Part shown: positions 1 to 64,000 of the stretch, one piece after another
Layout of the letters: each line of letters opens with the position of its first letter
Position numbering within the stretch: the first letter of the stretch is position 1
Made by a program: the position numbers and the translations under genes
Notes under the pieces: generated by a model
What the model saw: the letters and a program-made list of their open reading frames with translations, nothing else
Told to the model about the DNA's origin: nothing
Database searches by the model: none
NCBI GenBank assembly: GCA_017550285.1
Contig: JAFZPP010000021.1
Coordinates: 21,874-85,873, forward strand
Direction of reading: 5' to 3'
Origin: Oscillospiraceae bacterium
Lineage (GTDB): Bacteria; Bacillota; Clostridia; Oscillospirales; Ruminococcaceae
Length of the DNA stretch: 64,000 bases

Positions 1-147
1 GACCAGGAGCTCGCGCGTCTGGTCAAGAACAACACGGTCAACGAGATCGACGCACTCGAAAAGTGCCAGGACAAGACCGAGTTCTACCGTTACCTCACTG
101 CAATGGGCGGTCAGTCCGTCATTACCCGCGAGGGTGTTATCGGCTAA
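1..147 (+). CDS. C-terminal fragment of an unidentified protein (gene runs off the left edge)
   Basis: Frame 1 is open from base 1 to TAA at 145-147 (...YLTAMGGQSVITREGVIG*). An imperfect hairpin plus T-run follows at ~161-205. Too short to name. Confidence 0.5.
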   Translation, partial: DQELARLVKNNTVNEIDALEKCQDKTEFYRYLTAMGGQSVITREGVIG

Positions 148-344
148 TTGAAATTGTGAACAGGCAGAGTGCAAAAATTGCGCTTTGCCTGTTCTTTTAT
201 GCAGTTGTTGCGGCGTCTTCCGTGAGAAAGTTACGAAAATGTTACGATTCTTGTGCAATGTGCTGAAAACGATACTGGTTTTATGGCGAAAAAACCGGGT
301 TTCGTAAAAGTTTGTTCATAATTCAGAAATATTGCGGAAAAGAC

Positions 345-373
345 TTGACATTTTCGTTTGGATGTGCTATACT
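345..373 (+). promoter_or_regulatory. sigmaA-type promoter upstream of pilin gene 1
   Basis: TTGACA (345-350), 17 nt spacer, TATACT (368-373), about 110 nt upstream of the ATG at 483. Confidence 0.55.
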
Positions 374-482
374 AAGACCATAGAGAACAACAGACGATGT
401 CAGACGTCACATCGGGCTGTTACTCTGGAATCGCAATCGAAACGATTGCAACATGTTTACAATCTTGAGGAGGTTATTTATC

Positions 483-950
483 ATGAAAAAGAAAGGTTTT
501 ACCCTGATTGAGCTGATCGTTGTTATCGCGATCATCGGCGTTCTGGCAGCTATCCTCGTTCCGGCAATGCTCGGTTACGTGAGAAAGTCCAAGATCACCA
601 CCGCTAACACCACTGCGAAGTCTATCTACAACGCATACAACACTGCGCTGGTTGACCTCGATACAATTGATAAGTCGCCGAAGTCTTTGGTCACTCATAC
701 CACTTTTCAGAGCGGCGAAGGCTTTAGTTCTAAAGCTGATGGTTCGCTTGAGAAGACCGTTTACGGCTACTTCACTGATATCGCTAAGGTTAAGCAGTTT
801 GCTTGCAAGTTTGAGGATGGCGCATGCACCGCTTGCGGCGTTCTGAACGGCAACTATCCGGGTTCTTATCCGAATCCGTTCTCGCCGGACAACTACAAGG
901 GCAAGACTTCTGTCAGTGATGTTCTTGCTGGTGGTACTGCCAAATCCTGA
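483..950 (+). CDS. type IV pilin-like protein (prepilin-type N-terminal cleavage/methylation domain), paralogue 1
   Basis: RBS GAGGAGG at 466-472. MKKKGFTLIELIVVIAIIGVLAAILVP is the class III signal (G|FTLIE). The ORF-track start at 453 was trimmed to the ATG at 483. Confidence 0.9.
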   Translation: MKKKGFTLIELIVVIAIIGVLAAILVPAMLGYVRKSKITTANTTAKSIYNAYNTALVDLDTIDKSPKSLVTHTTFQSGEGFSSKADGSLEKTVYGYFTDIAKVKQFACKFEDGACTACGVLNGNYPGSYPNPFSPDNYKGKTSVSDVLAGGTAKS

Positions 951-1112
951 TTTTAGTCTGTAAGACGTCATTATTAAGGCTATTAGTTGATTAAGATGAA
1001 TGCCCCCTTATTTGGGGGCATTCACTGTATTAGGACATATATGACAAATAGATTTGACATTTAAGAAAACCTTTTATTAAATGGGTGCTCTTTCGTTAGA
1101 GAGGTATTTGGA

Positions 1113-1694
1113 ATGAAAAGACATGGCTTTACACTGATCGAACTGGTCGTGGTCATCGCAATTATCGGCGTTCTGGCTGCGATTCTCGTGCCGGCAATGC
1201 TCGGCTATGTGCGCCGCTCGAAGATCACGACGGCGAATAATGCTGCGAAATCCGTTTACAATGCACTGAATGTTGCAATGGTTGAAATGGAAGCATATGA
1301 CCTTCCGCCGCAGCAGCTTGCAGATCGTGATATTGACGCCACCGGTGCGGAAATATTTGCACAGAAGAATTATCCGATTCCGAACGGACCGACAAGTGAT
1401 TACAATACGCTGCTGAATATTTTATATGCGAAGGTTTGCAGCTATTTCAGCGATGTCGGTAAGATTCAGCATTTGTCATTCCGTCTGCGTGATTCCGGCT
1501 GTATCGGAACCGGCGTAGTGAACGGAAGATATCCCGGAACATATCCGCTTGCAATTACGGTGGATGATTATAAGCAGCGTAACGGTGCATGGACTTCGCA
1601 GAATGCGCTTGCATTTGCACTGAAAGACCCGGATGATGAGTCGATTCCGGATGCTCCGCCTGCTATGGGCGAAGAGGGCGGCAGCGAAGACTGA
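1113..1694 (+). CDS. type IV pilin-like protein, paralogue 2
   Basis: MKRHGFTLIELVVVIAIIGVLAAILVP prepilin motif. The first ~55 aa are nearly identical to paralogue 1, and both share the C-terminal ...C..G(V/L)NG(N/R)YPG(S/T)YP signature. Confidence 0.9.
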   Translation: MKRHGFTLIELVVVIAIIGVLAAILVPAMLGYVRRSKITTANNAAKSVYNALNVAMVEMEAYDLPPQQLADRDIDATGAEIFAQKNYPIPNGPTSDYNTLLNILYAKVCSYFSDVGKIQHLSFRLRDSGCIGTGVVNGRYPGTYPLAITVDDYKQRNGAWTSQNALAFALKDPDDESIPDAPPAMGEEGGSED

Positions 1695-1755
1695 TCCCTG
1701 CTGAACCGAAACAGGATGCGTGCAATCCTGTTACTGCAATGAATTTGAAAACAAA

Positions 1756-1795
1756 CAGCCGCGAAGCCTTTGACGGTTTCGCGGCTGTGCTTTTG
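1756..1795 (+). terminator. intrinsic terminator after pilin gene 2
   Basis: Stem cagccgcgaa/ttcgcggctg followed by tgcttttgg. Confidence 0.7.
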
Positions 1796-1800
1796 GTGTG

Positions 1801-1862
1801 CTGAAAAGCCGCTGAATCCGGCAATCTGCTTGGATTCAGCGGCTTTCTCTTTTGTAGGATTC
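1801..1862. terminator. bidirectional hairpin terminator between the pilin locus (+) and GH5 gene 1 (-)
   Basis: 15-bp stem aaagccgctgaatcc/ggattcagcggcttt flanked by A-run and T-run. It lies 4 nt from the GH5 stop at 1866. Confidence 0.7.
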
Positions 1863-1865
1863 TGA

Positions 1866-3725
1866 TTACGGCGCGAGCTCCGCGTCGGTGATGAGCTTTG
1901 CGATGTATCTGAGGATTTTCAGTGTGCAGTCGGAGGTGAGTGATGCGCCGCCTGCAACATTCGCATTCAGTTTGCCGTTTTCCGTGATCTGCGCGCCAGC
2001 GTCCTCAGCCACAAAGCGGCTGACAAGAACAGCATCGGAAACATCCACCTTGCCGTCCTCATTCGCATCGCCCCACTTGATTTGTCCGGTTTTGGACGTT
2101 GTTGTCTCGGACTGCGTGGAGGGTGACGTAGTCGTGGTCGGCTTTGTTTCGCTTGTTGTCGTGGTTGTAGTCGATACAGAAGACGAAGAAGTGGTTGTTG
2201 TGGTCGTCTCCTTTGTGGTATCGGAGCTCGGCTTGGTCGGCTGTGTTTCCGGCTGGTTGATATCAATCTTATTGCCCTTGCTGCCCTTTGAACCGCCGTC
2301 GAGATTGCTGCTCTCGCCGGATGCGTAATATTCCGACAGCGAGACGCCGTTTTTGCCGAGTGCGACCTGATGATCGAGACCGATGTACTTGCCGGATGCG
2401 GTCTGCCAGAGCGCTTCTTCAAAGAGCTCATATTTCGGCTCATTCCATTTGATCGTCGTACCGGAGCCAGCCTGGAAGCCCAGACCGTCCCAGAGTCCGC
2501 CGGTATCGCCGGAATTGGTGTTCAGGCACCAGAAGGTGTGGTTGATGTGATGCTTGATCATGTAATCGCGCAGCAGCTTCATCCACTTGAGATTGTCGCC
2601 TTCCATATGACCGCCCCATTCGCCGATCAGCTCCGGTGCGATGTCCTCGGCATTGATGTATGCCCATGTATCGTACCAGTAGTCATCGAGCAGGGTCTGT
2701 TCGGTGAAGTCCTTGTCGAACCATGTCTGTGCATAAACGGACGGACCGTAGTCATGCGGCGAATAGACAATCTGGCTTGTGCCGTGCTTCGGCTTGATCG
2801 GGTATTCGCGTGCGCCGCGGAAATTGCCGCCCCACCATGCGCCGATATACGGGGAATTGTCGCGTCTGTCGGCGATACCCCAGTAATCGCCTTCCTTTGC
2901 GCCGCTGAGCGACTGCTCAACGCCTTCAATCAGGATCAGTGCGTTCGGGTTGACATCGAGGATTGCGTCTGCACATTTCGTCGCAGCGTATGCCCAGTTG
3001 TTCTCATCCGTGGAGCCGTCCCACTTGGCAGCTGCCTCGCCCTCCTGACCTTTGCCGTGCGGCTCATTTTTCAGGTCATAGGCGAGCAGGGTGTCGTCAT
3101 TCTTGTACTTGTCCGCGAGCCAGACGAGCGTATCAATCCAGACATCGGTCGTGACGCCTGCCTTGCCGTACCAGAGGTTGTAGTTGTGACCGGAATTGTC
3201 GGTATGCGGGCTGTGGATATCAATAAATGCCTTGATACCGTACTTTTTGAGCTTGCCCATGATGATGTCGAAGATTTCCATGCTGTTTTTCAGCGTTTTA
3301 CCGTCTGCTTCACAGAAATCCGGATTGATTGTAAACGCCGGATCGGCATTCGCAGAGACGCTGCTGACCGGATTCGGCGTGCCTGCCTTCCATGAGACCA
3401 GCAGCTCCGTTGCGATCGGGAAGCGGATGATATTGATGCCGCGGTCGGCGACTTCTTTCAGAACGTCGTCGATGTCGGCGCTCCAGAGATAGTGGACGCA
3501 GTTTTCCGAGCAGTTGAAGCCGAACCAGTTTGCACCGGTCAGCCAGACCTCGTTGCCGTCCTTGTCGAAGATGCGGCTGCCTTCACAGTGAAGCCAGTCA
3601 TCGTTCATGTCGTCTGCTGCATAGACGGCGGACGGCGCTTTCAGGCTGCTGCCCGTAAAGCCGACCGTGCCTGTCGCGGCGACGAGTGCTGCCAGACAAA
3701 GTGACAGCAGATTTTTGTTTCTCAT
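1866..3725 (-). CDS. GH5 endoglucanase (cellulase) with Thr-rich linker and C-terminal dockerin
   Basis: Signal peptide. GH5 motifs LKNEPHG (acid/base) and IGEWGG (nucleophile). Long T/S linker. Dockerin repeat WGDANEDGKVDVSDAVLVSRF... plus a second, degenerate repeat ending ...LKILRYIAKL. Confidence 0.92.
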   Translation of the reverse strand: MRNKNLLSLCLAALVAATGTVGFTGSSLKAPSAVYAADDMNDDWLHCEGSRIFDKDGNEVWLTGANWFGFNCSENCVHYLWSADIDDVLKEVADRGINIIRFPIATELLVSWKAGTPNPVSSVSANADPAFTINPDFCEADGKTLKNSMEIFDIIMGKLKKYGIKAFIDIHSPHTDNSGHNYNLWYGKAGVTTDVWIDTLVWLADKYKNDDTLLAYDLKNEPHGKGQEGEAAAKWDGSTDENNWAYAATKCADAILDVNPNALILIEGVEQSLSGAKEGDYWGIADRRDNSPYIGAWWGGNFRGAREYPIKPKHGTSQIVYSPHDYGPSVYAQTWFDKDFTEQTLLDDYWYDTWAYINAEDIAPELIGEWGGHMEGDNLKWMKLLRDYMIKHHINHTFWCLNTNSGDTGGLWDGLGFQAGSGTTIKWNEPKYELFEEALWQTASGKYIGLDHQVALGKNGVSLSEYYASGESSNLDGGSKGSKGNKIDINQPETQPTKPSSDTTKETTTTTTSSSSVSTTTTTTSETKPTTTTSPSTQSETTTSKTGQIKWGDANEDGKVDVSDAVLVSRFVAEDAGAQITENGKLNANVAGGASLTSDCTLKILRYIAKLITDAELAP

Positions 3726-3894
3726 TGGAAATTACCCCTCTCAAATTATTTTCACCGTTTCCGGTGTATCAACAGCAGGCGCGGATACCCGTTTCCGTGC
3801 CGATGCTGTTCGGAACAAAAATAAATAATATAATAGTATACGCTTCTGTCCGCAAGCCCACCCTCAGCACAATGGGGGTGGGCTTAGTACGGTT

Positions 3895-4548
3895 TCATTT
3901 GTTTTGTGATATTGTGCGATTCGTGATCTCAGTGCCGACTGAGGCGCCCTCAACCTGCATCTCGATTGTTGAGCTGGTGCCAAAAGTTTCTTCCGGACTG
4001 ACTGATTCGCAGCGGATGCTGCCGGTATCTGCATTCCAGTAGAAGGATGCTTTTTCATAGCGCGTAATTTCGCCGGTTTGCGGGTTCGCGTTTTCCAGCG
4101 GAAATTCGAGGTTTGCATAGCAGCTCGCCGGAAATTGGTTGCTGTCCAGTCGGCTTAGTATATTGGCGTCTGCCGGTACAGCAGGGTTCAGCGCTTTGAA
4201 AGCCATGCTGATCAGTTCCACATCTTCTTTCTTATCCCATGAATAGGATTTGCCGTTTTTATCCTTCACATCCGTGAAAAGCAGGACATTCAGCTTCTGC
4301 ACATTTGTCAGAAGCTCCTGCGGTTTCGGAACATTCACAGTCAGCAGACGGTCACCGGAATACAGCTTGGTTTCGAGCGTTTTATCCTGAATCAGTTTGC
4401 CGTCAGCTTCGGGTACCTCTCGGGACGAGATGACCTGTCTGGAATATGTTTTGCCTGAATTTTCGCCGATTTCGTATGCATCACCGATGACAATGATTTT
4501 GGTGACCGGTACCGAAATCGGCTCAGTCAGTTTTTTGAGTTGTCCCGC
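3895..4548 (-). pseudogene. start-less 217-codon ORF (truncated gene, or -1 frameshift extension of the upstream GH5 gene)
   Basis: The frame is open from 4548, but the first ATG/GTG/TTG is a GTG at 4338 with no RBS. The translation looks like a folded domain (…VTKIIVIGDAYEIGENSGKTY…ASFYWNADTGSIRCES…). The frame opens 7 codons before the GH5-2 stop. Confidence 0.45.
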
Positions 4549-6581
4549 TCAAGGTAGAGGTTGACCTGAAAATAATGCTTCGGTGCGGTCTGTGAAGCCT
4601 GCGGCGGTGCAAGCTCATCAGCCGTGATCAGCTTTGCGATATATCTGAGGATTTTCAGCGTGCAGTCTGCGTTCACTGCTGTGCCGCCTGTGACATTTGC
4701 ATTCAGCTTGCCCTGTGCATTGAGGTTTGCCGCTGCATCCTCGGCGACAAAGCGCGCGACGAGCACTGCATCGGAAACATCGACTGTGCCGTCCTCATTC
4801 GCATCGCCCCACACGGTCTTGTCATTCTTCTGTTCCGAAGATACGGATTTGGATGTGGACTCCGTCGTCTGTGAAGAAGAGACAGTCGTCTGGGAGGTTG
4901 TGACTGTTGTCTGCGAGGACGAAGCGGTGGTTGATGTGGTTTCGGATGTTGTTGCAGAGGTTGTGGTTGTTGTCGTCTGCGTCGTATCCGAAGCAGTCGG
5001 CTTGGTCTGCGTTGCATCAACCGTCTTGCCGTCAGATGTACTGCCGCCGTCAAGATTCGATCCTTCGGATTTGGACGGACCGGAATAGAACTCGTTCAGC
5101 GACATGCCGTTTTTGCCGAGTGCGGTCTGATGATCGAGACCGATATACTTGCCGGACTTGGTCTGCCAGAGCGATTCCTCGAAGAGACCGTACTTTGCCG
5201 CATCCCATTCTGCGAACTGCGTATCGAGCAGACCGCCGGTATCGCCGGAGTTCGGGTTCAGGCACCAGAAGGTGTGGTTGATGTGGTGCTTGATCATGTA
5301 ATCGCGCAGCAGCTCCATCCATTTCTGGTTCGGACCTTTATCCATATGACCGCCCCACTCGCCGATCAGCAGGGGAGCGATGTTGTCTTCGTTGATATAT
5401 GCCCATGTTTCGCGCCAGTAATCATCCAGCAGGGTTTCCGTAGAGAAATCCTTATCAAACCATGACTGCGCATATACGGACGGACCGTAGTCATGCGGCG
5501 AATACACGATCTGACCGGAATCCGGCAGAACAGGCAGATTTTTGACGCCGCGGAGATTGCCGCCCCACCATGCGCCGTACCACTGCTCTTCACCCGGCTG
5601 CGGCTGGAATTTATCAGGCATATCCCATGTGACGCCCTTTTCGAGTATCGGGGACTGTTCAATGCCTTCAACCAGAATCAGCGCATGCGGATTGACCTTG
5701 AGAATCGACTTTGCGCATTCCTCAGCGGAATACTTCCAGTTGTTCTTGTCGGTCGAATCATCCCATTTTGCCATTGCGGCAGGGCATTTGTTTCCGTCAT
5801 AAAGACGTTTGCCGTGCGGCTCATTTTTCAGGTCATAGGCAAGGATCGTATCATCGTTTGCGTATTTTTTTGCAAGCCAGGTGATCGAATCCTTCCAGTC
5901 ATCCCATGTGATCTGCTTCTTGGAGAAGTGACCGGTTGCCATGCCGTCGCAGTCGTCGGCGGTCTCCTCGTAATACCAGAGCGAATAGTTATGACCGGAA
6001 TTGTGAGATGCAGGGCTGTGGACGTCGATCAGCGCCTTGATACCGTATTTCTTGCATTTCTGCATGATGATATCAAAGATCTGCATGCTGTCCTTCATGG
6101 TTTTGCCGTCCTCCAGCACGAAATCGCGGTTGATATCGCCGTATTTTCCTGCCGGTGTGACGGTGCCGTCCTCACCGATTTCATCCTTCGGCGGATTGTA
6201 GCTCGCCTGAACGGATGAGACCGGAAGCGGCTCGCCGTCCATCCATGAGAGCAGAAGCTCTGTGGAGATCGGGAAGCGGATGATATTGATGCCGTGATCT
6301 GCGATGCTCGAAAGCATATCATCGACATCTCTTGCGTAAAGACCGTGCGGCACGTTTTCGGTACAGTTCATGCCGAACCAGTTTGCACCGGTCAGCCAGA
6401 CCTCATTGCCGTTCATGTCATAGAGACGGCTACCGACGGCATGGAGCCAGTCATCATTGCCGTCATCCACGGCGGATGCACGGAGGCTGTTCAGCGGCAG
6501 ACTGCTCTGCGGAAAGCCCGCGGTTGCAGTCACCGCCATGAGTGCTGCCAGCGATACCGACAGCAGTGCTTTGTGCTTCAT
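4527..6581 (-). CDS. GH5 endoglucanase with Thr/Ser-rich linker and dockerin, tandem paralogue of 1866-3725
   Basis: Same architecture and motifs (LKNEPHG, IGEWGG, WGDANEDGTVDVSDAVLVARF...LKILRYIAKL). It lacks the stop after ...ELAP used by paralogue 1 and reads on for 26 extra codons to TGA at 4527-4529. Confidence 0.92.
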   Translation of the reverse strand: MKHKALLSVSLAALMAVTATAGFPQSSLPLNSLRASAVDDGNDDWLHAVGSRLYDMNGNEVWLTGANWFGMNCTENVPHGLYARDVDDMLSSIADHGINIIRFPISTELLLSWMDGEPLPVSSVQASYNPPKDEIGEDGTVTPAGKYGDINRDFVLEDGKTMKDSMQIFDIIMQKCKKYGIKALIDVHSPASHNSGHNYSLWYYEETADDCDGMATGHFSKKQITWDDWKDSITWLAKKYANDDTILAYDLKNEPHGKRLYDGNKCPAAMAKWDDSTDKNNWKYSAEECAKSILKVNPHALILVEGIEQSPILEKGVTWDMPDKFQPQPGEEQWYGAWWGGNLRGVKNLPVLPDSGQIVYSPHDYGPSVYAQSWFDKDFSTETLLDDYWRETWAYINEDNIAPLLIGEWGGHMDKGPNQKWMELLRDYMIKHHINHTFWCLNPNSGDTGGLLDTQFAEWDAAKYGLFEESLWQTKSGKYIGLDHQTALGKNGMSLNEFYSGPSKSEGSNLDGGSTSDGKTVDATQTKPTASDTTQTTTTTTSATTSETTSTTASSSQTTVTTSQTTVSSSQTTESTSKSVSSEQKNDKTVWGDANEDGTVDVSDAVLVARFVAEDAAANLNAQGKLNANVTGGTAVNADCTLKILRYIAKLITADELAPPQASQTAPKHYFQVNLYLERDNSKN

Positions 6582-6691
6582 TGGTGATTCCCCCTCGAAA
6601 ATGGTTGTCCGCGCGGTACAGCACGGATATGCAGACGGCTGATTTGTGCTGCGGCACCCTCATACCGCAGGCACAGCCGTGTGAACCGGAA

Positions 6692-7633
6692 TCAGAAAAT
6701 ACCGAAGCGCTTTTTCTCGTAGAAGGGCTTGCCCTCTGCCACGAGATCCTTTGCACGGATCGAGCTTGCTGCGACGCAGTCAAACGGCAGATCGGAATAA
6801 TCTGCGCACTCGGTCGTGACGGTATTGCCGATTGCTTCGAGATCGGCGCTTTCATCGGCTTCGAGTGCAACGAGCAGATAACGCTCGCCGTCCTCGGAAT
6901 CCGCTTTGATGTAAGCCTTCTTGATCTGCTTCTGCTTCTTGAGCACGCCCTTGAGCGCTGCGAGCAGATCATCCGTGACGGGATCTTTTTCAGGCGCTGC
7001 ATCAGAAGCCTCGGCGGCAGCCTTGTCGGCATCGAGCTGTGCCATTGCTGCGCGGATCATATCCTGCTGCTGCTCACGGCTGTTTTCGGCAGCACCGAGC
7101 GCATTGGTCGGCTGCGGCATCGGAGCAGGCTCCGGCTGTCCCTCTGCCGGCTGACGCGGCGCGGAGAGAACCGGCTGATTGCCGTGCTCGCCGATTGCGA
7201 TAATCTGCTGACGAATCAGGCAGAGCGCGGAACCGAACGGATTGATGACAACGCCGTTGATTGCCTCATTGCCCTTGATGAACTGATAGAGATCATTGAA
7301 GGACATGACGGCGACCTGAAAACGCTCGCCGGGCTTGCGGTTCTTTTTCAGCTCTACCTCATCGGTGAATGCCGGCATGAACTTTTCGCCCTTCGGATTT
7401 GTCATGATCTGGAACGCAACGCGCGCCTGCACGGGCTCGCCCTCCTTCGGGGGCTCGGCAGGCTGCTCGACCTGTGCCGGCAGGAGATACTTTGCATCAA
7501 TCGCTGCCTGCAAAAAGGCTCTTTCATGTTCTTTGAATACGTCTTCGTTCTCACGGTTTGCAAGGTCCAGCTTAAAGGTTGCCATTGCATCCACAAGAAC
7601 GGGATTGGTAATCGGCTGCATAGGTTCTGGCAT
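6692..7633 (-). CDS. SseB-family protein (N- and C-terminal SseB domains joined by a Pro/Glu/Ala-rich linker)
   Basis: Strong RBS GAGGAGG. FMPAFTDEVEL and VVINPFG motifs. The C-terminal ...GKPFYEKKRFGIF resembles the E. coli SseB end ...PFYERRWGGF. Confidence 0.8.
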   Translation of the reverse strand: MPEPMQPITNPVLVDAMATFKLDLANRENEDVFKEHERAFLQAAIDAKYLLPAQVEQPAEPPKEGEPVQARVAFQIMTNPKGEKFMPAFTDEVELKKNRKPGERFQVAVMSFNDLYQFIKGNEAINGVVINPFGSALCLIRQQIIAIGEHGNQPVLSAPRQPAEGQPEPAPMPQPTNALGAAENSREQQQDMIRAAMAQLDADKAAAEASDAAPEKDPVTDDLLAALKGVLKKQKQIKKAYIKADSEDGERYLLVALEADESADLEAIGNTVTTECADYSDLPFDCVAASSIRAKDLVAEGKPFYEKKRFGIF

Positions 7634-7684
7634 TGAGAATCCTCCTCAATCTATAATTTCGCCATTATAATGGCGTATATTTTT

Positions 7685-7713
7685 ATTCTAACATATTTCT
7701 CGGAAAAAAGCAA
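7685..7713 (-). promoter_or_regulatory. promoter of the SseB-family gene, bracketed by two perfect 16-bp palindromes
   Basis: On the minus strand: TTGCTT, 17 nt spacer, TAGAAT. TTGCAGATATCTGCAA (7719-7734) lies just upstream of -35. CGCCATTATAATGGCG (7661-7676) lies in the early 5' UTR. Confidence 0.5.
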
Positions 7714-7732
7714 GCGGTTTTGCAGATATCTG

Positions 7733-7915
7733 CAAAAAAAGCGGACGAATCGGGTGATCCGTCCGCAGGGTTTCAAGTCTCCGCCTTGCCGTCGCCTGTG
7801 CAATAAAACCCGCTTTGAGCAGGTGGGTATCTGCCTGCGCACCTCGTGCTCCCTGGCAACCGCCGAAGCGGGAGGTCTGCAATCTTTACGCAGAGCGCGA
7901 TTCCCTGAATATAAG
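7733..7915 (-). ncRNA. candidate ~180-nt structured RNA (class unknown) with its own promoter and intrinsic terminator
   Basis: No ORF. Contains a CCGC-UUCG-GCGG tetraloop hairpin nested in CUCCC/GGGAG, a GCAGG/CCUGC helix and a closing CAGGG/CCCUG helix. Ends in the terminator gcggacgg...ccgtccgc plus U7 (7733-7766). Confidence 0.45.
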
Positions 7916-7921
7916 TGTTGG

Positions 7922-7950
7922 ATTATATCAAAACAGGCTTGCTCGCACAA
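7922..7950 (-). promoter_or_regulatory. promoter of the candidate 180-nt RNA
   Basis: On the minus strand: TTGTGC, 17 nt spacer, TATAAT. Confidence 0.45.
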
Positions 7951-8044
7951 GGCAGAATGCTTTGTGTTACTATCAGTATATCAGATAGGCAGAGAAAAAT
8001 CAAGTGGCAAAGTTCACAAATATTTTCCAAAAATGTTGTGAACC

Positions 8045-8380
8045 TTATTCAGTTTCTTCCGCTTCGTCCTCATCTTCATTAAGTCTGTCGAGAAATGCCT
8101 CTGCAATACGGTCATATTCCTCATCGCTCTCGATCGGCTCCAGAACCTCATTGCCGTCCGCATCGGTCTTTGCGTTGAGCACAACGAGCTCAACCTCGCC
8201 CTCGAGCAGCTCTGCCGGATCCTCGATATGCGGAATCAGGGCAAAATAAACCTGACCGTTTTCTTCGAGAATATCAACCAGCTCAAACAGCTTCTCATTG
8301 CCTTCCTCATCCACGAGCGTATAGAGATCGGCGCCGTCCATCATTGCATCCTGTTCCATTGGTGTATTTTGATCTTGCAT
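8045..8380 (-). CDS. DUF1292 (UPF0473/YrzB-like) acidic protein
   Basis: ...LYTLVDEEGNEKLFELVDILEENGQVYFALIP...DEEYDRIAEAF... is typical of DUF1292. The start was trimmed to the ATG at 8380, which is preceded by GGAG. Confidence 0.8.
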   Translation of the reverse strand: MQDQNTPMEQDAMMDGADLYTLVDEEGNEKLFELVDILEENGQVYFALIPHIEDPAELLEGEVELVVLNAKTDADGNEVLEPIESDEEYDRIAEAFLDRLNEDEDEAEETE

Positions 8381-8445
8381 ATTTCGCTCCGTTCCGCCGG
8401 AATGCATCCGGTCTGAGATTTACGGACAACAGCCCGCATACTAAT

Positions 8446-8474
8446 ATTGTAACCGATTTTCGGCAAATTGTCAA
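8446..8474 (-). promoter_or_regulatory. promoter of the DUF1292 gene
   Basis: On the minus strand: TTGACA, 17 nt spacer, TACAAT. Confidence 0.5.
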
Positions 8475-8532
8475 GCCCCCGAATTTATGCTGTAAATTTC
8501 ACGAAAATTTCACAGAAAGTTCTCGAAAACTA

Positions 8533-8561
8533 TTGACAAATGACGATAAATGTGCTATAAT
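8533..8561 (+). promoter_or_regulatory. perfect-consensus sigmaA promoter with no protein gene downstream
   Basis: TTGACA (8533-8538), 17 nt spacer, TATAAT (8556-8561). It is divergent from the DUF1292 promoter. Confidence 0.65.
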
Positions 8562-8567
8562 AAGACC

Positions 8568-9316
8568 ATAAGAAAGGCAAAGGAAATCTCCGGACGGAGG
8601 CAAAACCAAAGGTACCGCAAAGGTTCGGTACACTGCTTCCGCTGCTTGTATCATTCGAGTTTGCAGTTCTTATATGAATCCTGCGGCGTTTCCGTTCTGC
8701 ACAGTGCAGAAATCGTGAACGGCTGACAGCGTTGTCAGCATAGGATCCTGCCGCAAATTCTGATTCGGAAAGGATGCGTGAGACCAATGGACGCAATGGA
8801 AATTGTCCCATTCATTGGCGAAGGCTCGCGCGCAGTGGATTCTGTGTAACATAATTTGTATCCTTGCTTCCGGCTGACCGTGCAGCATCAAGCACGAAGT
8901 GCACCGGATATGCGGATACAGTTCCGATATGGAAGACGGCACAGAATTCAGCTGCTCGACGGAGTAGTGCGAAAGCAGTGCGTGTGCCGCAATGAAGCAG
9001 GAAGGTTGTAATCAGCAGACTGTGCAGTGGGTGCAGTCACCGGCGGAGACTCAGCAGCGTTTGATGAGTCGGTCAGCCGCCGTCAGAAATGTTGAAATCG
9101 CCAATGATGATATGGGAAGTGATCTTTACTCCGTGCGTCGGCAATCAGGTGCACGACTGGTTGGCGTCAGCTTGGGGACACCGGAGCGCATTCCCGTGAA
9201 TGTGAAGCAGTTCCCGCACAAACGCTCGCCTGAGCGTAGATATAGACTCTTTCTATACATCAAAATTGAATAAAAAATAAGGGGAGGCTCTGGCATGAGA
9301 GCCTCCTTTATTCTTT
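8568..9316 (+). ncRNA. candidate large (~740 nt) structured non-coding RNA, class unassigned
   Basis: The region runs from the consensus promoter to the terminator. It holds only short, RBS-less ORFs on mixed frames. Nested helices are dense, e.g. 8682-8687/8750-8755 enclosing three hairpins, 8938-8943/8983-8988 and 9040-9046/9077-9082. Confidence 0.4.
9272..9316. terminator. bidirectional intrinsic terminator
   Basis: Stem aaggggaggctc/gagcctcctt, with a T-rich tract on the + side and ttatttttt on the - side. It serves the candidate RNA (+) and the membrane-protein gene ending at 9322 (-). Confidence 0.7.
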
Positions 9317-9321
9317 GCTGT

Positions 9322-9927
9322 TCAGATTGTATTCTGACCGTGCGGCTTATAGTTTTCTTCGAGAATCCGCAGCAGCAGCGCCCTGTCCTCGGATTCCGGA
9401 ACCGGATGCTTGGCAGGCGTCATATTCCGCTTATGATACAGCAGCAACGTCTCGCCGCTGAAGGCGTAGCTGAATTTTTCGGCGGGGGTAAAATCATCCG
9501 GATAATATACGCCCTCCGCCGTGATATATTCATATTTGAATGCGGTCAGATCCAGCGTATGAATGATGCAGGAGAACGCCCAGAAGGCAAGGAGATACGA
9601 ATACCATTTGATCTTGACTTCATGGTTCGTGCGCAGGATTTCGCGGTGCTCTTCGACCGTCTGCGACGGAGGGCGTCCCGTACCGTCGCAGAGTCCGCTG
9701 TCGATCTCTTTGATTCGATCGGCTGCGAAATAAATGCTGCTGCCTGCGATGAAAATCCAGAGCACAGCGCAGATGAGATTGATAACTGCGGCGCGGCGGT
9801 CTTTCAGGACTTTGACGCGCTCCGGTTCCTGTTTGATCCGTCTGCCGAATTTGATATAGCGGTAAATTGTCCAGATAACCAATGCGGCAAGCAGAATCCA
9901 TGCTGCGATGTAGAGAATCGTTTTCAT
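9322..9927 (-). CDS. hypothetical membrane protein
   Basis: The start was trimmed to MKTILYIAAWILLAALVIW (RBS GAGGGA), which avoids overlap with the upstream gene. About four predicted TM segments. No family recognised. Confidence 0.65.
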   Translation of the reverse strand: MKTILYIAAWILLAALVIWTIYRYIKFGRRIKQEPERVKVLKDRRAAVINLICAVLWIFIAGSSIYFAADRIKEIDSGLCDGTGRPPSQTVEEHREILRTNHEVKIKWYSYLLAFWAFSCIIHTLDLTAFKYEYITAEGVYYPDDFTPAEKFSYAFSGETLLLYHKRNMTPAKHPVPESEDRALLLRILEENYKPHGQNTI

Positions 9928-9956
9928 ATGTGTTCCCTCGTTATGTTCTGATTGTA

Positions 9957-10922
9957 TCACTGCTGCGGATGCAGCGGAATAAAGCCTGTATCTGCGATGA
10001 TTTTCTGTGCCTCGTCGGACTGCATCCATTCGAGCAGCACCGGCAGATCGGGATGCGTATTGTGTCTGTCGTAAACCGCGAAAAAGCTGCTGACGACCGG
10101 ATAGCTGCCGTCTGCAATATGCGCCGGTGTCGGGGAGACCCCGTCCAGCGAGAGCATTTTGACGCCGCCGTTTCCGACGAGATCGGAGACATAATACCGG
10201 AAGGAGTATCCGATTGCGCTGCCGAGGAATCCGAACGGATTTGCGTGCATATCCTGCCCGTCCATGAAGGATTCCATGGCGCTCTGGCTGCCGCTGCCGG
10301 GATTGCGCTGCTTTGCGTCAATCGGCAGATGCTTTCCGCCGACCTGACTCCATGTATGCAGCTTGCCCGCATAAATATCGCGCACCTGCTGACAGCTTAA
10401 ATTCTCGACAGGATTGCTGCCGTTGACCAGAAAAACAAAGGCATCATAGCCGAGCGGGATAAAGTCAAGATCGGCGCCCTGCTCCTTTGCGTAGGCAAGC
10501 TGTGCATCCGAGGGCTTGACACAGACGGCAATGTCGATTGTTCCTTCCGCGATAGCCTGATATGCGCCGCGTGTGTTCGTGTACTGCATGGCGCTCTCCG
10601 GCGTAAAGCGCTCGCCGTCATAATGCACGCTGGATTCCGGATAAACCGCGTGAACAAAGGCGGAATATACCGGAAACAGTCCGGCTGCACCGTCAATGAC
10701 CGGCGGCTGCTCTGAAAGCGTCAGCGCAGAATCAACCGCAGCGATCTTTGAATTTGCATCAAACGGCAGATATTCCGAAACCTCGACGGATTTTGCCTGC
10801 ATTTCCGCACTGGTCTGATTATGGCAGCGTTTGGTCAGATTCTCATAGACTGTGAAATTGAATGCAGCAAAATACAATGCTGTTCCGAGCAGCGCTGCAA
10901 TTTGTTTTGTCAGTTTTTTCAT
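9957..10922 (-). CDS. PstS-family (PBP-like) substrate-binding protein, membrane anchored
   Basis: The start was trimmed to MKKLTKQIAALLG. Periplasmic-binding-fold signatures ...FLVNGSNPVENLS..QVRDIYAGK...NPGSGSQ... Confidence 0.65.
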   Translation of the reverse strand: MKKLTKQIAALLGTALYFAAFNFTVYENLTKRCHNQTSAEMQAKSVEVSEYLPFDANSKIAAVDSALTLSEQPPVIDGAAGLFPVYSAFVHAVYPESSVHYDGERFTPESAMQYTNTRGAYQAIAEGTIDIAVCVKPSDAQLAYAKEQGADLDFIPLGYDAFVFLVNGSNPVENLSCQQVRDIYAGKLHTWSQVGGKHLPIDAKQRNPGSGSQSAMESFMDGQDMHANPFGFLGSAIGYSFRYYVSDLVGNGGVKMLSLDGVSPTPAHIADGSYPVVSSFFAVYDRHNTHPDLPVLLEWMQSDEAQKIIADTGFIPLHPQQ

Positions 10923-10926
10923 TGTA

Positions 10927-11064
10927 TTACCGTCCGTTTGCAATGTAGGAGATGATCGAGCAGTTATCATAGAGATGCTTCGTATATATCAGCAGAAGCA
11001 GGCTTATGATGATTCCGGCGATGATGACTGCGGCAAGCAGTCTGTGAAAAGTACGTTCTTTCAT
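10927..11064 (-). CDS. possible 45-aa membrane peptide (not in the ORF track)
   Basis: An ATG preceded by GGGAAAGAG encodes MKERTFHRLLAAVIIAGIIISLLLLIYTKHLYDNCSIISYIANGR*. The ORF fits exactly between neighbouring genes of the same operon. Confidence 0.35.
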   Translation of the reverse strand: MKERTFHRLLAAVIIAGIIISLLLLIYTKHLYDNCSIISYIANGR

Positions 11065-11073
11065 CTCTTTCCC

Positions 11074-11295
11074 TCACATATGCCGGAGACCTTCGGCAAA
11101 CCATGCGATCATCAGACCGTCCAGAATCGCCGTGATCGCCGTCAGCACAAGCAGTATGATCAGTCTTTTGCGCAGCGGTTCGCGCTCGGGGGCATCCTTC
11201 GGCAACTTGCAAAGCTGAATCAGCGTGACAGCCGACCAGATGAAAAATACAAACGGTGAGAATAGAATCACAGGCATGATCACTATACTCAGCAT
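11074..11295 (-). CDS. small two-TM membrane protein
   Basis: RBS AAAGGAGGG. The sequence is hydrophobic (MLSIVIMPVILFSPFVFFIW...). First gene of the minus-strand operon, behind a TTGAAA-17-TATAAT promoter at ~11330-11358. Confidence 0.6.
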   Translation of the reverse strand: MLSIVIMPVILFSPFVFFIWSAVTLIQLCKLPKDAPEREPLRKRLIILLVLTAITAILDGLMIAWFAEGLRHM

Positions 11296-11416
11296 CGGAA
11301 ACCCTCCTTTGGTTTATATTGCAGCTTTATTATACCACATTTTTCGCTGGATTTCAAGCAGACAGATAAAGAATTCGGAAGGCGGAAGTCTTTGATGCGT
11401 GGGAAGCTGCGGAATA

Positions 11417-11512
11417 TGGAGCAGGAAGGAGGGAGGAGAAGGGAGGAAGGCGGAGGTAGGAAGGAGGAAGTATTGAGGAGTGAGGAGATAGGAGTGAGGA
11501 GTTGTGGTATCC
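11417..11512. repeat. polypurine (GGA/GGAGG-rich) tract, about 90 percent purine on the + strand
   Basis: ggagcaggaaggagggaggagaagggaggaaggcggaggtaggaaggaggaag...gtgaggagataggagtgaggag. It lies between divergent promoters. A small hairpin atccgc-ttc-gcggat plus gattttg follows at ~11519-11540. Confidence 0.8.
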
Positions 11513-11564
11513 GCTTCGCGGATGATTTTGAAATATGGAGGAAGGAAAAGGGCGAATCACAAAA

Positions 11565-11607
11565 CCTGCCGGCGGGCTTTAGATCCATTCAGGCGGGCGT
11601 TGCCCGC
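11565..11607. repeat. GC-palindrome/GATCTAAAG dispersed repeat, copy A (inverted orientation)
   Basis: cctgccggcgggctttagatccattcaggcgggcgttgcccgc. It abuts the -35 box of the FHA-operon promoter. Confidence 0.75.
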
Positions 11608-11636
11608 TTGACAATCGGGCGGAGTTATGGTATACT
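11608..11636 (+). promoter_or_regulatory. promoter of the FHA-RodA-PBP operon
   Basis: TTGACA, 17 nt spacer, TATACT, with TGG as an extended -10. Confidence 0.55.
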
Positions 11637-11687
11637 CATTAGGAAAATGCGAGATCAATCACTTTATAAATAGAAAGGTGTGCTGAC

Positions 11688-12137
11688 ATGGACTTTACGC
11701 TTCTCTTTGAGCGTTACCCCTTCTTTCGGGAAGCGGCAACTGCTTTCGTCGTCATATTCGTTGATATCTGCGCGCTGGTGATTCTGATTGCAGCGGGCAG
11801 GGAGCGCCGCCGCGGTGACCGCCGCTGGGCGAAGGAGGGCAGAGGCTATATGCTTGCCTGCGCCGGCGAGCTCTATCCGCTCGGTGCGGCGGAGGTACTG
11901 ATCGGCAGACATCCCTCTGCGGATATTCAGTTTCCCGATACCGAAATCTCACGCTTTCATGCGCTGCTGACGCTCTCGGACGGAAAATGGCGCATCGAGG
12001 ATATCGGCGCGCATAACGGCGTCCTCGTCAACGGCAGGAAGATTACCAAGCCCTGCACGCTGCATCTCAATGATTCCATTACAATCGGCAGCCGCAGACT
12101 GGTTGTCATCAAGGGCGACGGAAAGGATGTGGCATAA
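11688..12137 (+). CDS. FHA domain-containing membrane protein
   Basis: N-terminal TM segment, then an FHA core ...LIGRHPSADIQFPDTEISRFHALL...WRIEDIGAHNGVLVNG... Confidence 0.85.
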   Translation: MDFTLLFERYPFFREAATAFVVIFVDICALVILIAAGRERRRGDRRWAKEGRGYMLACAGELYPLGAAEVLIGRHPSADIQFPDTEISRFHALLTLSDGKWRIEDIGAHNGVLVNGRKITKPCTLHLNDSITIGSRRLVVIKGDGKDVA

Positions 12138-13405
12138 TGGCAAAGAGCTCCAAACCGCTTTCGCATCCGTTTCTGTTTCTGCTTGTGCTGCTTGCGCATT
12201 CGGCGATGATGCTGCTCGTTGCCTGCTCCTTCGGCATTACGCCCGAGGTACTGAAAATGGCATGCGCCGTTCTGACAGCAGATTTTGTCGGCTCGATTAT
12301 TCTCGCAATCGTCAACCGCGAAGCATGTACCGTCGATACCGTGCTGCTGCTGGTCATTGGCATGAGCACGATCTATCAGTCCTGCTTCGGCGGCTTATCC
12401 TTTGCTGTCAAGCATTTTGTCTTCGGCATCGCGGCATTCGTGATGTGTCAGATTTCCTATGCCGTGACGCGCAATCCCTACCGTGCCGAGCGCCTGAAAC
12501 CGCTTTGGTACGGCATGTTCTTTGCACTTGTGGCGGCGATTTTCTTCCTGACAGGCAGCCGCGGCATCTGGATTGATCTCGGTCCGATCACGATTCAGCC
12601 CTCGGAATTTGTCAAGCCTGTCTTCGTGCTGATCTGTGCAAGCTCCGTGCGGACACAGCTCCATAAATCTGAGATCGCAGGCATTCACTTTGTACCGGAC
12701 AATCTGATGCTGATTTTCTGCACGATCGTGATTGCGGCGCTGCAATGGTGGTGCAGAGACCTCGGCTCGCTGCCGACCTTTGTCGCAATCGCAGGCTGCG
12801 GCATTCTGCTGCGCTTCTGCTATCTGCGCGAGAAAATCTCGGTGCGTCTCATGGTATTTCTCGGCGCATGTGCGGTAATGGCAGTTGTATTCGCATGGAA
12901 GCTCGCGCCGGAATACGTGCAGGCGCGTTTGCATTCCGATATCTGGGCGGATATGTCCGGCTCCGGTTATCAGCAGGTCAAGGCGCTGACGGCAATCGCA
13001 GAAGGCGGCTGGTTCGGCAAGGGCGCCGGCAACGGCACGCTGATTCATGTTGCCGCATCGCGCACCGATATCGTATTCTCAACAATCTGTGAGGAATGGG
13101 GACTGTTTACCGGCATGATGACGGTTGTTCTGGTTCTGTTCCTGCCCGGCTCGATCCTGACGGTTCCGCCGCGCAGCTATTATCATTCCGGTCTGGCGGT
13201 CGGCGTGGCTGCGGCGTTTATTGTGCAGATGGCGCTCAATATCTTCGGCTCCTGCAATGTGATCCCGTTCACGGGCGTGACGATCCCGTTTATTTCGCAG
13301 GGCGGCAGTTCCATGCTGGCGAGCGGCATTCTCGCAGGCTTTCTGAAGGCGGCGCAGGCTCCGGTTCTGACGGAGAAAACCGCGCCGAAGAAGGAGGGCA
13401 GATAA
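12137..13405 (+). CDS. FtsW/RodA/SpoVE-family peptidoglycan glycosyltransferase
   Basis: Polytopic membrane protein with ...IQPSEFVKP..., ...TDIVFS...EEWG... and ...PFISQGGSS... motifs. The start overlaps the FHA stop (ATAATG). Confidence 0.9.
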   Translation: MAKSSKPLSHPFLFLLVLLAHSAMMLLVACSFGITPEVLKMACAVLTADFVGSIILAIVNREACTVDTVLLLVIGMSTIYQSCFGGLSFAVKHFVFGIAAFVMCQISYAVTRNPYRAERLKPLWYGMFFALVAAIFFLTGSRGIWIDLGPITIQPSEFVKPVFVLICASSVRTQLHKSEIAGIHFVPDNLMLIFCTIVIAALQWWCRDLGSLPTFVAIAGCGILLRFCYLREKISVRLMVFLGACAVMAVVFAWKLAPEYVQARLHSDIWADMSGSGYQQVKALTAIAEGGWFGKGAGNGTLIHVAASRTDIVFSTICEEWGLFTGMMTVVLVLFLPGSILTVPPRSYYHSGLAVGVAAAFIVQMALNIFGSCNVIPFTGVTIPFISQGGSSMLASGILAGFLKAAQAPVLTEKTAPKKEGR

Positions 13406-13406
13406 T

Positions 13407-14831
13407 ATGGCACAAAGACAGCAGCTCCGGCAGCGTCCGCCGATTCCGGCGCTCGATGTATCCGCGCCGCGCAGCATGCGCAGAGCCGGAAAATGGACAG
13501 CACTCTTCCTGACCGCATTTATCATCGGGCTGATTTATCTCGGCTGGCGGCTGATTTCACAGTCTGCATTTTATATGGCAAAATCCGGACAGGCAACCTA
13601 CGGCAAAGTCACGGATCGTACCGGCGATGTGCTTTTTGACGGCACGCAGCCGCTGAACAATTATGAATGGGGACATTTCGCCGATGTCGGCAATCTGATC
13701 GGCGATACGAGCGGTCAGATGAGCAATACAGTTGTTGCGCGCAATCTGAGTGACCTTGTCAATTACAGCTTCACCTACGGCTCCGGCGCGGATGCGGCTG
13801 TGCTCGAAACAACGCTCCTGCACCGTGCAAACCGCGCGGTCTATGATGCATACGGCACGAAGAACGGTACGACAATCGCCTATAACTGGAAGACCGGCGA
13901 GGTGTATGTCTGCGTGAGCCGTCCCTGCGTCGATATTGCGCAGGGCTATGCGCATATCGCGGAAATGGCGGAGGGCAGTCTGCTCTGCAAGGCGTTCTGT
14001 CCGACCGTGCCCGGCTCGACGCAGAAGGTCTCGACGCTGCTTGCGGCATATCAGTCCGCAGGCGTGGATACGGTCAACGGGCAGCAGTTTACCTGTTCCG
14101 GTTCATGGACAAATCCGAACGGCGATGTCATCAAATGTCATCAGGACTACGGTCACGGTACGCAGGATCTGGCTGCGGCATTCGCAAACAGCTGCAATCC
14201 CTATTTTGCACAGCTTGTACAGTCCGGCATTGTGCCGCTCTCCGATATCATCACAAGCTATACGCGCATGGGCTATGCGGTCAACGGTGAGAAGGCAGAG
14301 CCGCTGAATCTGAACGGTATCGTCATTCAGCCCGCCTCGACAACGCTGACTGATAAAGACCAGTTTGAGACGGAATGGGGCGCACTCGGACAGGGCAAAA
14401 CGCTCGTCAGCCCTTTTCAGCTCATGCTCTGGCAGGGTGCAATCGCAAACGGCACCGGTACGGCAGTCAAGCCGTATCTGCTCAGTTCCAAGACCACTGC
14501 CGATCACAAGCAGATATCGCTTGCGTCGCATCTGCATACCGATCAGTTATTTACACCGGCTGCGGCAAAGGCAGTGCAGGAGGTCATGACGAAAAATGCG
14601 GCGGAGCATTACTATGTTTCGCTCGGCAACTATACCTGCGGCGTCAAGAGCGGTACCGCACAGGTCAGCGACGACGGCAGAAAGTATGAGAATTCGCTGC
14701 TGGTCGGCTACTGTCTCGATGAAAGCTGTCCGGTTGCATTCTGCATTCTGATCGAGGAGCGCGAGAGCTGGGATATCACGACGGCACAGATTGCCAAGGT
14801 GCTGCTTGATTCGCTCACCGGCAGCATATAA
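13407..14831 (+). CDS. penicillin-binding protein (class B-like transpeptidase)
   Basis: SxxK (STQK), SxN (SCN) and KSGT motifs are all present. Confidence 0.85.
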   Translation: MAQRQQLRQRPPIPALDVSAPRSMRRAGKWTALFLTAFIIGLIYLGWRLISQSAFYMAKSGQATYGKVTDRTGDVLFDGTQPLNNYEWGHFADVGNLIGDTSGQMSNTVVARNLSDLVNYSFTYGSGADAAVLETTLLHRANRAVYDAYGTKNGTTIAYNWKTGEVYVCVSRPCVDIAQGYAHIAEMAEGSLLCKAFCPTVPGSTQKVSTLLAAYQSAGVDTVNGQQFTCSGSWTNPNGDVIKCHQDYGHGTQDLAAAFANSCNPYFAQLVQSGIVPLSDIITSYTRMGYAVNGEKAEPLNLNGIVIQPASTTLTDKDQFETEWGALGQGKTLVSPFQLMLWQGAIANGTGTAVKPYLLSSKTTADHKQISLASHLHTDQLFTPAAAKAVQEVMTKNAAEHYYVSLGNYTCGVKSGTAQVSDDGRKYENSLLVGYCLDESCPVAFCILIEERESWDITTAQIAKVLLDSLTGSI

Positions 14832-14841
14832 GGAGAAAAAT

Positions 14842-17067
14842 ATGAAACTCCGCAGCGGATTTCAAATTTTGATACCGGCGGCAGCAGCGCTGTGCTTCGC
14901 CGGTATTTCCGTATTCCTTTGCAGCGCCGAGGATACACCGGCAGTCAGCCTGTCGGTTTCCGGCGTGTTTCCGCAGCCGGACGCGGCATCGGCGCAGGTG
15001 CATATGACTTATATTGACTGGGATCACAGCTGGTATCTCTTCCTGCCTGCGTCTGCCGACCGCGCGCATCTGACCGTTTCCTATGAAGTGTCCGGTGATG
15101 CGAAGCTGCTGCTCAATCAGCAGGAGATCATATCCGGCGCGGAGACTGACCTGCTCGGCAGCGCGGATACATTTACCTTGCAGGCGGGGGAGCATAATCT
15201 CGGGACGCTGCATGTGATGCAGTCGAATCTCGGGTGCATGTATGTCTCACTGCCGCCGGACGGGCTCGGTATGCTGACGCAGGAGAAGGAAACGGCGGTC
15301 ACCGGCGATGCGCTGATGCTCGGTGCGGACGGTTCCGTGCAGTATCGGGGGGCGCTTGAAAAGATCAAGGGGCGCGGCAATTCCTCATGGTATTACGCGG
15401 AGGAAAAAAAACCCTATAATTTCAAGCTGCCGGAGAAAACGGCGCTTTTCGGCATGGGCGCTGCAAAAAAATGGTCGTTGCTGAGCAATTATCTCGATCA
15501 TGCGATGCTGCGCAATGAAATTGCTTTTGCGATGAGCCGGAATGCAGGGCTGACCTTTACGCCGGATGCCGTGTTCATTGATCTGTATCTGGACGGCGAT
15601 TACCGCGGGGTGTATCAGCTGACCGAGCGCGTGCAGGTGCATCCGGAACGTGTCGGGATTACCGATCTGGAAAAGGCGACGCAGGCGCTGAATGAAAAGC
15701 CGCTCGGGGAATACCGCAGGCAGACTGTCGGCGGCACGCTCAACGGCGAGGAGAACGGCAGTTATCAGTATTATGAGATTCCGAATGATCCTGAAGATAT
15801 CACCGGCGGCTATCTGCTGGAGTTTCAGGTGCGCAGCCGCGCCAAGAACGGTGAATTCGTGACGGACCGCGGCGTGATTTTTGATGTATGTTCGCCGGAA
15901 TATGCATCGAAGGCGCAGACGGAATACATCCGCGGATTTGTGCAGGCGCTGGAGGATGCGGTTTATTCCGATACCGGCTGCAACAGTCTCGGCAGACATT
16001 ACAGCGAATATCTCGATGTCGATTCGCTTGCGCTCGGGTATCTGATACAGGAGATTACCGAAAATACGGACGGCTTTACAACGAGCTTCTATTTCTATAA
16101 GGAATCCGATCTGACCGGAGACGGCAAGCTGCATTACGGTCCGGTCTGGGATTTTGACCTTGCGTTTCAGAATTACAGCATGGCGGTCACCGATCCGGAC
16201 GGTGAAACACATTATTCGGTTGTGCCGGAAACAATCTATGCGCGCTATGTGCCCGTCAGCGGTTATTCGCCGGAGACTGCGCCGCTGACCGGCATCACCG
16301 ACCGTTCATGGATTCTGCGGCTCTGGGGGGATGATGCATTTGCGCGGCGTGCGGCGCTGCTCTATGAGCAGAAATTTGATGCGTATCTTGCAGCGCTGAC
16401 CGATCCCTCCGGCGGCATCATGCAGATGCGTGACGCGATTGCGCCTGCCGCGGAAATGAACCGCATCCGCTGGCATATGTTCGGCGGAAAGCCCTATAAG
16501 CCGATCGGTCCGGAAAACGGGACGACCTATGCGGAATGTGTGGAGTATATCCGCAGCAATCTTGCAAAGCGGCGCGCTTTTCTGCATGATGCATTTCTTG
16601 CGGAGACCGTGCAGCGCTGTCTTGCTTCGCTGACCCGTCAGACAACAGGGCGCCTCACGGAATATGATACCGAGGAGCAGAAAACGGTTTCCGTGCTGAA
16701 AAAATCGGTGTCGGACAAGCTGAAAGCGGCAGAATCCTCTGCGGCGGCGGAGCAGCTCATGCAGGATGCGGAACGGGAGCTTGCTGCGATTCCGCGTGCA
16801 TTCCGCTGCGGCGATTTCAACGATGACGGGACGGTCTCGCTGGAGGATGCGCAGATGCTGCTGATTTACTATGCAGAGACCGTTGCAGGCAATCCCGTGA
16901 CGCTCACCGCAACGCAGCGCCGCAACGGCGACACCGATCAGAACGGCGCGTTGGACGTTGCCGATGCAATGCATATTCTGCTGCATTATACGGCAGAGCT
17001 TTCCGGTACGGACTATCCGCTGCCGGTTTCAGAAGAAAACAAAACAGCCGCAGGACCGGATGAATAA
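14842..17067 (+). CDS. CotH kinase-family protein with C-terminal dockerin
   Basis: The start was trimmed to MKLRSGFQILIPAAAALCFAG (signal peptide). CotH signatures KGRGNSSW...KKPYNFKL...KKWSLLSNYLD...YRGVYQLTERV. Dockerin GDFNDDGTVSLEDAQMLL...GDTDQNGALDVADAMHIL. Confidence 0.85.
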   Translation: MKLRSGFQILIPAAAALCFAGISVFLCSAEDTPAVSLSVSGVFPQPDAASAQVHMTYIDWDHSWYLFLPASADRAHLTVSYEVSGDAKLLLNQQEIISGAETDLLGSADTFTLQAGEHNLGTLHVMQSNLGCMYVSLPPDGLGMLTQEKETAVTGDALMLGADGSVQYRGALEKIKGRGNSSWYYAEEKKPYNFKLPEKTALFGMGAAKKWSLLSNYLDHAMLRNEIAFAMSRNAGLTFTPDAVFIDLYLDGDYRGVYQLTERVQVHPERVGITDLEKATQALNEKPLGEYRRQTVGGTLNGEENGSYQYYEIPNDPEDITGGYLLEFQVRSRAKNGEFVTDRGVIFDVCSPEYASKAQTEYIRGFVQALEDAVYSDTGCNSLGRHYSEYLDVDSLALGYLIQEITENTDGFTTSFYFYKESDLTGDGKLHYGPVWDFDLAFQNYSMAVTDPDGETHYSVVPETIYARYVPVSGYSPETAPLTGITDRSWILRLWGDDAFARRAALLYEQKFDAYLAALTDPSGGIMQMRDAIAPAAEMNRIRWHMFGGKPYKPIGPENGTTYAECVEYIRSNLAKRRAFLHDAFLAETVQRCLASLTRQTTGRLTEYDTEEQKTVSVLKKSVSDKLKAAESSAAAEQLMQDAERELAAIPRAFRCGDFNDDGTVSLEDAQMLLIYYAETVAGNPVTLTATQRRNGDTDQNGALDVADAMHILLHYTAELSGTDYPLPVSEENKTAAGPDE

Positions 17068-17094
17068 CGGTTCTGCGGCTGTTGATGTTTGCTG

Positions 17095-18195
17095 TCAGGC
17101 AAGCCAGAGCGTGAGGCATGTGCAAAAAAAGATCAGTCCGCCGACGGCGAAAAACCAGAGACATGCTGCCGGAACGCTTCTGCGGTAGAACATATGCGGA
17201 TGCTGCGGATTGATGCGCACAGGCGCTTCATCCAGATTTGCGTCATCACGCAGAAGTCTGTATTCTCTGTGAATATAATACTTTCCGTTCCATTCGTATT
17301 TCCAGTAGTGCGTATACGAAAAATTGCTTTTGTTTGTACGGTGTCGTCTTTCGGCATGCACATCCTGATGTTCGCAGGCTGCCGTCACAATCTCGGAACA
17401 GGTCAGCCGTCTGAACAGAATAAAGATCAGCGGAGCGAGCATCAGCACGCCGCCGGATAACAGGAGAATCATGTTTGTAAGTATATCACGGCTCCGGAAG
17501 GGCTGTGCTGCATTGATCAGACCGGGAATCAGAATGCCGGCAGCGGCAGCTGTGAGAATGCCCCATATCAGCGCCGCGTCATGCCGCCCGTCCGCTGCAA
17601 GACTGACCGTCAGCAGCAGGCATCCGAGAAATCCGGAAGAAATGCCGAGCAGAAAGGCTGTCTGACCGGTAAACACAGTCGGGAAGACCAGAATTGACGC
17701 AATCAGGAGCACAACACCGATGCCGCAGGAAATCAAAATCCATTTAGCCGGTGTGTGCGGTTCAAAGTTTGTGTCTTCCTCTGCGTATGCCGGTGTATAA
17801 TTTGTTTTGAAGGACCACATGTTTGCATTTGCGCCGTCCTTCTTTTCGCGCCGGAGCTTGTCAATCACGGCGCCGACGGTCGGGCATCCGATTGCCAGTA
17901 CCAGCCCGATCGGCATCAGGAGTTCGCTCATATCCGGCGCGCTGTCATTCAGAAACGCGCCGACGCAGAATATGAGAATGCCGAGAATCATGGAAACCGC
18001 AACGAAGATAAACAGCCATTTCGGACCGTCGAGCGTGTTCATTTTCAATCTGCCGTTGCGCAGCTCCGGATGCTCCAGCAGGAATGCGCGGAATGCTTCT
18101 TCCTCCTCGGGTGTCGGTTTGCGCTGCTTTTTCAGTCCCGGCGAATCGTATTCCAGCGGCACGGGGCTGTTCGGATTGTAATGCTTCTGTTCCAT
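17095..18195 (-). CDS. polytopic membrane protein with a DUF3592-like C-terminal region
   Basis: Multiple TM helices. The C-terminal ...YTHYWKYEWNGKYYIHREY...VRINPQHPH... followed by a TM segment resembles DUF3592. Confidence 0.65.
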   Translation of the reverse strand: MEQKHYNPNSPVPLEYDSPGLKKQRKPTPEEEEAFRAFLLEHPELRNGRLKMNTLDGPKWLFIFVAVSMILGILIFCVGAFLNDSAPDMSELLMPIGLVLAIGCPTVGAVIDKLRREKKDGANANMWSFKTNYTPAYAEEDTNFEPHTPAKWILISCGIGVVLLIASILVFPTVFTGQTAFLLGISSGFLGCLLLTVSLAADGRHDAALIWGILTAAAAGILIPGLINAAQPFRSRDILTNMILLLSGGVLMLAPLIFILFRRLTCSEIVTAACEHQDVHAERRHRTNKSNFSYTHYWKYEWNGKYYIHREYRLLRDDANLDEAPVRINPQHPHMFYRRSVPAACLWFFAVGGLIFFCTCLTLWLA

Positions 18196-18217
18196 GTTGT
18201 CCTCCTGTCCGGATGTC

Positions 18218-19249
18218 TTAAATCAATGCAGCTTCCAGACCGATCTTTCCGTTGATTGCAGGGGCGGCGCCGTCCCAGAGTACCTCATAGAGACGGAAGT
18301 CGAAGCGGAAGCTGCGCATATGTCTGACTGCGGAACTGAGCGGATGTGATGCATAGCCGCCCCAGATCAGCAGCGGGAATCCCGAGACCGCCGCGACGGA
18401 CCGCAGAAAGCGTCTGCACAGTGCCGGATCATTGTCCCGAACGTAGAGATAGGACACAACGCCGTGCCGGATTTCGCTGCCGGCAGACGGAATCTGCGGA
18501 TAGCCTGTCAGCTGAACCGGCAGCTTTGTGAGCTTATCGCAGGCGCCGTGATAGGCGCGGATTTTGTAGGATTTGGTCTGCTGCTGATCGCTGACAAAGC
18601 AGCAGGCGAGCAGCTCGCCGTTTCTGCGGTAGCCGAAGAAACGCCGTTTGCCGAAGCCTGCGTAATCCGGTTTGCAGGGCGTGAGCGCATACTGCGAATA
18701 GTACAGATGCATCAGCGTATCAAAGCCGTCTTTGCGCGATTGCAGCGGCAGCAGCTTTTTGTCGCCGCGGAAACAGTAGACGGTGTATTTCCCGAGATAC
18801 CGGTGCGCCGGAAGGCTGCGGTGCTGCTGCTCGAGTATGCCGATCAGGCGCGCATCGGATTCCGGTACGGCTGTATAGCAGCAGGCACAGTCCGAAAGCT
18901 GCGCTCCGAGCAGCGCATACATTTCTGCGGTCTGCCGGAAGGTGCTCTGATAGGCTTTGTGAATCCGGAGCCGCGGCAGATAGGCGCAGCGTGAGGGAAT
19001 GCCGCCGAGGTATTCGGTTCGCATGATTACGCCGCCGACTGCGGCAAGCCTGCCGATTTCCGCATCGTCTGCGGTGATGAGCCGGACGTCATCGCCGTCT
19101 GCGCTGTAGGAAGTCAGGGGAGATTCGCCGCGCAGCTGCTGTACGTCGATGCTGCCGCCGGTGCCGGAATGTGATAAGATACTGCGGATGCCGTCATTGT
19201 CCTGCGGAAGGGCGGGACGCAGGGTCAGTTTATTGGTTCGATTCTGCAT
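18218..19249 (-). CDS. hypothetical protein (possibly GNAT-like fold)
   Basis: 343-aa ORF with coding-like composition. No confident family assignment. Confidence 0.6.
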   Translation of the reverse strand: MQNRTNKLTLRPALPQDNDGIRSILSHSGTGGSIDVQQLRGESPLTSYSADGDDVRLITADDAEIGRLAAVGGVIMRTEYLGGIPSRCAYLPRLRIHKAYQSTFRQTAEMYALLGAQLSDCACCYTAVPESDARLIGILEQQHRSLPAHRYLGKYTVYCFRGDKKLLPLQSRKDGFDTLMHLYYSQYALTPCKPDYAGFGKRRFFGYRRNGELLACCFVSDQQQTKSYKIRAYHGACDKLTKLPVQLTGYPQIPSAGSEIRHGVVSYLYVRDNDPALCRRFLRSVAAVSGFPLLIWGGYASHPLSSAVRHMRSFRFDFRLYEVLWDGAAPAINGKIGLEAALI

Positions 19250-19339
19250 CGGAATTCACTCCAATCGGTACATGCATTCTGCTGCATATTATATCACATT
19301 ATGCCGCAAAAAGCAAGCTGAGAGAAGTATTTAGCTGAT

Positions 19340-19387
19340 CTGCCTGAGAACTTTAGATCAATGAAGGCGGGCACTGCCCGCCCGCAG
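19340..19387. repeat. GC-palindrome/GATCTAAAG dispersed repeat, copy B (inverted orientation)
   Basis: ...ctgagaactttagatcaatgaaggcgggcactgcccgcccgc, about 11-15 nt upstream of the prfA -35 box. Confidence 0.7.
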
Positions 19388-19397
19388 CAGAAACAGT

Positions 19398-19426
19398 TGC
19401 ATTTCCCGCCATTCTGTGGTATAATA
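19398..19426 (+). promoter_or_regulatory. prfA promoter
   Basis: TTGCAT, 17 nt spacer, TATAAT, with TGG as an extended -10. Confidence 0.55.
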
Positions 19427-19460
19427 AATATGTATGTGTCCGAATGAAAGGATGAAACAG

Positions 19461-20540
19461 ATGCAGTTTGAAGAACAGCTCCGGATCGCGGAGCAGAAAT
19501 ATGACGAACTGACGGAGCGGCTTCAGGACGGCAGCATTGCAGCGGACCCGTCCAAGCTCGCAGCACTGATGAAGGAATACAAGCAGCTGACGCCGGTGAT
19601 CGAGGCGTACCGCAGCTATTCTGCATGCAAAAATACGATTGACGGGCTGGATACACTGCTTGCCGATCCGGAATCCGATGCCGAATTCCGCGCCATGGCA
19701 CAGGAGGAGCGGCTCACGGAAACCGCAAGGCTCGCAGAACTGAAAACAGAGATCGAGCGCCTGCTGATGCCGGAGAATGAAGCCGACAGCCGCAATGTGA
19801 TCGTCGAGATCCGCAGCGGCGCGGGCGGTGAGGAGGCAGCGCTTTTCGCACATTCCCTGCACCGCATGTATTCGATGTATGCGGAACGGCAGGGCTGGCA
19901 GCAGACTGTCATGAACCTCAGCCAGACCGAACTCGGCGGCACGAAGGAAGTAACCTTCTCGCTCTCGGGCGACCATGTCTATGCGAAGATGAAATTCGAG
20001 AGCGGCGTACACCGCGTACAGCGCGTGCCGGAAACGGAATCGCAGGGCAGAGTGCACACCTCAACGGTGACAGTTGCCGTTTTGCAGGAGGTCGAGGATG
20101 TCGAGCTCGAGCTCAATCCGAACGATCTGCGCATCGACGTATTCCGGTCAAGCGGCGCGGGCGGTCAGCATATCAACAAAACATCGTCGGCAATCCGCGT
20201 CACGCATATCCCGACCGGCATGGTCGTCGAATGTCAGGATGAGCGTTCGCAGTATAAAAACAAGGACAGAGCACTTGCCGTGCTGCGTGCAAGGCTCTTT
20301 GCCAAAGCACAGGCAGAGCAGGATGCACAGGTCGCCGCGGAGCGCAGAGGACAGGTCGGCACCGGCGACCGCTCCGAGAAAATCCGGACCTATAATTTTC
20401 CGCAGTCGCGCCTGACCGATCACCGCATCGGCTTTTCGCTTTACCGGCTCGAGGACGTCATGAACGGCGATCTCGATGCGGTATTTGATGCGCTGATGCA
20501 GGCGGAGCAGGCTGAAAAGCTGAGTGAGAGACATGGGTAA
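19461..20540 (+). CDS. prfA: peptide chain release factor 1
   Basis: GGQ motif (SGAGGQHINKT) and RVPETESQGRVHTS (RF1-type PxT region). The start was chosen at the ATG 8 nt after AAAGGA. ATG 19452 and 19434 are alternatives. Confidence 0.93.
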   Translation: MQFEEQLRIAEQKYDELTERLQDGSIAADPSKLAALMKEYKQLTPVIEAYRSYSACKNTIDGLDTLLADPESDAEFRAMAQEERLTETARLAELKTEIERLLMPENEADSRNVIVEIRSGAGGEEAALFAHSLHRMYSMYAERQGWQQTVMNLSQTELGGTKEVTFSLSGDHVYAKMKFESGVHRVQRVPETESQGRVHTSTVTVAVLQEVEDVELELNPNDLRIDVFRSSGAGGQHINKTSSAIRVTHIPTGMVVECQDERSQYKNKDRALAVLRARLFAKAQAEQDAQVAAERRGQVGTGDRSEKIRTYNFPQSRLTDHRIGFSLYRLEDVMNGDLDAVFDALMQAEQAEKLSERHG

Positions 20541-21090
20541 GCAGATCAATTATTATATGGAATATGCATGCTTTTTGCGGCTTGCAGAGAAAGCACTCGA
20601 GCTCGGCTGCGAGATCATTCGCAATGAACATGCTGCCGAAATCAGCCGCGGCTTTTCTGCGGATATTGTCACGCCGGATTGCATACATTATTATTTCTAT
20701 GTGCCGGACGCAGGAGAACTGACATTCGGTACAGATATGTACGGCAAGCGGTATGTGCAGAGCTATGCTTCCGCAGGCGGAAATGCGCTGATTGAAGCAG
20801 GTTTCTCCTGTATTTCGGATGCGGAAAAGCGCATCAGCAGAGCCAGACTCTACTGCACGACGGGATATTACGATGCGGACAAGGTATTTGTGCCCCGACC
20901 GGACAATACAGCGAAGATTTACAATACGCTTGCAAGATATGCCAAGAAACTTGCGCCTTTTACGGAACTGACAGATACCCGCATCAGTATGCAGGACGAG
21001 ACCTATTTGCAGGAAATCGAGTATATTCACAAAGAATATATCACGCCGCACTGCCTGCATCTGCGAAATGAGGCATATGCGCTGCGATGA
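20533..21090 (+). CDS. hypothetical protein
   Basis: 185-aa ORF that overlaps the prfA stop and is coupled to the next gene by ATGA overlap. No family recognised. Confidence 0.6.
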   Translation: MGKQINYYMEYACFLRLAEKALELGCEIIRNEHAAEISRGFSADIVTPDCIHYYFYVPDAGELTFGTDMYGKRYVQSYASAGGNALIEAGFSCISDAEKRISRARLYCTTGYYDADKVFVPRPDNTAKIYNTLARYAKKLAPFTELTDTRISMQDETYLQEIEYIHKEYITPHCLHLRNEAYALR

Positions 21091-22334
21091 ATACAAATGA
21101 TAACGATATTGCCGTATGTGAAGAATGCGGCAGCCGGTTCCGGCGCGGCACTTCCCGAATGAAGGCACTTTGTCCGGAATGCGCATCGGTGCTGTACGGT
21201 TATGAAAACTGCTGCCATGTGTTCCGGAACGGCGTATGTACCAAATGCCTGTGGGACGGGAGCAGAAGTGCATATATCAGATCACTTTCTGCGAAAGACG
21301 AGAGGAATGAACAATCATTGAAAACCAAGCTGTTACATGAAAATGATATCGAAGAAGCCGCGGCGCTGATCCGGCAGGGCGAGCCGGTCGGCATGCCGAC
21401 GGAAACGGTCTACGGGCTTGCCTGCGACGCAGGAAATCCGGATGCCGTGCGCAAAGTGTTTGCGGCGAAGGGCAGACCTGCGGACAATCCGCTGATCGTG
21501 CATATTGCAGATATCGCGGACTGGGCGCCGCTCGTGCAGGAGATTCCCCCGCTGGCGGCAAAGCTCGCAGAAAAATTCTGGCCCGGACCGCTGACGATCA
21601 TCCTGCCGCGCACGGAGCGGATTCCTTCCGTGACGGCAGGCGGGCTTGATTCGGTCGGCGTGCGGTTTCCGGCGCATCCGGTCGCGCAGGCACTGATCAA
21701 AGCATCCGGCGTACCGATCGCAGCCCCCTCGGGCAACCGTTCAGGCAGCCCGAGCCCGACGACCTCTGCGCATATGATGCAGGATATGGACGGGCGGATT
21801 CCGGCGGTCTTGGAAGGCGGAATCTGTCTCTGCGGCGTGGAATCGACGGTCATCGTGCTGGATGATGCAGAGACTGTCCGCGTGCTGCGGCCGGGCTTTG
21901 TGACGCCGGAACAGCTGCAAACGGCTGCAAAGCGCGTGATTGTCGATGATGCGGTTCTTGCGCAGATTTCACCGGATACGGTTGTCCGCTCGCCGGGCAT
22001 GAAATATAAGCACTACGCGCCGAATGCGCAGGTCACGCTTGTGCAGGGTGACCGCGATGCATTTCTGCGGTATATGGAGCCGCGGATTGCCGAAGGCGTC
22101 TGCGCACTGGTATTTGACGCGGATGCGGAAGCCTGTGCGGCATGCGGCATCCCCTGCAAGACCTACGGCGATACCGACGAAGCACGCGCGGCGGCATTTT
22201 TTGCGGCACTGCGCGATGCGGACGCAGCGCATATCACGCATCTCTATGTCCGCGCGCCCCGTACAGACGGCGTCGGGCTCGCGGTCTATAACCGGCTGAT
22301 CCGCGCTGCCGGCTACGATGTCGAACAGGCATAA
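21087..22334 (+). CDS. L-threonylcarbamoyladenylate synthase (Sua5/TsaC type) with an N-terminal Cys-rich extension
   Basis: The core motifs (GMPTETVYGLACDA, KGRPADNPLIVHI) and a Sua5 C-terminal domain are present. The first ~75 aa contain CEEC...CPEC...C..C motifs. Confidence 0.88.
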   Translation: MNTNDNDIAVCEECGSRFRRGTSRMKALCPECASVLYGYENCCHVFRNGVCTKCLWDGSRSAYIRSLSAKDERNEQSLKTKLLHENDIEEAAALIRQGEPVGMPTETVYGLACDAGNPDAVRKVFAAKGRPADNPLIVHIADIADWAPLVQEIPPLAAKLAEKFWPGPLTIILPRTERIPSVTAGGLDSVGVRFPAHPVAQALIKASGVPIAAPSGNRSGSPSPTTSAHMMQDMDGRIPAVLEGGICLCGVESTVIVLDDAETVRVLRPGFVTPEQLQTAAKRVIVDDAVLAQISPDTVVRSPGMKYKHYAPNAQVTLVQGDRDAFLRYMEPRIAEGVCALVFDADAEACAACGIPCKTYGDTDEARAAAFFAALRDADAAHITHLYVRAPRTDGVGLAVYNRLIRAAGYDVEQA

Positions 22335-23140
22335 AAATGCAGCGGAACCCGACATAAGCCGCCGGATTCCGCTGCATGGCAAAGTATGAATAGGGATTGA
22401 GTCATGCTGCGGTGCACGGACCCCGTGCAAACGTGCAGCCGTGCACCGCAGGGAACTATGAAATGCCGCCAGGGGGGAGGAGCGGCGTATTTTGCGTAGT
22501 TTAAGGTTCTGACAGATTCGTTACCGCGGCGTAATATGCGCCGGCAGCCGCCTGTCTTTCTGATCTGTAAGTGATTGATTTACGAATTCGGTTGATGTCA
22601 GGGCAGCCGCAATGCAGCCGCGCGGAGCGGATTTTGCACTGTCCGGTTTGCCGATGACATAATTTTCTGCCTGTGTTGTGCCGTATGCCTGCACAGCGGC
22701 AAGAATCCCCTGGTTTTCATCCGGCTTCGGGTCAGCGGCATTTTAAGTCAAGGGATTCCGGCCGTTCTGCTTCTTCTTGGCATTCATGGCATTCATGGTT
22801 GCATAAGGTTTCATTCGCTCCTGCGGCAGCCGGAACAGTACGGAAATTCCCTGCTGCTTGTCCCGCAGATCGCTCCTTCTATTCTGTCAGTCAGCATGAT
22901 GTCGGGGTTTGGGGGGTGAGAACGAAAACGGTGCGCCGCGGATGACACGTTTCCGCGCCGCTGTAATGGAAACAATCGGCGGCGGGAAATGTCTCAAAAA
23001 ATTTTTCAAATCAGTGATATGCACAAGAAACAGCACGGCGTTTTGTGCACTGTGACGATTTTTTCGGAGCAGTGGGACAATGCCGCATATAAATTGTTAC
23101 ACTTTATAAGGGTGAAACGGGAACGGAAGGAAGTGGAAGG

Positions 23141-23620
23141 ATGCAGGATGAAGCGTTTACTTCGCTTTACCGAAAGTATGCTAATTTTGTATACAGCATT
23201 GCGCTTTCCTATATGAAAAATCCGGCGGATGCGGAGGATGTCACTGCGGATGTCTTTGTCCGGCTGCTGGAAACAGATATCAGTTTTCCGGATGAAACAC
23301 ATGCACGCGCATGGCTTGCGACCGTTGTGCGGAACCGCTGCAAGAATCTGCTGCGGCACTGGCTGCGCAGAAAGCGTGAGGCGGAGGAGGTCATGGAGCA
23401 GATTCCGGTCAGCGACCGTGCCGCCGATGTACAGCAGGTCATGCAGGCACTGCTTGCACTGCCGGAGAAATACCGTCTGCCGCTGCTGCTCTTTGCGGTC
23501 GAGGGATATTCCGTCAGGGAAACCGCTGATATTCTGCATTTGAATGACAGTACCGTCCGGACGCGAATCGCCCGGGCGCGTGAAATGATCCGGAAGGAAA
23601 CGGGGGTGGATAACGCATGA
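23141..23620 (+). CDS. ECF-type RNA polymerase sigma-70 family factor
   Basis: Region 2 (...AEDVTADVFVRL...AWLATVVRNRCKNLLR) and region 4 HTH (...GYSVRETADILHLNDSTVRTRIARAREMI). Confidence 0.9.
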   Translation: MQDEAFTSLYRKYANFVYSIALSYMKNPADAEDVTADVFVRLLETDISFPDETHARAWLATVVRNRCKNLLRHWLRRKREAEEVMEQIPVSDRAADVQQVMQALLALPEKYRLPLLLFAVEGYSVRETADILHLNDSTVRTRIARAREMIRKETGVDNA

Positions 23621-24681
23621 AGCAGCAAGAACAACATGATACAGGGCTGTACCGGCAGCTGCACGGTGCATTTGATATGACGCCGGAACAGATGCAGCGC
23701 GTCCGTGAGGAGATTCAGCAGCGTGCTGCGGCGCAGGATTCCGCTCTGCCGGCAGCCGGACGGATCAATCTGAAAGAGGTCCGGCGGTTCAGTCTGCGCA
23801 CGGCGCTCTCGGCGGCATGTCTCCTGCTGATCGCAGGCGGCGGAATCCGGCTGTACCGCGGCGTAACGGATAATCCGATGACGCAGCAGAGCAGTGTGCT
23901 CATAGAAGAACAGCTGACGCCGCCGGCGGAAACAGTTACCGGAATCACCGTCACTGCTGCGAAGGGCACAACAACTGTACCGGAGACAACCCGTACAGCT
24001 TCATCCGTACAGCAGACAACGACTGCCGGAACGACTGCAACAACCGCCTTGCAGACTGCCGCTGATACCACGCAGTCCGCAGAAATGACCGAGCAGACAA
24101 CAACCGAAGAGACCGTTACCGCAACGGAAACGGCGGAGCAGACCACAACAACCCCGCCGACCACCACAACAGTCACAACAACGACCGCGGAGACGACGAC
24201 AACAACAACCGAGCCGGACAATACGTTTGAGATTGCGGAAACACCGGAACAGGCAAATATTGTGGTCGCTGATCTCACCTGTACCGCCGGCGGAACCGTG
24301 ACCGTGGATGTTGTACTGACAGAGGATCTGAACGTCGCAGGTTTCCAGTGCAATCTGCTGCTGAACTGTCCTGATGACGCGCCGGCACCGACGCTGCTCC
24401 GGCGCAGCACGGAAATCGTGCAGATGACCGGCGAGCATGTGATCTGGAATACGCCGTTCCCGGCAGTCAATCCGGAGGCGATTCTGGTATTCGGCGGCGA
24501 AAATGAAGTGCATCTTCCGGCAGGAATCAAGCTGCTCACGCTCGAGTATCAGATTCCGGAGGACGCCGCATCCGGTACGGTATACCGCTTCTCAAGCGAC
24601 AGTCTCCTGCTCTTTGCGGCGAAGGATTCCCATTCCGCACTCGCTGCAAGGATGTATCCCGGCAGCATCACCGTCGGATAA
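23617..24681 (+). CDS. putative anti-sigma factor: short cytoplasmic N-terminus, one TM helix, Thr-rich linker, C-terminal cohesin-like module
   Basis: ATGA overlap with the sigma gene. TM segment ALSAACLLLIAGGGI. About 100 aa of T-rich linker. The last ~150 aa (IVVADLTCTAGGTVTVDVVL..VAGFQCNLLL...LLTLEYQIPEDAASGTVYRF...GSITVG) follow the cohesin pattern. Confidence 0.75.
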   Translation: MKQQEQHDTGLYRQLHGAFDMTPEQMQRVREEIQQRAAAQDSALPAAGRINLKEVRRFSLRTALSAACLLLIAGGGIRLYRGVTDNPMTQQSSVLIEEQLTPPAETVTGITVTAAKGTTTVPETTRTASSVQQTTTAGTTATTALQTAADTTQSAEMTEQTTTEETVTATETAEQTTTTPPTTTTVTTTTAETTTTTTEPDNTFEIAETPEQANIVVADLTCTAGGTVTVDVVLTEDLNVAGFQCNLLLNCPDDAPAPTLLRRSTEIVQMTGEHVIWNTPFPAVNPEAILVFGGENEVHLPAGIKLLTLEYQIPEDAASGTVYRFSSDSLLLFAAKDSHSALAARMYPGSITVG

Positions 24682-24706
24682 AATCGCAGAAAATACAAAA
24701 TAGCCC

Positions 24707-24735
24707 TTGACTTTCGGCTGAAAGTATAGTATACT
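24707..24735 (+). promoter_or_regulatory. promoter about 300 nt upstream of rny
   Basis: TTGACT, 17 nt spacer, TATACT. Confidence 0.45.
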
Positions 24736-25036
24736 AAGATTGTGTATTATGCATTGCACCGGAAGTCAGGGCTGTTTCTGTTTCAGCCGGTGCTTCCGAT
24801 GGTGTTTTGCGGCAGATGCCGCTGCTGATCTTTTTTTGAACGCCTGTCGTGCTGCGCTCTGAGCTGCCGGCAGGTTTATGATATGGGTACCCGATGCGCA
24901 GAAATATATACATGCCGTCCGCCGGTGCCCTGTATGATAAGCATAAAACTGAATCATCCAACGGCGTGTTTCCTGCCGCAGAATCAAATGATAAATACAG
25001 AATATCAATTTGAGAATGTTAGGAGGAAAGCACAGT

Positions 25037-26725
25037 ATGACACTTAGTACCCTCATGCTGGTTGCGGCGCTGAATCCGGGGGTTGCCGTTCTGCTGATTA
25101 TTGTCGCACTGGTTGCCGGTGCGGCTGCCGGTTTCTTTATCGGTTCATCCAAAGCGAAGCAGGATGTCAATGCACAGATCGAAAAGGCAGAATCCCGCGG
25201 TGTCCAGAAGGGCATTGAGCAGCGCAAGCGTGATGCAGAGGCTGCAATCGGGAGTGCCGAGAAAGAAGCTGAGCGGATCCGGAGTTCCGCTGCCAAGGAG
25301 GCGGAGGACCGCAAAAAGGCTGCGCTCGTTGAGGCAAAGGATGAGATTTTCAAGCTGCGTACCGATGCAGAAAAGGAAATCAAGGACCGCAGAGCCGATA
25401 TGAGCCGCCAGGAGCGCAGAATCCAGCAAAAGGAAGAGAATCTCGACAAAAAAACAGAGCACTTTGAACGCAAGGAGGAACAGCTCCAGAATAAGATTCA
25501 TCAGGCTGAGGAGCGCCTTGCGGAAGCAGAGCAGATCAAGAAGGCAGGCAGCGAGGAGATCGAACGTCTCAAGCGCAGCGAAATTGATATGCTCGAGCGC
25601 ATTTCCGAGTTCACCAAGGAGCAGGCTAAGGATTACCTGCTCGAGCAGCTCGACCAGAATCTCGTGCATGAAAAGGCTGTGAAGATTGCTGCCTATGACC
25701 AGCAGATCAAGACCACCTGCGAGGACATTGCCAGAAGCCATATCTCCATGGCAATCGCAAAATGTGCCGCAGAACAGGTTTCCGAGGTCGCAGTTTCGGT
25801 CGTTCCGCTGCCGAATGACGAGATGAAGGGCAGAATCATCGGACGCGAGGGCAGAAATATCCGCTCCATCGAGTCCCTGACCGGCGTCGATCTGATTATC
25901 GACGATACGCCGGAGGCAATTACCCTTTCGTGCTTCGATCCGGTTCGCCGCGAGGTCGCCAGAATCGCACTGGAAAAGCTCATCGTGGACGGCAGAATCC
26001 ATCCGGCGAGCATCGAGGAGAAGGTTGACAAGGCACGCAGAGAGGTCGAAAAGCGCATCAAGCAGGAGGGCGAACGCGCCGTCCTGGAAACCAATGTCCA
26101 CGGTCTCAATCCCGAGCTGATCCGTCTGCTCGGCAGACTGACCTTCCGTACCAGCTACCGTCAGAACGTGCTGAACCACAGCATTGAGGTCGCAACGCTG
26201 TCGGGTATCCTTGCATCGGAGCTCGGCGTCGATGCCAATATGGCAAGACGCGCAGGTCTGCTGCATGATATCGGCAAGGCGCTGACCGCTGAGATCGAGG
26301 GTTCGCATGTCGCAATCGGTGTGGACGTCTGCCGCAAGTACAAGGAACCGGCAGAGGTCATCCATGCAGTCGAGGCGCATCATAACGATGTCGAGCCGAA
26401 GACCGCAATCGCATGCATCGTGCAGGCTGCCGATGCAATCTCCGCCGCAAGACCCGGCGCACGCAGCGAGAATCTGGAAAGCTACATCAAGCGTCTCCAG
26501 AAGCTCGAGGAAATCTGCATGTCCTATGAGGGCGTCGAAAAGTGCTACGCCATGCAGGCAGGCAGAGAGGTTCGCATCATGGTCAAGCCGGAGGTCATTG
26601 ACGATGAGCGCATGATTCTCGTTGCAAGAGAAATCGCGCAGCAGATCGAAAATGACATGGAATATCCGGGTCAGATCAAGGTCAATCTCATCCGTGAGAG
26701 CCGCGCGGTCGATGTGGCAAAATAA
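25037..26725 (+). CDS. rny: ribonuclease Y
   Basis: RBS AGGAGGA. N-terminal TM segment, coiled-coil, KH domain ([15 protein letters not shown]) and HD domain (LLHDIGK). The start was trimmed from 25010. Confidence 0.95.
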
Positions 26726-26792
26726 CGCAGTCAAATTTCAATGCGCATGATTCTTTTCCGGATCATGCGCATTGCTGTAAAAGAGTGGTAAT

Positions 26793-28517
26793 ATGGCTAA
26801 AACAATCTTCGGAACATCTGAAAAATCGAACTTTATCCTGAATATGGATCTGGATAAGTACCGCCGCGCCTGCGGCAAGCTGGTGCTCGGCATGCTCTGG
26901 GCGGTCGCCGCTTCGGAGGGCATCAATCAGCTGACAAATTCCGCCAATATGCGCCTCTCCGAAATGGTCAATGAGGGCGGCGGCGGCATGGTCTTCGCAC
27001 TGATTATGATTATGCTCCGTGCTGTTGCGATTTTCTTCTCAATCGCCGGTGTATTTGCAATCATCACGGTCGTGATCGGACTGATGCGCAGGCAGTTCAG
27101 CAAAGCAATGGCAGTTCCCTGCTGCATCCTTGCGGCAATGCTCGGCTGGGCAGCAATTTCGCTGTTCCATTCCTATGATCTCAAGACATCGTTCTTCGGA
27201 CAGGACGGCAGAGATGAAGGCTGGCTGGCGCTGCTGATTTATGCGTCTGTCTTTTATCTCGGCACCATGCTGCGGAAAAAGGACGACAGGGAATATTTCC
27301 TGCGCGGCATCCTGAATTTCGGCATCGTGCAGGGCGTCTGGGGATTCTTTCAGGCGCTGCCGGTCTTCGATTATATTGATTCCTCCAAGGGACTCAATGC
27401 ATACCGAAATATTGACCCGATGCTCTTCTGGAATGTCCGTCTGCCTGCCGGTCTGACCGACAGCCCCGTGACCTATGCCATGCTGCTCGGCATGCTGGCT
27501 GCTGTTGCGATTCCGACTGCGCTCTATGCAGAGGATAAGCAGACGCGGACACGCGGCATCATCTGCGGCGGACTGGCTGTCATGATGTCCTTCCGGACGC
27601 AGACAATCGCCGGACTGATTGCAGGCTGCGGCGCCGTACTGCTGGCGCTGATCCTGTTTGCCGTCAAGCGCAGTGCTGCAAAGGGGAAGGCATTTGCCGT
27701 ACCGGTCACTGCACTCTGCGCAGCGGTTCTGGCTGCCGGCTGGATTTTTATTGCGCCCGGCATGAACCATATGTATTATCATCCGGATAAAACCGTCAAC
27801 AAGGAGCCGCAGAAGGGTCTCAGCGTTTCGGCAGTCGAAGCGGATACGGCAGAGATCAAAATGCCGAACGGGTTTACCTTCAAGGACCGCGACGGCAATC
27901 CGCATGCAGCGCTCTATGACGGCGGCATCGTCTGGGATGACGGTTACTACCGTCTCAGCACCGCCGGCGCATACAGCGGCACAAAGGCGGAGAGCTTCAA
28001 TATCTACGATGCGGCATCCGTGCTGAAATACTGCCGCGAACAGGGCATCCGTGCAATCAAAATTGACCCGCTGCTCGGCGTCGGACCGGATAACTTCTAT
28101 TTCACGCAGCTTCGGACATCCTACGAGATCGGCTCCAATACGAATGCGGTTGACCGTCCCTATAACGATCTGCTGTATATTGCAGCAACGCGCGGCATCC
28201 CGTCGCTGCTGATGCATCTGGCGCTGCTGGTTGTCTGCTTCGTACTGGCATGGAAGCGTCGCGGCGTGCTGAAAAGCTGGACGGTTCCGGCGGCAGGCGG
28301 TGCGGTCGTGCTGTATACGGCGGCATCCATGACGGGCATCTCGGTGCTGACGGTTTCGCCGCTGTTCTGGTGTCTGCTCGGTATGCTGGCAGCAGAACCG
28401 ATTGCCGAGCCGGTCAGGGCGGCAGCGGAAAAGAAAGCAAAGACAGCGCCGAAGCAATCCGATGAGGCTGCGGAAAAAGCGCCGGCAAAGAAAAAAACAG
28501 GCAAAAAAAAGAAATAA
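26793..28517 (+). CDS. O-antigen ligase/polymerase-like polytopic membrane protein with a Lys-rich tail
   Basis: At least 10 TM helices, a large external loop, a Wzy_C-like segment (...PYNDLLYIAATRGIPSLLMHLALL...) and the tail ...KKAKTAPKQSDEAAEKAPAKKKTGKKKK. Confidence 0.6.
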   Translation: MAKTIFGTSEKSNFILNMDLDKYRRACGKLVLGMLWAVAASEGINQLTNSANMRLSEMVNEGGGGMVFALIMIMLRAVAIFFSIAGVFAIITVVIGLMRRQFSKAMAVPCCILAAMLGWAAISLFHSYDLKTSFFGQDGRDEGWLALLIYASVFYLGTMLRKKDDREYFLRGILNFGIVQGVWGFFQALPVFDYIDSSKGLNAYRNIDPMLFWNVRLPAGLTDSPVTYAMLLGMLAAVAIPTALYAEDKQTRTRGIICGGLAVMMSFRTQTIAGLIAGCGAVLLALILFAVKRSAAKGKAFAVPVTALCAAVLAAGWIFIAPGMNHMYYHPDKTVNKEPQKGLSVSAVEADTAEIKMPNGFTFKDRDGNPHAALYDGGIVWDDGYYRLSTAGAYSGTKAESFNIYDAASVLKYCREQGIRAIKIDPLLGVGPDNFYFTQLRTSYEIGSNTNAVDRPYNDLLYIAATRGIPSLLMHLALLVVCFVLAWKRRGVLKSWTVPAAGGAVVLYTAASMTGISVLTVSPLFWCLLGMLAAEPIAEPVRAAAEKKAKTAPKQSDEAAEKAPAKKKTGKKKK

Positions 28518-28530
28518 TGCGACCCAATTC

Positions 28531-28566
28531 GGGCAGGAGCCGTTCAGCGGTCTCCTGCCTTTTTTG
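28531..28566 (+). terminator. intrinsic terminator
   Basis: Stem gcaggag/ctctgc-type (gcaggagccgttcagcggtctcctgc) followed by T7. Confidence 0.75.
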
Positions 28567-28579
28567 CATTGCATCGGAC

Positions 28580-28608
28580 TTGCTTTTTTTCGGAAATTGT
28601 GCTATAAT
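28580..28608 (+). promoter_or_regulatory. promoter of the GH25 lysozyme gene
   Basis: TTGCTT, 17 nt spacer, TATAAT. Confidence 0.55.
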
Positions 28609-28646
28609 GTATAGGATTGTATTTTTATGCGGAAAGGAGTGGTATC

Positions 28647-30032
28647 TTGAACTGTATTCTGCGCCGGATCTCGGCGCTTCTGACGGCAGTGCTGCTGTTT
28701 TTTCTCATGATGACGGAACCGGCAGCGGATACCGCTCCGCCTGCTGCATCGGCTGCTGCTGAAATTCTCGGCATCGACATCTCCAAATATCAGGAGGAGA
28801 TCGACTGGGAAACGCTCGCGGCAAGTGATGTCAAATTCGTCATTCTGCGCTGCTGCAAGGTCATCCGCGCATATAACGACTGGGAGGTCGATGCGACCTT
28901 CGAGACGAACTATGCCGCAGCAAAGGCTGCCGGTATCGCCGTCGGCTGCTATATGTTCACGGATGCCGCCAGCACCGAGGAATTTGAAGAGGATGTCTCC
29001 TACATGCTCAGCTTTTTGCAGGATAAATCCTTTGAGTTTCCGGTTTTTCTCGATATGGAATCGGCATCGCGGCAGGAGCATCTCTCCCCGAGCGTCTTTA
29101 TGCCGGCACTGCTGACCGGTCTGGAAATGATCGAAGATGCCGGTCATACGGCAGGCGTCTATTCCAGCTCCGCATTCTTCAATGAGTGCATCGACCGCAA
29201 GCAGATTCAGGAGGCAGGCTATCCGATCTGGGAGGCAAATTACTTCAACACAATCAACGGACTGACAAGCCCTGCCGGTCACGATCTCTCTGGCGAAGCT
29301 ACAATCTGGCAGTATTCCGGCTGCGGCAGAGCACCCGGCATCCGCACGACCGTTGACTGCAATATCTGCTATACATACAGCTACTTCAACCACGCGGCAA
29401 CGATTGTCAACTCCGTACTCCCGAGCGGCTCGCTCCGTAACGGTTCCAACTTTACGATTGCCGGAACGATCAACTCCGAATCCGTCATCCGGACAATCAC
29501 CGGCGCAATCTACGATATCAATAAGCCCGGCGAGCCCGTCCAGACCGTCACGGTCTATCCGCATGCGCGCGAATACAAGCTGACCGGCTTCTTCACGAAA
29601 AAGCTGATCTTTTCCACGCTCCCCGACGGTGACTACGAGCTGCGCATCACAGCAGTTGACGCTTCCGATACGCCGATTGATATTACCGAATCCCAGTTTT
29701 CTATCAGCAAGGACGGCGATATACCGCAGCAGGTACCGGAAGACTCCGGCGGCGCCGAAGGCAATCGCAGAGCGGATGAAAGCTGGAGTAATTACACCGG
29801 ACCGCTGAGCACGCACGGACAGTTCCACACGCGCTTTTCGATCTGGACGCTCAAGCATCTTTCCATGCGGACCGTCAGCGGCACGGCGACGCGAATCGGC
29901 TTGAAGCTGCAACTGGAACGCACACCGCTCTACCGCATTGTCTCCAAAACCTTCCTCTCGCTGGAAACCGGCTATCTCGCAGCCAAGCTGCGGCTCGAGG
30001 TCGAAAAGGCAAGAGCGGCAGCCCTCTCCTGA
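28647..30032 (+). CDS. GH25 muramidase (lysozyme) with an additional C-terminal domain
   Basis: GIDISKYQEEIDWETLAASDVKFVILRC... is the GH25 signature. A TTG start at 28647, 7 nt after AAAGGAG, is preferred over the ORF-track start at 28617. Confidence 0.85.
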   Translation: MNCILRRISALLTAVLLFFLMMTEPAADTAPPAASAAAEILGIDISKYQEEIDWETLAASDVKFVILRCCKVIRAYNDWEVDATFETNYAAAKAAGIAVGCYMFTDAASTEEFEEDVSYMLSFLQDKSFEFPVFLDMESASRQEHLSPSVFMPALLTGLEMIEDAGHTAGVYSSSAFFNECIDRKQIQEAGYPIWEANYFNTINGLTSPAGHDLSGEATIWQYSGCGRAPGIRTTVDCNICYTYSYFNHAATIVNSVLPSGSLRNGSNFTIAGTINSESVIRTITGAIYDINKPGEPVQTVTVYPHAREYKLTGFFTKKLIFSTLPDGDYELRITAVDASDTPIDITESQFSISKDGDIPQQVPEDSGGAEGNRRADESWSNYTGPLSTHGQFHTRFSIWTLKHLSMRTVSGTATRIGLKLQLERTPLYRIVSKTFLSLETGYLAAKLRLEVEKARAAALS

Positions 30033-30050
30033 AAACAAAACAGCATAGAA

Positions 30051-30094
30051 AAATCCCGAATGCAGTGCAGAAACGCTGCATTCGGGATTTTTTG
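30051..30094. terminator. bidirectional terminator
   Basis: Stem aaatcccgaatgcag/ctgcattcgggattt with flanking A-run and T-run, between convergent genes. Confidence 0.75.
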
Positions 30095-30099
30095 CATAT

Positions 30100-30279
30100 T
30101 CAGCGGAAGCGCCGCTGCGCTTCGTCATAGCGAAAGCCTGCCGCCTTCATTTTTTCAGTCAGTGCAGAAAGATCAAGCTGATGCTCGGAGCAGAATTCCG
30201 CAAGCGTCAGCCCCGTATCGCGGAGCTGCGTATTCAGAAAGCTGAACAGAATAAACACATCGTTCGGGAGCTGCATCAT
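30100..30279 (-). CDS. DUF4250-family small protein (59 aa, below the ORF-track cutoff)
   Basis: MMQLPNDVFILFSFLNTQLRDTGLTLAEFCSEHQLDLSALTEKMKAAGFRYDEAQRRFR fits the DUF4250 pattern (LP.D..L.S..N..LRD...L.E.C......YDE....F). The ATG overlaps the upstream stop. Confidence 0.7.
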   Translation of the reverse strand: MMQLPNDVFILFSFLNTQLRDTGLTLAEFCSEHQLDLSALTEKMKAAGFRYDEAQRRFR

Positions 30280-31205
30280 GCCGCCTCCCTTCCAAGTTCT
30301 TCATCTGCAATCTCCGGCTCGGCTTCCTTCGGCACGCGCAGATCCTGCGGCATCGCTTCCAGAATCAGCGGGTCGATCACGACCGCCTGCTTGGAAAGTC
30401 CCTCATAGGCTGCCTCGACCGCCTTCCTGTAATAGGGCGTGATATCGTTGCCCGACATCGAATCGCAGAAATAATAATAATCATCGTCATAGCCGATCAG
30501 CACCAGTGCGTGCTCCGGATTGACGAATTCATAGAGCTTGCCGTCCGGCAGAATCCAGTGAAATTCGCTGACGTAGGGACGCTGCATGTAGATCGTGCCC
30601 CAGAAAATGACCGGCTGTCCCTTGTCGATAAAATCGCTGCACAGCTTATCAATCGAATAGCCGTTCAGCGGTTTGGCGAGTCCGTCCGCGATCTTGTTGA
30701 TCGCCTTGGAGATCGCCGTATTATAGCAGCCGAAGCCGCCGGGGTCTCTCGGATCACCGATGAAGAATTCCCACGGGCTTGCGCCGTGCATCTCGCCGTC
30801 TTTTCCGACATCCGGATACGCCGCTTTCGGCAGATACTTTTCCACAAAGCGCTCAATATCAATATCCACGCCGAAATATTGCAGCACAGATACCGACGCG
30901 AACGATTCACATGCCGTAAAATAGCTTGTAAACTGCGTATAATGCGGTACACCCTGAATCACAACGCCGTTTCTGCCGTTGTAGTTTTCGAGCGTATGCT
31001 CCTGCCACGCCGGATCAATCGTGACAGTTGTCGTCGTACCGACTGTGGTAGACGTCGTCAGAATGCTCGCAAGCACATGATCCGGCAGCAGTGCCTCGGC
31101 ATCATCCGGAATCTGGATGACCTCGCCGCAGCTGCATAGAATCAGCACAAGAACCGGCGCACAGATCAGCAGCAGCAGATCGCGCAGCCGCAGATGATTC
31201 TCCAA
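30276..31205 (-). CDS. peptidase C39-like (C39_2) family lipoprotein
   Basis: Signal peptide with Cys (LILCSCG), Thr-rich spacer, then ...GVPHYTQ....CESFASVSVLQYFG...ALVLIGYDDDYYYFCDS... which resembles the papain-like C39_2 fold. Confidence 0.6.
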   Translation of the reverse strand: MENHLRLRDLLLLICAPVLVLILCSCGEVIQIPDDAEALLPDHVLASILTTSTTVGTTTTVTIDPAWQEHTLENYNGRNGVVIQGVPHYTQFTSYFTACESFASVSVLQYFGVDIDIERFVEKYLPKAAYPDVGKDGEMHGASPWEFFIGDPRDPGGFGCYNTAISKAINKIADGLAKPLNGYSIDKLCSDFIDKGQPVIFWGTIYMQRPYVSEFHWILPDGKLYEFVNPEHALVLIGYDDDYYYFCDSMSGNDITPYYRKAVEAAYEGLSKQAVVIDPLILEAMPQDLRVPKEAEPEIADEELGREAA

Positions 31206-31405
31206 TCCAATCTCTCCTCATTCGGAAATTCTTCTGTCTTTATCTACGTTATTATACACGAAAACAGATAATTTGTCAAACATCATACAATAAAATGCGC
31301 CGCATCCCTGAAAAACACATTTTCGCCGACCGCTTTTTGTAGCAATATGCCCCAAACTGCATAGAATAAGGCAAACGGCACAGCCGCAATATTTGGGAGG
31401 TTATC

Positions 31406-32455
31406 ATGCAAAGAACATATTTTCTGGGCGGTGCATCTCCGGTAGGTTTTTCCACATCCTTCTGGACAGCACACCGCGATTGCTACGGATACTATCTGAA
31501 AGGCGGTCCCGGGACCGGCAAATCGACGCTGATGAAAAAGATCGCAGCAGCCTTTTCGGGCGAGGATATCTCCTGCTGGCACTGCGCCTCGGATCCGCGC
31601 TCGCTGGATGCCGTCGTGCTGGAGGAACGCGGTGTATTCATCGCAGATGCGACCGCGCCGCATGAATCCGGCACACCGCTCCCCTATGTCACCGGAGAAA
31701 CTGTCGATCTGGCGGCAGGACTCTCACCCAAGGTGCTGCAAGAGAGCCGCACAGAGATTCTGCGGCTTTACCGTGAGAATCAGTCTGCGCATATGCAGGC
31801 GCGCAAAGGGATTGCCGGCATCGCAGAAATGGAGGCGATCATTGCGGACACCGGTGCACTGGCGTTGCAGCAGGAAAAGCTGCAAGGCTTTGCGGCAAGG
31901 CTCGGCAGGCGCCTGATTCCGAGAACGACCGGTCAGCAGGGCGATGTGCTGTACCGGCAGAGCGCAGCGCTGACACCCGAAGGATATCTCCGGTATCTGC
32001 CGGAGGGCTTTGACCTGATTCTGATTCATGATCCGCTGCGGACCGGCGCTGCCTTCCTGCTGCGGCAGCTCGCGGAATACGCAGCCGCTTCGGGCAATCT
32101 CTGCGAGGTGACGCAGGCGCTCACCCGACCCGACTTCCCGCCGGTGATGCTGATTCTTCCGGCGCAGAAGCTGATCCTCGCCGCCGTCACGGAGTTCTCC
32201 GCGCCTGATCTGCCGGCGCCGGTCTCCTGCATCCGGATGCAGCGGTTTTATGATCCTGCATTGCTGAAAAAGCACCGTTCCCTGCTGCGTTTTTGCAGCA
32301 GAACCGCCGCACAGACCGAACAGCGGGTCATTGCGCTGCTCTCTGATGCGCTGCAAATCCATGACGATCTGGAATCCTATTATATCCGCGCCCTCAATCC
32401 GGCATTCCTTGACCGCACAGCAGAGGCGCTGATGAAAGAGATCGCTGCACGGTGA
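31406..32455 (+). CDS. P-loop ATPase of unknown function
   Basis: RBS GGAGG. Walker A motif LKGGPGTGKSTLMKK. No further family assignment. Confidence 0.7.
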   Translation: MQRTYFLGGASPVGFSTSFWTAHRDCYGYYLKGGPGTGKSTLMKKIAAAFSGEDISCWHCASDPRSLDAVVLEERGVFIADATAPHESGTPLPYVTGETVDLAAGLSPKVLQESRTEILRLYRENQSAHMQARKGIAGIAEMEAIIADTGALALQQEKLQGFAARLGRRLIPRTTGQQGDVLYRQSAALTPEGYLRYLPEGFDLILIHDPLRTGAAFLLRQLAEYAAASGNLCEVTQALTRPDFPPVMLILPAQKLILAAVTEFSAPDLPAPVSCIRMQRFYDPALLKKHRSLLRFCSRTAAQTEQRVIALLSDALQIHDDLESYYIRALNPAFLDRTAEALMKEIAAR

Positions 32456-32488
32456 GGGATGCACAGTAACCGCCGGACAGCATAACAC

Positions 32489-32531
32489 AGCCGCTGAAAT
32501 TCAGCATTTACGCGAATTTCAGCGGCTTAAT
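32489..32531. terminator. bidirectional hairpin terminator
   Basis: 13-bp stem agccgctgaaatt/aatttcagcggct between convergent genes. Confidence 0.65.
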
Positions 32532-32549
32532 TCATATTCAATCAGACCG

Positions 32550-34598
32550 TCAGGAACGGTTGAATGCCAAAACGGCTTCGTAGCACATATAAACGTCGAT
32601 CTTACTGACGACCTCAAACGGTGCGTGCATCGAGAGCACCGGAACGCCGACATCAACCGTATCAATATTCAGGTTTGCGAGATAGGCAGCGACCGTACCG
32701 CCGCCGCCGAGATCGACCTTGCCGAGCTCACCGGTCTGCCAGATCACGCCTGCCTCATCAAAGAGCGTGCGCATCTTTCCGATAAATTCCGCAGAAGCAT
32801 CCGAGGAGCCGCTCTTGCCGCGCGCGCCGGTATACTTCATCATGCATACGCCGTAATTGATATATGCGCAGTTTCTGCGGTCATTCACATCGGCAAAGGT
32901 CGGATCGAATGCAGCCGTCACATCCGCAGAAAGGCACTGCGAATTGGCAAAGACCGTATGCGCCTCCGTGCCGAATGCAGCCGCCAGATCCTTCATGAAA
33001 TGACAGAAATACGCAGACTGCAAGCCGGTATTGCCCTCGCTGCCGATTTCTTCCTTATCGGTCAGAATGACGACGGCAGTATGCTGCGGATGCTCGGTCG
33101 CAAGCAGTGCTGCCAGCGACGGATATGCGCAGACGCGGTCATCATGCCCGTATGCGCCGATCATGCTGCGGTCAAAGCCGAGATCACGCGCACTGCCTGC
33201 CGGAACGATCTCCAGCTCGGCAGAGAGGAAATCCGCCTCGGTGATGCCGTATTTTTCATTGAGAATCTGCATAATGCGCAGCTTGACAAGCTCGCTGCCC
33301 TCATCGCTGCGGAACGGACGCGAACCGATCAGCAGATTGAGCTCCTCGCCCTTGATGCCCTGCGCGAGGGTACGCTTGACCTGCTCCTGTGCCAGATGCG
33401 GCAGCAGATCGGTCACGCAGAAGACCGGATCGGCAGGGTCCTCGCCGACCGTAATCTGCACGACAGAGCCGTCCTTCTTTGCGACAACGCCGTGCAGTGC
33501 CAGCGGCAGAACCGTCCACTGATATTTCTTGATTCCGCCGTAATAATGCGTTTTGAGCAGTGCAAGCTCACCGTCCTCATAGAGCGGCATCTGCTTGAGA
33601 TCGAGACGCGGCGAGTCGATATGTGCCGCAGAAAGCCGGATGCCGTCCTCGAGCGGCTCGCTGCCGATCACCGCCGCGATGATCGCCTTGCCGCGGTTGC
33701 AGGTGTAAATCTTATCGCCTGCCTTGACCGCGTCACCGCGCTTCCAGAGCCGGAAGCCCTGCTTCTCCAGCAGCTCTGCGGCATAGGAAGCCGCCTCACG
33801 TTCTGTTTTTCCGTGATCGAGGAAGGTCTTATAGCCCTCGCAGAATGCATCGCATTCCGCAATTTTCGCATCATCGAGCAGCAGCGCTGCATTCTTTTTC
33901 TGCATCAGCAGAGATTCCTTCAAAGTCTTGACTGCATCCTGATTTTCCAAAGTGAGTTCCTCCTTGTCGATTGTATGAGATTCAAAATATATTTCCGCCT
34001 GCTGCCGCAGCATCCGGACAACCTGTCCGACTGCCTCTGTCAGCGCGGCTTCACTTCCGTTATTTTCAATGACAGCATCGGAATGCGCGCGGAAGAATTC
34101 CTCCGGATGCTGTGCATTCATGCGCTGCTCCGCCTGTGTATCCGTCAGCGCATCTCGTTCGATAATCCGCGTCCGCCGCACATCACGCGGCGCAATTACG
34201 GAGATGACGGCTTCGCAAAAGCGGTCGATGCCGCTCTCGAACAGCGTCGGCGCATCGAGCAGAATGATGCGGCTGCCGTTTTCTGCATAGTGCTCCGCCT
34301 GCTGCCGGATCATCCGCGTAATATACGGATAGATGATTGCCTGATACCGCGCCCGTGCTGCTTCGTCACTGAAAATCAGCGAAGCAACGGCTTTCCGGTT
34401 CATCTGACCGTCCGGCAGAAGAATGCTGTCGCCGAAGACACGCTGCATTGCCAGCAGGCAGGATGAACCGCGTCCGACAACCTGCCGCGCGACGGTATCC
34501 GCATTGATGACTGCGATGCCTTCCGCTTCAAACAGCCTGCTGACGGTTGTCTTGCCGGCACCGGTCTGACCGGTCAGCCCGACGAGATAACTGTTCAC
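32550..34598 (-). CDS. coaE: in-frame fusion of dephospho-CoA kinase (N-terminal ~200 aa) and an M18-family aminopeptidase (C-terminal ~465 aa)
   Basis: CoaE P-loop GLTGQTGAGKTT. M18 signatures HIDSPRLDLK, HYYGGIKKYQW, GAYGHDDRVCAY, DKEEIGSEGNTG and LSMHAPFE. GTG start. No stop codon between the two halves. Confidence 0.85.
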   Translation of the reverse strand: MNSYLVGLTGQTGAGKTTVSRLFEAEGIAVINADTVARQVVGRGSSCLLAMQRVFGDSILLPDGQMNRKAVASLIFSDEAARARYQAIIYPYITRMIRQQAEHYAENGSRIILLDAPTLFESGIDRFCEAVISVIAPRDVRRTRIIERDALTDTQAEQRMNAQHPEEFFRAHSDAVIENNGSEAALTEAVGQVVRMLRQQAEIYFESHTIDKEELTLENQDAVKTLKESLLMQKKNAALLLDDAKIAECDAFCEGYKTFLDHGKTEREAASYAAELLEKQGFRLWKRGDAVKAGDKIYTCNRGKAIIAAVIGSEPLEDGIRLSAAHIDSPRLDLKQMPLYEDGELALLKTHYYGGIKKYQWTVLPLALHGVVAKKDGSVVQITVGEDPADPVFCVTDLLPHLAQEQVKRTLAQGIKGEELNLLIGSRPFRSDEGSELVKLRIMQILNEKYGITEADFLSAELEIVPAGSARDLGFDRSMIGAYGHDDRVCAYPSLAALLATEHPQHTAVVILTDKEEIGSEGNTGLQSAYFCHFMKDLAAAFGTEAHTVFANSQCLSADVTAAFDPTFADVNDRRNCAYINYGVCMMKYTGARGKSGSSDASAEFIGKMRTLFDEAGVIWQTGELGKVDLGGGGTVAAYLANLNIDTVDVGVPVLSMHAPFEVVSKIDVYMCYEAVLAFNRS

Positions 34599-34636
34599 TC
34601 TGATACGCTCACATCCTTTCCGTCAGTTCCTGCTAT

Positions 34637-34666
34637 ATTATATCACAATCCGCAAATAAAAGTCAA
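34637..34666 (-). promoter_or_regulatory. promoter of the coaE-fusion gene
   Basis: On the minus strand: TTGACT, 18 nt spacer, TATAAT. It lies immediately downstream of repeat copy C. Confidence 0.5.
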
Positions 34667-34716
34667 GGCGGCGGGCTGTGCCCGCATCCCGCATCCATTG
34701 ATCTGAAGCCCGCCGG
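34667..34716. repeat. GC-palindrome/GATCTAAAG dispersed repeat, copy C
   Basis: ggcggcgggctgtgcccgcatcccgcatccattgatctgaagcccgccgg. Confidence 0.75.
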
Positions 34717-34776
34717 AGACGCAGGATGCAGAAATAGTTGACTATGCTTCAATCAGGCAATGCTTTTTTCAGAACA

Positions 34777-34808
34777 GGCGGGCAGTGCCCGCATCCATTG
34801 ATCTAAAG
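34777..34808. repeat. GC-palindrome/GATCTAAAG dispersed repeat, copy D
   Basis: ggcgggcagtgcccgcatccattgatctaaag. This copy lacks the distal CCCGCCGG arm. A degenerate half-site cagcgggcagtgctccgg lies at ~34898. Confidence 0.75.
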
Positions 34809-34835
34809 ATCTGGTAAGCATTCTGCAAACGAAGT

Positions 34836-34875
34836 CTATTCTCTTCTCCTTCCTCTATCCTCCTTTTACTCTGCA
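34836..34875. repeat. polypyrimidine (CT-rich) tract, the complement of an SD-like GGA-rich tract
   Basis: ctattctcttctccttcctctatcctccttttactctgc. It sits in the same position relative to the dispersed repeat as the 11417-11512 tract. Confidence 0.7.
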
Positions 34876-34949
34876 AATTCCATGATAATATGCGATCAGC
34901 GGGCAGTGCTCCGGTTCGTCAGCTGCTGCAAAAAGATACCGCTCTCTGC

Positions 34950-34978
34950 TTGCTTTTTTCGTGATTATATGGTATAAT
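34950..34978 (+). promoter_or_regulatory. ruvC promoter
   Basis: TTGCTT, 17 nt spacer, TATAAT, with TGG as an extended -10. Confidence 0.55.
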
Positions 34979-35010
34979 AGAATAGACTACTTATGGGAGG
35001 CTGAAAAAAC

Positions 35011-35490
35011 ATGCGGATTCTCGGGATTGATCCGGGCTATGCAACGGTCGGATTCGGCATTGTCGATTATCAGGGCATGGATTTCCGGACGGTCGAGTTC
35101 GGCGCGATCCTGACACCGGCACATACCGATTTCAACGGCAGGCTGCTCCAGATCTACGATGACATGGATTTTCTCCTCTCCCGTTACCGGCCGCAGGTTA
35201 TGGCGGTCGAAAAGCTCTATTTCAATACCAATAAAACGACCGGCATCATGGTTGCTGAGGCGCGCGGCGTGATTCTGCTCGCGTGCGCAAAGCATCAGAT
35301 TCCCGTTTCGGAATATACGCCCTTGCAGGTCAAATCCGCTGTCGTCGGATACGGCAAGGCGGAAAAGCAGCAGGTCATGGATATGACGCGGCGGATTCTG
35401 CATCTCAGCGAGGTGCCGAAGCCTGATGATGCCGCGGATGCGCTGGCGCTGGCAATCTGTCACGGACACTGCGCCAAGCCGGATTACTGA
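35011..35490 (+). CDS. ruvC: crossover junction endodeoxyribonuclease RuvC
   Basis: MRILGIDPGYATVGFGIV... plus conserved acidic catalytic residues. Confidence 0.93.
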   Translation: MRILGIDPGYATVGFGIVDYQGMDFRTVEFGAILTPAHTDFNGRLLQIYDDMDFLLSRYRPQVMAVEKLYFNTNKTTGIMVAEARGVILLACAKHQIPVSEYTPLQVKSAVVGYGKAEKQQVMDMTRRILHLSEVPKPDDAADALALAICHGHCAKPDY

Positions 35491-35509
35491 TCGCAACGGA
35501 GGAACAGCT

Positions 35510-36112
35510 TTGATAGACCATATTCGCGGAAAGGTTTCCCATAAGGAGCCGAATCTTGTCGTAATCGAATGCGGCGGCATCGGATATGCCTGCCGGACAA
35601 GCATGCAGACGGCTGCGGCGGTCGGTGCCGCGGGCGAGGAGACACTGCTCTATACGCGCATGACCGTTCGTGAGGACGAAATTGCGCTGTACGGCTTCTC
35701 TGAACGCAGCGAACGCAGTTGCTTTGATCAGCTGACAGGCATTTCCGGTGTCGGACCGAAGGCGGCGCTTGCCATTCTTTCCGATTTTACGCCTGACCGC
35801 TTTGCGCTGGCAGTTGCGGCAGGAGACTATAAGCAATTCACGAAGACCAAGGGAATCGGCGCAAAGACCGCACAGCGGATTGTGCTGGAACTCAAGGATA
35901 AGGTCGCAAAATCCGTGCAGAGCGAGGGACTTCCCGCTGCACCGGTGACAGTCGGCAGCGGCAGTCTCGAGGAGGCGATGAGCGCTTTGCAGGTGCTCGG
36001 CTATTCGCAGAGTGAGGTTGCAGGTGTGTTGGCTTCGCTCGACCCGTCGCTTTCTTCTTCGGAGCTGATCCGGCTTTCGCTTTTGCAGCTCGGCAAAAAC
36101 ATGTTCAAATAA
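35510..36112 (+). CDS. ruvA: Holliday junction branch migration complex subunit RuvA
   Basis: TTG start 7 nt after GGAGGA. LIDHIRGKV...VVIECGGIGY... and the HhH region GISGVGPKAALAIL. Confidence 0.9.
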   Translation: MIDHIRGKVSHKEPNLVVIECGGIGYACRTSMQTAAAVGAAGEETLLYTRMTVREDEIALYGFSERSERSCFDQLTGISGVGPKAALAILSDFTPDRFALAVAAGDYKQFTKTKGIGAKTAQRIVLELKDKVAKSVQSEGLPAAPVTVGSGSLEEAMSALQVLGYSQSEVAGVLASLDPSLSSSELIRLSLLQLGKNMFK

Positions 36113-36204
36113 GCAGCGGTACTGCATGGGAAAGTACAGATGAAATATGCGGCAAAGGCAGGATTCTGCATCTGCCGATACAGACAATCAGGAGGACAAA
36201 TCAT

Positions 36205-37380
36205 ATGAATCACAACAGAAAAACAGCTTTGATCTTCGCGGCGCTGCTCGGTGCAGGCGTTCTGACGTCCTGCGGCGGCGATTTGCAGCAGGCTGCCGAT
36301 ACGCGCAGCATGGTCGCGGAGCAGAGAATCATGCCGGCAGCAGCCGAGGATATGCGCGGCGACTTGAACGGTGACGGCGCACAGGATGCTGCGGACGCAC
36401 AGCTGCTCTTGCAGTATTATGCAGAGAATACGCTGGCAGGCAATTCGCTGACATGGGATCAGCTGCTCGGTGCAGCAAGCTCCGAGGCTGCGGATCAGGC
36501 TGCGGCAAAGCGTGCGCTGAAGCGCTATCTGGATGCAGCCGCGGAAGGCGATACGCTGGGCATGATCGAAGCGTCCGGTCTGGGCGATCTGCTGCGCATG
36601 ACAAAAGGCAATATGAAAACAAATGAGGAGCTTGCTGCGGACGACGGGCTGACAGTCAACAAGATTGACAGCTATACAATCGGGGAGCCGAAAACGGATG
36701 CGCAGATGCTCAAGGAGTATCAGGAGGAGACCGAGAAGGCACTGGAAGAGGCAAGAGCCGTTGTTGCAGATAACAAGGCGGCTGCATCCGACATCCGCAC
36801 TGCATTCCTGACACTCTCCATGGTGAAGCCGCTGACCAAGATGTATGCTTTTCCGGTTACGCTGACGCAGGAGGGAAAAACTACAGAGGATGCGGTTCTG
36901 ATGACCTGTGACGAAAAGGGGGAATGGCGCGTCGATGCAGGCGTGGTGACCTCGCTTGTCAGATACATCACGAAGGCGAGAAAATCCTCCGTGAATACAG
37001 CCGCCAAGACCGTTTACAATGCGGTTTCCAGTGCGATGACTGATATGGACAGTCAGGATGTGAAGGTCAAGCTGCTCAACGGTGATTATATCTTTACCGG
37101 CGCGGATTTTGAGAATGTGACGCAGCAGATGAATCTCGGCGCATCCACGACCAAGGAGCAGCAGCTTGCACAGCTCAAATATCTGATCTCGAAATATTTT
37201 CCGACTGCCTCGGAGCTCGGTATGATCAGTGTCCGGCTTCAGGACGGCATCTGCATTGCCGTGGCGGTGCAGAAGGAATTTTCCGATGACATACTGATCG
37301 GCACCTATCCGCGGGTCGAGGACATTCCGGAAGGGATGAGCGTCACGGAAGCAATGCAGAAAGCAGCCGAAAAAGGCTGA
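36205..37380 (+). CDS. lipoprotein with one dockerin-like Ca-binding repeat and a C-terminal domain homologous to the heads of pilins 483-950 and 1113-1694
   Basis: Lipobox LTSC. GDLNGDGAQDAADAQLLLQYY. The C-terminal YITKARKSSVNTAAKTVYNAVSSAMTDMD...YFPTASELGMISVRLQDGICIAV...GTYP aligns with pilin YVR(K/R)SKITTAN.AAKS(I/V)YNA...YF.D....L.D..C...G.YPG.YP. Confidence 0.8.
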   Translation: MNHNRKTALIFAALLGAGVLTSCGGDLQQAADTRSMVAEQRIMPAAAEDMRGDLNGDGAQDAADAQLLLQYYAENTLAGNSLTWDQLLGAASSEAADQAAAKRALKRYLDAAAEGDTLGMIEASGLGDLLRMTKGNMKTNEELAADDGLTVNKIDSYTIGEPKTDAQMLKEYQEETEKALEEARAVVADNKAAASDIRTAFLTLSMVKPLTKMYAFPVTLTQEGKTTEDAVLMTCDEKGEWRVDAGVVTSLVRYITKARKSSVNTAAKTVYNAVSSAMTDMDSQDVKVKLLNGDYIFTGADFENVTQQMNLGASTTKEQQLAQLKYLISKYFPTASELGMISVRLQDGICIAVAVQKEFSDDILIGTYPRVEDIPEGMSVTEAMQKAAEKG

Positions 37381-37474
37381 GCAGATAAAACAGCCATAGA
37401 GAGATAGAAATGCGGCGTGAGACGACCGTAACTGCATTATGTGCAGATCATGATTTGAACGGAGGACAAAGAGG

Positions 37475-38173
37475 ATGAATCATCTGAAAAAAGGAATCTG
37501 CGGCATCATTGTGCTGACGCTCTGCGCCGGTATGCTGACAGGCTGCGGAAACAAACCGGAGACAGCAGAAACGGAAAGCAAGCCTGCTGCATCGGAATCT
37601 GCGGCGGCACCGGCTGAAACGGATGCTGCGGCAGAATCGCTGAGCGAGGTGCAGGAATCTGCGGATGAAGCCGCTGCCAAGGAAAAGCTGACCGCTTTTC
37701 TGGAGGGATGCAGGAATCATGATCTCGACGCGATCCTGTCTGTTGCCGATTACAGCGGACTGTATCAGGCACTTGAGGGGGATGCGTTCGATGAGGCACA
37801 GTTCCGGCAGGAGCTGGAAGCAATGCTCTGCGATTCGTTTGAATCCTATTCCGTCGGGGAACTGACAAGCAGCTATCAGGACCTCGTGACCTTCAACGGC
37901 AATGTCAGCAGTTTTCTCAAGGAAATGGAGGAGGAGCCTGCGGTTCCCGATGACGAGGAGACGCTCCGGCTTATCGGATACGCAAAGCAGACGATGAAGC
38001 CTGCGGATAACCGCTGTGCCTTTGCCGTCACGGTCAATGCGGGCGGAACGGAGACAACCGACGATCTCGTGATGCTCCGCTGCGGTGATACATGGCAGCT
38101 CGATCTTGTCACCGAAACCGCGACCCGCATCTATCAGAACCGCGTATACAACGCCGGACAGCAGCAGGAATAA
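37475..38173 (+). CDS. hypothetical lipoprotein
   Basis: Lipobox LTGC, an acidic/Ala-rich spacer, then a ~150-aa domain. No family recognised. Confidence 0.7.
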   Translation: MNHLKKGICGIIVLTLCAGMLTGCGNKPETAETESKPAASESAAAPAETDAAAESLSEVQESADEAAAKEKLTAFLEGCRNHDLDAILSVADYSGLYQALEGDAFDEAQFRQELEAMLCDSFESYSVGELTSSYQDLVTFNGNVSSFLKEMEEEPAVPDDEETLRLIGYAKQTMKPADNRCAFAVTVNAGGTETTDDLVMLRCGDTWQLDLVTETATRIYQNRVYNAGQQQE

Positions 38174-38302
38174 GGCATCATTCAGGAGGAAACACCCTGC
38201 CGGACGGGGCAATACCGGAGCATCCGTCCGGCATACATCGCAGCAAAGCAGCTGCAAATATAATCAATTCAGTATTAACTGAAAAAAAGGGAGGATCTGG
38301 CT

Positions 38303-39028
38303 ATGAATCTTGACGAATTACTGAAGGAAGCGATTACGAAACCGGAAAAGCGTTCGCTGTTTTTGCAAATGCTCATCAAAAGCGATGTGTATGTCATCTG
38401 CAAGAAGCCCGTCAAGCAGGATGAAATTAACGGCGGTGTTTCCATGGAGCTGGTGACAACGCAGAATCCGGACGGCGATATCTTTATCCCGTTCTTCACG
38501 AGCTACCGCTCTTTGCAGCAGTTTGCCAAGCGCTATGTCAACTGCTACCGCCTGAACTGTCTGCGCCTGTTTGATCTGATCCAGTCTGCCAATGCCGTGC
38601 TGAATCCGAATTCCTACGGCAAGGAATTTTCTTCGCAGGAGATCAAGAGTATCCTCATGGTTGCGCGGAATCTGAATATTCCGGCGATCTCCATGAAGGA
38701 GGAGGAAACGATTGAATACCGCCGCAATCAGAAGGACCTCGATCATCTGATCCGGCCGCTGACGCGCTATCTTGCCAGACAGGCGAATGTCGATGCCTGT
38801 TATCTGGTCGAAATGGTGCGCGGATGCGAAAGGCCGCAGACGCTCTTTGTATTTGACATGAGCGGCAATACGCGCAAGCTGTTCTTCCCGCTCTCCAAGT
38901 ACATGCAGAGCTATACCAAATCGGGCGACTCACTGGTGTTTATCAGTCTGGAGGAGCCTGCCGCAAAGAAAGCCGTCAAGGGAATTGATCCCTTCTATAT
39001 CCGCAAAAAGCGCTTCTTTGAGCGCTGA
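38303..39028 (+). CDS. SseB-family protein
   Basis: Collinear with E. coli SseB: LDELLKEAITKPEKRSLFLQMLIKSDVYV, IFIPFFTSYRSLQQF, LNPNSYGKEFSSQEI and a C-terminal ...DPFYIRKKRFF. Confidence 0.85.
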   Translation: MNLDELLKEAITKPEKRSLFLQMLIKSDVYVICKKPVKQDEINGGVSMELVTTQNPDGDIFIPFFTSYRSLQQFAKRYVNCYRLNCLRLFDLIQSANAVLNPNSYGKEFSSQEIKSILMVARNLNIPAISMKEEETIEYRRNQKDLDHLIRPLTRYLARQANVDACYLVEMVRGCERPQTLFVFDMSGNTRKLFFPLSKYMQSYTKSGDSLVFISLEEPAAKKAVKGIDPFYIRKKRFFER

Positions 39029-39048
39029 ACACGAAAGGAGCAGACATT

Positions 39049-39294
39049 ATGCCGCCGAAATCCAAACCGACAACAACCCACAATGCACCCGAAAAACCTG
39101 CGGAGGCTGCAAAGGATACAGCCGAAAAGCAGTCTGAGCTCAAGCCCGCCGCAAAGGCGATTGCATCCGCAGCCTCTGCCGTTTCTTCTGCGGCAAACGC
39201 TGCAAAATCCGCTGCCGCCGCTGCATCTGCCGCCGTTTCTGCGGTTGCAGCACCGGCAAAAAAGGATGAATCTCACAAAGCTGAGAAAAAGTAA
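39049..39294 (+). CDS. small Ala/Lys-rich low-complexity protein starting MPPKSKP
   Basis: RBS AAAGGAG. It shares the MPP(K/S)x(K/R)P N-terminus with the next two genes. Confidence 0.55.
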   Translation: MPPKSKPTTTHNAPEKPAEAAKDTAEKQSELKPAAKAIASAASAVSSAANAAKSAAAAASAAVSAVAAPAKKDESHKAEKK

Positions 39295-39338
39295 GGAAAC
39301 CCGACAACAGATGTCTTTGACATGAAAGGAGTTCAAAA

Positions 39339-39989
39339 ATGCCGCCCAGCAGCAGACCTTCAAGTTCCCATTCCTCGAGGCCCTCGTCGTCTCATTCTTC
39401 GCACTCGTCCCATTCTTCCCATTCGTCGCATCATTCTTCCTATTCGCATCATTCCGGCGGATATCATCACAGCCCGCCGCATCATTATCATCACCCGCCG
39501 CATCATCATTCCGGCTACGGATATTCCGGCGGATACGGACGCCGTCATTACAGCGGCGGCAATTCGCTCCTCGGAAGCTGCGTCAGCGTGATTGCATTTG
39601 CGCTGCTGATTGTTTTCATTGCCGTTGTTGTTGTACTGAACAAGGACAAAATCGGACAGAATCACAATACCGGAAACAATAACAATCAGGCTGTTATTTC
39701 CGAGCAGCATCAGGATATTTATGTCCCTGCGCTCGGCAGAGATGTGCCGTGGAGCACGCAGTATGACAGCTACTACGATAAGCAGACGGACTGCTATTTC
39801 TTCCTCAATACCGAAATGGACCCGCCGATCTGGCAGTATTGGTTTGAGGGCGTTTCGTCGCAGTACGGTGATTACGGCTGGCTCGAATGGGATGCAAGAG
39901 AGAGCCGCTGGTACGTTCAGAAGACGGAGACCAAATGGGAACCCCTGCCGGAGAAATATGCATCCGATCTATGGCATTTTGACAGCTGA
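39339..39989 (+). CDS. His/Ser-repeat single-pass membrane protein with a conserved Trp/Tyr-rich C-terminal domain, paralogue 1
   Basis: [42 protein letters not shown]..., His/Pro/Gly/Tyr-rich stretch, TM segment CVSVIAFALLIVFIAVVVVL, then [11 protein letters not shown]...[26 protein letters not shown]...GWLEWDARESRWYVQ...LWHFD. Confidence 0.8.
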   Translation: MPPSSRPSSSHSSRPSSSHSSHSSHSSHSSHHSSYSHHSGGYHHSPPHHYHHPPHHHSGYGYSGGYGRRHYSGGNSLLGSCVSVIAFALLIVFIAVVVVLNKDKIGQNHNTGNNNNQAVISEQHQDIYVPALGRDVPWSTQYDSYYDKQTDCYFFLNTEMDPPIWQYWFEGVSSQYGDYGWLEWDARESRWYVQKTETKWEPLPEKYASDLWHFDS

Positions 39990-40022
39990 CAGAATTTTTC
40001 AACAGAAAGGTAAGGGATGACC

Positions 40023-41051
40023 ATGCCACCGAAAGGCAGACCGAACAGTTCACATTCCTCGCGTCCGAGTTCTTCGGGACATTCTTCGCATTCGTCACAT
40101 TCTTCTCATTCTTCGCACTCGTCGCATTCCTCGCACAGCTCGTTTTCATCGCATCGCCCGTCGTCGCATCACAGTTACGGTGCGCCGCCTCCTCCGCAGC
40201 ATCACGGCTTCGGCGGATCACATCACGGTTACGGTGCACCGCCGCCTCCGCCTCCGCATCATCACAGCTCATCGGGCGGATTTCTGACGGGACTTGCAGT
40301 CGGCAGCGCGCTGAATCAGGCGCAGAATCAGAGCAGCACACCGACAACCGTTGTGAATCAGACGATTGTGCAGCAGCCGACAATCCGCAAATACAACTGC
40401 CCCTTCTGCGGCGGCAGAGTGGAGGGCAGATCCTCTGCAAACGGGCTTTCGTCGATGACCTGCCCGAACTGCGGCGGCATTCTGTCTGAGGGTGATGCCG
40501 TTGATGAGCCGGTGCAGCAGGTCGTGCAGACGCAGACGTATTCGCAGCCGGCAGCGGCGCCGCAGACCTATACGCGTGCGCCGGAGCAGCCGTATTATCC
40601 GCGGCAATCGTTCGGCGATAAGCTCAAATCCTGCTTCGGTACGATCCTTGCGTTTGTGATTATCGGCGCAATCGCGTTCGGCGGCTTCAAGTTCTATGAG
40701 TGGTATGACGGCAGACATCAGTACAGTCAGCCGTATTATGATGACGGCTACTACGATGAACGCCCCGAGCAGCATGATCCGGTTTATGTCCCTGCGCTCG
40801 GCAGAGATGTCCCGTGGGACAGCGAATATGACAGCTATTATGACAGACAGACGGACTGTTATTTCTTCCTCAATACCGATATGGATCCGCCGATCTGGCA
40901 GTATTGGTTTGAGGGTGTCTCGTCCGATTACGGCGATTACGGCTGGCTCGAATGGGATGCAAAGGAATCGCGCTGGTATGTGCAGATCCGTGAAAATCAA
41001 TGGGAGCCGCTGCCGGATGGAAAGGGTACAGGACTCTGGCATTTCGACTGA
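40023..41051 (+). CDS. His/Ser-repeat membrane protein with an internal zinc-ribbon and the same C-terminal domain, paralogue 2
   Basis: The start is set at the second ATG, giving MPPKGRP like its neighbours. (HSS)n repeat, CPFCGG...CPNCGG, TM segment [15 protein letters not shown]. The C-terminal ~88 aa are very similar to paralogue 1. Confidence 0.8.
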
Positions 41052-41076
41052 TACCTATGATCGGAGAACCGAATAC

Positions 41077-42153
41077 ATGATACAAACCGGAAACCCCGTG
41101 TTTGAGGAGGAGAATGAACGCCTCGCCAGCCCTGAGATCATTGCACAGGACGGCGATCTGGAGGTTTCGCTCCGCCCGAAAACACTCAATGATTATATCG
41201 GACAGGATCAGGTGAAGCAGAATCTCGCTGTCTATATCGAAGCGGCAAGGCGCCGCAGCGAGCCGCTTGACCATGTCCTGCTTTACGGTCCGCCGGGACT
41301 CGGCAAGACCACACTCTCCGGCATTATTGCACATGAGCTGGGCGTCAATCTGCGGATCACATCCGGTCCGGCGATTGAAAAGCCCGGCGATCTCGCCGCC
41401 CTGCTGACGAATCTCGGCAGGGGCGATGTGCTCTTTGTCGATGAGATTCACCGTCTTTCGCGTGCGGTCGAGGAGATTCTCTATCCGGCGCTGGAGGACA
41501 GAGCACTCGATATTATGATCGGAAAGGGTCCCTCTGCACGGTCGATCCGTGTGGATTTGCAGCCCTTTACGCTGGTCGGCGCGACGACAAGAGCCGGTCA
41601 GCTTTCCGCTCCGCTGCGCGACCGCTTCGGGATTGTGCAGCGGCTGGAGCTCTATACGCCGGAGCAGCTCTGCGATATCATCCGCAGAAGTGCGATGCTG
41701 CTCGATATTCCGTGCGAAACGGACGGCGCCATGGAGCTTGCAAGACGTTCGCGCGGTACGCCGCGTATCGCAAACCGCCTGCTGCGCAGAGTCCGCGATT
41801 TTGCGGATGTGCTCGGTACGGGCGTGATTGATGCAAAAACTACCCGTGAGGCGCTGGAACGCCTCGAAATCGACGAGCTCGGACTGGATAAGCTCGATCA
41901 CCGGCTTCTGGATATGATGATCCGCGGCTATCACGGCGGTCCGGTCGGACTGGAAACGCTTGCTTCTGCAATCGGTGAGGAGGCGGTCACGCTCGAGGAT
42001 GTCTGCGAGCCGTATCTGATGCAGCTCGGTATGCTTGCGCGGACACCGCGCGGCAGAGTTGCAACGCAGCTTGCCTATCAGCACCTCGGATATCCCTTGG
42101 AAGCAGGTACTGCCGGTCAGCAGTATTCGCTGACAGATATGCTCGGCGGCTGA
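41077..42153 (+). CDS. ruvB: Holliday junction branch migration DNA helicase RuvB
   Basis: The start was trimmed to [12 protein letters not shown] (RBS GGAGAA). [13 protein letters not shown], Walker [11 protein letters not shown] and sensor motifs. Confidence 0.95.
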
Positions 42154-42177
42154 GCCGCAGCCGAACGGAGGATGCGT

Positions 42178-42735
42178 ATGAGCCTCTTGCCAAAACAGAA
42201 TTACAGATTCAATCGGGAGATACCGCTGCCGGAAGGTCTGATCAACGGTCAGGCGCTGGGAGCGGTATCAGGTATGAAATTCGGTCTTTCCAATATGAGC
42301 CGCAGCGGCTGCGAGGTCATTGCGATTTACAATGCACTGCTGCTGCATCACCGTCCGGCACCGTTTCTGGAAATCGCACGCTATATGGAGCGGTTTCGGG
42401 TGCTGCTCGGCTTTTGGGGTGCCAATTTTCTGTCGCTCGGGCACTGCTTAAAGCACTACGGCTTGCGGGCGGTGCGCGTCCGTCAGCCGCAGAAGGTGGA
42501 GGATGCGCTTCTGGCAGGCAGAACGGTCGTCTATGTGTACTGGGTCAAAAAGCGATTTCGTTCCTCGGTGCATACGGTCGTGCTGCAAAAGGGCAGGGAT
42601 GTTCTCTGCGTTTACAATGCGTATAACCGATGCGGTCATGTGCTGCATATCGGAATGGAAGATTATCTCCGGAACCGGAATATGATCTTCGGCTATATCA
42701 TCGAACAGGATTCGGAAAAAAATATAGGAGCGTAG
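42178..42735 (+). CDS. hypothetical protein (possible Cys/His papain-like fold, weak)
   Basis: RBS GGAGG. Candidate ...MSRSGCEVIAIYNAL... Cys and ...SSVHTVVL... His. No confident family. Confidence 0.6.
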   Translation: MSLLPKQNYRFNREIPLPEGLINGQALGAVSGMKFGLSNMSRSGCEVIAIYNALLLHHRPAPFLEIARYMERFRVLLGFWGANFLSLGHCLKHYGLRAVRVRQPQKVEDALLAGRTVVYVYWVKKRFRSSVHTVVLQKGRDVLCVYNAYNRCGHVLHIGMEDYLRNRNMIFGYIIEQDSEKNIGA

Positions 42736-42741
42736 GGTCAG

Positions 42742-43095
42742 ATGATTACCTTCAATGAAACCTATGATGCGTATATACTGGAGCAGGACGGGATTCTGTT
42801 CCGCTGGGAGGAACAGCCGGATGCAGCTGCGGAGGCTGCCGCCGCGGATACTGCCGCTGCGTATCACAAGAATATCCGCGAGATTGCGGAATTTCTCATT
42901 GATGATTTGATCCGCGGCATCTGGGGCATCAGCGATCCCGAGCAGGTGATTGCGATGCTCGGCAGACCGCAGATTGCACCTGCACTGCGGCAGGTTGTTT
43001 ACTGTGAGCATCTGTTTGACAAGCTGCATGTCATCAGCTTTGAGTATCTGGATGATGAATTCTTGCAGCTCCATGCGGTCGATCTCGACGGCTGA
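42742..43095 (+). CDS. hypothetical protein
   Basis: 117-aa ORF with RBS AGGAG. No family recognised. Confidence 0.6.
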   Translation: MITFNETYDAYILEQDGILFRWEEQPDAAAEAAAADTAAAYHKNIREIAEFLIDDLIRGIWGISDPEQVIAMLGRPQIAPALRQVVYCEHLFDKLHVISFEYLDDEFLQLHAVDLDG

Positions 43096-43107
43096 TCGGG
43101 GGACGGT

Positions 43108-43746
43108 ATGGCGTTTGATTATAAAAAGGAATACAAAGAGTATTATCAGCCGCCGAAGAAGCCTGCGCTCATTGAGATTCCGCCGATGCATTTTCTGGCG
43201 GTGCGCGGCAAGGGCAATCCGAATGCGGAGGACGGCGCGTATCAGCAGGCGCTCTCCAGGCTCTACGGCGTCGCATTTACGCTGCGGATGAGCCGGAAGG
43301 CGGGGAAGAATATCGAAGGGTATTTTGAATATGTCGTGCCGCCGCTGGAGGGACTCTGGCAGCAGAACGGCAGTCCGGACGGCAGCTTCGATTACAGCCG
43401 CAAGGACGATCTTTCGTGGATTTCGATGATCCGTCTGCCGGATTTTATCACCGAAGCAGATGTGCAGTGGGCAATCGCAGAGGTGCAGCGGAAGAAGCAG
43501 CTTGACTGCTCCGGCGTCGAATTCTTTACCTATGACGAGGGGCTCTGCGTGCAGGTCATGCACATCGGCAGCTATGACAGTGAGCCGGAAACAATCGCGC
43601 AGATGACAAAGTATCTGACAGAACAGGGCTGCATCGCAGATCATTCCGAAACCAGAATGCACCATGAAATCTATCTGAGTGATCCGCGGAAAGCTGCACC
43701 GGAGAAGCTGAAAACAGTGATCCGGATTCCGGTGAAGCGAATCTGA
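43108..43746 (+). CDS. GyrI-like small-molecule-binding domain protein
   Basis: ...PPMHFLAVRGKGNP...YGVAFTLR...VPPLEGLW...CVQVMHIGSYD.E...HHEIYLSDPRK... is the typical GyrI-like/effector-binding pattern. Confidence 0.8.
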   Translation: MAFDYKKEYKEYYQPPKKPALIEIPPMHFLAVRGKGNPNAEDGAYQQALSRLYGVAFTLRMSRKAGKNIEGYFEYVVPPLEGLWQQNGSPDGSFDYSRKDDLSWISMIRLPDFITEADVQWAIAEVQRKKQLDCSGVEFFTYDEGLCVQVMHIGSYDSEPETIAQMTKYLTEQGCIADHSETRMHHEIYLSDPRKAAPEKLKTVIRIPVKRI

Positions 43747-43785
43747 ATGCAGCAGAAAACGAGGCAACATAAGGGGTGAGAGGAT

Positions 43786-45174
43786 ATGAGCAGATTTTTG
43801 CGGCAGGAGGGTCTGCGCGGCGTGGCAATCACGGAGATTACCTGTGAGCTGATGCTGCGGCTCGGCAGAGCGGCGGCACAGGCAATCGGCAGAACGAGCA
43901 ATCATCCGCCGGTGTTTTATATTTCGCATGATCCGCGGCGCGCGGCAGAGGCGCTGGAAGCGGCGCTCTGTGCCGGTATCTGCGCAGGCGGCGGCATTGC
44001 CCATACGCTCGGCGTTCTGCCCTCATCGGGGCTTGCGCTGATGCTCTCCGCAGAGGATGCGGAGGCGGGGATTGCGCTTTCGGGCGGCAATCTGCCCTAT
44101 GAATCGGTCTGTGTGCGGCTCTTTGCTAAGAGCGGTCTGCCGATGTCCTCAGAGCAGCTTGATGCGATTTCCGCGCTGATGCCCTCGAATGCGGCTATGC
44201 CTCTGAAATCACACCAGAACTGCGGCTATATCGCGCGGCAGGATGATGCATCGCGGCGGTATCTGCGCCTGCTGGCGGCGCGGCTGAGTACGCCGACCGA
44301 CTTAAAGCAGAGCAAGCCGCTCCGGATTGCACTCGATTGCGCAAACGGCGCGGTCAGCGATCTGGCAGAGCCGCTTTTCCGGCATCTCGGTGCGGAGGTG
44401 CTGCTGCTGAACGATCACCCCGACGGCATGAATATCAACCGCGACTGCGGTGTGCAGTCCATGTCGCAGCTGATACAGTTTGTCAAGGATTATAATTGCA
44501 GCGCAGGCTTTGCATTCGACGGCAACGGCGGCAGATGCCTTGCGGTTGATGAGAGCGGTGAGCTGCTCGACGGCGACCGGATGCTTGCGATTCTCTGTGA
44601 GGAGCAGCTTGCCCTGCAAAAGGATGCGCCCGCCGGCAGACCCGATGTCATGCAGCGCGGTGTCGCCGCAACGGTGATGTCGAATCTCGGCTTTCTGCGC
44701 TATGCAAAATCGCGCGGCATTCCCGTACAGAGTACGCAGCCTGCGCCGCAGTTTGTGCTCGATAAGATGCGCAATCTCGGGCTGGCGCTCGGCGGAGACG
44801 GCTCCGGTTATCTGTATTTTGCGGATGTACCTGCGCCGGACGGACTCATGACCGCAGCGAGACTTTTGCAGGTCATGCAGCGGACGGGCAAGCTGCTCGG
44901 GACGCTCTCGAATGTCATGGAATATGATCCGCAGGTCGCGGTGTCGGTCAAGATTCCGCAGCACTGGCGCGAAATCTGGAAGAACGATCCGGATATCACG
45001 GGATTTATCTCCGCATGTGAGGCGGAGCTTGGAACCGAGGGCAGAATTCTCGTCCGCGAACGAAGGGACGATGCGTCGATCCGCATTATGCTCGAGGGCA
45101 GGGATTTCCGGCGGATCAACAGCTATGCATTTGCGATTGAGGAAGCAATCAAATCAAGGACAAGTGCCAAATAG
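43786..45174 (+). CDS. phosphoglucosamine mutase (alpha-D-phosphohexomutase) homologue with degenerate catalytic loops
   Basis: Collinear with GlmM, but the phosphoserine loop is SGGNLP, the metal loop FDGNGGR, the sugar loop GGDGSGY and the phosphate loop RERRDDASIR. Confidence 0.75.
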   Translation: MSRFLRQEGLRGVAITEITCELMLRLGRAAAQAIGRTSNHPPVFYISHDPRRAAEALEAALCAGICAGGGIAHTLGVLPSSGLALMLSAEDAEAGIALSGGNLPYESVCVRLFAKSGLPMSSEQLDAISALMPSNAAMPLKSHQNCGYIARQDDASRRYLRLLAARLSTPTDLKQSKPLRIALDCANGAVSDLAEPLFRHLGAEVLLLNDHPDGMNINRDCGVQSMSQLIQFVKDYNCSAGFAFDGNGGRCLAVDESGELLDGDRMLAILCEEQLALQKDAPAGRPDVMQRGVAATVMSNLGFLRYAKSRGIPVQSTQPAPQFVLDKMRNLGLALGGDGSGYLYFADVPAPDGLMTAARLLQVMQRTGKLLGTLSNVMEYDPQVAVSVKIPQHWREIWKNDPDITGFISACEAELGTEGRILVRERRDDASIRIMLEGRDFRRINSYAFAIEEAIKSRTSAK

Positions 45175-45185
45175 GAGTGAATCAT

Positions 45186-45581
45186 ATGGACGCAGTCTGG
45201 CAGGAAATGTATGATGCCGCGAAGGCTGTTCTGAATGCGCGCAAAGTCTCTGACTATGTGACCTGCGGCGAGGTTGCGGCGGCGGTCCGTTCCAAATCGG
45301 GAAAGATTTATACCGGTATCTGCGTGGACACCTGCTCGACGCTCGGCATCTGTGCGGAGCGGAGCGCGATCTTTGCGATGCTGACCGCAGGGGAGCAGGA
45401 GATCGACAGGGTGCTTGCGATTCTCCCCGACGGCAGCAGCGGTGCGCCCTGCGGTGCGTGCCGCGAGCTCATGGTGCAGCTGATGCCGCAGACTTATCAG
45501 GATATTGAGATCATGATGAACACGGAGACCGGCAAAACAATTACGCTCGGTGAGATCACGCCGGAATGGTGGATTCCGTGA
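45186..45581 (+). CDS. cytidine deaminase-family zinc deaminase
   Basis: CAERSA and PCGACRE zinc-ligand motifs. The ATG at 45186, 9 nt after AGGAG, is preferred over the GTG at 45177. Confidence 0.85.
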   Translation: MDAVWQEMYDAAKAVLNARKVSDYVTCGEVAAAVRSKSGKIYTGICVDTCSTLGICAERSAIFAMLTAGEQEIDRVLAILPDGSSGAPCGACRELMVQLMPQTYQDIEIMMNTETGKTITLGEITPEWWIP

Positions 45582-45602
45582 GCTGCTTGCAGGAGATATG
45601 CT

Positions 45603-46094
45603 ATGCTTGAGCTGACGGTTGATCTGCATGATTATCCGGAGGATGCGCCCGTTTTCCGGAGAACTGCGGTGCGCGGCATTGCAAGGCGCGGCGACCGGTA
45701 TCTTGTGGTATACAGCCGCAAATACGGCGACTGCAAATTCCCGGGCGGCGGACAGGAGAAGGGCGAAAGCAATGCAGATACGCTGATTCGTGAGATGCGC
45801 GAGGAAGCAGGATACGATGTTCTGCCGGAGACTGTGCATGCCTTTCTGCTGCTGCATGAGCGTCGGAAGGGCATCTACGGCGACCGGTTCTTCATGGATT
45901 CATATTATTATTTTTGTGCGGTCGGTGATGCGGTACATCCGCAGAAGCTCGACGATTACGAGCGCGACGAGGGCTATGAGGCGCGCTGGCTGACGCTGCA
46001 AGAGGCGATTGCACTGAATGAAGCCGTTGACGATCAGGCGGTATGGGTGCAGCGTGATCTGGCAGTCATGAAAAAACTGACAGAAGAGATTTGA
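45603..46094 (+). CDS. NUDIX hydrolase
   Basis: Nudix box GGGQEKGESNADTLIREMREEAGY. Confidence 0.85.
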   Translation: MLELTVDLHDYPEDAPVFRRTAVRGIARRGDRYLVVYSRKYGDCKFPGGGQEKGESNADTLIREMREEAGYDVLPETVHAFLLLHERRKGIYGDRFFMDSYYYFCAVGDAVHPQKLDDYERDEGYEARWLTLQEAIALNEAVDDQAVWVQRDLAVMKKLTEEI

Positions 46095-46109
46095 CAGGAG
46101 GAAAAGACA

Positions 46110-46385
46110 ATGTTCAGCAGATGGAAAAGGTGGAACAGGTGGGAGCGCATATACTGTCTCCTGGTACTGGCATGCATGCTGATTTTGCTGCCGCTCGGAT
46201 TTGTATTCGTGTTTCTCATTCCGCTGCCGCATCATATCGGGCTCTGGATATTCCGGATCGGCATGCTGCTGATACCGGTATTCATGGGGCTTGCCGACTG
46301 GCGGACAGACCGGAAGAGCAGTTATTTTGAATTCGGCACGGCGGGTGCCATTTTGCTGGGAATCATTCTGTCAGGGATATTCTGA
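46110..46385 (+). CDS. small three-TM membrane protein
   Basis: RBS CAGGAGGA. Hydrophobic segments throughout. Confidence 0.6.
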   Translation: MFSRWKRWNRWERIYCLLVLACMLILLPLGFVFVFLIPLPHHIGLWIFRIGMLLIPVFMGLADWRTDRKSSYFEFGTAGAILLGIILSGIF

Positions 46386-46428
46386 ACGGTGCAGACCGTA
46401 TCATAAAAATGCTTCGGAGAATTCATAC

Positions 46429-47310
46429 ATGAGAGTTGCAAAAAACTGGGCGGATTACCGCCTGATTGATACAAAATCCGGCGAGCGGCTGGAACGGTGG
46501 GGCAATATTACGCTGATTCGTCCCGACCCGCAGGTCATCTGGCAGACGCCGCCGCTGACCGATCTCTGGAAATCCGCGGACGGTCACTATCACCGCTCCA
46601 AATCGGGCGGCGGACAGTGGGAATACCGCAAAAAGCCGCCGGAGAGCTGGCAGATTCGTTACCGTGATCTGCGGTTTATCGTGCGCCCGACCGGATTTAA
46701 GCATACCGGACTGTTTCCGGAGCAGGCGGTTAACTGGGACTGGATGCAGGAGACAATCCGCAATGCGGGGCGTCCGGTCCGCGTGCTGAATCTGTTTGCC
46801 TATACGGGCGGTGCGACACTTGCCTGTGCGGCGGCAGGCGCAGAGGTCTGCCATGTGGATGCGGCAAAGGGCATGGTGCAGTGGGCGCGTGAAAATGCCG
46901 CTGCTTCGGGACTGACCGAGAAGCCGATCCGCTGGATTGTCGATGACTGCGAGAAATTCATCCGCAGAGAGGCACGCCGCGGCAAGACCTATGATGCAAT
47001 TATCATGGACCCGCCAAGCTACGGGCGCGGTCCGGGCGGCGAAATCTGGAAGCTCGAAAACAGCATCTATCCGCTGGTTGAGGCATGTCTGGATGTGCTC
47101 TCGCCGGAGCCGCTGTTCTTTTTGCTCAACAGCTATACGACGGGGCTTTCGCCGTCGGTCATGGGCTATTTGCTGCACAGTCTGATTGTGCCGAAGTTCG
47201 GCGGTACGGTCTCCGCAGATGAGATCGGTCTGCCGGTGGAGCTTGCAAAGGCAGCGCTCCCATGCGGCGCGACGGCTATATGGCAGGCAGTGCCCGCAGG
47301 TATGATCTAA
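46429..47310 (+). CDS. class I SAM-dependent (RlmI/RlmK-like) RNA methyltransferase
   Basis: The start was trimmed to MRVAKNW. VLNLFAYTGGATLA (SAM-binding motif) and IIMDPPSYG (motif IV). The last 8 codons and the stop lie inside repeat copy E. Confidence 0.8.
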   Translation: MRVAKNWADYRLIDTKSGERLERWGNITLIRPDPQVIWQTPPLTDLWKSADGHYHRSKSGGGQWEYRKKPPESWQIRYRDLRFIVRPTGFKHTGLFPEQAVNWDWMQETIRNAGRPVRVLNLFAYTGGATLACAAAGAEVCHVDAAKGMVQWARENAAASGLTEKPIRWIVDDCEKFIRREARRGKTYDAIIMDPPSYGRGPGGEIWKLENSIYPLVEACLDVLSPEPLFFLLNSYTTGLSPSVMGYLLHSLIVPKFGGTVSADEIGLPVELAKAALPCGATAIWQAVPAGMI

Positions 47311-47318
47311 AGCCCGCC
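47282..47318. repeat. GC-palindrome/GATCTAAAG dispersed repeat, copy E
   Basis: ggcaggcagtgcccgcaggtatgatctaaagcccgcc. It overlaps the 3' end of the methyltransferase CDS. Confidence 0.7.
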
Positions 47319-47427
47319 GTCGTCACGCTCCGCAGAGCGCGAAATACCCTTATTGTTCACGCTGTTTTTTGCATATAAGTGAAGAATGTCGAGATTTTCT
47401 TTGCTCACATATGAAAAGGAGATGACT

Positions 47428-47895
47428 ATGATAATCCGAAGATTTACAGAATCGGATGCCGAAGCTGCGGCGCAGGTTGTTGCAGTCACAACGGAAATCA
47501 GCAACAGCCGCGACTATCCGCCGGAATATATTGAGCGACTCAAGGAGACGCATTCGGCAGAGGTGCTGATACAGCGTGCAAAGGAAGGGCATATGTATGT
47601 GATCTGCGACGGAGAAAAGATCGTCGGTACAGGCACAATCGCGCCGTTCTGGGGCAGCGAAACAGAGAGCATTCTGCTGACGATTTTCGTTCTGCCGGAT
47701 TATCAGGGCAAAGGGCTCGGGCGCGCGCTGATTGAAACGCTCGAACAGGATGCATATGCAAAGCGCGCAAGCCGCATTGAGATTCCCGCTTCGCTGACTG
47801 CCGTTCAATTCTACCGGCATCTCGGCTATGATTACAAAAACGGCGTCACGGAGCCGGAGGACGGACTGTTATACAGATTGGAAAAATTCAGATGA
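47428..47895 (+). CDS. GNAT-family N-acetyltransferase
   Basis: Acetyl-CoA motif ...VLPDYQGKGLGRALI.... The start is set at the ATG 6 nt after AAGGAG. 47422 and 47386 are alternatives. Confidence 0.85.
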   Translation: MIIRRFTESDAEAAAQVVAVTTEISNSRDYPPEYIERLKETHSAEVLIQRAKEGHMYVICDGEKIVGTGTIAPFWGSETESILLTIFVLPDYQGKGLGRALIETLEQDAYAKRASRIEIPASLTAVQFYRHLGYDYKNGVTEPEDGLLYRLEKFR

Positions 47896-48545
47896 GTTAT
47901 AAAATTGTTGATATGGAAACATATTACCGGCGCGGGGTGTTCCGGCATTTTTCGCAGGACTGCAAATGCTCTGTGTCGATCACGAGCCGGATTGATGTCA
48001 CGGCGCTGCGGACATTCTCCAAGCGAACAGATACGCGGTTTTATCTCAATTTCCTCTATGTGCTGAGCCGTGCACTCAATGCGAGGGAGGATTACCGCCT
48101 ATCGTGGGACTGGCAGAACGAGCGTCTGCTCTGCTGGGACAAAATCAACCCGACGCAGTATGTGTTCCACGCGGACACCGAGACCTTTACGCTTGCATAT
48201 ACCGAATATGATCCGGATTATGCGGTATTCTATGCGCGTGCGCTTGCCGATCTGGAGGCGGCGCAGCAGACGCGCGATTACGGGCTGGACAGCGAACAGC
48301 ATCCGAACTGGTTTGATGCATCCTGCGTGCCGTGGCTGCATTATGATTCGCTGCATGTGGAACTGCCGGACGGATATTTATACTTTAACCCGATTGTCAA
48401 CTGGGGTGCATATGCAGAGGAAAACGGCAGATACATGATGCCGGTGACAGTCAGAATGAATCACGCATCTGCGGACGGATATCAGATTGCAAGCGTGTTC
48501 AGACTGATTGCGGAAGAAATCAAGACACTTTGCGGAGCGGAATAA
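47892..48545 (+). CDS. chloramphenicol acetyltransferase (CAT, type A)-family protein
   Basis: Collinear with classical CATs (...RR..F..F......S.T..IDVT.L...; ...MPV.V..NHASADGYQ...). The catalytic His is retained (HHAVCDG becomes NHASADG). Confidence 0.8.
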   Translation: MSYKIVDMETYYRRGVFRHFSQDCKCSVSITSRIDVTALRTFSKRTDTRFYLNFLYVLSRALNAREDYRLSWDWQNERLLCWDKINPTQYVFHADTETFTLAYTEYDPDYAVFYARALADLEAAQQTRDYGLDSEQHPNWFDASCVPWLHYDSLHVELPDGYLYFNPIVNWGAYAEENGRYMMPVTVRMNHASADGYQIASVFRLIAEEIKTLCGAE

Positions 48546-48603
48546 TCCGCAGCAGTATACAGAAAGCCGGAAACGGCGAAGATTACGGAGGTCGGCGTAG
48601 CCG

Positions 48604-49491
48604 GTGGAGAAACTCATAACAATCGAAAATGCGCATTTTTCGTATCCCGCTGCGGAGGAGAATGAAAAACCCGCCGAGGTGCTCAAGGGCATCTCGCTTG
48701 AATTTGAGCACGGGGAGCTTGTCGCGGTGCTGGGGCATAACGGTTCCGGCAAATCGACGCTTGCAAAGCTGCTTAATGCGGTTCTGCTGCCGACAGAGGG
48801 CACTGTCACGGTCGCCGGTATGGATACGAAGGATGAGGAGAAACTGCTGGAGATCCGGCAGCATGTCGGCATGGTGTTCCAGAATCCCGATAACCAGATT
48901 GTTGCGACGATTGTCGAGGAGGATGTGGCATTCGGGCTCGAAAACCTAGGCGTACCGAGCGATGAGATGCGCGTGCGTGTTGATCAGGCATTGCAGGCGG
49001 TCGGGATGTATGAATACCGCAGTCACGCGCCGCATCAGCTTTCGGGCGGACAGAAGCAGCGTGTGGCAATCGCGGGCATCATTGCGATGCGTCCGGACTG
49101 TATCGTGCTCGATGAGCCGACTGCGATGCTTGATCCGCAGGGCAGAAAGGAAGTCATGCGGACGGTCAAGCTGCTCAACCGCGATTACGGCATCACGGTT
49201 ATTCTGATTACGCATGAAATGGATGAAGCGGCACAGTGCGACCGCGTCATTGTGGTCGATCACGGCGAGGTGCGCATGGATGCACCGCCGGAGAAGGTGT
49301 TTTCGCATGTGCAGGAAATGCGCGCAATCGGACTCGATGTCCCGCAGCCGACGGAGCTCTGCGATCTGCTGCGGCAGGCAGGCTTCGACCTCGATCCGGA
49401 GATCATGACGCCGGAGGCATGCGCGGAGGCGATTGCAAAGCTGTTTCAGTCAGGAGACAAGCCGTGTCATGCTGCCGGACAAACGGAATGA
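48604..49491 (+). CDS. ecfA1: energy-coupling factor transporter ATPase EcfA1
   Basis: Walker [10 protein letters not shown], signature LSGGQKQR, Walker B IVLDEPT. GTG start from the ORF track. Confidence 0.9.
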
Positions 49492-49553
49492 CAGGATACA
49501 GAGAATCCGCTGAGGACACTGTCCTCACAGCTTAATTTGAAAGGAACTTGTCA

Positions 49554-50423
49554 ATGCCGATTCTTGAAGCAAAGAATCTGACCTATACTTACAGCATCGG
49601 TTCGCCGTTTGAGAAAACTGCAATCGACCATATTGACCTGCAAATCGAGCAGGGTGAATTTGTCGGCATCATCGGGCATACCGGCTCGGGCAAATCGACG
49701 CTGATGCAGATGATGAACGGACTTCTGAAACCGACCGACGGCACTGTCCTGCTTGAAGGAAAGGATATCTGGGCAAAGGGCGCTGACCGCAGAGCCGTGC
49801 GCTTTGCAGTCGGACTGGTGTTCCAGTATCCGGAATATCAGCTCTTTGAGGAGACTGTCTACAAGGATATCGCGTTCGGTCCGAAGAATATGGGACTGGA
49901 TGAGAAGGAGATCGACCGCAGAGTGCGCGAGACTGCCGAAGCCGTGGGACTCAGTGAAGAACTGCTCGAAAAGCCGCCCTATGCGCTCTCCGGCGGACAG
50001 AAGCGCAGAGTCGCAATCGCCGGTGTCATGGCAATGGAGCCGAAGGTGCTGATTCTCGATGAGCCGACCGCCGGTCTTGATCCGATGGGCAGAACGACAA
50101 TCCTCACGCAGCTTGCCGCCTATCAGAAGCGCACGGGCTGCACCGTTATGCTTGTATCGCACAGCATGGAGGATGTCGCAAAATATGTCTCGAAGCTGCT
50201 GGTGCTCTCGCATGCAAAGATCGTCTGCTTTGATACGCCCTCGAATGTCTTTGCGCGCGGTGCGGCGCTGGAGGAAATGGGACTTGCCCTGCCGCAGATC
50301 ACGCGCGTCTTTCATGCGCTGCGCGAACGCGGCATCGACTTCCCCGATGAGGTCTATACGGTCAAATACGGTGCGGAGCTGCTGCGCAAGGCGCTTGCGG
50401 AAAGGGGCGTCGGAGCATGCTGA
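49554..50423 (+). CDS. ecfA2: energy-coupling factor transporter ATPase EcfA2
   Basis: Walker A GHTGSGKST, signature LSGGQKRR, Walker B LILDEPT. The start is set at the ATG (MPILEAK). Confidence 0.9.
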   Translation: MPILEAKNLTYTYSIGSPFEKTAIDHIDLQIEQGEFVGIIGHTGSGKSTLMQMMNGLLKPTDGTVLLEGKDIWAKGADRRAVRFAVGLVFQYPEYQLFEETVYKDIAFGPKNMGLDEKEIDRRVRETAEAVGLSEELLEKPPYALSGGQKRRVAIAGVMAMEPKVLILDEPTAGLDPMGRTTILTQLAAYQKRTGCTVMLVSHSMEDVAKYVSKLLVLSHAKIVCFDTPSNVFARGAALEEMGLALPQITRVFHALRERGIDFPDEVYTVKYGAELLRKALAERGVGAC

Positions 50424-51223
50424 AGGATATCACGCTCGGGCAGTATTTCCCGATGAACAGCGTCGTGCACAGAATGGATGCGCGCTATAAGATTATCATT
50501 ACGCTGCTGTTCCTTGTCATGCTTTTCTGGGGGCAGCATCTGACCTCGCTGATCGCCGGATTCCTGTTCGTGATTCTGGCGACGGTCTGCTCGAAAATTC
50601 CGCCGAAAATGCTGATGAAGAGTATCAAGCCGATTGTCCCGATTCTGATTGTGACCGGCTGCCTGAATCTCTTTCTGCTGGAGGGCGGAGAGACCTATTT
50701 TGCATGGAAATTCATTAAGATCACGGAGCAGGGCGTACAGACCTCTGCCTTTATGCTTGTGCGCATCTGCCTGCTGATTGCCGGCACCTCGCTGCTGACC
50801 TATACGACCTCGCCGATCGTGCTGACGGATGCGATCGAATCGCTGCTGTCTCCGCTCAAAAAGCTGAAAATGCCGGTGCATGAGCTGGCAATGATGATGA
50901 CGATTGCGCTGCGGTTTATTCCGACGCTGATCGAGGAGACAGATAAGATCATGGCGGCGCAGAAGGCGCGCGGTGCCGATATGGAAAGCGGCAGCCTTGT
51001 GCAGCGTGCGCAGGCGCTGATTCCGATTCTGATTCCGCTGTTTGTCTCGGCATTCCGCCGCGCAGAGGAGCTTGCGCTTGCAATGGAGTGCCGCTGCTAT
51101 CACGGCGGTGAGGGCAGAACCAGACTGCGCGAGCTGAAAAGCGGGCTGCGCGATTATGTTGCCCTCGGCATTACGCTTTTGATGTTTGCCGCAGTGATCG
51201 TCCTGAACATTCTGCTGCACTGA
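50417..51223 (+). CDS. ecfT: energy-coupling factor transporter transmembrane protein EcfT
   Basis: CbiQ/EcfT topology and the conserved ...AQKARGAD... coupling helix motif. It overlaps the ecfA2 stop. Confidence 0.9.
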   Translation: MLKDITLGQYFPMNSVVHRMDARYKIIITLLFLVMLFWGQHLTSLIAGFLFVILATVCSKIPPKMLMKSIKPIVPILIVTGCLNLFLLEGGETYFAWKFIKITEQGVQTSAFMLVRICLLIAGTSLLTYTTSPIVLTDAIESLLSPLKKLKMPVHELAMMMTIALRFIPTLIEETDKIMAAQKARGADMESGSLVQRAQALIPILIPLFVSAFRRAEELALAMECRCYHGGEGRTRLRELKSGLRDYVALGITLLMFAAVIVLNILLH

Positions 51224-51224
51224 T

Positions 51225-53825
51225 ATGAAGGAAAAATATAAACCGCATCTGTACCGGATGCTGAGCTTTCTGGTTCCCTGCTGCATTATGCTGGCGGTAT
51301 TTGCGCTGAACGGCAAATATCCCTTCGGCAAGGATGCACTGCTCGAATCGGATGCGGCGGCGCAGTATTATCCGTTTCTGCTGCTGCTGCGCAGGACCGT
51401 CCGCTCCGGCGGAAGCCTGCTTTATACATGGCGCGCCGGTCTCGGTACAAATTTCTGGGCGCTGATTTCGTATTACTGTCTGAGCCCGTGGAATCTGGTC
51501 GCGCTGCTGCTGCCGGAGTCTGCGATGCAGCTTTATCTGTCACTGTCGGTCTGCGTCCGCATGGGACTTGCAGGTCTCACTGCGGCGGTTCTGATGCAGA
51601 CGCTCTCGCAGAAGCAGAGCCCTGCCATTCCTGTGTTTGCTTCGCTTTACGGTCTGAGCCAGTGGATGATCTGGAATTATTTTCAGCTGATCTGGCTGGA
51701 TGCTGCGATGCTGATGCCGCTGCTGCTTGCAGGCATGGTGCGCATGGTGCGCGACCGCCGCTGCAAGCTGTTCACGGCGGTACTGCTGCTCTCGCTGATC
51801 TGCAATCCGTATTTCAGCTTCATCACCTGCGAGATGACCTTTCTCTGCTGGATTTGTGCACTGATTATCTGGAAAAAGCCGCTGCGGACGCTGCCGCGTG
51901 AGGCAGGCAGATTTTTCGGCTGTGCACTGCTCTCCGGAGGCATGGCGGCTGTGATACTGGTACCGCTGGCATTTGCGGTCAGGGTGACCGGTGCTTCGGG
52001 GCAGTCGATGCCGGACCTGCTGACGTTTCCGGACAGCATTCCGGCGCTGCTCGGCAGAATGGTTTCCATGACCTACCCGATTCAGCATATCGGCATGCCG
52101 AATCTTTCATGCAGTATGCTCGGCGTGCTGCTGTTTGCAGGCTTTCTGACGGCAAAGCGGATTCCGCTGCGCGAGCGTCTGACAGTCGCCGGACTGCTGC
52201 TGTTTCTGCTGCTGAGTCTCTGGTATCCGCCGCTCAATTATATCTGGCACGGCTTCCATGTGCCGAACGGGTTTATTCACCGCTTTGCGTTTCTGGTGCC
52301 GTTCGTGCTGCTGATGGCGGGCTGGCGCTTTACGGCGACGCTCGGCGAATCGGACGGCGAACCGCTCCGGAATCGCCTTTTGCAGCTCGGCATCATGCTT
52401 GCCGCTGCGGGCGGTATCTGCATCTGCGGAGCTGTTACCGAGGCGACGGATATTATTCTGGTGTCCGTGTTGTTTCTGCTGGTTTACGGTGCGCTGTATC
52501 TCTGGCAGTATCTCAGACCGCAGCACCGGAAGGCAGTCTGCGGCTTGCTGCTCTGCGGCATCTCCGCAGAAACCTTTATCTCCGCGCAGCTTCAGATCAG
52601 CTTTCTGACAAACTTTTATCTTGCATCTCAACTGCAAGAGCAGCCCGAAATTGCCGAAGCTGCCGCCGCGATCCGTTCCGATTCCGGCAGTCAGCCGCAG
52701 CGGACTGCATCTTCTATGGGACACGGCTTCAATCCGGAGCTGTTTTCCGATCTGCCCTTCGGCGGGACGCTCTATTCTTCGCTGATTCCGGGCAGGCTTT
52801 CCGATACGCTTTCGGCGCTCGGCATGTATTCCGGTGCCGATCTGAACCGTTATTTCTATCAGCCGCTGCCGCCGGTTTCGGTGCTGCTGACCGATATCCG
52901 CTATGTGATTGCACCAAACGGCGGCGATTTTCCCGCGCCGTTTTATGCACCGCTGGGAGATACCGCTGCGGTGAAGTTTCAATATGATCTGCCGTTCGGC
53001 TTCTGCATTCCGGAGCCCTTGACACTTCTGCCGGAGGATTCCTGTCCTTTGCGGCAGAACCGGCTGTTCCGGACGGCTGCCGACCGTGATGCCTGCGTGA
53101 TTCTGCCGGCTGCCGTGCGCTCGGATGATGCCGTACTGGAAGGCGATCCGAATGGCACAGTGCAATGCAAAACCGGTGACAATGCACGCAATATCGTGAC
53201 TTATGCATTTACTGCCGATGCAGACGGCTGGTATATCTACGATATTCTGGCAGATGAGTCAGTCAGCGCCGCGCTCAAGCGCTATGATGTGAAGGCGGAC
53301 GGTGAAGTTCTGCTGTCCCAGCAGTATCTGCCGACTGAGCCGTATGCGCATACCGGCGAGATGTGCTCCGCCGGCATGCTCAGGAAAGGACAGAAGCTCG
53401 AGATCATGCTCGTGCTGCGTCCGGAGACGGCGGGAACCCTCTGCGTGCAGGCTGCAAGACTGGATGAGGCTGCATTTGCCGCGGGCTTGCAGGAGATCGG
53501 TACATCCGCGCTCAGCGATGTGCAGGTGCAGGATACGGAGATCACCGGCAGGATCACGGCAACCGCACAGAAGCCGCTGCTTTATCTGCCGGTCCCCTAT
53601 GATAAGGGCTGGCATGCCGAGATTGACGGGCAGTCTGCGGAGATCACCGAAGCGATGCCCGGTATGCTCGGACTGAAGCTCTCTGCCGGAACGCATACGA
53701 TCCGGCTGTATTACCGTCCGCAGGGCTTTGCCGCGGGCTGCATCATCAGTATCATCAGTATTCTGCTGTGTCCGGTGCTGCTGTACCGCCGCAGTGCGAA
53801 AAAAGACCGTTCGGAGGACGAATGA
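51225..53825 (+). CDS. YfhO-family polytopic membrane protein (putative glycosyltransferase)
   Basis: 866 aa. The N-terminal ...YPFGKDALLESDAAAQYYPF...LLYTWRAGLGTNFWALISYYCLSPWN... is typical of YfhO. Confidence 0.85.
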   Translation: MKEKYKPHLYRMLSFLVPCCIMLAVFALNGKYPFGKDALLESDAAAQYYPFLLLLRRTVRSGGSLLYTWRAGLGTNFWALISYYCLSPWNLVALLLPESAMQLYLSLSVCVRMGLAGLTAAVLMQTLSQKQSPAIPVFASLYGLSQWMIWNYFQLIWLDAAMLMPLLLAGMVRMVRDRRCKLFTAVLLLSLICNPYFSFITCEMTFLCWICALIIWKKPLRTLPREAGRFFGCALLSGGMAAVILVPLAFAVRVTGASGQSMPDLLTFPDSIPALLGRMVSMTYPIQHIGMPNLSCSMLGVLLFAGFLTAKRIPLRERLTVAGLLLFLLLSLWYPPLNYIWHGFHVPNGFIHRFAFLVPFVLLMAGWRFTATLGESDGEPLRNRLLQLGIMLAAAGGICICGAVTEATDIILVSVLFLLVYGALYLWQYLRPQHRKAVCGLLLCGISAETFISAQLQISFLTNFYLASQLQEQPEIAEAAAAIRSDSGSQPQRTASSMGHGFNPELFSDLPFGGTLYSSLIPGRLSDTLSALGMYSGADLNRYFYQPLPPVSVLLTDIRYVIAPNGGDFPAPFYAPLGDTAAVKFQYDLPFGFCIPEPLTLLPEDSCPLRQNRLFRTAADRDACVILPAAVRSDDAVLEGDPNGTVQCKTGDNARNIVTYAFTADADGWYIYDILADESVSAALKRYDVKADGEVLLSQQYLPTEPYAHTGEMCSAGMLRKGQKLEIMLVLRPETAGTLCVQAARLDEAAFAAGLQEIGTSALSDVQVQDTEITGRITATAQKPLLYLPVPYDKGWHAEIDGQSAEITEAMPGMLGLKLSAGTHTIRLYYRPQGFAAGCIISIISILLCPVLLYRRSAKKDRSEDE

Positions 53826-54584
53826 ATGCGCACACTCAAAATGACAATCGCATACCGCGGCACGCGCTATCACGGCTTTCAGCGGCAGCCCAATGCCGTA
53901 ACGGTGCAGGGTGAGCTGGAAAAACAGCTTGCGCGCGTGCTGAACGGTCCGGTGACAGCTTACGGCTGCTCGCGGACCGATACCGGCGTCCATGCGAATA
54001 TGTTTGTGCTGCATCTGCATACGGACCGCGTGATTCCCTGTAAGAATCTGGTGCGCGCACTGAACGGTTATCTGCCGGAGGATATCTCCGTGCTTGCCTG
54101 CGAGGATGCGCCGCCGGAATTTCATGCGCGGTTTGACTGCAAGGGCAAGGAGTATCTCTACCGGATTCACTGTCACGAGAGCAAAAATCCCTTTCTGACC
54201 GATCTTGCGTTCCATTACCGCAGACCGCTCGATCTTGAGAAAATCCGGTATGCGGCGGCGCAGGTGACGGGTACGCATGATTTCCACAGCTTCTGTGCGC
54301 AGGCGACAGCGGAATCAAACTGTATCCGGACGATCTACGGGACTGCCGTGGAGGCGAACGGCAGCGATGTTGCAATCCGGATTCGCGGCGACGGCTTTCT
54401 CTATAATATGGTGCGGATTTTCGTCGGCACGCTGCTCGATATCAATGAGGGCGTATTTTCGCCGGATGCGATGCCGGAGATTCTTGCCGCAAAAGACCGT
54501 CTGGCGGCAGGCAGAACCGCCATGGCGCACGGGCTTTACTTAAATCAGGTGTTTTATTCTGACGCCGAATGCAGAAAAATATAA
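53826..54584 (+). CDS. truA: tRNA pseudouridine(38-40) synthase TruA
   Basis: ...IAYRGTRYHGFQRQ... and the catalytic Asp loop CSRTDTGVHA. Confidence 0.93.
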   Translation: MRTLKMTIAYRGTRYHGFQRQPNAVTVQGELEKQLARVLNGPVTAYGCSRTDTGVHANMFVLHLHTDRVIPCKNLVRALNGYLPEDISVLACEDAPPEFHARFDCKGKEYLYRIHCHESKNPFLTDLAFHYRRPLDLEKIRYAAAQVTGTHDFHSFCAQATAESNCIRTIYGTAVEANGSDVAIRIRGDGFLYNMVRIFVGTLLDINEGVFSPDAMPEILAAKDRLAAGRTAMAHGLYLNQVFYSDAECRKI

Positions 54585-54608
54585 TCCGAACGAAAGAAGG
54601 GCGCAATC

Positions 54609-55820
54609 TTGGAAACGAAAAAGAAGACAGCCAAGCCGGTGAAAAACGCTGCGGCTGCGCAGGATATCTATGCGATGCGAAAACGCCGGAAGCGGCGCAA
54701 GGTGCTCAAGCAGAGCGTCTGGCTGCTGCTGCTGGCTGTCGTGATTCTCGTGCTGTATCAGCGCCGCGATTCGTGGATTCCGAAGCTCGAGACCATGGGC
54801 ATGCGGCATCAGAGCCGGCAGTTCGGCATCGGCGACAGCGACGGCAATTTCCCGATTCAGATTTACGGCGATTCTGATTATCAGCTCGCGGAGGCAGGCG
54901 GGTATCTGCTGCTGCTCAATGACTCCTATTTGTATTTCTATGAGCCGGACGGCAGTATGACAGCCGCGCGGAAGCATACCTACGGCAATGCGATGCTCCG
55001 GACGGCAGGCGATTTCGGTCTGCTCTATGAAAACGGCGGTACGCATTTCCGTCTGGAGACGCCTGCCAAGCAGCGCTATGAGAAGACGCTCAGTGAGCAG
55101 ATCGTTTTCGGCAGAGTCTCAGCGAACGGCTCTGCGGCGATTGTCACCGGCGCCGAGGACTGCGCATGCAGGCTGTATGTCTTCAACAGCAAGGGGCAGC
55201 AGATTTACAAGCGAAGCTGCGTGGAGCGAATTTCAGAGCTCGCCTTCAACGCCGATGCGACCGGATGCTATGCGGTACGGATCGAGGCGGAGAACGGTGT
55301 GATGAAATCTGTCGTAAATTCTTACACTTTTTCGTCTGAGGCTTGTAATTGGTCGAGTCAACCCCTTGACATGCTTGCGATTTCGGTATATAATACCAGT
55401 GAGGGGAATCTGTTTCTTTTCGGGGATACCAAGTGCTGCTGTCTTGATCCGAACGGGATGGTGCTTTCGAGCTATACCTATCCGGATAAACTGATCCGCA
55501 GCTGCTTCTACGGCAATACGGCTGCCATGCTGTTCGGCAATGATGAGACAAGAACCAAATCGGTTGTCGTAATCAACGGGTCATCGGGTACGCCGGCAGT
55601 CCGCACCTATGAAAAGGATGTGCGGGATATCGGACTGATGACAGAGAACGAGGCGCTGATTGTCCAGCTTCGCAAAGAGACCGAGACACTCAGCTATCAG
55701 TGCAATGTTTTGCAGACAACACCGCTGGATGACAGCTATGACGGCTTCCTGCGAATCGGACAGAATCTGTTTCTGAAGGGCTACGATCATATTGACCGGC
55801 TGGAATACCATGCGCCCTGA
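54609..55820 (+). CDS. membrane-anchored hypothetical protein (possibly DUF5711-like)
   Basis: TTG start. Basic N-terminus, one TM segment (VWLLLLAVVILVLY), then a ~330-aa beta-rich domain. Confidence 0.65.
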   Translation: METKKKTAKPVKNAAAAQDIYAMRKRRKRRKVLKQSVWLLLLAVVILVLYQRRDSWIPKLETMGMRHQSRQFGIGDSDGNFPIQIYGDSDYQLAEAGGYLLLLNDSYLYFYEPDGSMTAARKHTYGNAMLRTAGDFGLLYENGGTHFRLETPAKQRYEKTLSEQIVFGRVSANGSAAIVTGAEDCACRLYVFNSKGQQIYKRSCVERISELAFNADATGCYAVRIEAENGVMKSVVNSYTFSSEACNWSSQPLDMLAISVYNTSEGNLFLFGDTKCCCLDPNGMVLSSYTYPDKLIRSCFYGNTAAMLFGNDETRTKSVVVINGSSGTPAVRTYEKDVRDIGLMTENEALIVQLRKETETLSYQCNVLQTTPLDDSYDGFLRIGQNLFLKGYDHIDRLEYHAP

Positions 55821-55895
55821 CAGACGTTTTTTCTCACAGAAACAAAAATTGCATTCGCTGACGGCGAATTGTGAAGAACAACGGAGGATAAGTGC

Positions 55896-56810
55896 ATGAG
55901 CACGTCTTTTTGGTGGATATTTGATTTCCTTGTGATTGCGATTGCGGTTTATATTGTCATTGTCAACGCAAAGCGCGGTGTTACAAAATCTATTGTGCTC
56001 GGGATCGGCTACGTGCTGACGACCGTGGCGGCATCGCTGCTGGCTGCTGTTGCGGCACCGGCGCTCTATCAGTCTGTCGCATATGACAATAACATCAGGG
56101 GAATCACTACGGCGAATAAGCATATGGATTTTGCCGAGGTCTTTTCCGAAGCAATCAACAATCAGGATTACGGCTACATCATGGATGTAAGTGCTGCCGA
56201 GAGAATTCTGAAAAATCCGAAGAAGTGTGCGGATTTTGAGAATGAATTTTATGACTACGGAGCCGATAAAACCGGCGGACCCTTTGCAACGAGACAGGAG
56301 TTCGGCGCAGTGCTGCGCAATGCCTTTCTCGAAAGCTACGGCAATGAGCTCGATGAGCGCGTGCCGCGCTATGTCAGAATGTATTTTGACAAGCAGGTGC
56401 GCTCGGATCCGACGCTTATGGGCAAGCTGATTACCGTCTTTTATGATAACACCTTGTATCCGGATGACAAAGCGGATGTGCTGGAACAGCAGTTTGCTGC
56501 AAAGCCGACAACCGAAGTCCTGCAAATCTTCATCTATCTGATTATTTTCTCCGTGGTTATGGTCATTGTCGCGCTGATCAGTGCGATCTTGCAGAACCGG
56601 ATTTTCTTCAACATTCAGAATTCGACGGATCATGCAGTCGGCATGCTGATCGGTGTGATCGAAGCAGGCGTAATGCTGGTGCTCTTTACGCTGATCTCCC
56701 GTCTGCTCGTGCTGCTGATGGGCGGGCACTTCCTGTTCTTCAATGAGGAGACAATCGCGGAGACCAAGCTCTTCTCGTTCTTCTATGATCATATCAGCAT
56801 CTTATTGTAA
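55896..56810 (+). CDS. CvpA-like membrane protein
   Basis: RBS GGAGG. N-terminal ...FDFLVIAIAVYIVIVNAKRGVTKSIVLGIGYVL... resembles the CvpA family. Additional C-terminal TM helices. Confidence 0.55.
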   Translation: MSTSFWWIFDFLVIAIAVYIVIVNAKRGVTKSIVLGIGYVLTTVAASLLAAVAAPALYQSVAYDNNIRGITTANKHMDFAEVFSEAINNQDYGYIMDVSAAERILKNPKKCADFENEFYDYGADKTGGPFATRQEFGAVLRNAFLESYGNELDERVPRYVRMYFDKQVRSDPTLMGKLITVFYDNTLYPDDKADVLEQQFAAKPTTEVLQIFIYLIIFSVVMVIVALISAILQNRIFFNIQNSTDHAVGMLIGVIEAGVMLVLFTLISRLLVLLMGGHFLFFNEETIAETKLFSFFYDHISILL

Positions 56811-56921
56811 TTTATAAGAAAATTCCTGCACCTCTGCTTCGGATTCTGCCGCAGCAGAGGCGCAGTATTCCATTTTCAGAAAGGAGCGCGTATCCTCGGA
56901 ACAGGGGAGCGCGGATATTAT

Positions 56922-59261
56922 ATGGTTCTTTGCAGTCATTGTAAAAAACGTCCTGCGATTGTGTTCATTACATCCATGCACGGTTCGGAGAAGCGGAATG
57001 AAGGCTTATGCCTTGTGTGCGCGAAAAAGCTGAATATTCCGCAGGTTGCCGAATATATGGAGCATATGGGCATTTCGGATGAGGACATTGAACAGATGAG
57101 CGACCAGATGATGGATCTGCTCGATAATGAAGACGAAAACTTTGAAATGGGCGGCGCAAGCACCATGCCCGGCTTTATCCAGCGGCTCTTTACCGATCAT
57201 CCGGTGACGGATTCGGAAAAGGAGACACCGAAGGAGAAGGACGATGAGCCGAAGAAAACGGAAAAGGCAAGCGATCTCTTCGGCAGATTCGGGGATAAAT
57301 CCCGCGACGGCAAGGATGAGCGCAAGTCCAGAAAAAAGGAACGTAAAAAGGAGCTCAAATATCTCGACAGCTACTGCACGAATCTCAGCAAACGTGCTGA
57401 GGAGGGGAAAATGGACGGCGTCATCGGCAGAGATACCGAGATCGCGCGCGTGATTCAGATTCTCTCGCGCCGTCAGAAGAATAACCCCTGCCTGATCGGT
57501 GAACCGGGCGTCGGCAAGACGGCTGTTGCGGAGGGCATTGCGCTGCGGATTGCATCCGGCGATGTGCCTTTCCACCTCAAGGATAAGAAAATCTATCTGC
57601 TCGATATGACCGCGCTCGTCGCAGGTACGCAGTTCCGCGGACAGTTCGAGAGCAGAGTCAAGGGGCTGGTCGAGGAGGTCAAGGAGCAGGGGAATATCAT
57701 CCTCTTCATTGACGAGGTGCACAGCCTTGTCGGTGCAGGTGACTCCGAGGGCTCGATGAATGCTGCGAATATCCTAAAGCCTGCGCTCTCGAGAGGAGAG
57801 GTGCAGGTCATCGGTGCGACCACCTTCACCGAATACCGCAAATATATCGAGAAGGACGGTGCGCTGGAGCGCCGTTTCCAGCCGGTCAGAGTCGATGAAC
57901 CGACGATTGAGGATACCGTTGAGATTCTCAAGGGCGTTGCGAAATACTATGAGGAATTCCACCGCGTGCATATCTCTCCGGCGATGCTGCGGCTCTGCAC
58001 GGTGCTCTCCGAGCGCTATATCACAGACCGTTTTCTGCCGGATAAGGCGATTGACCTGCTGGACGAGAGCTGCGCGTATGTCAGCATCCGGCATCCGGAG
58101 CTGACCGAGCTCGACCGCCTGACAACTGAAATTGCCGAGAAGCAGGAGCAGATCGACGATATTGAAGCCGACCAGAATCCGGATTATCAGAAGCTCGCAG
58201 AGCGCAAGGGCGAGATGATTCACCTGAAAGCGCGCTTTGATGAACTGACCGAGCATCCGGTCGAGGTCAATGTGGAGGCGGGCGATCTGGCGCATGTGAT
58301 CGAGATCTGGACGGGGATTCCCGCAAACAAGATTGAGGAAACCGAATATGCCAAGCTGCGCGACCTCGAGCCGCATCTGAAAGAGCATATCATCGGTCAG
58401 GATGAGGCAATCGCCGCACTTGCAAAGGCGATCAAGCGCAGCCGCGTGCAGATGACTGCGCGCCGCAGACCGGCATCCTTCATTTTTGTCGGACCGACCG
58501 GCGTCGGCAAGACCGAGCTTGTCAAGGTGCTCTCCGCGGAGATGTTTGATTCGACGGAGCCGCTGATCCGGCTCGATATGACCGAATACATGGAAAAGCA
58601 CGCAATTTCGCGTATGATCGGCTCGCCTCCGGGCTATGTCGGCTATGATGAAGCAGGTCAGCTGACCGAGAAGGTGCGCCGCAGACCGTATTCCGTCATC
58701 CTCTTTGACGAGATCGAGAAGGCGCATCCGGATGTGATGAATCTGCTGCTGCAAATTCTCGATGAGGGCAAGATCGACGATGCGCAGGGCAGAACCGTCA
58801 ACTTCGAGAACACGATCATCATTATGACCTCGAATGCCGGCAGCACGGATAAATCCACGGGCGTCGGCTTCAACCGCACCGAGGAGGAAATCTCCAAAGA
58901 GAAGGCGCTGAAAGCGCTCAAGGACTTCCTGCGTCCGGAATTCGTCGGCAGAATCGACGAGATTATCGTTTTCAAGCCGCTGAGCGTCGAGGATTATGCC
59001 CGTATTGCTGCACTGATGCTCAAGGAGACCGCAGCAGCACTGTCCGAGCGCGGCATCCTGCTTGACTGGGACGATGCAGCGCTGAAAGCCGTTGCGGAGA
59101 AGGCACACGGTCACCGCTACGGTGCGCGTGACATCCGCCGCGTGCTGCGCGAGGATGTCGAGGACCCGATTGCCTCGATGATTGTCGATGCGGAAATGCC
59201 CCTCAGACTGCTGCATATCCGCGGCACAGAGGACGGTGTCAAGGTCGAATCCGAAGAATAA
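56922..59261 (+). CDS. ClpE-type Clp/Hsp100 AAA+ ATPase (N-terminal zinc-ribbon, two nucleotide-binding domains)
   Basis: CSHCKK...CLVCAKK zinc ribbon. Walker A motifs GEPGVGKTA and [10 protein letters not shown] ClpP-docking-type VGF loop. Confidence 0.88.
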
Positions 59262-59266
59262 ACAAC

Positions 59267-59300
59267 AGCTCCGGCACCGGTTTCGGTGTCGGAGCTTTTT
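59267..59300 (+). terminator. intrinsic terminator of the clp gene
   Basis: Stem agctccg.cacc/ggtg.cggagct followed by T5. Confidence 0.75.
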
Positions 59301-59308
59301 ATGTGGCA

Positions 59309-59345
59309 GCAAAAAGCAGATGCAGAGAAATCTCCGCATCTGCTT
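59309..59345 (-). terminator. intrinsic terminator of gdhA
   Basis: Stem agcagatgc.gag/ctc.gcatctgct followed by a T-run on the minus strand. Confidence 0.7.
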
Positions 59346-59370
59346 TGCTTTTATTCACTTGGAACTGAAA

Positions 59371-60726
59371 TCAGACACAGCCCTGTGCCTTCATTGCCTC
59401 AGCAACCTTCAGGAAGCCGGCGATGTTTGCACCTGCAACGAGGTCATCACCGAGACCGTACTCATTTGCAGCATTGATGCTTGCCTTGAAGATGTTTGCC
59501 ATGATGCCCTTCAGCTTTGCATCGACTTCTTCAGCAGTCCAGCTGAGACGCTCGCTGTTCTGGGACATTTCCAGACCGGAAACTGCAACACCGCCTGCGT
59601 TGACAGCCTTGGAAGGCGCAACAACGATGCCTGCTTCCTTCAGCATTGCGATTGCCTCATTGGTGGTCGGCATGTTCGCAACTTCAACATAGTACTTGAC
59701 GCCGTTTGCGATGATCTTCTTTGCTTCCTCAACGCCGACCTCGTTCTGGGTTGCGCACGGCATCAGAATGTCAGCCTTGACGCCCCACGGCTTCTCGCCC
59801 TTGAAGAACTTTGCAGACGGGAACTTGTCAGCATAGTCCTCAGCGCGGTTGCGGCAGGATGCTCTCATCTCAAGCAGGAAGTCAACCTTCTCATCGGTGG
59901 AAATGCCGTCCGGATCATAGATATAGCCGTCCGGACCGGAAATGGTAACAACCTTACCGCCGAGCTCGTTGACCTTCTTAATGGTACCCCATGCAACATT
60001 GCCGAAGCCGGAAACTGCAAAAGTCTTGCCCTTGATCTGATCCTTGAAATAGTCGAGCATGTTCTGGACATAGTAGACAGCGCCGTAACCGGTTGCCTCC
60101 GGACGGATCAGAGAACCGCCGTAGGGGATGCCCTTACCGGTCAGAACGCCGGTAAACTCGTTCTGGAGTCTCTTATACTGACCGAACAGATAGCCGATTT
60201 CACGGCCGCCGACACCGATATCACCAGCCGGAACGTCGAGATTCGGACCGATGTGACGATAGAGCTCAGTCATGAAGCTCTGGCAGAAACGCATAACCTC
60301 AGCGTCAGACTTGCCCTGCGGATCGAAGTCGGAACCGCCCTTACCGCCGCCCATCGGGAGGGAGGTCAGGGAGTTCTTGAAGGTCTGCTCGAAGCCGAGG
60401 AACTTGATGATGCCGATGTAAACATTCTTTGCAAAACGGAGACCGCCCTTGTACGGTCCGATTGCGGAGTTGAACTGGACGCGGAAGCCGCGGTTGACCT
60501 GCTGCTTGCCGTTGTCGTCGATCCACGGCACACGGAAGATGATCTGGCGCTCCGGCTCGACCATTCTCTCAATGACACCAGCCTCAACGAGGTCAGGTCT
60601 CTTCTCAACAACAGGCTCGAGGGTGCTGAGCACTTCAGCAACAGTCTGGAGGAATTCCGGCTCGTTCGGGTTGCGCTTTTCAACCTGCTCGTAGACGGAC
60701 TTGAGGTAAGCATTTTTCAGTTCCAT
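59371..60726 (-). CDS. gdhA: NADP-specific glutamate dehydrogenase
   Basis: The start was trimmed to MELKNAYLKSVYEQV. Catalytic Lys motif PMGGGKGGSDFDP. Rossmann motif GFGNVAWG. Confidence 0.95.
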   Translation of the reverse strand: MELKNAYLKSVYEQVEKRNPNEPEFLQTVAEVLSTLEPVVEKRPDLVEAGVIERMVEPERQIIFRVPWIDDNGKQQVNRGFRVQFNSAIGPYKGGLRFAKNVYIGIIKFLGFEQTFKNSLTSLPMGGGKGGSDFDPQGKSDAEVMRFCQSFMTELYRHIGPNLDVPAGDIGVGGREIGYLFGQYKRLQNEFTGVLTGKGIPYGGSLIRPEATGYGAVYYVQNMLDYFKDQIKGKTFAVSGFGNVAWGTIKKVNELGGKVVTISGPDGYIYDPDGISTDEKVDFLLEMRASCRNRAEDYADKFPSAKFFKGEKPWGVKADILMPCATQNEVGVEEAKKIIANGVKYYVEVANMPTTNEAIAMLKEAGIVVAPSKAVNAGGVAVSGLEMSQNSERLSWTAEEVDAKLKGIMANIFKASINAANEYGLGDDLVAGANIAGFLKVAEAMKAQGCV

Positions 60727-61175
60727 AACACAAATCTCCTTACAAAAAAGTTCGGGACGTTCATTAGCCCACCTCATAATTATACTCTATTTTCCTCTCT
60801 TTGGAAATGTTTTATTATATCCTATATAAAACAGAAAAAACAGCAAAATTATGCGGATTCATACTGTATTTTGAAGTAATACTGTCATATTGTGATATGA
60901 TAAAGTGTGAATAAATAATGAATATCGTTAAACATGAGACAAACTGTATTTCTCAGCACTACAAGTGCAAACGGCACTCGGTCAATCTGCATAAAACTGT
61001 TCAAAGCTGCACAAGCTCTGTTGCATTGTCTACCGCATCACGATATCAGGCGGTTTTTGCGTGATAGTATCTTGCGGATAACGCAAAATAGTTATAATTC
61101 ATTTGGCGAATTGTGCTTAATATTCCGATTCATGCTTTAATTGTTATCACTATCGCCGAAAATGAAGTGAACAGA

Positions 61176-61204
61176 TTGACAAAGCCTTGTAAAACATGTA
61201 TAAT
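61176..61204 (+). promoter_or_regulatory. consensus promoter of a candidate small RNA
   Basis: TTGACA (61176-61181), 17 nt spacer, TATAAT (61199-61204). Confidence 0.6.
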
Positions 61205-61210
61205 ATATAT

Positions 61211-61330
61211 AGTTTTCACCAACAAATCGGTGCGGATAATCGGCGGATTGAATCCGCTGCCGCTCAGATTTGCTTATGGTAACCTCTTTCCTTCATACAG
61301 GATGGCGAATTCGCCATCCCGTTTTTTTTT
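61211..61330 (+). ncRNA. candidate ~120-nt small RNA with a C/U-rich single-stranded motif
   Basis: No ORF. Internal hairpin gcggat...atccgc. An unpaired aaccucuuuccuuca (anti-SD-like). Strong terminator ggatggcgaattcgccatcc followed by T9. Confidence 0.5.
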
Positions 61331-61373
61331 GCGGGCAGCGCCCGCCGGTATTGATCTAAAGCCCGCCGGCAGG
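61331..61373. repeat. GC-palindrome/GATCTAAAG dispersed repeat, copy F
   Basis: gcgggcagcgcccgccggtattgatctaaagcccgccggcagg, directly after the small-RNA terminator. Confidence 0.75.
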
Positions 61374-61447
61374 TCAACTGCTTGATAAAAGAACTTCGTG
61401 CAGTCTGCCCATTCCGCGTGATATGCGTCCATATTATAATTGAAGTA

Positions 61448-61486
61448 AAGCCGCTCAATTCAGCGTAATTGAGCGGCTTATTTTTG
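61448..61486 (+). terminator. intrinsic terminator-like hairpin
   Basis: 13-bp stem aagccgctcaatt/aattgagcggctt followed by attttt. Confidence 0.6.
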
Positions 61487-61527
61487 TATTCTGTAATGAA
61501 AAGCGGTTCTGCGGTAAATCGGAATTT

Positions 61528-61708
61528 GGCAGGGCGGTCGTGGGACATTGTGGGGACGCTGTCCACACACCCTGCCTAGGGGATACTATCCCCTAGGAAC
61601 CCCGCTGCTGCTCCGTATCAGCCCCATAAAAGGGCTGATGCAGAGCAGAAATGGGATTCTCAAGGGACAGTGTCCCTTGAGCGGGAGTCTGAGGGCAGAG
61701 CCCTCAGA
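61528..61708. other. array of five consecutive near-perfect hairpins (unrelated sequences)
   Basis: H0 ggcaggg...ccctgcc (61528-61576). H1 cctagggga/tcccctagg (61575-61597). H2 ctgctc..atcagccc/gggctgat..gagcag (61608-61648). H3 ctcaagggac/gtcccttgag (61659-61681). H4 tctgagggc/gccctcaga (61688-61708). Confidence 0.7.
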
Positions 61709-61805
61709 ACATCTCTCAATCATCCCGCCAAATTCCGGTTTATGACAGCAAAAATAATTCAGACAAAGTATATTCTGAAACGGAAGTCTGTGCGCAGAGC
61801 CTTCG

Positions 61806-62915
61806 TTATGAATGCATTGCAGATGCCGAAACCACCTGCTGCGTAATGCAGTGAATATTGCCGCCGCCGAGCAGGATTGCGCGCGCAGCAATCGGGCAGA
61901 TTTCTCTTTCGGGGAAGCAGCCGCGCAGAATCTCGCAGGCGCGTGCATCATCCGCAGCATAGATTCCGCCGAACTGCGGCACCAGCACGCAGTCATTCCC
62001 GATATAGAAATTGACATAGGATGCAGCCAGACGCTCCTCCGGCTCGCGCGTATCCTCGCCCTCCGCAAAGTCATACGCATCGCATTCCGCGGGCGTCACG
62101 CAGACCGGTACATGCGGCACCGGCAGCTTTGTAATGTGCAGCGGTCTGCCCTTTGCATCGGTTTCTTGCGATAATACGTCGAAATCAGCATGCGACATGG
62201 CATACTGCGGATCATCGGGATCATCACACCATGCAAGAACAATCTCACCCGGTGCAGTGAATGCGGCGATGTTGTCGATGTGCTCATTTGTCTCGTCCTG
62301 ATAGATGCCGTATGGAATCCAGATGACCTTCTCGGCACCGAGATATTCCAGCAGATACGCGGTAATCTGTTCTTTCGTCAGATGCGGATTGCGCCCGCCG
62401 CTGAGCAGGCATGCTTCCGTGACGAGAACGGTGCCTTCGCCGTCACTGTGAATCGCGCCGCCTTCCAGCACAAACGGTCTTGCGTCATAACAGGGGATGC
62501 CGAGCGCCTTGCAGACCGCATCCGCGGCGGCATCGTCCTTCTGCCAGTCCGCATAGAGACCGTCGAAATCGCCGCCCCATGCATTGAATTGCCATGAGAT
62601 GCCGCGCACCTCGCCGGCTTCGTTCCGGACAAAGGTCGGTGCGACATCACGTGCCCATGCATCATCTGTATCAATATGCAGCAGCTGCACCGTTTCAGGG
62701 AGCATTCTCTGCGCGGTTTCTGCGGTTTTGTCATTCACCAGCATCCAGACCTGCTCACACGTTGAGAGGCGCGCTGCGATTGCAGCAAACGCCTGCTGTG
62801 CGGCGGAGGGGTCTCTGCCCCATGAACCCGGACGTTCCGGAAAGATCAGAATTGTGCCGCGGTGCGGTTCAAATTCAGCCGGCATGTGAAAACCGTCTGC
62901 TTTGGGTGTTGTCAT
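61806..62915 (-). CDS. aguA: agmatine deiminase
   Basis: ...FHMPAEFEPH..., ...DDAWARDVAPTF..., and a C-terminal catalytic Cys motif GGGNIHCITQQ. The start is set at MTTPKADGF. 62921 and 62936 are alternatives. Confidence 0.9.
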   Translation of the reverse strand: MTTPKADGFHMPAEFEPHRGTILIFPERPGSWGRDPSAAQQAFAAIAARLSTCEQVWMLVNDKTAETAQRMLPETVQLLHIDTDDAWARDVAPTFVRNEAGEVRGISWQFNAWGGDFDGLYADWQKDDAAADAVCKALGIPCYDARPFVLEGGAIHSDGEGTVLVTEACLLSGGRNPHLTKEQITAYLLEYLGAEKVIWIPYGIYQDETNEHIDNIAAFTAPGEIVLAWCDDPDDPQYAMSHADFDVLSQETDAKGRPLHITKLPVPHVPVCVTPAECDAYDFAEGEDTREPEERLAASYVNFYIGNDCVLVPQFGGIYAADDARACEILRGCFPEREICPIAARAILLGGGNIHCITQQVVSASAMHS

Positions 62916-62932
62916 ATGCATTCTCCCTGCGC

Positions 62933-63418
62933 TCATGCCTGATCCGGCTCTAGATGACTTTTCATTTTCAGGATGATCTCAGCGGATTCCTTCGGTACGA
63001 GCATTGCCTCGGTGAATGCGTCGATCACAAGTCCGCTGACATCCTTCATATCCAGCGCCGTGCGGATGCACTGTACCGCCGGAACCGTCAGCAGCGCGAA
63101 ATTCTTTGCATATTCCGGATCAATCTGATCTGCACTGGAAAAGACCGGCAGGAATGTGCCGTCCTCGCTTTGCAGCAGATCGGGTTTGAACGATACCGGA
63201 TCAATCGTATCGACGCTCTCGCCCTTTGCCGCATTGAGAATGCGCGCGCGGTCTGCATCGCTGACATTGACCTGCACCGGCACAATGACCTCGGAATCAC
63301 GCAGGCAGGAGAGGACCGGCATCAGCGTCTGACGGTTCTGTTGCGTCAGAAACCGGTGCTTGAGAAAGCGCAGGAGATTGCCGCTGTCCAGATCTTTTCT
63401 GGAGATTTTCTGTTCCAT
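62933..63418 (-). CDS. SseB N-terminal-domain protein (short paralogue)
   Basis: ...LMPVLSCLRDSEVIVPV...DGTFLPVFSSADQI...GLVIDAF... matches the SseB_N pattern. It is tightly packed against aguA. Confidence 0.7.
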   Translation of the reverse strand: MEQKISRKDLDSGNLLRFLKHRFLTQQNRQTLMPVLSCLRDSEVIVPVQVNVSDADRARILNAAKGESVDTIDPVSFKPDLLQSEDGTFLPVFSSADQIDPEYAKNFALLTVPAVQCIRTALDMKDVSGLVIDAFTEAMLVPKESAEIILKMKSHLEPDQA

Positions 63419-63442
63419 GATTGCTTGTTCCTTTCCGTTGTT

Positions 63443-63847
63443 TTATGTCCAGAGCTCCGTGATGAACATGGCGCTTGCATCGACGGCGCGGTCAAATCCG
63501 CAGGCTTCATAGAAGCGGACTTCCTTATTATATGCGACGAGCACGATGCGGAGATAATCCTTATAGGTTTCCTTCATGCGCCCGACGAGTGCCCTGCCGA
63601 TTCCCTTGTCCTGATACGCAGGACGCACCAGCAGGTAGTGAATGTATGCGGTCATGATGCCGTCGTCCATTGCGCAGCAGAGCCCGACGAGTGTTTCGCC
63701 GTCCCATGCCGTATAGACGGTCTCAAAATTGCGCATGGCAATTTGCAGCTTTTCCGGATAATGACCGGAGGACCATTTCACGGACAGAAACAGGTCTTGC
63801 AGCTGTTCCGCCGTGAATTCATGTGTATCCTTGTATGTGATTTCCAT
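63443..63847 (-). CDS. GNAT-family N-acetyltransferase
   Basis: ...LLVRPAYQDKGIGRALV... acetyl-CoA binding motif. Confidence 0.85.
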   Translation of the reverse strand: MEITYKDTHEFTAEQLQDLFLSVKWSSGHYPEKLQIAMRNFETVYTAWDGETLVGLCCAMDDGIMTAYIHYLLVRPAYQDKGIGRALVGRMKETYKDYLRIVLVAYNKEVRFYEACGFDRAVDASAMFITELWT

Positions 63848-63866
63848 GTTACCCTCTCTTGCATGT

Positions 63867-64000
63867 CAGCTGTTGATTTTCAGAATGAGCCAGATCACCG
63901 CGCCGATGACTGCCGTCAGCAGGAGGATCAGCAGGGCGACGGTTACGCGAATCCATTTTTTCTCACGGATTGCCAGTATCATCATCGAGACAACATCGGC
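63867..64000 (-). CDS. C-terminal fragment of a membrane protein (gene runs off the right edge)
   Basis: The minus-strand frame is open from the window edge to TGA at 63867-63869 (...REKKWIRVTVALLILLLTAVIGAVIWLILKINS*). Confidence 0.5.

Follow-up and report, generated by a model that had tools for sequence, protein, structure and literature searches.

A 64,000-nt stretch of DNA from an Oscillospiraceae bacterium, referred to here as the window, contains a promoter that points into a segment without an evident protein gene, and the question raised by this locus is what that promoter transcribes. Our best explanation, which we hold with good but not complete confidence, is that positions 8533-9316 of the + strand form a self-contained gene for a highly structured non-coding RNA (ncRNA) of ~750 nt that belongs to an undescribed family. 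The narrower statement that this is a structured ncRNA gene whose family is absent from Rfam is very probably correct. A sequence-only reading of the segment had suggested a large structured ncRNA, and this suggestion was borne out by conservation of the promoter and terminator, strong covariation and the lack of codon periodicity, with transcription itself being inferred. The features that delimit the predicted gene are as follows.

8500..8532, + strand: A/T-rich conserved stretch upstream of the -35 element, CACGAAAATTTCACAGAAAGTTCTCGAAAACTA (alignment A1, seven loci)
8533..8561, + strand: sigma-A/sigma-70 promoter (scan of the window; identical in homologues)
8568..9316, + strand: predicted ncRNA transcript of ~750 nt (homologue profile, alignments A2 and A3, covariation)
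9274..9316, + strand: intrinsic terminator consisting of an A-tract, a stem (9280-9291/9298-9309) and a T-tract (terminator scan of both strands)

A promoter scan of the window confirmed the perfect match that had been read at this position, with a -35 element (TTGACA, 8533-8538) and a -10 element (TATAAT, 8556-8561) on the + strand separated by a 17-nt spacer; an extended -10 motif, TGC (TGn), is also present at 8553-8555 (+). The claim that the only other perfect consensus in the window lies at 61176 was not correct, as further ones were found at 31251-31279 (-) and 55366-55394 (+). Nine promoter matches with no more than one mismatch occur in the window, compared to 0.14 expected from the shuffled window. 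The perfect TTGACA-17-TATAAT is kept in all 15 or more homologous copies, nearly always with TGTGCTATAAT. The conserved stretch at 8500..8532 lies between the RNA promoter and a divergent promoter of a DUF1292 gene (TTGACA-17-TACAAT, 8474-8446, - strand, identified in the same scan); it resembles an UP element, and a function as such is only inferred.

The sole terminator-like site on the + strand after the promoter is a 12-bp stem with 6 G-C pairs followed by a T-run (9280-9309), in agreement with the strong hairpin that had been predicted to end the region. The scan of both strands indicated that this terminator is usable from the - strand as well. No copy departs from the terminator sequence AAAUAAGGGG...CCUUUAUUU, not even L022, which has a co-directional downstream gene, and 6 of the 17 pairs of the terminator stem covary (helix 25). 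Possession of a dedicated promoter and a dedicated terminator is one criterion for an ncRNA gene, and both were present in every full-length copy. The 5' end of the transcript was placed ~7 nt past the -10 element and the 3' end in the T-run after the stem; both positions are inferred and unmeasured. We infer that the element is transcribed independently. No expression data were available, and transcription, transcript ends and abundance are all deduced from sequence signals.

An nhmmer profile built from the homologues spans 8562-9315 and detected a single copy in the window. We identified at least 13 distinct full-length copies of 635-838 nt that are 50-82 % identical, as well as partial copies, in Oscillospiraceae MAGs and in metagenomes from rumen, pig and other gut sources, some of the contigs deriving from sheep-rumen data sets. 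By comparison, the adjacent DUF1292 protein is 66-95 % identical. Four of the 11 matches from a pattern scan of metagenomes (L019, L020, L023 and L024) turned out to be fortuitous, as they fell within protein genes. Within the reach of these searches, the sequences recovered place the RNA only in a single Oscillospiraceae clade of uncultured rumen and gut bacteria. The family is narrow in distribution, and the taxonomic breadth given here is a lower bound. The RNA gene is single-copy and chromosomal. Searches of phage and plasmid collections with blastn and one pattern scan of viral contigs yielded no match to the RNA.

Folding of the + strand gave -278.6 kcal/mol (z = -4.3 relative to shuffles). 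Folding of the - strand is likewise more stable than that of its shuffles (z = -5.3). Because both strands fold better than their shuffles, fold energy alone cannot assign the strand. The number of G·U cells (211) compared to A·C cells (68) favours the + strand, with the caveat that this count is biased toward the + strand in that the structure used had been predicted on it. A structure-blind MAFFT alignment supported ~160 base pairs, of which 65 had compensatory double changes, compared to 31 ± 4 after shuffling and 17-28 after sliding. Over the MAFFT alignments paired cells amounted to ~90 %, compared to 37-46 % when the partners were slid, and compensatory double changes were found in 64-65 pairs, compared to 28-31 ± 3-4 in shuffled and 13-28 in slid controls. 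None of 500 shuffles reached the observed double-change values. An independent covariation scan recovered the same helices of the central domain described below, and hairpins of variable length re-form with different sequence in each homologue. Some 110 positions do not vary; many belong to junctions and loops, and variable peripheral hairpins lie beside them. Sequence and structure are both conserved among homologues, as would be required of a functional RNA according to the check proposed in the sequence-only reading. As judged from the alignments, selection acts on a multi-domain secondary structure and not on a reading frame. The predicted domains and helices are listed below.

8568..8673, + strand: 5' domain, with P1 (8568-8578/8663-8673, UAAGAA.../...UUCUUAU) around variable hairpins
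8676..8766, + strand: multi-stem junction domain, with outer helices 8676-8680/8762-8766 and 8682-8688/8748-8755
8767..8805, + strand: most conserved single-stranded/junction block, GGAAAGG(A)UGCGUGAG-CCAAUGGA, with near-invariant columns in alignments A2 and A3
8806..9117, + strand: central domain of ~310 nt, with a long-range closing helix, 8806-8809/9114-9117 plus 8812-8821/9098-9107
8823-8832/8979-8988 and 8837-8847/8939-8949, + strand: central-domain helices with covariation
8863-8867/8912-8916 with 8869-8874/8903-8908, + strand: central-domain helices, the latter with covariation
8922-8926/8930-8934, 8951-8957/8962-8968 and 9022-9026/9032-9036, + strand: central-domain hairpins
9041-9046/9077-9082 with 9048-9052/9066-9070, + strand: central-domain helices with compensatory changes
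9118..9273, + strand: 3' domain, with 9132-9137/9150-9155, 9170-9179/9210-9219 around 9187-9193/9198-9204, and 9221-9226/9233-9238

The P1 helix of the 5' domain formed in every homologue folded individually, with an insert of ~40 to 120 nt, and 3 of its 10 pairs contain double changes (helix 1). Its variable hairpins include CGGAGGCA/UGCUUCCG and GGUACCG/CGGUAC. In the junction domain, double changes occur in 3/5 and 7/14 pairs of helices 2 and 3, respectively. The two inner hairpins of this domain (8695-8701/8705-8711 and 8722-8728/8733-8739) were both re-formed with other sequences in 12 of 13 homologues. The pairing of tgcggc with gccgca (8682-8687/8750-8755) and the hairpins that it encloses, which had been picked out by eye, are supported by these compensatory changes. 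The highly conserved block that follows overlaps a small hairpin, GGAC (8792-8795)/GUCC (8803-8806), whose pairs covary (columns 319-321/330-332).

The central domain is the best-supported part of the RNA. Its closing helix has double changes in 6 of 10 pairs, with exchange of GC and AU in 6 sequences; double changes were also found in 8 of 11 pairs of the 8837/8939 helix and in all 6 pairs of the 8869/8903 helix. The variable tips of this domain fold in every homologue. The helix ccggcgg/ccgccg (9040-9046/9077-9082) enclosing gactca/tgagtc, also proposed previously, showed compensatory changes as well. The proposed ggcaca/tgtgcc helix (8938-8943/8983-8988) must be replaced: homologues pair 8939-8949 with 8837-8847 and 8979-8988 with 8823-8832. 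Helices 20 and 22-24 of the 3' domain have double changes in 5/8, 4/7 and 5/6 pairs. Because parts of the 3' domain are absent from the short forms L011 and L042, this domain is considered partly peripheral. It is followed by a conserved tail, UGAUAUAG...CUUUCUAUAC...AAAAUUGAAUAA. A scan for pseudoknot or tertiary covariation returned a few candidates of 4 bp, such as 8911-8914/9132-9135, which we do not claim since they are too weak for the number of column pairs tested. RNAalifold also proposed pairing of GGAAAGG (8767-8773) with UCUUUCU (9248-9254). This long-range helix (helix 4) remains tentative: its covariation is unconvincing, a double change being seen at a single pair of the 7, and L042 has lost it.

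The absence of a protein-coding signature is a further criterion for an ncRNA gene, and it was met. The only ORFs of more than 60 aa between promoter and terminator are 90-93 aa; as had been stated, they lie on mixed strands and frames. A Pfam search of the ORFs in the element gave no match, and no long ORF is conserved among homologues. The period-3 signal is absent, with variability of 0.27/0.24/0.27 at the three codon positions compared to 0.09/0.07/0.32 in the DUF1292 control, and gap runs have a length divisible by 3 in only 19 % of cases. Relatives carry no intact protein gene at this place; the presence of one would have marked the segment as a decayed pseudogene. A 93-aa ORF is sometimes called here by gene callers.

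The segment had been described as having no ORF preceded by a ribosome binding site, but it does contain a short ORF that follows a distant GAAAGG.

8791..8853, + strand: mini-ORF of 20 codons (ATG...TAA), MDAMEIVPFIGEGSRAVDSV, open in 18/18 distinct homologues

This mini-ORF raises the possibility of a dual-function transcript in which an essential peptide of 20-23 residues is encoded and the remainder of the RNA serves translational control, for example by masking of GGAAAGG by UCUUUCU. The ORF has 20-23 codons across copies; none of the 18 distinct homologues has lost its ATG or its stop position, and three of these carry a 9-nt insertion that leaves the frame intact. Moreover, GAAAGG is invariant upstream of the ATG, and the pyrimidine stretch near the 3' end of the RNA is able to pair with it. 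However, the spacing of 12 nt between GAAAGG and the ATG is poor, and the pairing has the weak support described above. Variability is flat over the codon positions (0.20/0.19/0.20), pN/pS is 0.82 and hardly below the 0.92-0.94 of the shifted frames, and 12 of 15 sequences are open in the +1 frame too. The mini-ORF lies within covarying helices (8, 9 and 11) that reach pairing partners as distant as 300 nt, and a peptide would leave ~690 nt of conserved structure unexplained. On this substitution pattern, which is not of the coding type, the mini-ORF evolves like non-coding sequence and is probably not translated. A coding mini-ORF was rejected as the main explanation, and the dual-function reading appears quite improbable to us.

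The surroundings of the gene were compared among lineages. The RNA gene is usually divergent from the DUF1292 gene, which is followed by 6S RNA.

7775-7961, - strand: 6S RNA (Rfam RF00013), a neighbour of the element (Rfam scan)

The DUF1292-6S unit is the sole constant neighbour. The genes on the opposite flank vary from one lineage to the next, with a membrane protein, an ABC/136-aa gene, glycogen phosphorylase, MerR or SseB on the 3' side; the 201-aa membrane protein is found only in the closest relatives of the window. One copy adjoins tRNA-Pro in place of DUF1292. In the L040/L041 lineage DUF1292-6S is present and the RNA is absent at that locus, so the RNA is either not indispensable there or has moved. 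GCA_024404915 is an assembly without the RNA at this locus. Most contexts are without a co-directional downstream gene.

These arrangements bear on whether the segment instead acts in cis on adjacent genes (as a leader, riboswitch, or antisense or convergent regulator), or is a decayed protein gene or a mobile remnant. The RNA and DUF1292 promoters are only ~60 bp apart, the downstream gene in the window is convergent and shares the terminator with the RNA, and the occasional calling of the 93-aa ORF would fit a former protein gene. Nevertheless, a riboswitch or leader is expected to be co-transcribed with a conserved downstream gene, and this criterion was unmet: the predicted transcript stops at its own strong and conserved terminator, and the 3' neighbour is usually convergent and differs in nearly every lineage. 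The lack of a conserved long ORF, period-3 signal or Pfam match speaks against a protein gene, and a search of 5.8 billion sequences with the miscalled 93-aa 'protein' found just 5 relatives, each of them on a short fragment of this RNA itself. A mobile origin is at odds with the single copy and the lack of matches in mobile-element collections. The comparative data have largely refuted this group of explanations, which we consider scarcely tenable.

We then considered whether a self-contained ncRNA gene of this size might belong to a known family. Rfam 15 scans at E≤10 with relaxed filters were carried out on the window copy and on six divergent others (L021, L025, L026, L028, L042 and L011). 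Terminator-type noise (L20 leader, Thr leader and the 3' end of CsrC) was all that this threshold gave in the seven copies, and no family was found. At the gathering threshold, the window and 25 loci yielded only 6S RNA, tRNA and one unrelated T-box. The element matched none of RNase P RNA, tmRNA, SRP RNA, group I and II introns, T-box or HEARO/omega at E≤10; the hallmarks of RNase P, tmRNA, SRP RNA, 6S RNA, T-box leaders and group II intron domain V had already been judged by eye to be missing. Whether the RNA was a member of a known giant family or new had been left undecided. With no Rfam 15 model at E≤10 on any of the seven copies, a new family is the better-supported alternative and membership in a known one is not. 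'New' is used here in a limited sense, meaning not covered by Rfam 15 or by the literature that we found; an earlier uncurated description is not excluded. Our literature search on large RNAs in Oscillospiraceae or the rumen, or on a link with DUF1292 or 6S RNA, found nothing relevant.

OLE RNA is a conserved multi-domain orphan ncRNA of ~600 nt from anaerobic and extremophilic Bacillota that is thought to serve as an RNP scaffold (PMC12054373, PMC12265935). The RNA described here resembles OLE (RF01071) in being large, multi-domain, chromosomal, single-copy and expected to be abundant, and in its invariant junction nucleotides. It differs in that the RF01071 model was unmatched at E≤10 in the seven copies and in its far narrower distribution. 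OLE is in an operon with oapA, whereas the new RNA is bracketed by a promoter and terminator of its own and has no conserved membrane-protein neighbour. Conserved adjacency to oapA and the oapB/oapC partners, a criterion for OLE, was unmet. ROOL and GOLLD form RNA-only homo-oligomeric cages (PMC12286853). Like these giant ornate RNAs of ~580 nt (ROOL, RF03087) and ~800 nt (GOLLD, RF01998), the new RNA has many stems, variable peripheral hairpins and no known function, and by this analogy a cage is one possible mode of action. ROOL was reportedly first seen in rumen metagenomes. The new RNA matched neither model at E≤10 in seven copies, has no prophage or tRNA-array context (one copy of more than 15 is beside a single tRNA-Pro), and is invariably present as one copy, beside housekeeping genes, without phage, viral or plasmid matches. 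The raiA motif RNA, or ModT, is a stand-alone and very abundant structured ncRNA of Bacillota (PMC10861870, PMC11706538). It shares with the new RNA an individual promoter and terminator, a conserved position by particular genes and an unknown biochemical function, but raiA (RF03072) is ~200-260 nt and occurs in more than 2500 species, whereas the new RNA is three times larger (635-838 nt), restricted to one clade and unmatched by RF03072.

Covariance models can miss very divergent members, and the size, anaerobic rumen Bacillota host and ornate architecture do resemble OLE and ROOL. A very divergent member of a known large family (OLE, ROOL, GOLLD, raiA, RNase P, a group II remnant or another) could therefore have escaped detection. 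Against this, the relaxed scans of seven divergent copies and the 25 loci examined at gathering thresholds revealed no such family, the context has no oapA-type conserved neighbour, prophage or RT/IscB/TnpB, and phage and viral matches were lacking. We see very little room for this possibility.

The neighbouring 6S RNA offers another comparison. Both are sigma-A-dependent ncRNA genes with their own promoter and terminator, both are expected to be abundant, and they are physically linked in most lineages. However, 6S RNA is a ~190-nt rod whose central bubble resembles the DNA of an open promoter, whereas the new RNA is branched and multi-domain without similarity to the 6S model, and the 6S-DUF1292 pair is also found without it. 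The linkage nonetheless invites a reading in which the RNA regulates by sequestration or base pairing, as a CsrA-type GGA sponge, an RNA sponge or a 6S-like regulator, with the fold serving as a display scaffold. It is purine-rich with many conserved GGA blocks (GAAAGGA, AAUGGA, AUAUGGAAG, ACGGAG and AUGGGAAG), and a very strong promoter would fit a stoichiometric titrator. Yet several of the GGA blocks lie within helices, the architecture is one of long-range helices and multi-stem junctions rather than repeated short hairpins, and the Rfam matches to CsrC/RsmZ are weak and cover only the terminator. DUF1292-6S occurs without the RNA, the RNA occurs without DUF1292 beside it, and no target was identified. 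Regulation by sequestration is an unlikely explanation, if less so than the others weighed above. A functional tie to the DUF1292-6S unit remains possible and is not required by the structured ncRNA gene that we favour.

The promoter strength and stable terminal hairpin of this gene imply an abundant and stable transcript. On these grounds, and since many junction and loop positions are invariant beside a variable periphery and the flanks change, action in trans through the three-dimensional fold is inferred to be most likely, and a leader, riboswitch, antisense RNA or simple base-pairing sRNA would be less so. By analogy to OLE, ROOL/GOLLD and raiA, the RNA would be an RNP scaffold, an RNA-only assembly or a ribozyme. 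We put forward a trans-acting scaffold, assembly or ribozyme only tentatively, as the mechanism is inferred and no partner protein, ligand or target has been identified. More speculative, and doubtful in its full form, is the view that the RNA represents a new ornate giant class (a ribozyme or self-assembling RNA or RNP) that is confined to one clade of fibre-degrading, uncultured Oscillospiraceae of the rumen, is transcribed from its consensus promoter at a housekeeping level and is functionally coupled to the adjacent DUF1292-6S unit, for instance in growth-phase control.

Orphan large structured RNAs are known as a general category, and the function of this one is not established. If rRNA, RNase P and introns are set aside, only a handful of bacterial RNA classes longer than ~500 nt with complex conserved folds are known (OLE, GOLLD, ROOL and HEARO). 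The known large classes are all biochemically unusual, among them a membrane RNP, an RNA nanocage and a guide RNA. The narrow host range, limited to uncultured Oscillospiraceae, restricts both generality and experimental access. An additional large class whose gene is cleanly delimited and whose helices covary strongly would be well suited to cryo-EM, to ribozyme and ligand screens and to rumen metatranscriptomics.

The large RNA, a predicted noncoding RNA gene at 8533-9316 (+), is delimited by two transcription signals:
8533-8561, + strand: promoter TTGACA-17-TATAAT identified in a consensus scan, with TGC immediately 5' of the -10 element (extended -10)
9280-9309, + strand (also reads from the - strand): terminator-like hairpin with a 12-bp stem containing six G-C pairs, lying between an A-tract and a T-tract

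The sequence-only reading had placed a perfect sigmaA consensus at these same promoter coordinates, to which we add the extended -10, and had named a strong hairpin at 9279-9310 as the next + strand terminator; the hairpin recovered at 9280-9309 is the first terminator-like site on that strand downstream of the promoter. That reading had also taken the promoter to be the only perfect consensus in the window besides the one at 61176-61204 (+). The promoter is not nearly unique, because perfect copies also occur at 31251-31279 (-) and 55366-55394 (+). The former leads to a 309-aa ORF (30276-31205, -), and the latter aims antisense into a 403-aa ORF (55581-56792, -), for which a separate near-consensus promoter lies at 56917-56945 (-).

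The large RNA is present once in the window, and homologues were collected by four routes. A query with the protein of the neighboring DUF1292 gene against a set holding a single genome for each GTDB species yielded six syntenic loci (L007-L012) in Oscillospiraceae/Clostridia MAGs; these came from the rumen of sheep, goat and buffalo, from pig, and in one case from an undetermined source. The homologous DNA that the earlier reading had proposed to look for by BLASTN was found: the ~900 nt upstream of DUF1292 are 67-78 % identical across loci (blastn), while the DUF1292 protein itself is only 66-95 % identical. A degenerate pattern of 20 bases, derived from the best-conserved block, gave at least seven additional copies in metagenome contigs; four other matches lay inside protein genes and were rejected as chance. 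L034-L039 and L042-L045 were obtained from contigs that code for less closely related DUF1292 proteins. The collection contains at least 13 distinct full-length copies and several partial ones, 635-838 nt long with pairwise identities of 50-82 %, and 110 columns are invariant in the alignment of 13 distinct full-length copies. The taxonomic breadth is a lower bound only. One copy (L003) matches the window copy at 98 % identity along most of its extent, but the last ~60 nt of its 3' end (L003 1-100) resemble L008-type sequence; this switch may stem from strain recombination or from a chimeric assembly.

Every copy retains the perfect TTGACA-17-TATAAT promoter, nearly always within TGTGCTATAAT, as well as the terminator AAAUAAGGGG...CCUUUAUUU, and the A/T-rich region upstream of the promoter is conserved. 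A 218-aa ORF (9295-9951, +) starts in the terminator loop (AAGGGGAGG-7 nt-ATG) and extends antisense to the 201-aa membrane protein gene. Its ATG is not conserved in homologues (e.g. L010 and L022), which makes a shadow ORF the likeliest explanation.

The longest ORFs between promoter and terminator reach 90-93 aa, differ in strand and frame, and have no Pfam match, in keeping with the earlier view that no protein-like ORF is present. No ORF is kept in position or frame across the homologous loci. Column variability by codon position is 0.27/0.24/0.27, without three-base periodicity, compared to 0.09/0.07/0.32 for the DUF1292 control from the same genomes, and only 19 % of gap runs have a length that is a multiple of three. 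From sequence evidence we conclude that the locus encodes RNA rather than protein.

Structure was predicted with RNAalifold on MAFFT alignments, which were made without regard to structure. The + strand has a fold energy of -278.6 kcal/mol (z = -4.3 versus shuffles); the - strand is likewise more stable than shuffled sequence (z = -5.3). Depending on the alignment, 128-171 pairs were predicted. In the 13-sequence alignment, 90.2 % of cells pair, compared to 37-46 % when partners were slid by 1-3 columns. Changes on both sides that preserve pairing were found in 65 of 160 pairs, versus 30.7 ± 3.7 after shuffling and 17-28 with slid partners, and none of 500 shuffles reached any of the five measures. 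An 11-sequence alignment gave the same picture. The strongest helices, all on the + strand, are:
8812-8821/9098-9107: long-range helix, double changes in 6 of 10 pairs; one pair is G-C in six sequences and A-U in seven
8837-8847/8939-8949: helix, double changes in 8 of 11 pairs
8869-8874/8903-8908: helix, double changes in 6 of 6 pairs
9048-9052/9066-9070: helix, double changes in 5 of 5 pairs
9170-9179/9210-9219, 9187-9193/9198-9204 and 9221-9226/9233-9238: helices among the strongest by covariation

A separate scan for stacked covarying column pairs returned the same helices. Where MAFFT could not align the sequences, equivalent hairpins of other sequence and length re-form in each singly folded homologue; these are the insert of the 5'-domain helix P1, the 8682-8755 three-hairpin junction, the 8869/8903 tip, and the hairpins at 9022 and 9041. 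Among the helices proposed by eye, 8682/8750 with its enclosed hairpins and 9040/9077 held up, whereas ggcaca (8938) with tgtgcc (8983) is not conserved; instead, 8939-8949 pairs with 8837-8847, and 8979-8988 with 8823-8832. There are 211 G·U cells to 68 A·C cells, as expected if the RNA is the + strand, a count biased towards that strand by the structure having been predicted on it.

One short reading frame required separate consideration:
8791-8853, + strand: mini-ORF of 20-23 codons, MDAMEIVPFIGEGSRAVDSV, open in all 18 distinct homologues

Translation would account for its being open throughout and for a 9-nt insertion in three homologues that leaves the frame intact, but we consider it of low probability. 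We treat the mini-ORF as fortuitous because its codon positions are equally variable (0.20/0.19/0.20), its pN/pS of 0.82 compares with 0.92-0.94 in two shifted frames, its +1 frame is likewise open in 12 of 15 sequences, and it sits inside helices whose covarying partner strands lie as far as 300 nt from it.

The window order is GH5 cellulase (-), SseB-like (-), 6S RNA (-), DUF1292 (-) and large RNA (+), with these features nearby:
7766-7741, - strand: terminator adjoining the 6S RNA gene
7775-7961, - strand: 6S RNA gene (Rfam RF00013, 52.5 bits), directly downstream of DUF1292
8003-7975, - strand: possible own promoter of 6S RNA
8045-8380, - strand: DUF1292/UPF0473 gene, divergent from the large RNA
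9322-9927, - strand: 201-aa membrane protein gene flanking the large RNA on its 3' side

DUF1292 is followed by 6S RNA in at least eight other loci, and the pair occurs in at least ten related loci, two of which lack the large RNA. Rearrangement of the outer genes leaves the block of 6S RNA, DUF1292 and large RNA intact; in L022, SseB and GH5 are found downstream of the large RNA. Nearly every lineage has a different 3' neighbor (membrane protein, 136-aa/ABC, glycogen phosphorylase, MerR or SseB). In L027 (1-545), a metagenome contig covering only the 5' 320 nt, the promoter is divergent from tRNA-Pro(GGG) rather than DUF1292, followed by AAA-ATPase and tgt genes. In a related lineage, L040 (2250-2500) and L041 (GCA_024404915.1), whose DUF1292 is 72 % identical, prfB lies only 250 nt from DUF1292-6S, and no copy was found between them or elsewhere in the retrieved stretches. 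The gene has thus been lost or relocated, or was gained later; at least one lineage either does without the large RNA or carries it elsewhere. Linkage is thus not absolute, and from the changing 3' neighbors, the tRNA-Pro context and this absence we conclude, without expression data, that the large RNA is an autonomous transcription unit and does not serve any one gene as a leader or antisense element. Searches of phage, plasmid and viral-contig collections gave no match. Elsewhere in the window, a strongly purine-rich tract of GGAGG/GGAAGG-like repeats (11380-11500, +; GC skew 0.44-0.47; CCUCC repeats on the - strand) lies between divergent near-consensus promoters at 11329-11357 (-) and 11608-11636 (+), and had no Rfam match.

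The known RNAs most like it in general type are OLE, ROOL/GOLLD and raiA. None of their Rfam 15 models matched at E≤10 in the window copy or in six others, which included the two most divergent short forms. Contextual hallmarks are also missing: the large RNA lacks the oapA neighbor of OLE and the prophage context of ROOL/GOLLD, and is 635-838 nt long compared to ~200 nt for raiA. Neither ground supports membership in these families; where the earlier reading had left the choice between a known giant family and a new one, the latter is the better supported. Rfam scans also found no RNase P, tmRNA, SRP, intron, T-box or omega/HEARO RNA at the locus, in agreement with the by-eye absence of RNase P, tmRNA, SRP, T-box and group II intron domain V hallmarks. 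No description of such an RNA was found in the literature, although an uncurated prior report is not excluded.

Abundant stable RNAs typically have a consensus promoter with an extended -10, an A/T-rich upstream region and a stable 3' hairpin. From these signals we infer, lacking expression data, that the transcript is abundant and stable. Invariant nucleotides are concentrated in junctions and loops (e.g. GGAAAGGAUGCGUGAG-CCAAUGGA, GCCGCAAUGAAGCA and CAAUGAUGAUAUGGGAAG), and peripheral hairpins are variable, or have been lost from L011 and L042, which are short forms; we infer the pattern of RNAs that act via a defined three-dimensional core. Because of these gene signals and this pattern we tentatively favor a structural RNA that would act in trans, as an RNP scaffold, an RNA-only assembly or a ribozyme. 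Sequestration or base-pairing regulation appears improbable, and the remaining probability falls to a function of another kind. Our analysis has shown the gene structure, conservation, fold and autonomy of the unit; no mechanistic step has been demonstrated.

By the tests available, and without expression data, the large RNA represents a new family of large structured bacterial noncoding RNA. The category of orphan 'ornate' RNAs was already known; this family and its fold were not. Its narrow, uncultured host range tempers its significance. New RNA classes with comparable size and structural support are rare, and this one is open to direct test via metatranscriptomics and cryo-EM.

Follow-up and report, generated by a model that had tools for sequence, protein, structure and literature searches.

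To our knowledge, the regulation of cellulosome genes in ruminococci is largely unknown. In Acetivibrio (Clostridium) thermocellum the SigI factors are co-transcribed with single-pass anti-sigma factors, the RsgI proteins, whose outer domains are of the CBM3, PA14, GH10 or Fn3-like type; such pairs regulate their own expression and that of cellulosome genes (PMC4711584; PMC12484212). The RsgI sensors of Acetivibrio have been reported to be absent from ruminococci (PMC11557425; PMC12663171).

The window analysed here, a 64-kb stretch of DNA taken as a whole and originating from an Oscillospiraceae bacterium of gut or rumen, encodes a gene pair that resembles SigI/RsgI in that a sigma factor is joined to a single-pass partner with an outer domain drawn from the cellulosome toolbox. 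The initial annotation had invoked this parallel, but it did not extend to homology. SigI carries a SigI-C domain whereas the sigma factor here is a true ECF factor with region 4, the outer domain of RsgI binds carbohydrate whereas that of the partner here is a predicted protein-binding cohesin, and neither the N-terminal nor the autoproteolytic middle domain of RsgI was detected, with no RsgI family match in Pfam or NCBIfam at E values up to 10. As we read it, the resemblance is analogy and not homology.

The sigma factor and its membrane partner

The sigma factor gene (23141..23620, + strand) encodes a protein of 159 residues, annotated by NCBI as 'sigma-70 family RNA polymerase sigma factor' (MBR5362911.1). 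Pfam recognized regions 2 and 4 only (Sigma70_r2, E = 1e-15; Sigma70_r4_2, E = 1.5e-15), and the protein scored 88.1 bits against the NCBIfam ECF superfamily model TIGR02937, above its cut-off of 42.9. By its small size and possession of these two regions the product is a true ECF (group 4) sigma factor, as had been supposed from the sequence. Its nearest solved structures are SigH and SigE of Mycobacterium tuberculosis and SigW of Bacillus subtilis, SigH being the closest.

The sigma stop codon overlaps the start of a 354-residue open reading frame (23617..24681, + strand; MBR5362912.1, 'hypothetical protein') in a shared ATGA at 23617-23620, and both reading frames lie where the initial annotation had placed them; no other gene pair with a 4-bp overlap in the 64-kb window includes a sigma factor. 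The encoded protein is anti-sigma-like and spans the membrane once: a hydrophilic N-terminus of 58 residues precedes its one transmembrane (TM) helix, a cleavable signal peptide is absent, and the C-terminal end is a cohesin. The TM helix (23791..23856, + strand; approximately residues 59-80) follows the sequence KEVRRFSLR and was assigned from the hydropathy maximum in a 19-residue window (residues 59-77) and from an AlphaFold2 (AF2) helix spanning residues 52-83, and the charge pattern around it predicts an N-in, C-out orientation.

Residues 8-43 (23638..23745, + strand), the proposed sigma-binding part, are modelled by AF2 as two helices (8-18 and 23-43, block pLDDT 77-89) and carry a motif, YRxLxxxFxMxPEQxxRVxxxI, that is conserved in family alignments. 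When the N-terminal part was searched against Pfam, NCBIfam and the PDB, both as a single sequence and with 27 family members, no anti-sigma domain was matched, and the hallmark of the zinc-binding class I anti-sigma factors (zf-HC2, HxxxCxxC) is absent, the translation having no Cys in its first 58 residues. From the gene coupling, the topology and a weak profile match to the partners of paralogous sigma factors (see below), all of them indirect, we propose that this two-helix segment binds the sigma factor and so serves as the anti-sigma element.

On the extracytoplasmic side the TM helix is followed by a juxtamembrane motif, D.P.TQQSSV..EEQ (23869..23916, + strand), which is also conserved in family alignments and is possibly a protease or processing site. 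Then comes a linker (23917..24243, + strand; residues 101-209) recognized by its composition, with 49 Thr in 109 residues (45%). Comparable Thr-rich linkers are present in the scaffoldins returned by homologue searching, and the linker is likely to be a stalk across the cell wall. The protein terminates in GSITVG straight after the cohesin, with neither a sortase signal nor an SLH domain.

The C-terminal module (24244..24678, + strand; residues 210-354) had been called a cohesin from the motifs GGTVTVDVVL...VAGFQCNLLL, LTLEYQIPEDAASGTVYRF and GSITVG, all of which are present in the translation. Ruminococcal cohesins are commonly missed by the Pfam Cohesin model when scanned as single sequences, and single-sequence scans of the whole protein and of the module did miss Cohesin (PF00963), NCBIfam likewise returning nothing useful. 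A profile of four homologues matched cohesin 5 of Ruminococcus flavefaciens ScaB (5n5p_A) over its full length with E = 8.7e-9, and the same family profile also matched ScaB cohesin 3, its PDB matches including 5m2o_A and 5aoz_A. A first, word-indexed homologue search with the membrane protein gave three matches only, probably because it was swamped by the Thr-rich linker, and the N-terminal alignment used as a query returned one member, truncated; an exhaustive search with the protein brought back multi-cohesin scaffoldins. The AF2 model of the module (pLDDT 82, pTM 0.79) has the cohesin fold, and the best 50 Foldseek matches in the PDB were all cohesins or cohesin-like modules (TM-score 0.56-0.76), among them the non-cellulosomal modules 2xdh from Archaeoglobus and 2jh2 from Clostridium perfringens; a search of a viral structure library gave nothing informative. 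Judged by profile match, AF2 model and Foldseek, the module is a cohesin, predicted to adopt the beta-sandwich jelly-roll and expected from its sequence to bind dockerin. Together with the hydropathy and AF2 helices, these matches bear out the earlier view that the partner crosses the membrane once and carries a genuine cohesin at its end. Dockerin proteins are encoded by the organism.

Conservation, promoter motifs and the adaptor gene

Orthologous loci were located by scanning genomes with the sigma factor (48-84% identity among orthologues), which is far better conserved than the cohesin protein; a genome scan with cohesin-protein patterns produced no confirmed locus. In species-representative genomes, all 15 complete orthologous loci had a downstream gene matching both the N-terminal and the cohesin profiles, a sixteenth locus being cut by a contig end, and the 4-bp overlap between sigma factor and partner was present in 16 of 16 genome loci. 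The same overlap joins the two genes on four metagenome contigs (L001, L002, L008 and L014), on a fifth (L011) the two genes keep this order but stand 3 nt apart instead of overlapping, and on four others (L007, L009, L010 and L013) a partial sigma region 4 lies upstream of the cohesin protein, such that all metagenome contigs examined that extend upstream keep both genes. The pair is a conserved family, and the gene coupling noted in the initial annotation has its counterpart in relatives, gene order being kept in every related locus examined. Within the window's species, alleles of the cohesin protein from different samples were full length in 13 of 13 cases, with no stop or frameshift and with the conserved cohesin motifs retained.

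The cohesins of the membrane proteins are only about 25% identical among loci whose sigma factors are 54-84% identical, a fast divergence that could reflect relaxed constraint. They form a clade of their own, about 20% identical to the cohesins of the adaptor proteins described below, and we rejected a shared specificity of the two through close paralogy because of this separation. Between two alleles of the window's species we counted 7 nonsynonymous and 4 synonymous changes in the gene for the cohesin protein, as compared with 1 and 3 in that for the sigma factor, numbers too small to interpret.

The usual anti-sigma pattern is a conserved inner part and a variable outer part. The genes of paralogous ECF sigma factors (33-44% identity), found in Oscillibacter, Dysosmobacter and others, are each followed by a neighbouring gene, in most cases overlapping, for a single-pass protein with a similar short N-terminal helix, another ectodomain and no cohesin. 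Alignment of the N-terminal profile to these partners by hhalign was in the right register, with a weak match (P = 0.014, probability 3%).

An ECF-type motif (GGGAC-N15-TTGTT) occurs twice at the locus, in divergent orientation and 79 bp apart. The copy upstream of the sigma gene, GGGACA-N16-GTT (23074..23098, + strand), is a candidate autoregulated promoter and the sole match to GGGAC-N14/15-ATTGTT in the window, where 0.03 were expected. The other copy, GAGAC-N15-TTGTT (22971..22995, - strand), in the position that precedes the adaptor gene in relatives, was the best site for the position weight matrix (PWM) in the 64-kb window at 36.3 bits, though excluded from the training set; the next site outside the locus scored 13.4 bits, and shuffled sequences reached up to 17. 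The regular expression GRRAC-N15-TTGTT matched twice in the 64 kb, against 0.27 expected. Across loci, 29 motif instances have a rigid N15 spacer and a few have N16, and the motif is conserved upstream of the sigma gene in most. All instances lie either upstream of the sigma gene on the + strand or directly upstream of adaptor genes on the - strand, apart from three - strand copies (loci L020, L024 and L031) that are not directly followed by an adaptor gene. The geometry resembles that of the promoters of M. tuberculosis SigH, which read GGAACA and GTT with an optimum of 17 bp (PMC6411747). These sites are candidate promoters for recognition by the adjacent sigma factor, which would then be autoregulated.

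The initial annotation had also suggested that the circuit might report on dockerin-bearing proteins such as the GH5 and CotH proteins of the window. We rejected the genes for these as regulon members, as no motif site lies near them: neither the regular expression nor the PWM found a site elsewhere in the 64 kb, the motif is confined there to the sigma locus, and so nothing ties the GH5 and CotH genes to the circuit and no regulon member beyond the locus was found.

Between the two motifs lies an inverted repeat, TGCACA-N18-TGTGCA (23020..23049), that coincides with invariant alignment columns. A loose version of it (T[GA][CT]ACA-N14-24-T[GA]T[GA]CA) was found in the same place in 12 of 19 orthologous loci, with near-matches in the other seven, and it is possibly the operator of another regulator. 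A terminator-like hairpin with a T-run (24810..24827, + strand) stands 130 nt past the stop codon of the membrane protein, and its assignment to the sigma operon is uncertain because a sigma-70-like promoter match (24707-24735) precedes it. An Rfam search of 22200-25100 returned a single sub-threshold miRNA match, which we discarded as chance.

In most relatives the second, divergent motif copy precedes a gene for a secreted protein with both Pfam Dockerin_1 and Cohesin domains. This gene adjoins the sigma gene in 14 loci, and in three loci (L022, L023 and L031) the sigma/cohesin pair has no adaptor gene adjacent to it. The gene linked to the pair in relatives is a dedicated secreted dockerin-cohesin adaptor, divergently placed behind the same motif. 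In the window itself tblastn revealed a decayed relic of it (22566..22835, - strand), of which no more than a portion of the cohesin half can still be recognized and which has an in-frame stop and a five-residue deletion in the IPEDA motif. The adaptor of locus L018 (residues 185-279) matched the relic with 46.2 bits and 29% identity, and those of L019 and L016 with 43.5 and 30 bits; among 100 shuffles the highest score was 25 bits, and no open reading frame of at least 60 residues is present on the - strand between 22430 and 22960. A terminator-like hairpin with an 18-bp stem and a T-run (22337..22377, - strand) marks the far end of the relic gene. The adaptor has decayed in the window's species, yet the sigma/cohesin pair with its overlap is intact, as are the two promoter motifs.

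A proposed signalling circuit and its alternatives

We consider it reasonably probable that the two genes form a cell-surface signalling unit, in which the N-terminus of the membrane protein holds the sigma factor, the stalked cohesin docks a dockerin protein, and release of the sigma factor activates GGGACA-N16-GTT promoters. The ECF factor and the single-pass protein would be made together, the short cytoplasmic two-helix segment would keep the sigma factor inactive, and the Thr-rich stalk of about 110 residues would carry the cohesin past the cell wall, where it would take up a dockerin-bearing protein. Other ECF anti-sigma factors are subject to regulated proteolysis, and here gain or loss of the dockerin contact would make the membrane protein more or less stable, probably by the same means, and thereby free the sigma factor; signal transfer by proteolysis is presumed from those systems. 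The free factor would then transcribe from the GGGACA-N16-GTT promoters, one of which would drive the operon of the sigma factor itself. The second, divergent promoter, 79 bp away, would in most related species drive the secreted adaptor, so that the ancestral circuit would have linked docking at the membrane to the making of both the cellulosome adaptor and the sensor. A narrower proposal, which we hold only tentatively, is that the cohesin genuinely senses the assembly of the cellulosome, its dockerin partner (ancestrally the divergent adaptor or its cargo) setting sigma activity and the sigma factor in turn setting the amounts of adaptor and sensor.

It is conceivable, if unlikely, that the membrane protein is a membrane-anchored monovalent scaffoldin only, its N-terminal helix and TM segment serving as a signal anchor and its cohesin tethering dockerin proteins, with the sigma factor controlling its expression without being controlled in return. 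A survey of several Ruminococcus species reads TM-anchored single-cohesin proteins as anchors (PMC13463774), a Thr-rich stalk with a cohesin does resemble part of a scaffoldin, and no anti-sigma domain was detected in the N-terminal part. A plain anchor, however, would have no need of some 58 conserved cytoplasmic residues with a family motif, nor of a start/stop overlap with an orthologous ECF factor that is conserved in every genome locus and replaced by a 3-nt gap on a single contig, and partners of the same kind, but lacking a cohesin, accompany the paralogous sigma factors. Anchoring and sensing are, moreover, compatible with each other. We think it more doubtful still that the unit is a sigma/anti-sigma pair whose cohesin-fold module binds no dockerin and senses something else, be it a glycan, a component of the cell wall or some other protein. 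The non-cellulosomal modules among the structural matches could be taken that way, as could the fast evolution of the module and its distance from the adaptor cohesins, but the best matches in both sequence and structure are dockerin-binding cohesins of ruminococcal scaffoldins, the organism encodes dockerin proteins, and the linked gene in relatives itself bears a dockerin.

Least probable, to the point of being improbable, is that the unit in the window's species is a leftover heading for loss now that its partner adaptor has decayed. The relic and the excess of nonsynonymous changes in the cohesin gene over those in the sigma gene between the two alleles would fit such a course; against it stand the intact reading frames, overlap and promoter motifs, the 13 undamaged alleles, and the three loci that likewise have the pair without an adjacent adaptor.

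No description of a cohesin-bearing anti-sigma factor was found in the searchable literature, in agreement with the initial annotation, which knew of no sigma/anti-sigma pair with a cohesin sensor. New here are the paired divergent ECF-type motif, the association with the adaptor and the adaptor relic. A conserved ECF pair whose ectodomain is a cohesin, and which shares promoter motifs with an adaptor gene, constitutes a concrete, testable regulatory module, one that may couple transcription directly to the docking of cellulosome components on the cell. If the circuit is real, cohesin-dockerin contact would for the first time be seen to gate transcription, through the state of the scaffold and not through polysaccharide, and ruminococci would have their first described regulator of cellulosome genes. 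It would suggest a new principle, whereby the assembly state of an extracellular machine is sensed by the same plug-and-socket modules that build the machine. In practical terms, a set of proteins now labelled 'hypothetical' or 'membrane-anchored scaffoldin' would be renamed, the short promoter motif could be used for regulon prediction in complete genomes, and a cohesin-gated sigma switch would serve as a ready-made sensor of extracellular proteins.

Comparison with classical ECF pairs and ruminococcal scaffoldins

With classical ECF pairs (B. subtilis SigW/RsiW, and the SigH and SigE systems of M. tuberculosis) the pair shares the domain make-up of the sigma factor, a membrane partner encoded in the same transcript, and the type of its candidate promoters, with a GGAAC-like -35 element, a GTT -10 element and a rigid spacer. 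It differs in that the class I anti-sigma domain of about 90 residues and its zinc motif are both missing from the partner, which has two short predicted cytoplasmic helices only and a cohesin ectodomain. Class II anti-sigma factors such as CnrY and NepR have a very short sigma-binding segment, that of CnrY being two-helical and placed ahead of a single TM helix, and have no large ectodomain. The partner resembles them by size and predicted helices only, no sequence similarity having been found.

The cohesin, on the other hand, is homologous by profile to those of ScaB, and the protein shares Thr-rich linkers and a single surface cohesin with the ruminococcal scaffoldins (ScaB, the ScaE anchor, and monovalent adaptors such as ScaC); in relatives the gene next door itself encodes a monovalent dockerin-cohesin adaptor. 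Whereas anchoring scaffoldins of the ScaE-like or SLH type have a cleavable signal peptide and a sortase signal or SLH domain, the protein described here has none of these, being anchored by its N-terminal TM helix, with a conserved cytoplasmic part and a gene coupled to that of a sigma factor. The TM-anchored single-cohesin proteins recently reported in Ruminococcus, which also carry one cohesin on a TM helix, were treated as anchors in a paper in which the words 'sigma' and 'regulat' do not appear (mBio 2026; PMC13463774), and they may belong to the same class as the membrane partner described here or to a related one.

The sigma gene and its membrane partner

The upstream gene of the pair (ORF1, 23141-23620, + strand, 159 aa) encodes a protein with sigma-70 regions 2 and 4 only that scores above the NCBIfam ECF superfamily cut-off, in agreement with its initial annotation as an ECF sigma factor; among proteins of solved structure it stands nearest to M. 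tuberculosis SigH and SigE and B. subtilis SigW. ORF2 (23617-24681, + strand, 354 aa) has four bases, ATGA, in common with ORF1 on the same strand, as had been claimed, and the housekeeping genes on either side of the pair encode Sua5/TsaC (upstream) and RNase Y (downstream).

ORF2 has no match in Pfam or NCBIfam, and NCBI annotates its protein as hypothetical. Its layout is the one first described: a hydrophilic N-terminus (first 58 residues), one hydrophobic membrane helix (residues ~59-80), a Thr-rich linker (residues 101-209, 45% threonine) and a C-terminal module of ~145 residues. AF2, given the first 102 residues with 27 family members as input, predicted helices at 8-18 and 23-43 followed by the membrane helix at 52-83.

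As judged by profile matching and structure prediction, the C-terminal module is a cohesin, as the initial annotation had proposed. A profile built from four homologues matched cohesin 5 of R. flavefaciens ScaB (5n5p_A) end to end with an E of 8.7e-9, and also matched ScaB cohesin 3, while the AF2 model (pLDDT 82, pTM 0.79) had cohesins or cohesin-like modules as all 50 of its best PDB matches. An exhaustive profile search with the module gave 199 matches among 1.84 billion representatives; among the matches listed were scaffoldins with several cohesins and Thr-rich linkers, ~25 clusters of proteins 340-400 aa long with the exact ORF2 architecture, and proteins of ~270-320 aa in which a signal peptide and an N-terminal dockerin precede a C-terminal cohesin.

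Coupling of the two genes and a proposed anti-sigma role

The orthologous sigma gene lies directly in front in every family member whose contig extends upstream. The 4-base overlap recurs in the metagenome contigs L001, L002, L008 and L014, the two genes are 3 nt apart in L011, and sigma region 4 fragments precede the partner gene in L007, L009, L010 and L013. A sigma-alignment scan, taking one genome per species, found 16 orthologous loci (sigma identity 48-84%), all in MAGs that carry the label uncultured Ruminococcus, Oscillospiraceae or Clostridia/Clostridiales; pig, sheep and roe deer are some of the sources that their titles name. The synteny check suggested with the initial annotation showed the pairing to be kept: all 15 complete loci have the 4-base overlap and a downstream gene matching both the N-terminal and cohesin profiles, the 16th being cut by a contig end. 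The sigma factor is much better conserved than its membrane partner (54-84% versus 23-38% identity). Among L016-L031 and the window the membrane-protein cohesin, the proposed sensor module, diverges unusually fast, at ~25% identity versus 54-84% for the sigmas and ~47% for the adaptor cohesins (see below).

Distant ECF paralogues (33-44% identity) in Oscillibacter, Dysosmobacter and others are likewise followed by adjacent, usually overlapping genes for single-pass proteins, which have a similar short N-terminal helix (LYxETFSRLxASxEAKKEV) and ectodomains that differ from cohesin. Conservation on the inner side together with variation on the outer side is typical of anti-sigma factors. The profile-profile match between the ORF2-family and paralogue-partner N-termini was weak (P 0.014), and a known anti-sigma domain was not detected in the N-terminal part of ORF2; because of this, it is from context and topology that we infer anti-sigma activity for ORF2.

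Paired candidate promoters, adaptor genes and possible ligands

The motif GGGAC-N15-TTGTT, which can also be read GGGACA-N16-GTT, is kept upstream of sigma in the orthologous loci. The window's copy, at 23074-23098 (+), is the sole match to GGGAC-N14/15-ATTGTT in 64 kb (expected 0.03). Its geometry is that of ECF promoters, the M. tuberculosis SigH consensus being GGAACA and GTT across a rigid spacer with a 17-bp optimum (PMC6411747), making it a candidate promoter. A second, divergent copy lies at 22971-22995 (-). With a weight matrix from 25 motif instances, from which this copy was left out, it scored 36.3 bits and the plus-strand copy 28.1; the next-best site in the window scored 13.4, within shuffle range. 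When both copies fall within one intergenic region, the distance between them is 79 bp in the majority of loci; two loci have 78 and one has 99.

In most loci with both copies the second is directly followed by a divergent gene for an adaptor, a secreted dockerin-cohesin protein (Pfam Dockerin_1 and Cohesin, several above cut-off). The adaptor gene adjoins sigma in L001, L011, L016-L019, L021 and L025-L030; L017-L019, from three related species, carry tandem adaptor pairs (about 1764-3933, - strand), the second copy directly behind the first and without its own motif. An inverted repeat, TGCACA-N18-TGTGCA, also occurs at 23020-23049, ~25 nt ahead of the -35 element of the candidate sigma promoter. 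Its loose pattern is found in 12 of 19 orthologous loci, with near-matches in the rest, and persists in loci without the divergent promoter; the repeat may serve as the operator of another regulator.

In the window the minus-strand motif has no ORF behind it. By sequence comparison, the adaptor gene, intact in related species, is here a decayed relic: tblastn with relatives' adaptors recovered a remnant at 22566-22835 (-) that spans 95 residues of the cohesin half and has an in-frame stop and a deletion within the IPEDA motif (46 bits versus ≤25 over 100 shuffles). It sits inside an 800-bp gap (22335-23140) in which the promoter motif and a terminator-like hairpin from the adaptor gene (22337-22377) persist. 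Despite this loss the sigma/cohesin pair looks alive, and 13 of 13 ORF2 alleles from different samples are full length; dN/dS between two alleles involved too few changes to interpret.

Shared specificity of the anti-sigma and adaptor cohesins was considered, but the two form separate clades (~25% identity within the anti-sigma clade, 47% within the adaptor clade, 20% between), and relatedness therefore gives no argument for it. Within the window, the CotH-family, kinase-like protein (14791-17067, +) has a C-terminal canonical two-repeat dockerin (Dockerin_1 23.9 bits) and so belongs among the organism's dockerin-bearing proteins. Two GH5 cellulases (1866-3725 and 4527-6581, both -) have Thr/Ser-rich linkers and dockerin-like tails just below the Dockerin_1 cut-off (22.2 and 18.2 bits), the second calcium-binding repeat being degenerate in each. 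The initial annotation had suggested that the circuit might report on dockerin-bearing proteins such as these GH5 and CotH proteins; that suggestion was not supported, and no motif site lies near their genes in the 64-kb window. Between the CotH gene and that for peptide chain release factor 1 are two adjacent ORFs without Pfam match (17095-18195 and 18218-19249, both -; 366 and 343 aa).

A proposed cohesin sensor

We propose that the two-helix N-terminus of ORF2 would hold sigma at the membrane, while the linker, a stalk of sufficient length to span the cell wall, would present the cohesin to a dockerin-bearing partner. Changed cohesin occupancy would then release sigma, most likely via regulated proteolysis, for which the conserved juxtamembrane QQSS..EEQ is a candidate site, and the freed sigma would read the paired promoters. 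The main rival is that ORF2 is a plain membrane-anchored scaffoldin; this is the interpretation given to single-cohesin proteins with a transmembrane helix in a recent survey (PMC13463774), which does not mention sigma factors. A plain scaffoldin leaves both the conserved cytoplasmic segment and the invariant sigma coupling unexplained.

The initial annotation knew of no described sigma pair with a cohesin sensor, and we likewise found none in the literature on cohesins with anti-sigma factors, ECF factors or sensors; a 2025 review gives only CBM and Fn3-like sensors (PMC12484212). A pair of similar description in Ruminococcus albus 7, made up of an ECF sigma gene (2572) and its neighbour for a hypothetical transmembrane protein (2573), shows 8-9-fold higher expression on cellulose (PMC4300822). 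In its working the proposed mechanism would resemble both SigI/RsgI and ECF surface signalling, although the sigma/cohesin pair is not a member of the SigI/RsgI family.

Follow-up and report, generated by a model that had tools for sequence, protein, structure and literature searches.

Gene organization of the locus

The window analysed here, a stretch of 64,000 nucleotides of DNA from an Oscillospiraceae bacterium, contains three consecutive genes, ORF1, ORF2 and ORF3, directly downstream of a gene of the SseB family (Table 1). The N-termini of the three proteins are MPPKSKP, MPPSSRP and MPPKGRP, respectively, and the coordinates, the + strand and the starts of the three adjacent MPP(K/S)x(K/R)P genes described in the original prediction were all borne out. 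The same holds for the good ribosome-binding site ascribed to each gene, with GGAG located 7–8 nt 5' of the ORF1 and ORF2 starts and AAGGG before ORF3. A second in-frame ATG of ORF3 is found at 40017, and the MPP start at 40023 is the better spaced of the two from the AAGGG Shine–Dalgarno sequence. Of the 832 candidate ORFs in the window that start with ATG and encode 60 aa or more, only six have an MPP N-terminus, and three of these six are the adjacent ORF1–ORF3; three such starts side by side are more than chance.

Table 1. Features of the ORF1–ORF3 locus, in positions of the window.
Feature	Position	Strand	Description
ruvA	35426..36112	+	Upstream flank of the backbone; context
SseB-family gene	38303..39028	+	Directly upstream; PF07179 and PF14581; context only
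ORF1	39049..39294	+	81 aa, soluble, Ala/Lys-rich, without TM helix
ORF1 N-terminal peptide	39049-39087	+	MPPKSKPTTTHNA; sole part common to ORF1 and ORF2/ORF3
ORF2	39339..39989	+	216 aa, short paralogue, predicted bitopic membrane protein
ORF2 cytoplasmic tail (predicted)	39339..39566	+	aa 1–76; start peptide MPPSSRPSSSHSS followed by HSS repeats and a stretch rich in His, Tyr, Gly and Pro
ORF2 transmembrane helix	39567..39638	+	aa 77–100; KD19 maximum 3.39; RR on the N side, acidic region on the C side
ORF2 W/Y-rich all-beta domain (predicted extracytoplasmic)	39717..39986	+	aa 127–216; 22 aromatic residues in 89
ORF3	40023..41051	+	342 aa from the MPP start, long paralogue
ORF3 Ser/His/Pro/Gly-rich tail (predicted cytoplasmic)	40023..40274	+	aa 1–84, opens with the start peptide
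ORF3 Cys4 zinc ribbon	40392..40484	+	aa 124–154 (CPFC...CPNC)
ORF3 transmembrane helix	40623..40697	+	aa 201–225; KD19 2.25
ORF3 W/Y-rich domain (predicted extracytoplasmic)	40782..41048	+	aa 254–342; 79% identical to the ORF2 domain
ruvB	41077..42153	+	Downstream flank of the backbone; starts 26 nt past the ORF3 stop codon

The maximum KD19 of ORF1 is 1.16, and ORF1 is therefore regarded as lacking a TM helix. Its orthologues in loci L001, L005, L007, L008, L009 and L010 retain MPPKSKP(T/S)SSHS as well as the C-terminal KKDESHKAE, and the comparison with L005 gives 16 synonymous and six non-synonymous changes; as in the tail described below, indels of ORF1 keep the frame. ORF2 and ORF3 had been taken for paralogues with a C-terminal domain in which about four of five residues are identical, and this proved to be correct, since 74 of 94 residues of the two domains are identical (79%; BLASTP E = 8e-58); their codons comprise 55 identical, 19 synonymous and 20 non-synonymous pairs. 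The accompanying statement that the DNA of the domain is nearly identical at its start is right only roughly: nucleotide identity is 79% overall, 85% in the first 47 nt and 96% in nt 94–141. The 10-residue N-terminal peptide quoted for both paralogues is present in ORF2 and ORF3, and each has the single TM helix foreseen for it, with one hydrophobic segment apiece.

Translation and conservation of the Ser/His-rich tail

Within the first 60 aa, ORF2 has six HSS triplets and ORF3 has eight. The 76 residues of the ORF2 tail include 27 Ser, 19 His and no Asp or Glu, and ORF3 has 18 His within its first 90 residues; the segment HHYHHPPHHH and a second, 11-residue segment of the His/Pro/Gly/Tyr type, both quoted originally, were both located. 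The mixed use of synonymous codons reported for the HSS repeats is evident, with six Ser codons and both His codons in use, and TRF detects only an imperfect 9-nt periodicity with 70–80% matches. When the tail is compared with L001, there are 29 synonymous and eight non-synonymous codon differences and every indel is in frame, which upholds the earlier proposal that it is the protein sequence of the repeat that is maintained.

Most database entries of the family are short (89–150 aa for P0001–P0013), and P0193, the nearest entry to ORF3, was shortened to 232 aa by the gene caller, as might be the case if the Ser/His-rich 5' region were untranslated and the real genes were short predicted ORFs starting in or near the TM helix. 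However, this reading deserves next to no credence and is already contradicted by the comparative evidence: the long frame is open in 90 of 90 homologous ORFs, the start peptide is conserved, synonymous changes outnumber non-synonymous changes in the tail and its indels are in frame, the MPP start is preceded by a good Shine–Dalgarno sequence, and the long forms carry a conserved zinc ribbon upstream of the TM helix. Gene callers usually truncate the genes of this family and cut off the conserved N-terminal third; the full-length ORF2 gene is called in GCA_016280965.1. As judged from these substitution patterns, ORF1–ORF3 are shown to be real genes that are evidently under purifying selection. 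A protein search with the tail only gave 3155 candidates, none of them significant, in a search weakened by composition correction and by truncated database entries.

Structure and topology of the W/Y-rich domain

The AF2 model of the ORF2 domain (pLDDT 92.5, pTM 0.83) is all-beta with eight strands, and the model of a 263-aa segment of ORF3 agrees with it, with a domain pLDDT of 87–97, a helix modelled over the TM stretch and low pLDDT for the linkers and the end of the tail. Seventeen aromatic residues are invariant within the approximately 90 aa of the domain, which is present in one to three tandem copies per protein. A high aromatic content and tandem copies are typical of binding modules such as carbohydrate-binding and cell-wall-binding domains.

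The original prediction had recognized no family for this domain, and none emerged from Pfam, NCBIfam, the PDB or BFVD. Both C-terminal domains lack a Pfam family at E ≤ 10, carbohydrate-binding and cell-wall-binding families included, and ORF1–ORF3 together with the isolated domain gave only sub-threshold zinc-ribbon matches against Pfam, NCBIfam, PADLOC and PHROGs. A sequence-profile search of the PDB with the domain returned only a chance match (E = 1.5), and the fold searches (both models against the PDB and the domain model against BFVD) returned no match with E < 0.3, the best TM-score normalized to the query being 0.37 for a partial alignment. The domain is thus without known relatives in these collections. 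When its two halves were compared using hhalign, the similarity was weak and non-significant (P = 0.012 over 16 columns), and an internal duplication of the domain was not demonstrated.

The charge distribution around the membrane is asymmetric, with four K/R and no D/E on the N side and seven K/R and 18 D/E on the C side. The same domain follows a lipobox in P0045, where it is present in two copies, is accompanied by a signal peptide, Sel1 and DUF6273 in P0110, and is combined with the PF18202 TQ ester-bond adhesin stalk domain, scoring above the cut-off, in P0076, P0078 and P0100. The W/Y-rich domain is predicted to be extracytoplasmic because it is also found on a lipoprotein and beside TQ adhesin stalk domains, and these architectures show the extracytoplasmic context of the domain as far as it can be read from sequence. 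These contexts, the net positive N side with its Cys4 site and the acidic C side all support an N-in/C-out topology, in agreement with the cytoplasmic tail and outer W/Y-rich domain that had been proposed.

Zinc ribbon of ORF3

The CPFCGG...CPNCGG zinc ribbon attributed to the longer paralogue is indeed present in ORF3, and its four Cys residues are invariant in 38 homologues. A C4 zinc ribbon was taken to consist of two CxxC knuckles, spaced by 15–25 residues, that homologues retain and that form beta hairpins; ORF3 agrees with this description, and its AF2 model forms beta hairpins in this region (pLDDT 67–81). The best fold matches, all weak, were zinc-ribbon ribosomal proteins and rubredoxin. 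Matches to specific zinc-ribbon families (Lar_restr_allev, Zn_ribbon_TFIIB, FmdB and others) were all sub-threshold, with best scores of 17.3 bits against a cut-off of 28.6 in Pfam and 18.6 against 37 in NCBIfam. The ribbon is optional across the family, being present in 137 of 187 members and absent from the other 50, ORF2 among them.

Distribution and architecture of the family

ORF2 and ORF3 belong to a previously undescribed family of 248 clusters (50% identity, E ≤ 1e-3) among 1.84 billion proteins. At least 107 tblastn-confirmed matches were obtained in a collection of species-representative genomes, all of them in Clostridia and mostly from the rumen or gut; the viral contigs searched contained no relatives. 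Cultured carriers include Pseudobutyrivibrio sp. YE44, Lachnospiraceae bacterium NC2004, G11 and XBB2008, and Ruminococcaceae bacterium YAD3003. The sole annotation given to family members is 'hypothetical protein', and the literature searched for SseB and for His-rich, Ser-rich, zinc-ribbon and Ruminococcus terms yielded nothing relevant.

Four features were used to define the family. The protein begins with the start peptide, M-P-(P)-x-x-x-[SP]-SSSHSS, and continues as a Ser/His/Arg tail; a single TM helix follows, and the C-terminal part carries one or more WQYW[YF]EG...GDYGW[LM]E[WY]D domains. All four are found in ORF2 and ORF3, and only the first in ORF1. Of 90 homologous ORFs in other genomes, 86 begin with the start peptide (consensus M-P-(P)-S/K-x-[HRK]-[SP]-SSSHSS), and the SSSH anchor is at position 6–7 in 90 of 94 sequences. 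The layout is constant, running from the start peptide through the Ser/His/Arg tail, the optional zinc ribbon and the TM helix to one to three copies of the domain, and the order tail, zinc ribbon, TM helix, domain is kept in 122 of 122 cases.

This breadth of sequences bears directly on the suggestion that the His-rich cytoplasmic tails bind or buffer Ni, Zn or Co and that the proteins act in metal homeostasis. The His content of the ORF2 and ORF3 tails, with runs such as HHYHHPPHHH, would be in keeping with it, as would the His richness retained in the closest orthologues, the one His, that of SSSHSS, which is fixed throughout the family, and the Cys4 zinc site of ORF3. Across the family, however, His is often replaced by Arg (r = -0.48), with less than 8% His in 29 of 111 tails and at least 12% Arg in 32 of 111, and this speaks against a core role in metal binding. 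The neighbouring genes include none for a metal transporter, a regulator or a metalloenzyme, an Rfam scan of 34000–44000 returned nothing and hence no metal riboswitch, and the zinc ribbon, a structural site, is lacking in ORF2. The tails in the window resemble Hpn and the HypB, SlyD and UreE C-termini in their high His content and their HH and HxH runs, but the interchange with Arg and the lack of a hydrogenase, urease or metal context set the new family apart, and the conserved His cluster looked for as in His-rich metal-binding or storage proteins was not found. It is a Ser-rich basic tail that is conserved, and not a His cluster. Metal binding or buffering as the function, as originally suggested, is accordingly disfavoured and we consider it quite unlikely, although ORF2 and ORF3 of this window could bind metal incidentally.

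Genomic context

The assignment of the upstream gene to the SseB family is secure, with 68.9 bits for PF07179 (cut-off 21, E = 6e-19) and 59.5 bits for PF14581 (cut-off 22.5, E = 4e-16). Against NCBIfam PRK11611 it scores 70.9 bits, below the equivalog cut-off of 295, and it is therefore a member of the SseB family and not the equivalog of Escherichia coli SseB.

The three genes directly after sseB share their start peptide, and one of them has nothing else in common with the other two, which may suggest that the MPP...SSSHSS peptide is a recognition signal for the SseB-like protein, which has the fold of a secretion chaperone and would chaperone or target ORF1–ORF3. Within L001–L018, all 15 loci that are long enough to include sseB have an MPP gene 18–53 nt to a few hundred nt downstream (L004 and L019 are located elsewhere in the genome). 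On the other hand, about 50 loci with SseB proteins of 60–94% identity have ruvA–sseB–ruvB without an MPP gene, close relatives (L090, L091, L092, L094, L095 and L096) included, this junction of the backbone is occupied by unrelated genes in other genomes, and members outside the Ruminococcus-like clade have no SseB within ±4 kb. ORF1–ORF3 are accessory insertions into a conserved ruvA–sseB–ruvB operon; the link to SseB hinted at originally is not sustained, and recognition of the peptide by the SseB-like protein is highly improbable. No recurrent neighbourhood was found outside the Ruminococcus-like clade. A promoter and terminator scan gave no convincing internal terminator and was otherwise uninformative.

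Comparison with known systems

The layout of the new family is that of the bitopic zinc-ribbon proteins of Firmicutes (zinc_ribbon_2, DZR and Zn_ribbon_8 types), in which an N-terminal cytoplasmic CxxC...CxxC ribbon is connected by a low-complexity linker to the one TM helix, with the C-terminal domain lying outside the cell. The ribbon of the new family is, however, optional and sub-threshold, and nothing in those proteins corresponds to the start peptide, the Ser/His tail or the ectodomain. RsgI-type anti-sigma-I factors occur in cellulolytic, fibre-degrading Clostridia; they span the membrane once in an N-in/C-out orientation and combine an outer module for binding or sensing with an effector part in the cytoplasm. 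By analogy, the new family would likewise be single-pass and N-in/C-out in fibre-degrading Clostridia, whereas ORF2 and ORF3 lack an RsgI_N domain, an adjacent sigI-like gene and a recognizable CBM.

Such likenesses raise the possibility that ORF2 and ORF3 are transmembrane signal transducers, in which the ectodomain would sense a cue that the zinc ribbon and tail relay to a cytoplasmic regulator, as in RsgI anti-sigma factors or LytTR membrane inhibitors. The combination of a zinc-binding module in the cytoplasm with a single TM helix and an outer domain would suit this role; in one subclade (L035, L040, L041, L053 and L083) genes for a LytTR regulator, a small membrane protein and an ABC transporter precede the family gene, and in L020 a LytTR gene lies in divergent orientation. 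Nevertheless, we regard signal transduction as unlikely. The recurrent neighbours include no sigma factor or regulator, LytTR being present in six of about 80 loci and following clade-level synteny; Pfam gives no match to zf-HC2 or RsgI_N; the zinc ribbon is missing from ORF2 and many other members; and the lipoprotein and secreted versions of the domain are wholly without a cytoplasmic part. An N-terminal anti-sigma domain with an adjacent sigma-factor gene was found neither in Pfam nor among the recurrent neighbours. The LytTR/ABC context was also considered as a conserved neighbourhood and was rejected as clade-level synteny only.

The outer domain resembles the cell-wall-binding and choline-binding repeats (PF01473 and PF19127) in its aromatic beta hairpins, with the motifs YYDxxTDCYF and GWxEYDxxExxWY, its extracellular location and its tandem copies, but it has no Pfam match at E ≤ 10 or fold match to them and its halves are only weakly alike. 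In FtsN, a cytoplasmic tail, a TM helix and a Q/N-rich linker precede a small C-terminal wall-binding SPOR domain. ORF2 may be regarded as having the same order of parts, with an N/Q-rich linker (NHNTGNNNNQ) before its domain of about 90 aa; it differs from FtsN in lacking SPOR sequence or fold similarity and a division-gene context, and in its much longer low-complexity tail. With respect to a binding-module view, the absence of similarity to carbohydrate-binding or cell-wall-binding families (Pfam at E ≤ 10 and fold) and of a recurrent neighbourhood hinting at a pathway speaks against it.

The stretches that precede the TM helices (HHSGYGYSGGYGRRHYSGG in ORF2 and a 17-residue stretch in ORF3) are alike in composition only to the GHGxY repeats of the squid beak protein HBP, in which a His/Tyr/Gly 'sticker and spacer' composition leads to pH-dependent coacervation (PMC6884462); unlike HBP, the ORF2/ORF3 tail is bacterial, membrane-tethered and, as predicted, cytoplasmic. 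Serine-rich repeat adhesins (SRRP, accessory Sec) were considered and rejected: there is no signal peptide or LPXTG, the Ser-rich tract occupies the very N-terminus, before the only TM helix, and the neighbours are ruvA, sseB and ruvB.

Proposed architecture and function

We tentatively propose, as a possibility that we would put somewhat short of even, that ORF2 represents the short form and ORF3 the long, zinc-ribbon form of an undescribed N-in/C-out single-pass family, confined to anaerobic Clostridia of the gut and rumen, in which a surface binding module is attached to a disordered platform in the cytoplasm. On the outer face of the membrane, each protein would display a compact, acidic, aromatic-rich all-beta domain; this may serve as a binding module, and a glycan or a cell-envelope polymer is its most likely ligand. 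Inside the cell there would be a long, disordered, basic Ser/His(/Arg)-rich tail, headed by the start peptide, which may act as a short linear motif for a cytoplasmic partner. The tail, joined in ORF3 by the zinc ribbon, would constitute the interaction platform, and ORF1 would be a small soluble carrier of the start peptide alone. Alternatively, the importance of the start peptide could lie in the initiation of translation or in the stability of the protein and not in binding a partner.

It is also conceivable, although very unlikely, that the start peptide and the Ser/His/Arg/Tyr/Gly-rich tail make up a new bacterial low-complexity module. This would be either a condensate-forming tail, switchable by pH or phosphorylation, that clusters receptors at the membrane in response to the ligand of the ectodomain, or a new N-terminal targeting signal with a dedicated cytoplasmic reader. 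If true, either would represent a new mechanism of surface-to-cytoplasm coupling specific to rumen and gut Clostridia.

Conclusion

In conclusion, ORF2 and ORF3 represent a taxonomically narrow family, the value of which is that of a well-delimited unknown and not of a mechanistic discovery. A strictly conserved start peptide before a low-complexity tail is rare in bacteria, and the family constitutes an annotation blind spot in the fibre-degrading Clostridia of the rumen and gut. Its ectodomain, a confidently foldable unit of about 90 aa for which neither sequence nor structure searches detected a relative, is a candidate for a new surface-binding domain.

Gene organization

ORF1, ORF2 and ORF3 begin with MPPKSKP, MPPSSRP and MPPKGRP, respectively, each behind a GGAG/AAGGG Shine–Dalgarno sequence, and provide three of the six MPP starts found in the window among 832 ORF candidates that begin with ATG and encode at least 60 aa. 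As originally predicted, the paralogues ORF2 and ORF3 share a ten-residue segment followed by HSS repeats in which mixed Ser and His codons are used (TRF gives a 9-mer periodicity of just 70–80%), and the segment HHYHHPPHHH and a further 11-residue segment were also found. Each paralogue has a single hydrophobic helix (ORF2 residues 77–100, ORF3 residues 201–225), and ORF1 has none; the CPFC...CPNC zinc ribbon is present in ORF3, and the C-terminal domains of ORF2 and ORF3 are identical at 74 of 94 positions (E = 8e-58).

Features of the ruvA–ruvB region of the window
Feature	Position	Strand	Remarks
ruvA	35426–36112	+	
ruvA|sseB junction	36113–38302		
Lipoprotein-like gene, first paralogue	36205–37380	+	
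Lipoprotein-like gene, second paralogue	37475–38173	+	
SseB-family gene	38303–39028	+	PF07179, E = 6e-19; PF14581, E = 4e-16
sseB|ruvB junction	39029–41076		
ORF1	39049–39294	+	81 aa
ORF2	39339–39989	+	216 aa
ORF3	40023–41051	+	342 aa; alternative ATG at 40017
ORF3 residues 85–97	40275–40313		Gly-rich hydrophobic stretch (13 residues)
ruvB	41077–42153	+	
d187	42172–42735		no Pfam or NCBIfam match

Translation of the N-terminal tail

A search for the C-terminal domain among 5.8 billion proteins returned just 13 clusters (protein entries P0001–P0013), all called as proteins of 89–150 aa starting inside or near the transmembrane helix, and P0193, the database entry nearest to ORF3, is likewise shortened to 232 aa. 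The Ser/His-rich tail could thus be untranslated; however, the frame is open far upstream in all 90 homologous ORFs taken from genomes, and the ORF2 tail differs from its counterparts in the homologous loci L001 and L005 by 29 synonymous and eight non-synonymous codons and by 14 and five, respectively, with every indel relative to orthologues comprising whole codons. Unlike the tail, the transmembrane helix and linker are fast-evolving (26 non-synonymous versus eight synonymous changes). ORF1 is also kept in frame in six related genomes, with 16 synonymous and six non-synonymous changes relative to L005 and with a conserved start, MPPKSKP(T/S)SSH, and C-terminus, KKDESHKAE. Judged by these comparisons, the long form with a coding tail is real, although the databases mostly differ.

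Gene callers regularly place the start at a GTG or ATG inside the gene, within or close to the transmembrane helix (P0001–P0013 and P0193; 39339–39566 and 40023–40622 in the window), so that the conserved start peptide and the tail, and in ORF3 also the zinc ribbon, are lost. The real proteins are therefore under-represented in public protein sets.

Distribution and architecture of the family

A profile search with the domain against 1.84 billion sequences gave 248 representatives of 50% identity clusters at E ≤ 1e-3, 220 of which reach E ≤ 1e-10. The 107 tblastn-confirmed matches in a one-genome-per-species scan belong exclusively to Clostridia, including Ruminococcus, Oscillospiraceae, Lachnospiraceae, Saccharofermentans and Pseudobutyrivibrio; the carriers are mainly rumen and gut MAGs with a few cultured strains. 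No viral relatives were found, and NCBI labels the members 'hypothetical protein'.

A common start peptide, M-P-(P)-S/K-x-[H/R/K]-[S/P]-S-S-S-H-S-S, is present in 86 of the 90 ORFs and is followed by a tract averaging 47% Ser. The Cys4 zinc ribbon occurs in 137 of 187 non-identical full-length members, with all four Cys invariant in 38 aligned homologues, and the order of tail, ribbon, transmembrane helix and domain is the same in all 122 cases, with one to three domain copies per protein. An additional conserved cytoplasmic module on the N-terminal side of the ribbon (RxNQPxGY..HDYVYYPxxWTDxxTGxxYxxGYYDENGxxY) is found in 108 of the 187 (for example L035 5287–6588, P0038 and P0064); it is without a Pfam match and is absent from the proteins of this window. 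The Gly-rich stretch of ORF3 is kept in long paralogues as GGF[LF][TS]G[LM]xxGSxL; its length and hydrophobicity are insufficient for a transmembrane helix, AF2 models it with low confidence, and it may dip into the membrane or be amphipathic.

The original prediction of metal binding or buffering by the tails drew on their His content, which in ORF2 reaches 19 of 76 residues. In the family as a whole, however, His and Arg replace one another (r = −0.48 for their fractions in the first 60 residues), with His below 8% in 29 and Arg at least 12% in 32 of 111 tails, and no metal gene or riboswitch was found near ORF1–ORF3. Metal buffering is thus a weak explanation, although the tails of this window may bind metal incidentally; the conserved features are the basic, Ser-rich character of the tail and a single fixed His.

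Ectodomain structure and membrane topology

AlphaFold2 modelling of the domain from a 14-sequence alignment predicted eight strands and two short helices with high confidence (pLDDT 92.5, pTM 0.83). The domain is equally confident within the ORF3 model, in which the zinc ribbon has a pLDDT of 67–81, the transmembrane stretch comes out as a helix, and the Gly-rich tail end and linkers fall below 50. The domain is acidic, with 17 invariant aromatic residues per approximately 90 positions. In agreement with the expectation that it belongs to no recognized family, it has no match in Pfam (E ≤ 10), NCBIfam or a PDB profile search, and Foldseek gave none in PDB or BFVD (E > 1, TMq ≤ 0.37); the fold search with the ORF3 model returned weak zinc-ribbon matches and nothing else.

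An N-in/C-out topology is well supported by sequence features, since the N-terminal side of the helix is net positive and bears the Cys4 site, whereas the C-terminal side is acidic (seven K/R versus 18 D/E in ORF2, eight versus 25 in ORF3). Independent support comes from P0045, with a lipobox (LSGC) followed by two domain copies, from P0110, with a signal peptide, Sel1 and DUF6273 N-terminal to the domain, and from P0076, P0078 and P0100, in which a PF18202 TQ ester-bond domain follows the ectodomain (30–34 bits; cut-off 23.8), with a weak match in P0106. The members with PF18202, a stalk unit of Gram-positive adhesins, are some of the Lachnospiraceae type.

Genomic context

In L001–L018 an MPP gene directly follows sseB in all 15 loci long enough to include sseB, which was suggestive of the hinted SseB link and of ORF1–ORF3 as SseB clients. 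That reading fails: in approximately 50 loci, including close relatives with 91–94% SseB identity, the sseB–ruvB gap is just 20–60 nt without an MPP gene, and family members outside this clade lie in unrelated contexts with neither SseB nor a recurrent neighbour. The order ruvA–sseB–ruvB–d187 is a conserved backbone among the 61 metagenomic loci collected with the SseB of the window, even where identity falls to 60% for SseB and to about 50% for RuvA, and unrelated genes or repeats occupy the sseB|ruvB junction in other genomes. ORF1–ORF3 are therefore accessory insertions in a ruvA–sseB–ruvB operon, as are the lipoprotein genes located between ruvA and sseB.

The placement of sseB between ruvA and ruvB, followed by d187 (35426–42735; approximately 60 metagenomic loci, L087–L147), suggests a joint function or co-regulation of this SseB lineage with the RuvAB branch-migration genes. 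Both junctions carry lineage-specific cargo, which comprises the two lipoprotein genes and ORF1–ORF3 in this window, a 258-aa protein in L115 and L123, an esterase-like lipoprotein of 356 aa in L139, and tandem repeats of about 130 nt in L112. The lipoprotein-like paralogues are fast-evolving (47–59% identity to the L001 copies), and the first has one dockerin-like calcium-binding segment (residues 52–73; PF00404, E = 0.0025); weaker paralogous matches lie near the window start (555–860 and 1185–1547).

Proposed role

A tentative picture, which we hold to be somewhat less than an even chance, is that of a surface binding module on a disordered cytoplasmic platform, to which one transmembrane helix would tether it. 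The most plausible ligand would be a glycan or envelope polymer because of the aromatic-rich composition, the tandem copies and the adhesin and lipoprotein contexts. The invariant start peptide may be a short linear motif for a putative cytoplasmic reader; ORF1 would carry the motif in soluble form, possibly competing or serving as an adaptor. Alternatively, but less probably, ORF2 and ORF3 may be signal transducers. Their layout resembles that of the common bitopic zinc-ribbon membrane proteins of Firmicutes and, by analogy, of RsgI anti-sigma factors and FtsN, but the defining domains of each are absent.

In conclusion, the ectodomain is undescribed, as are the start peptide and the additional cytoplasmic module. 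The family is clean and well delimited, with a predicted novel fold, a systematic error in its annotation and a narrow taxonomic range.
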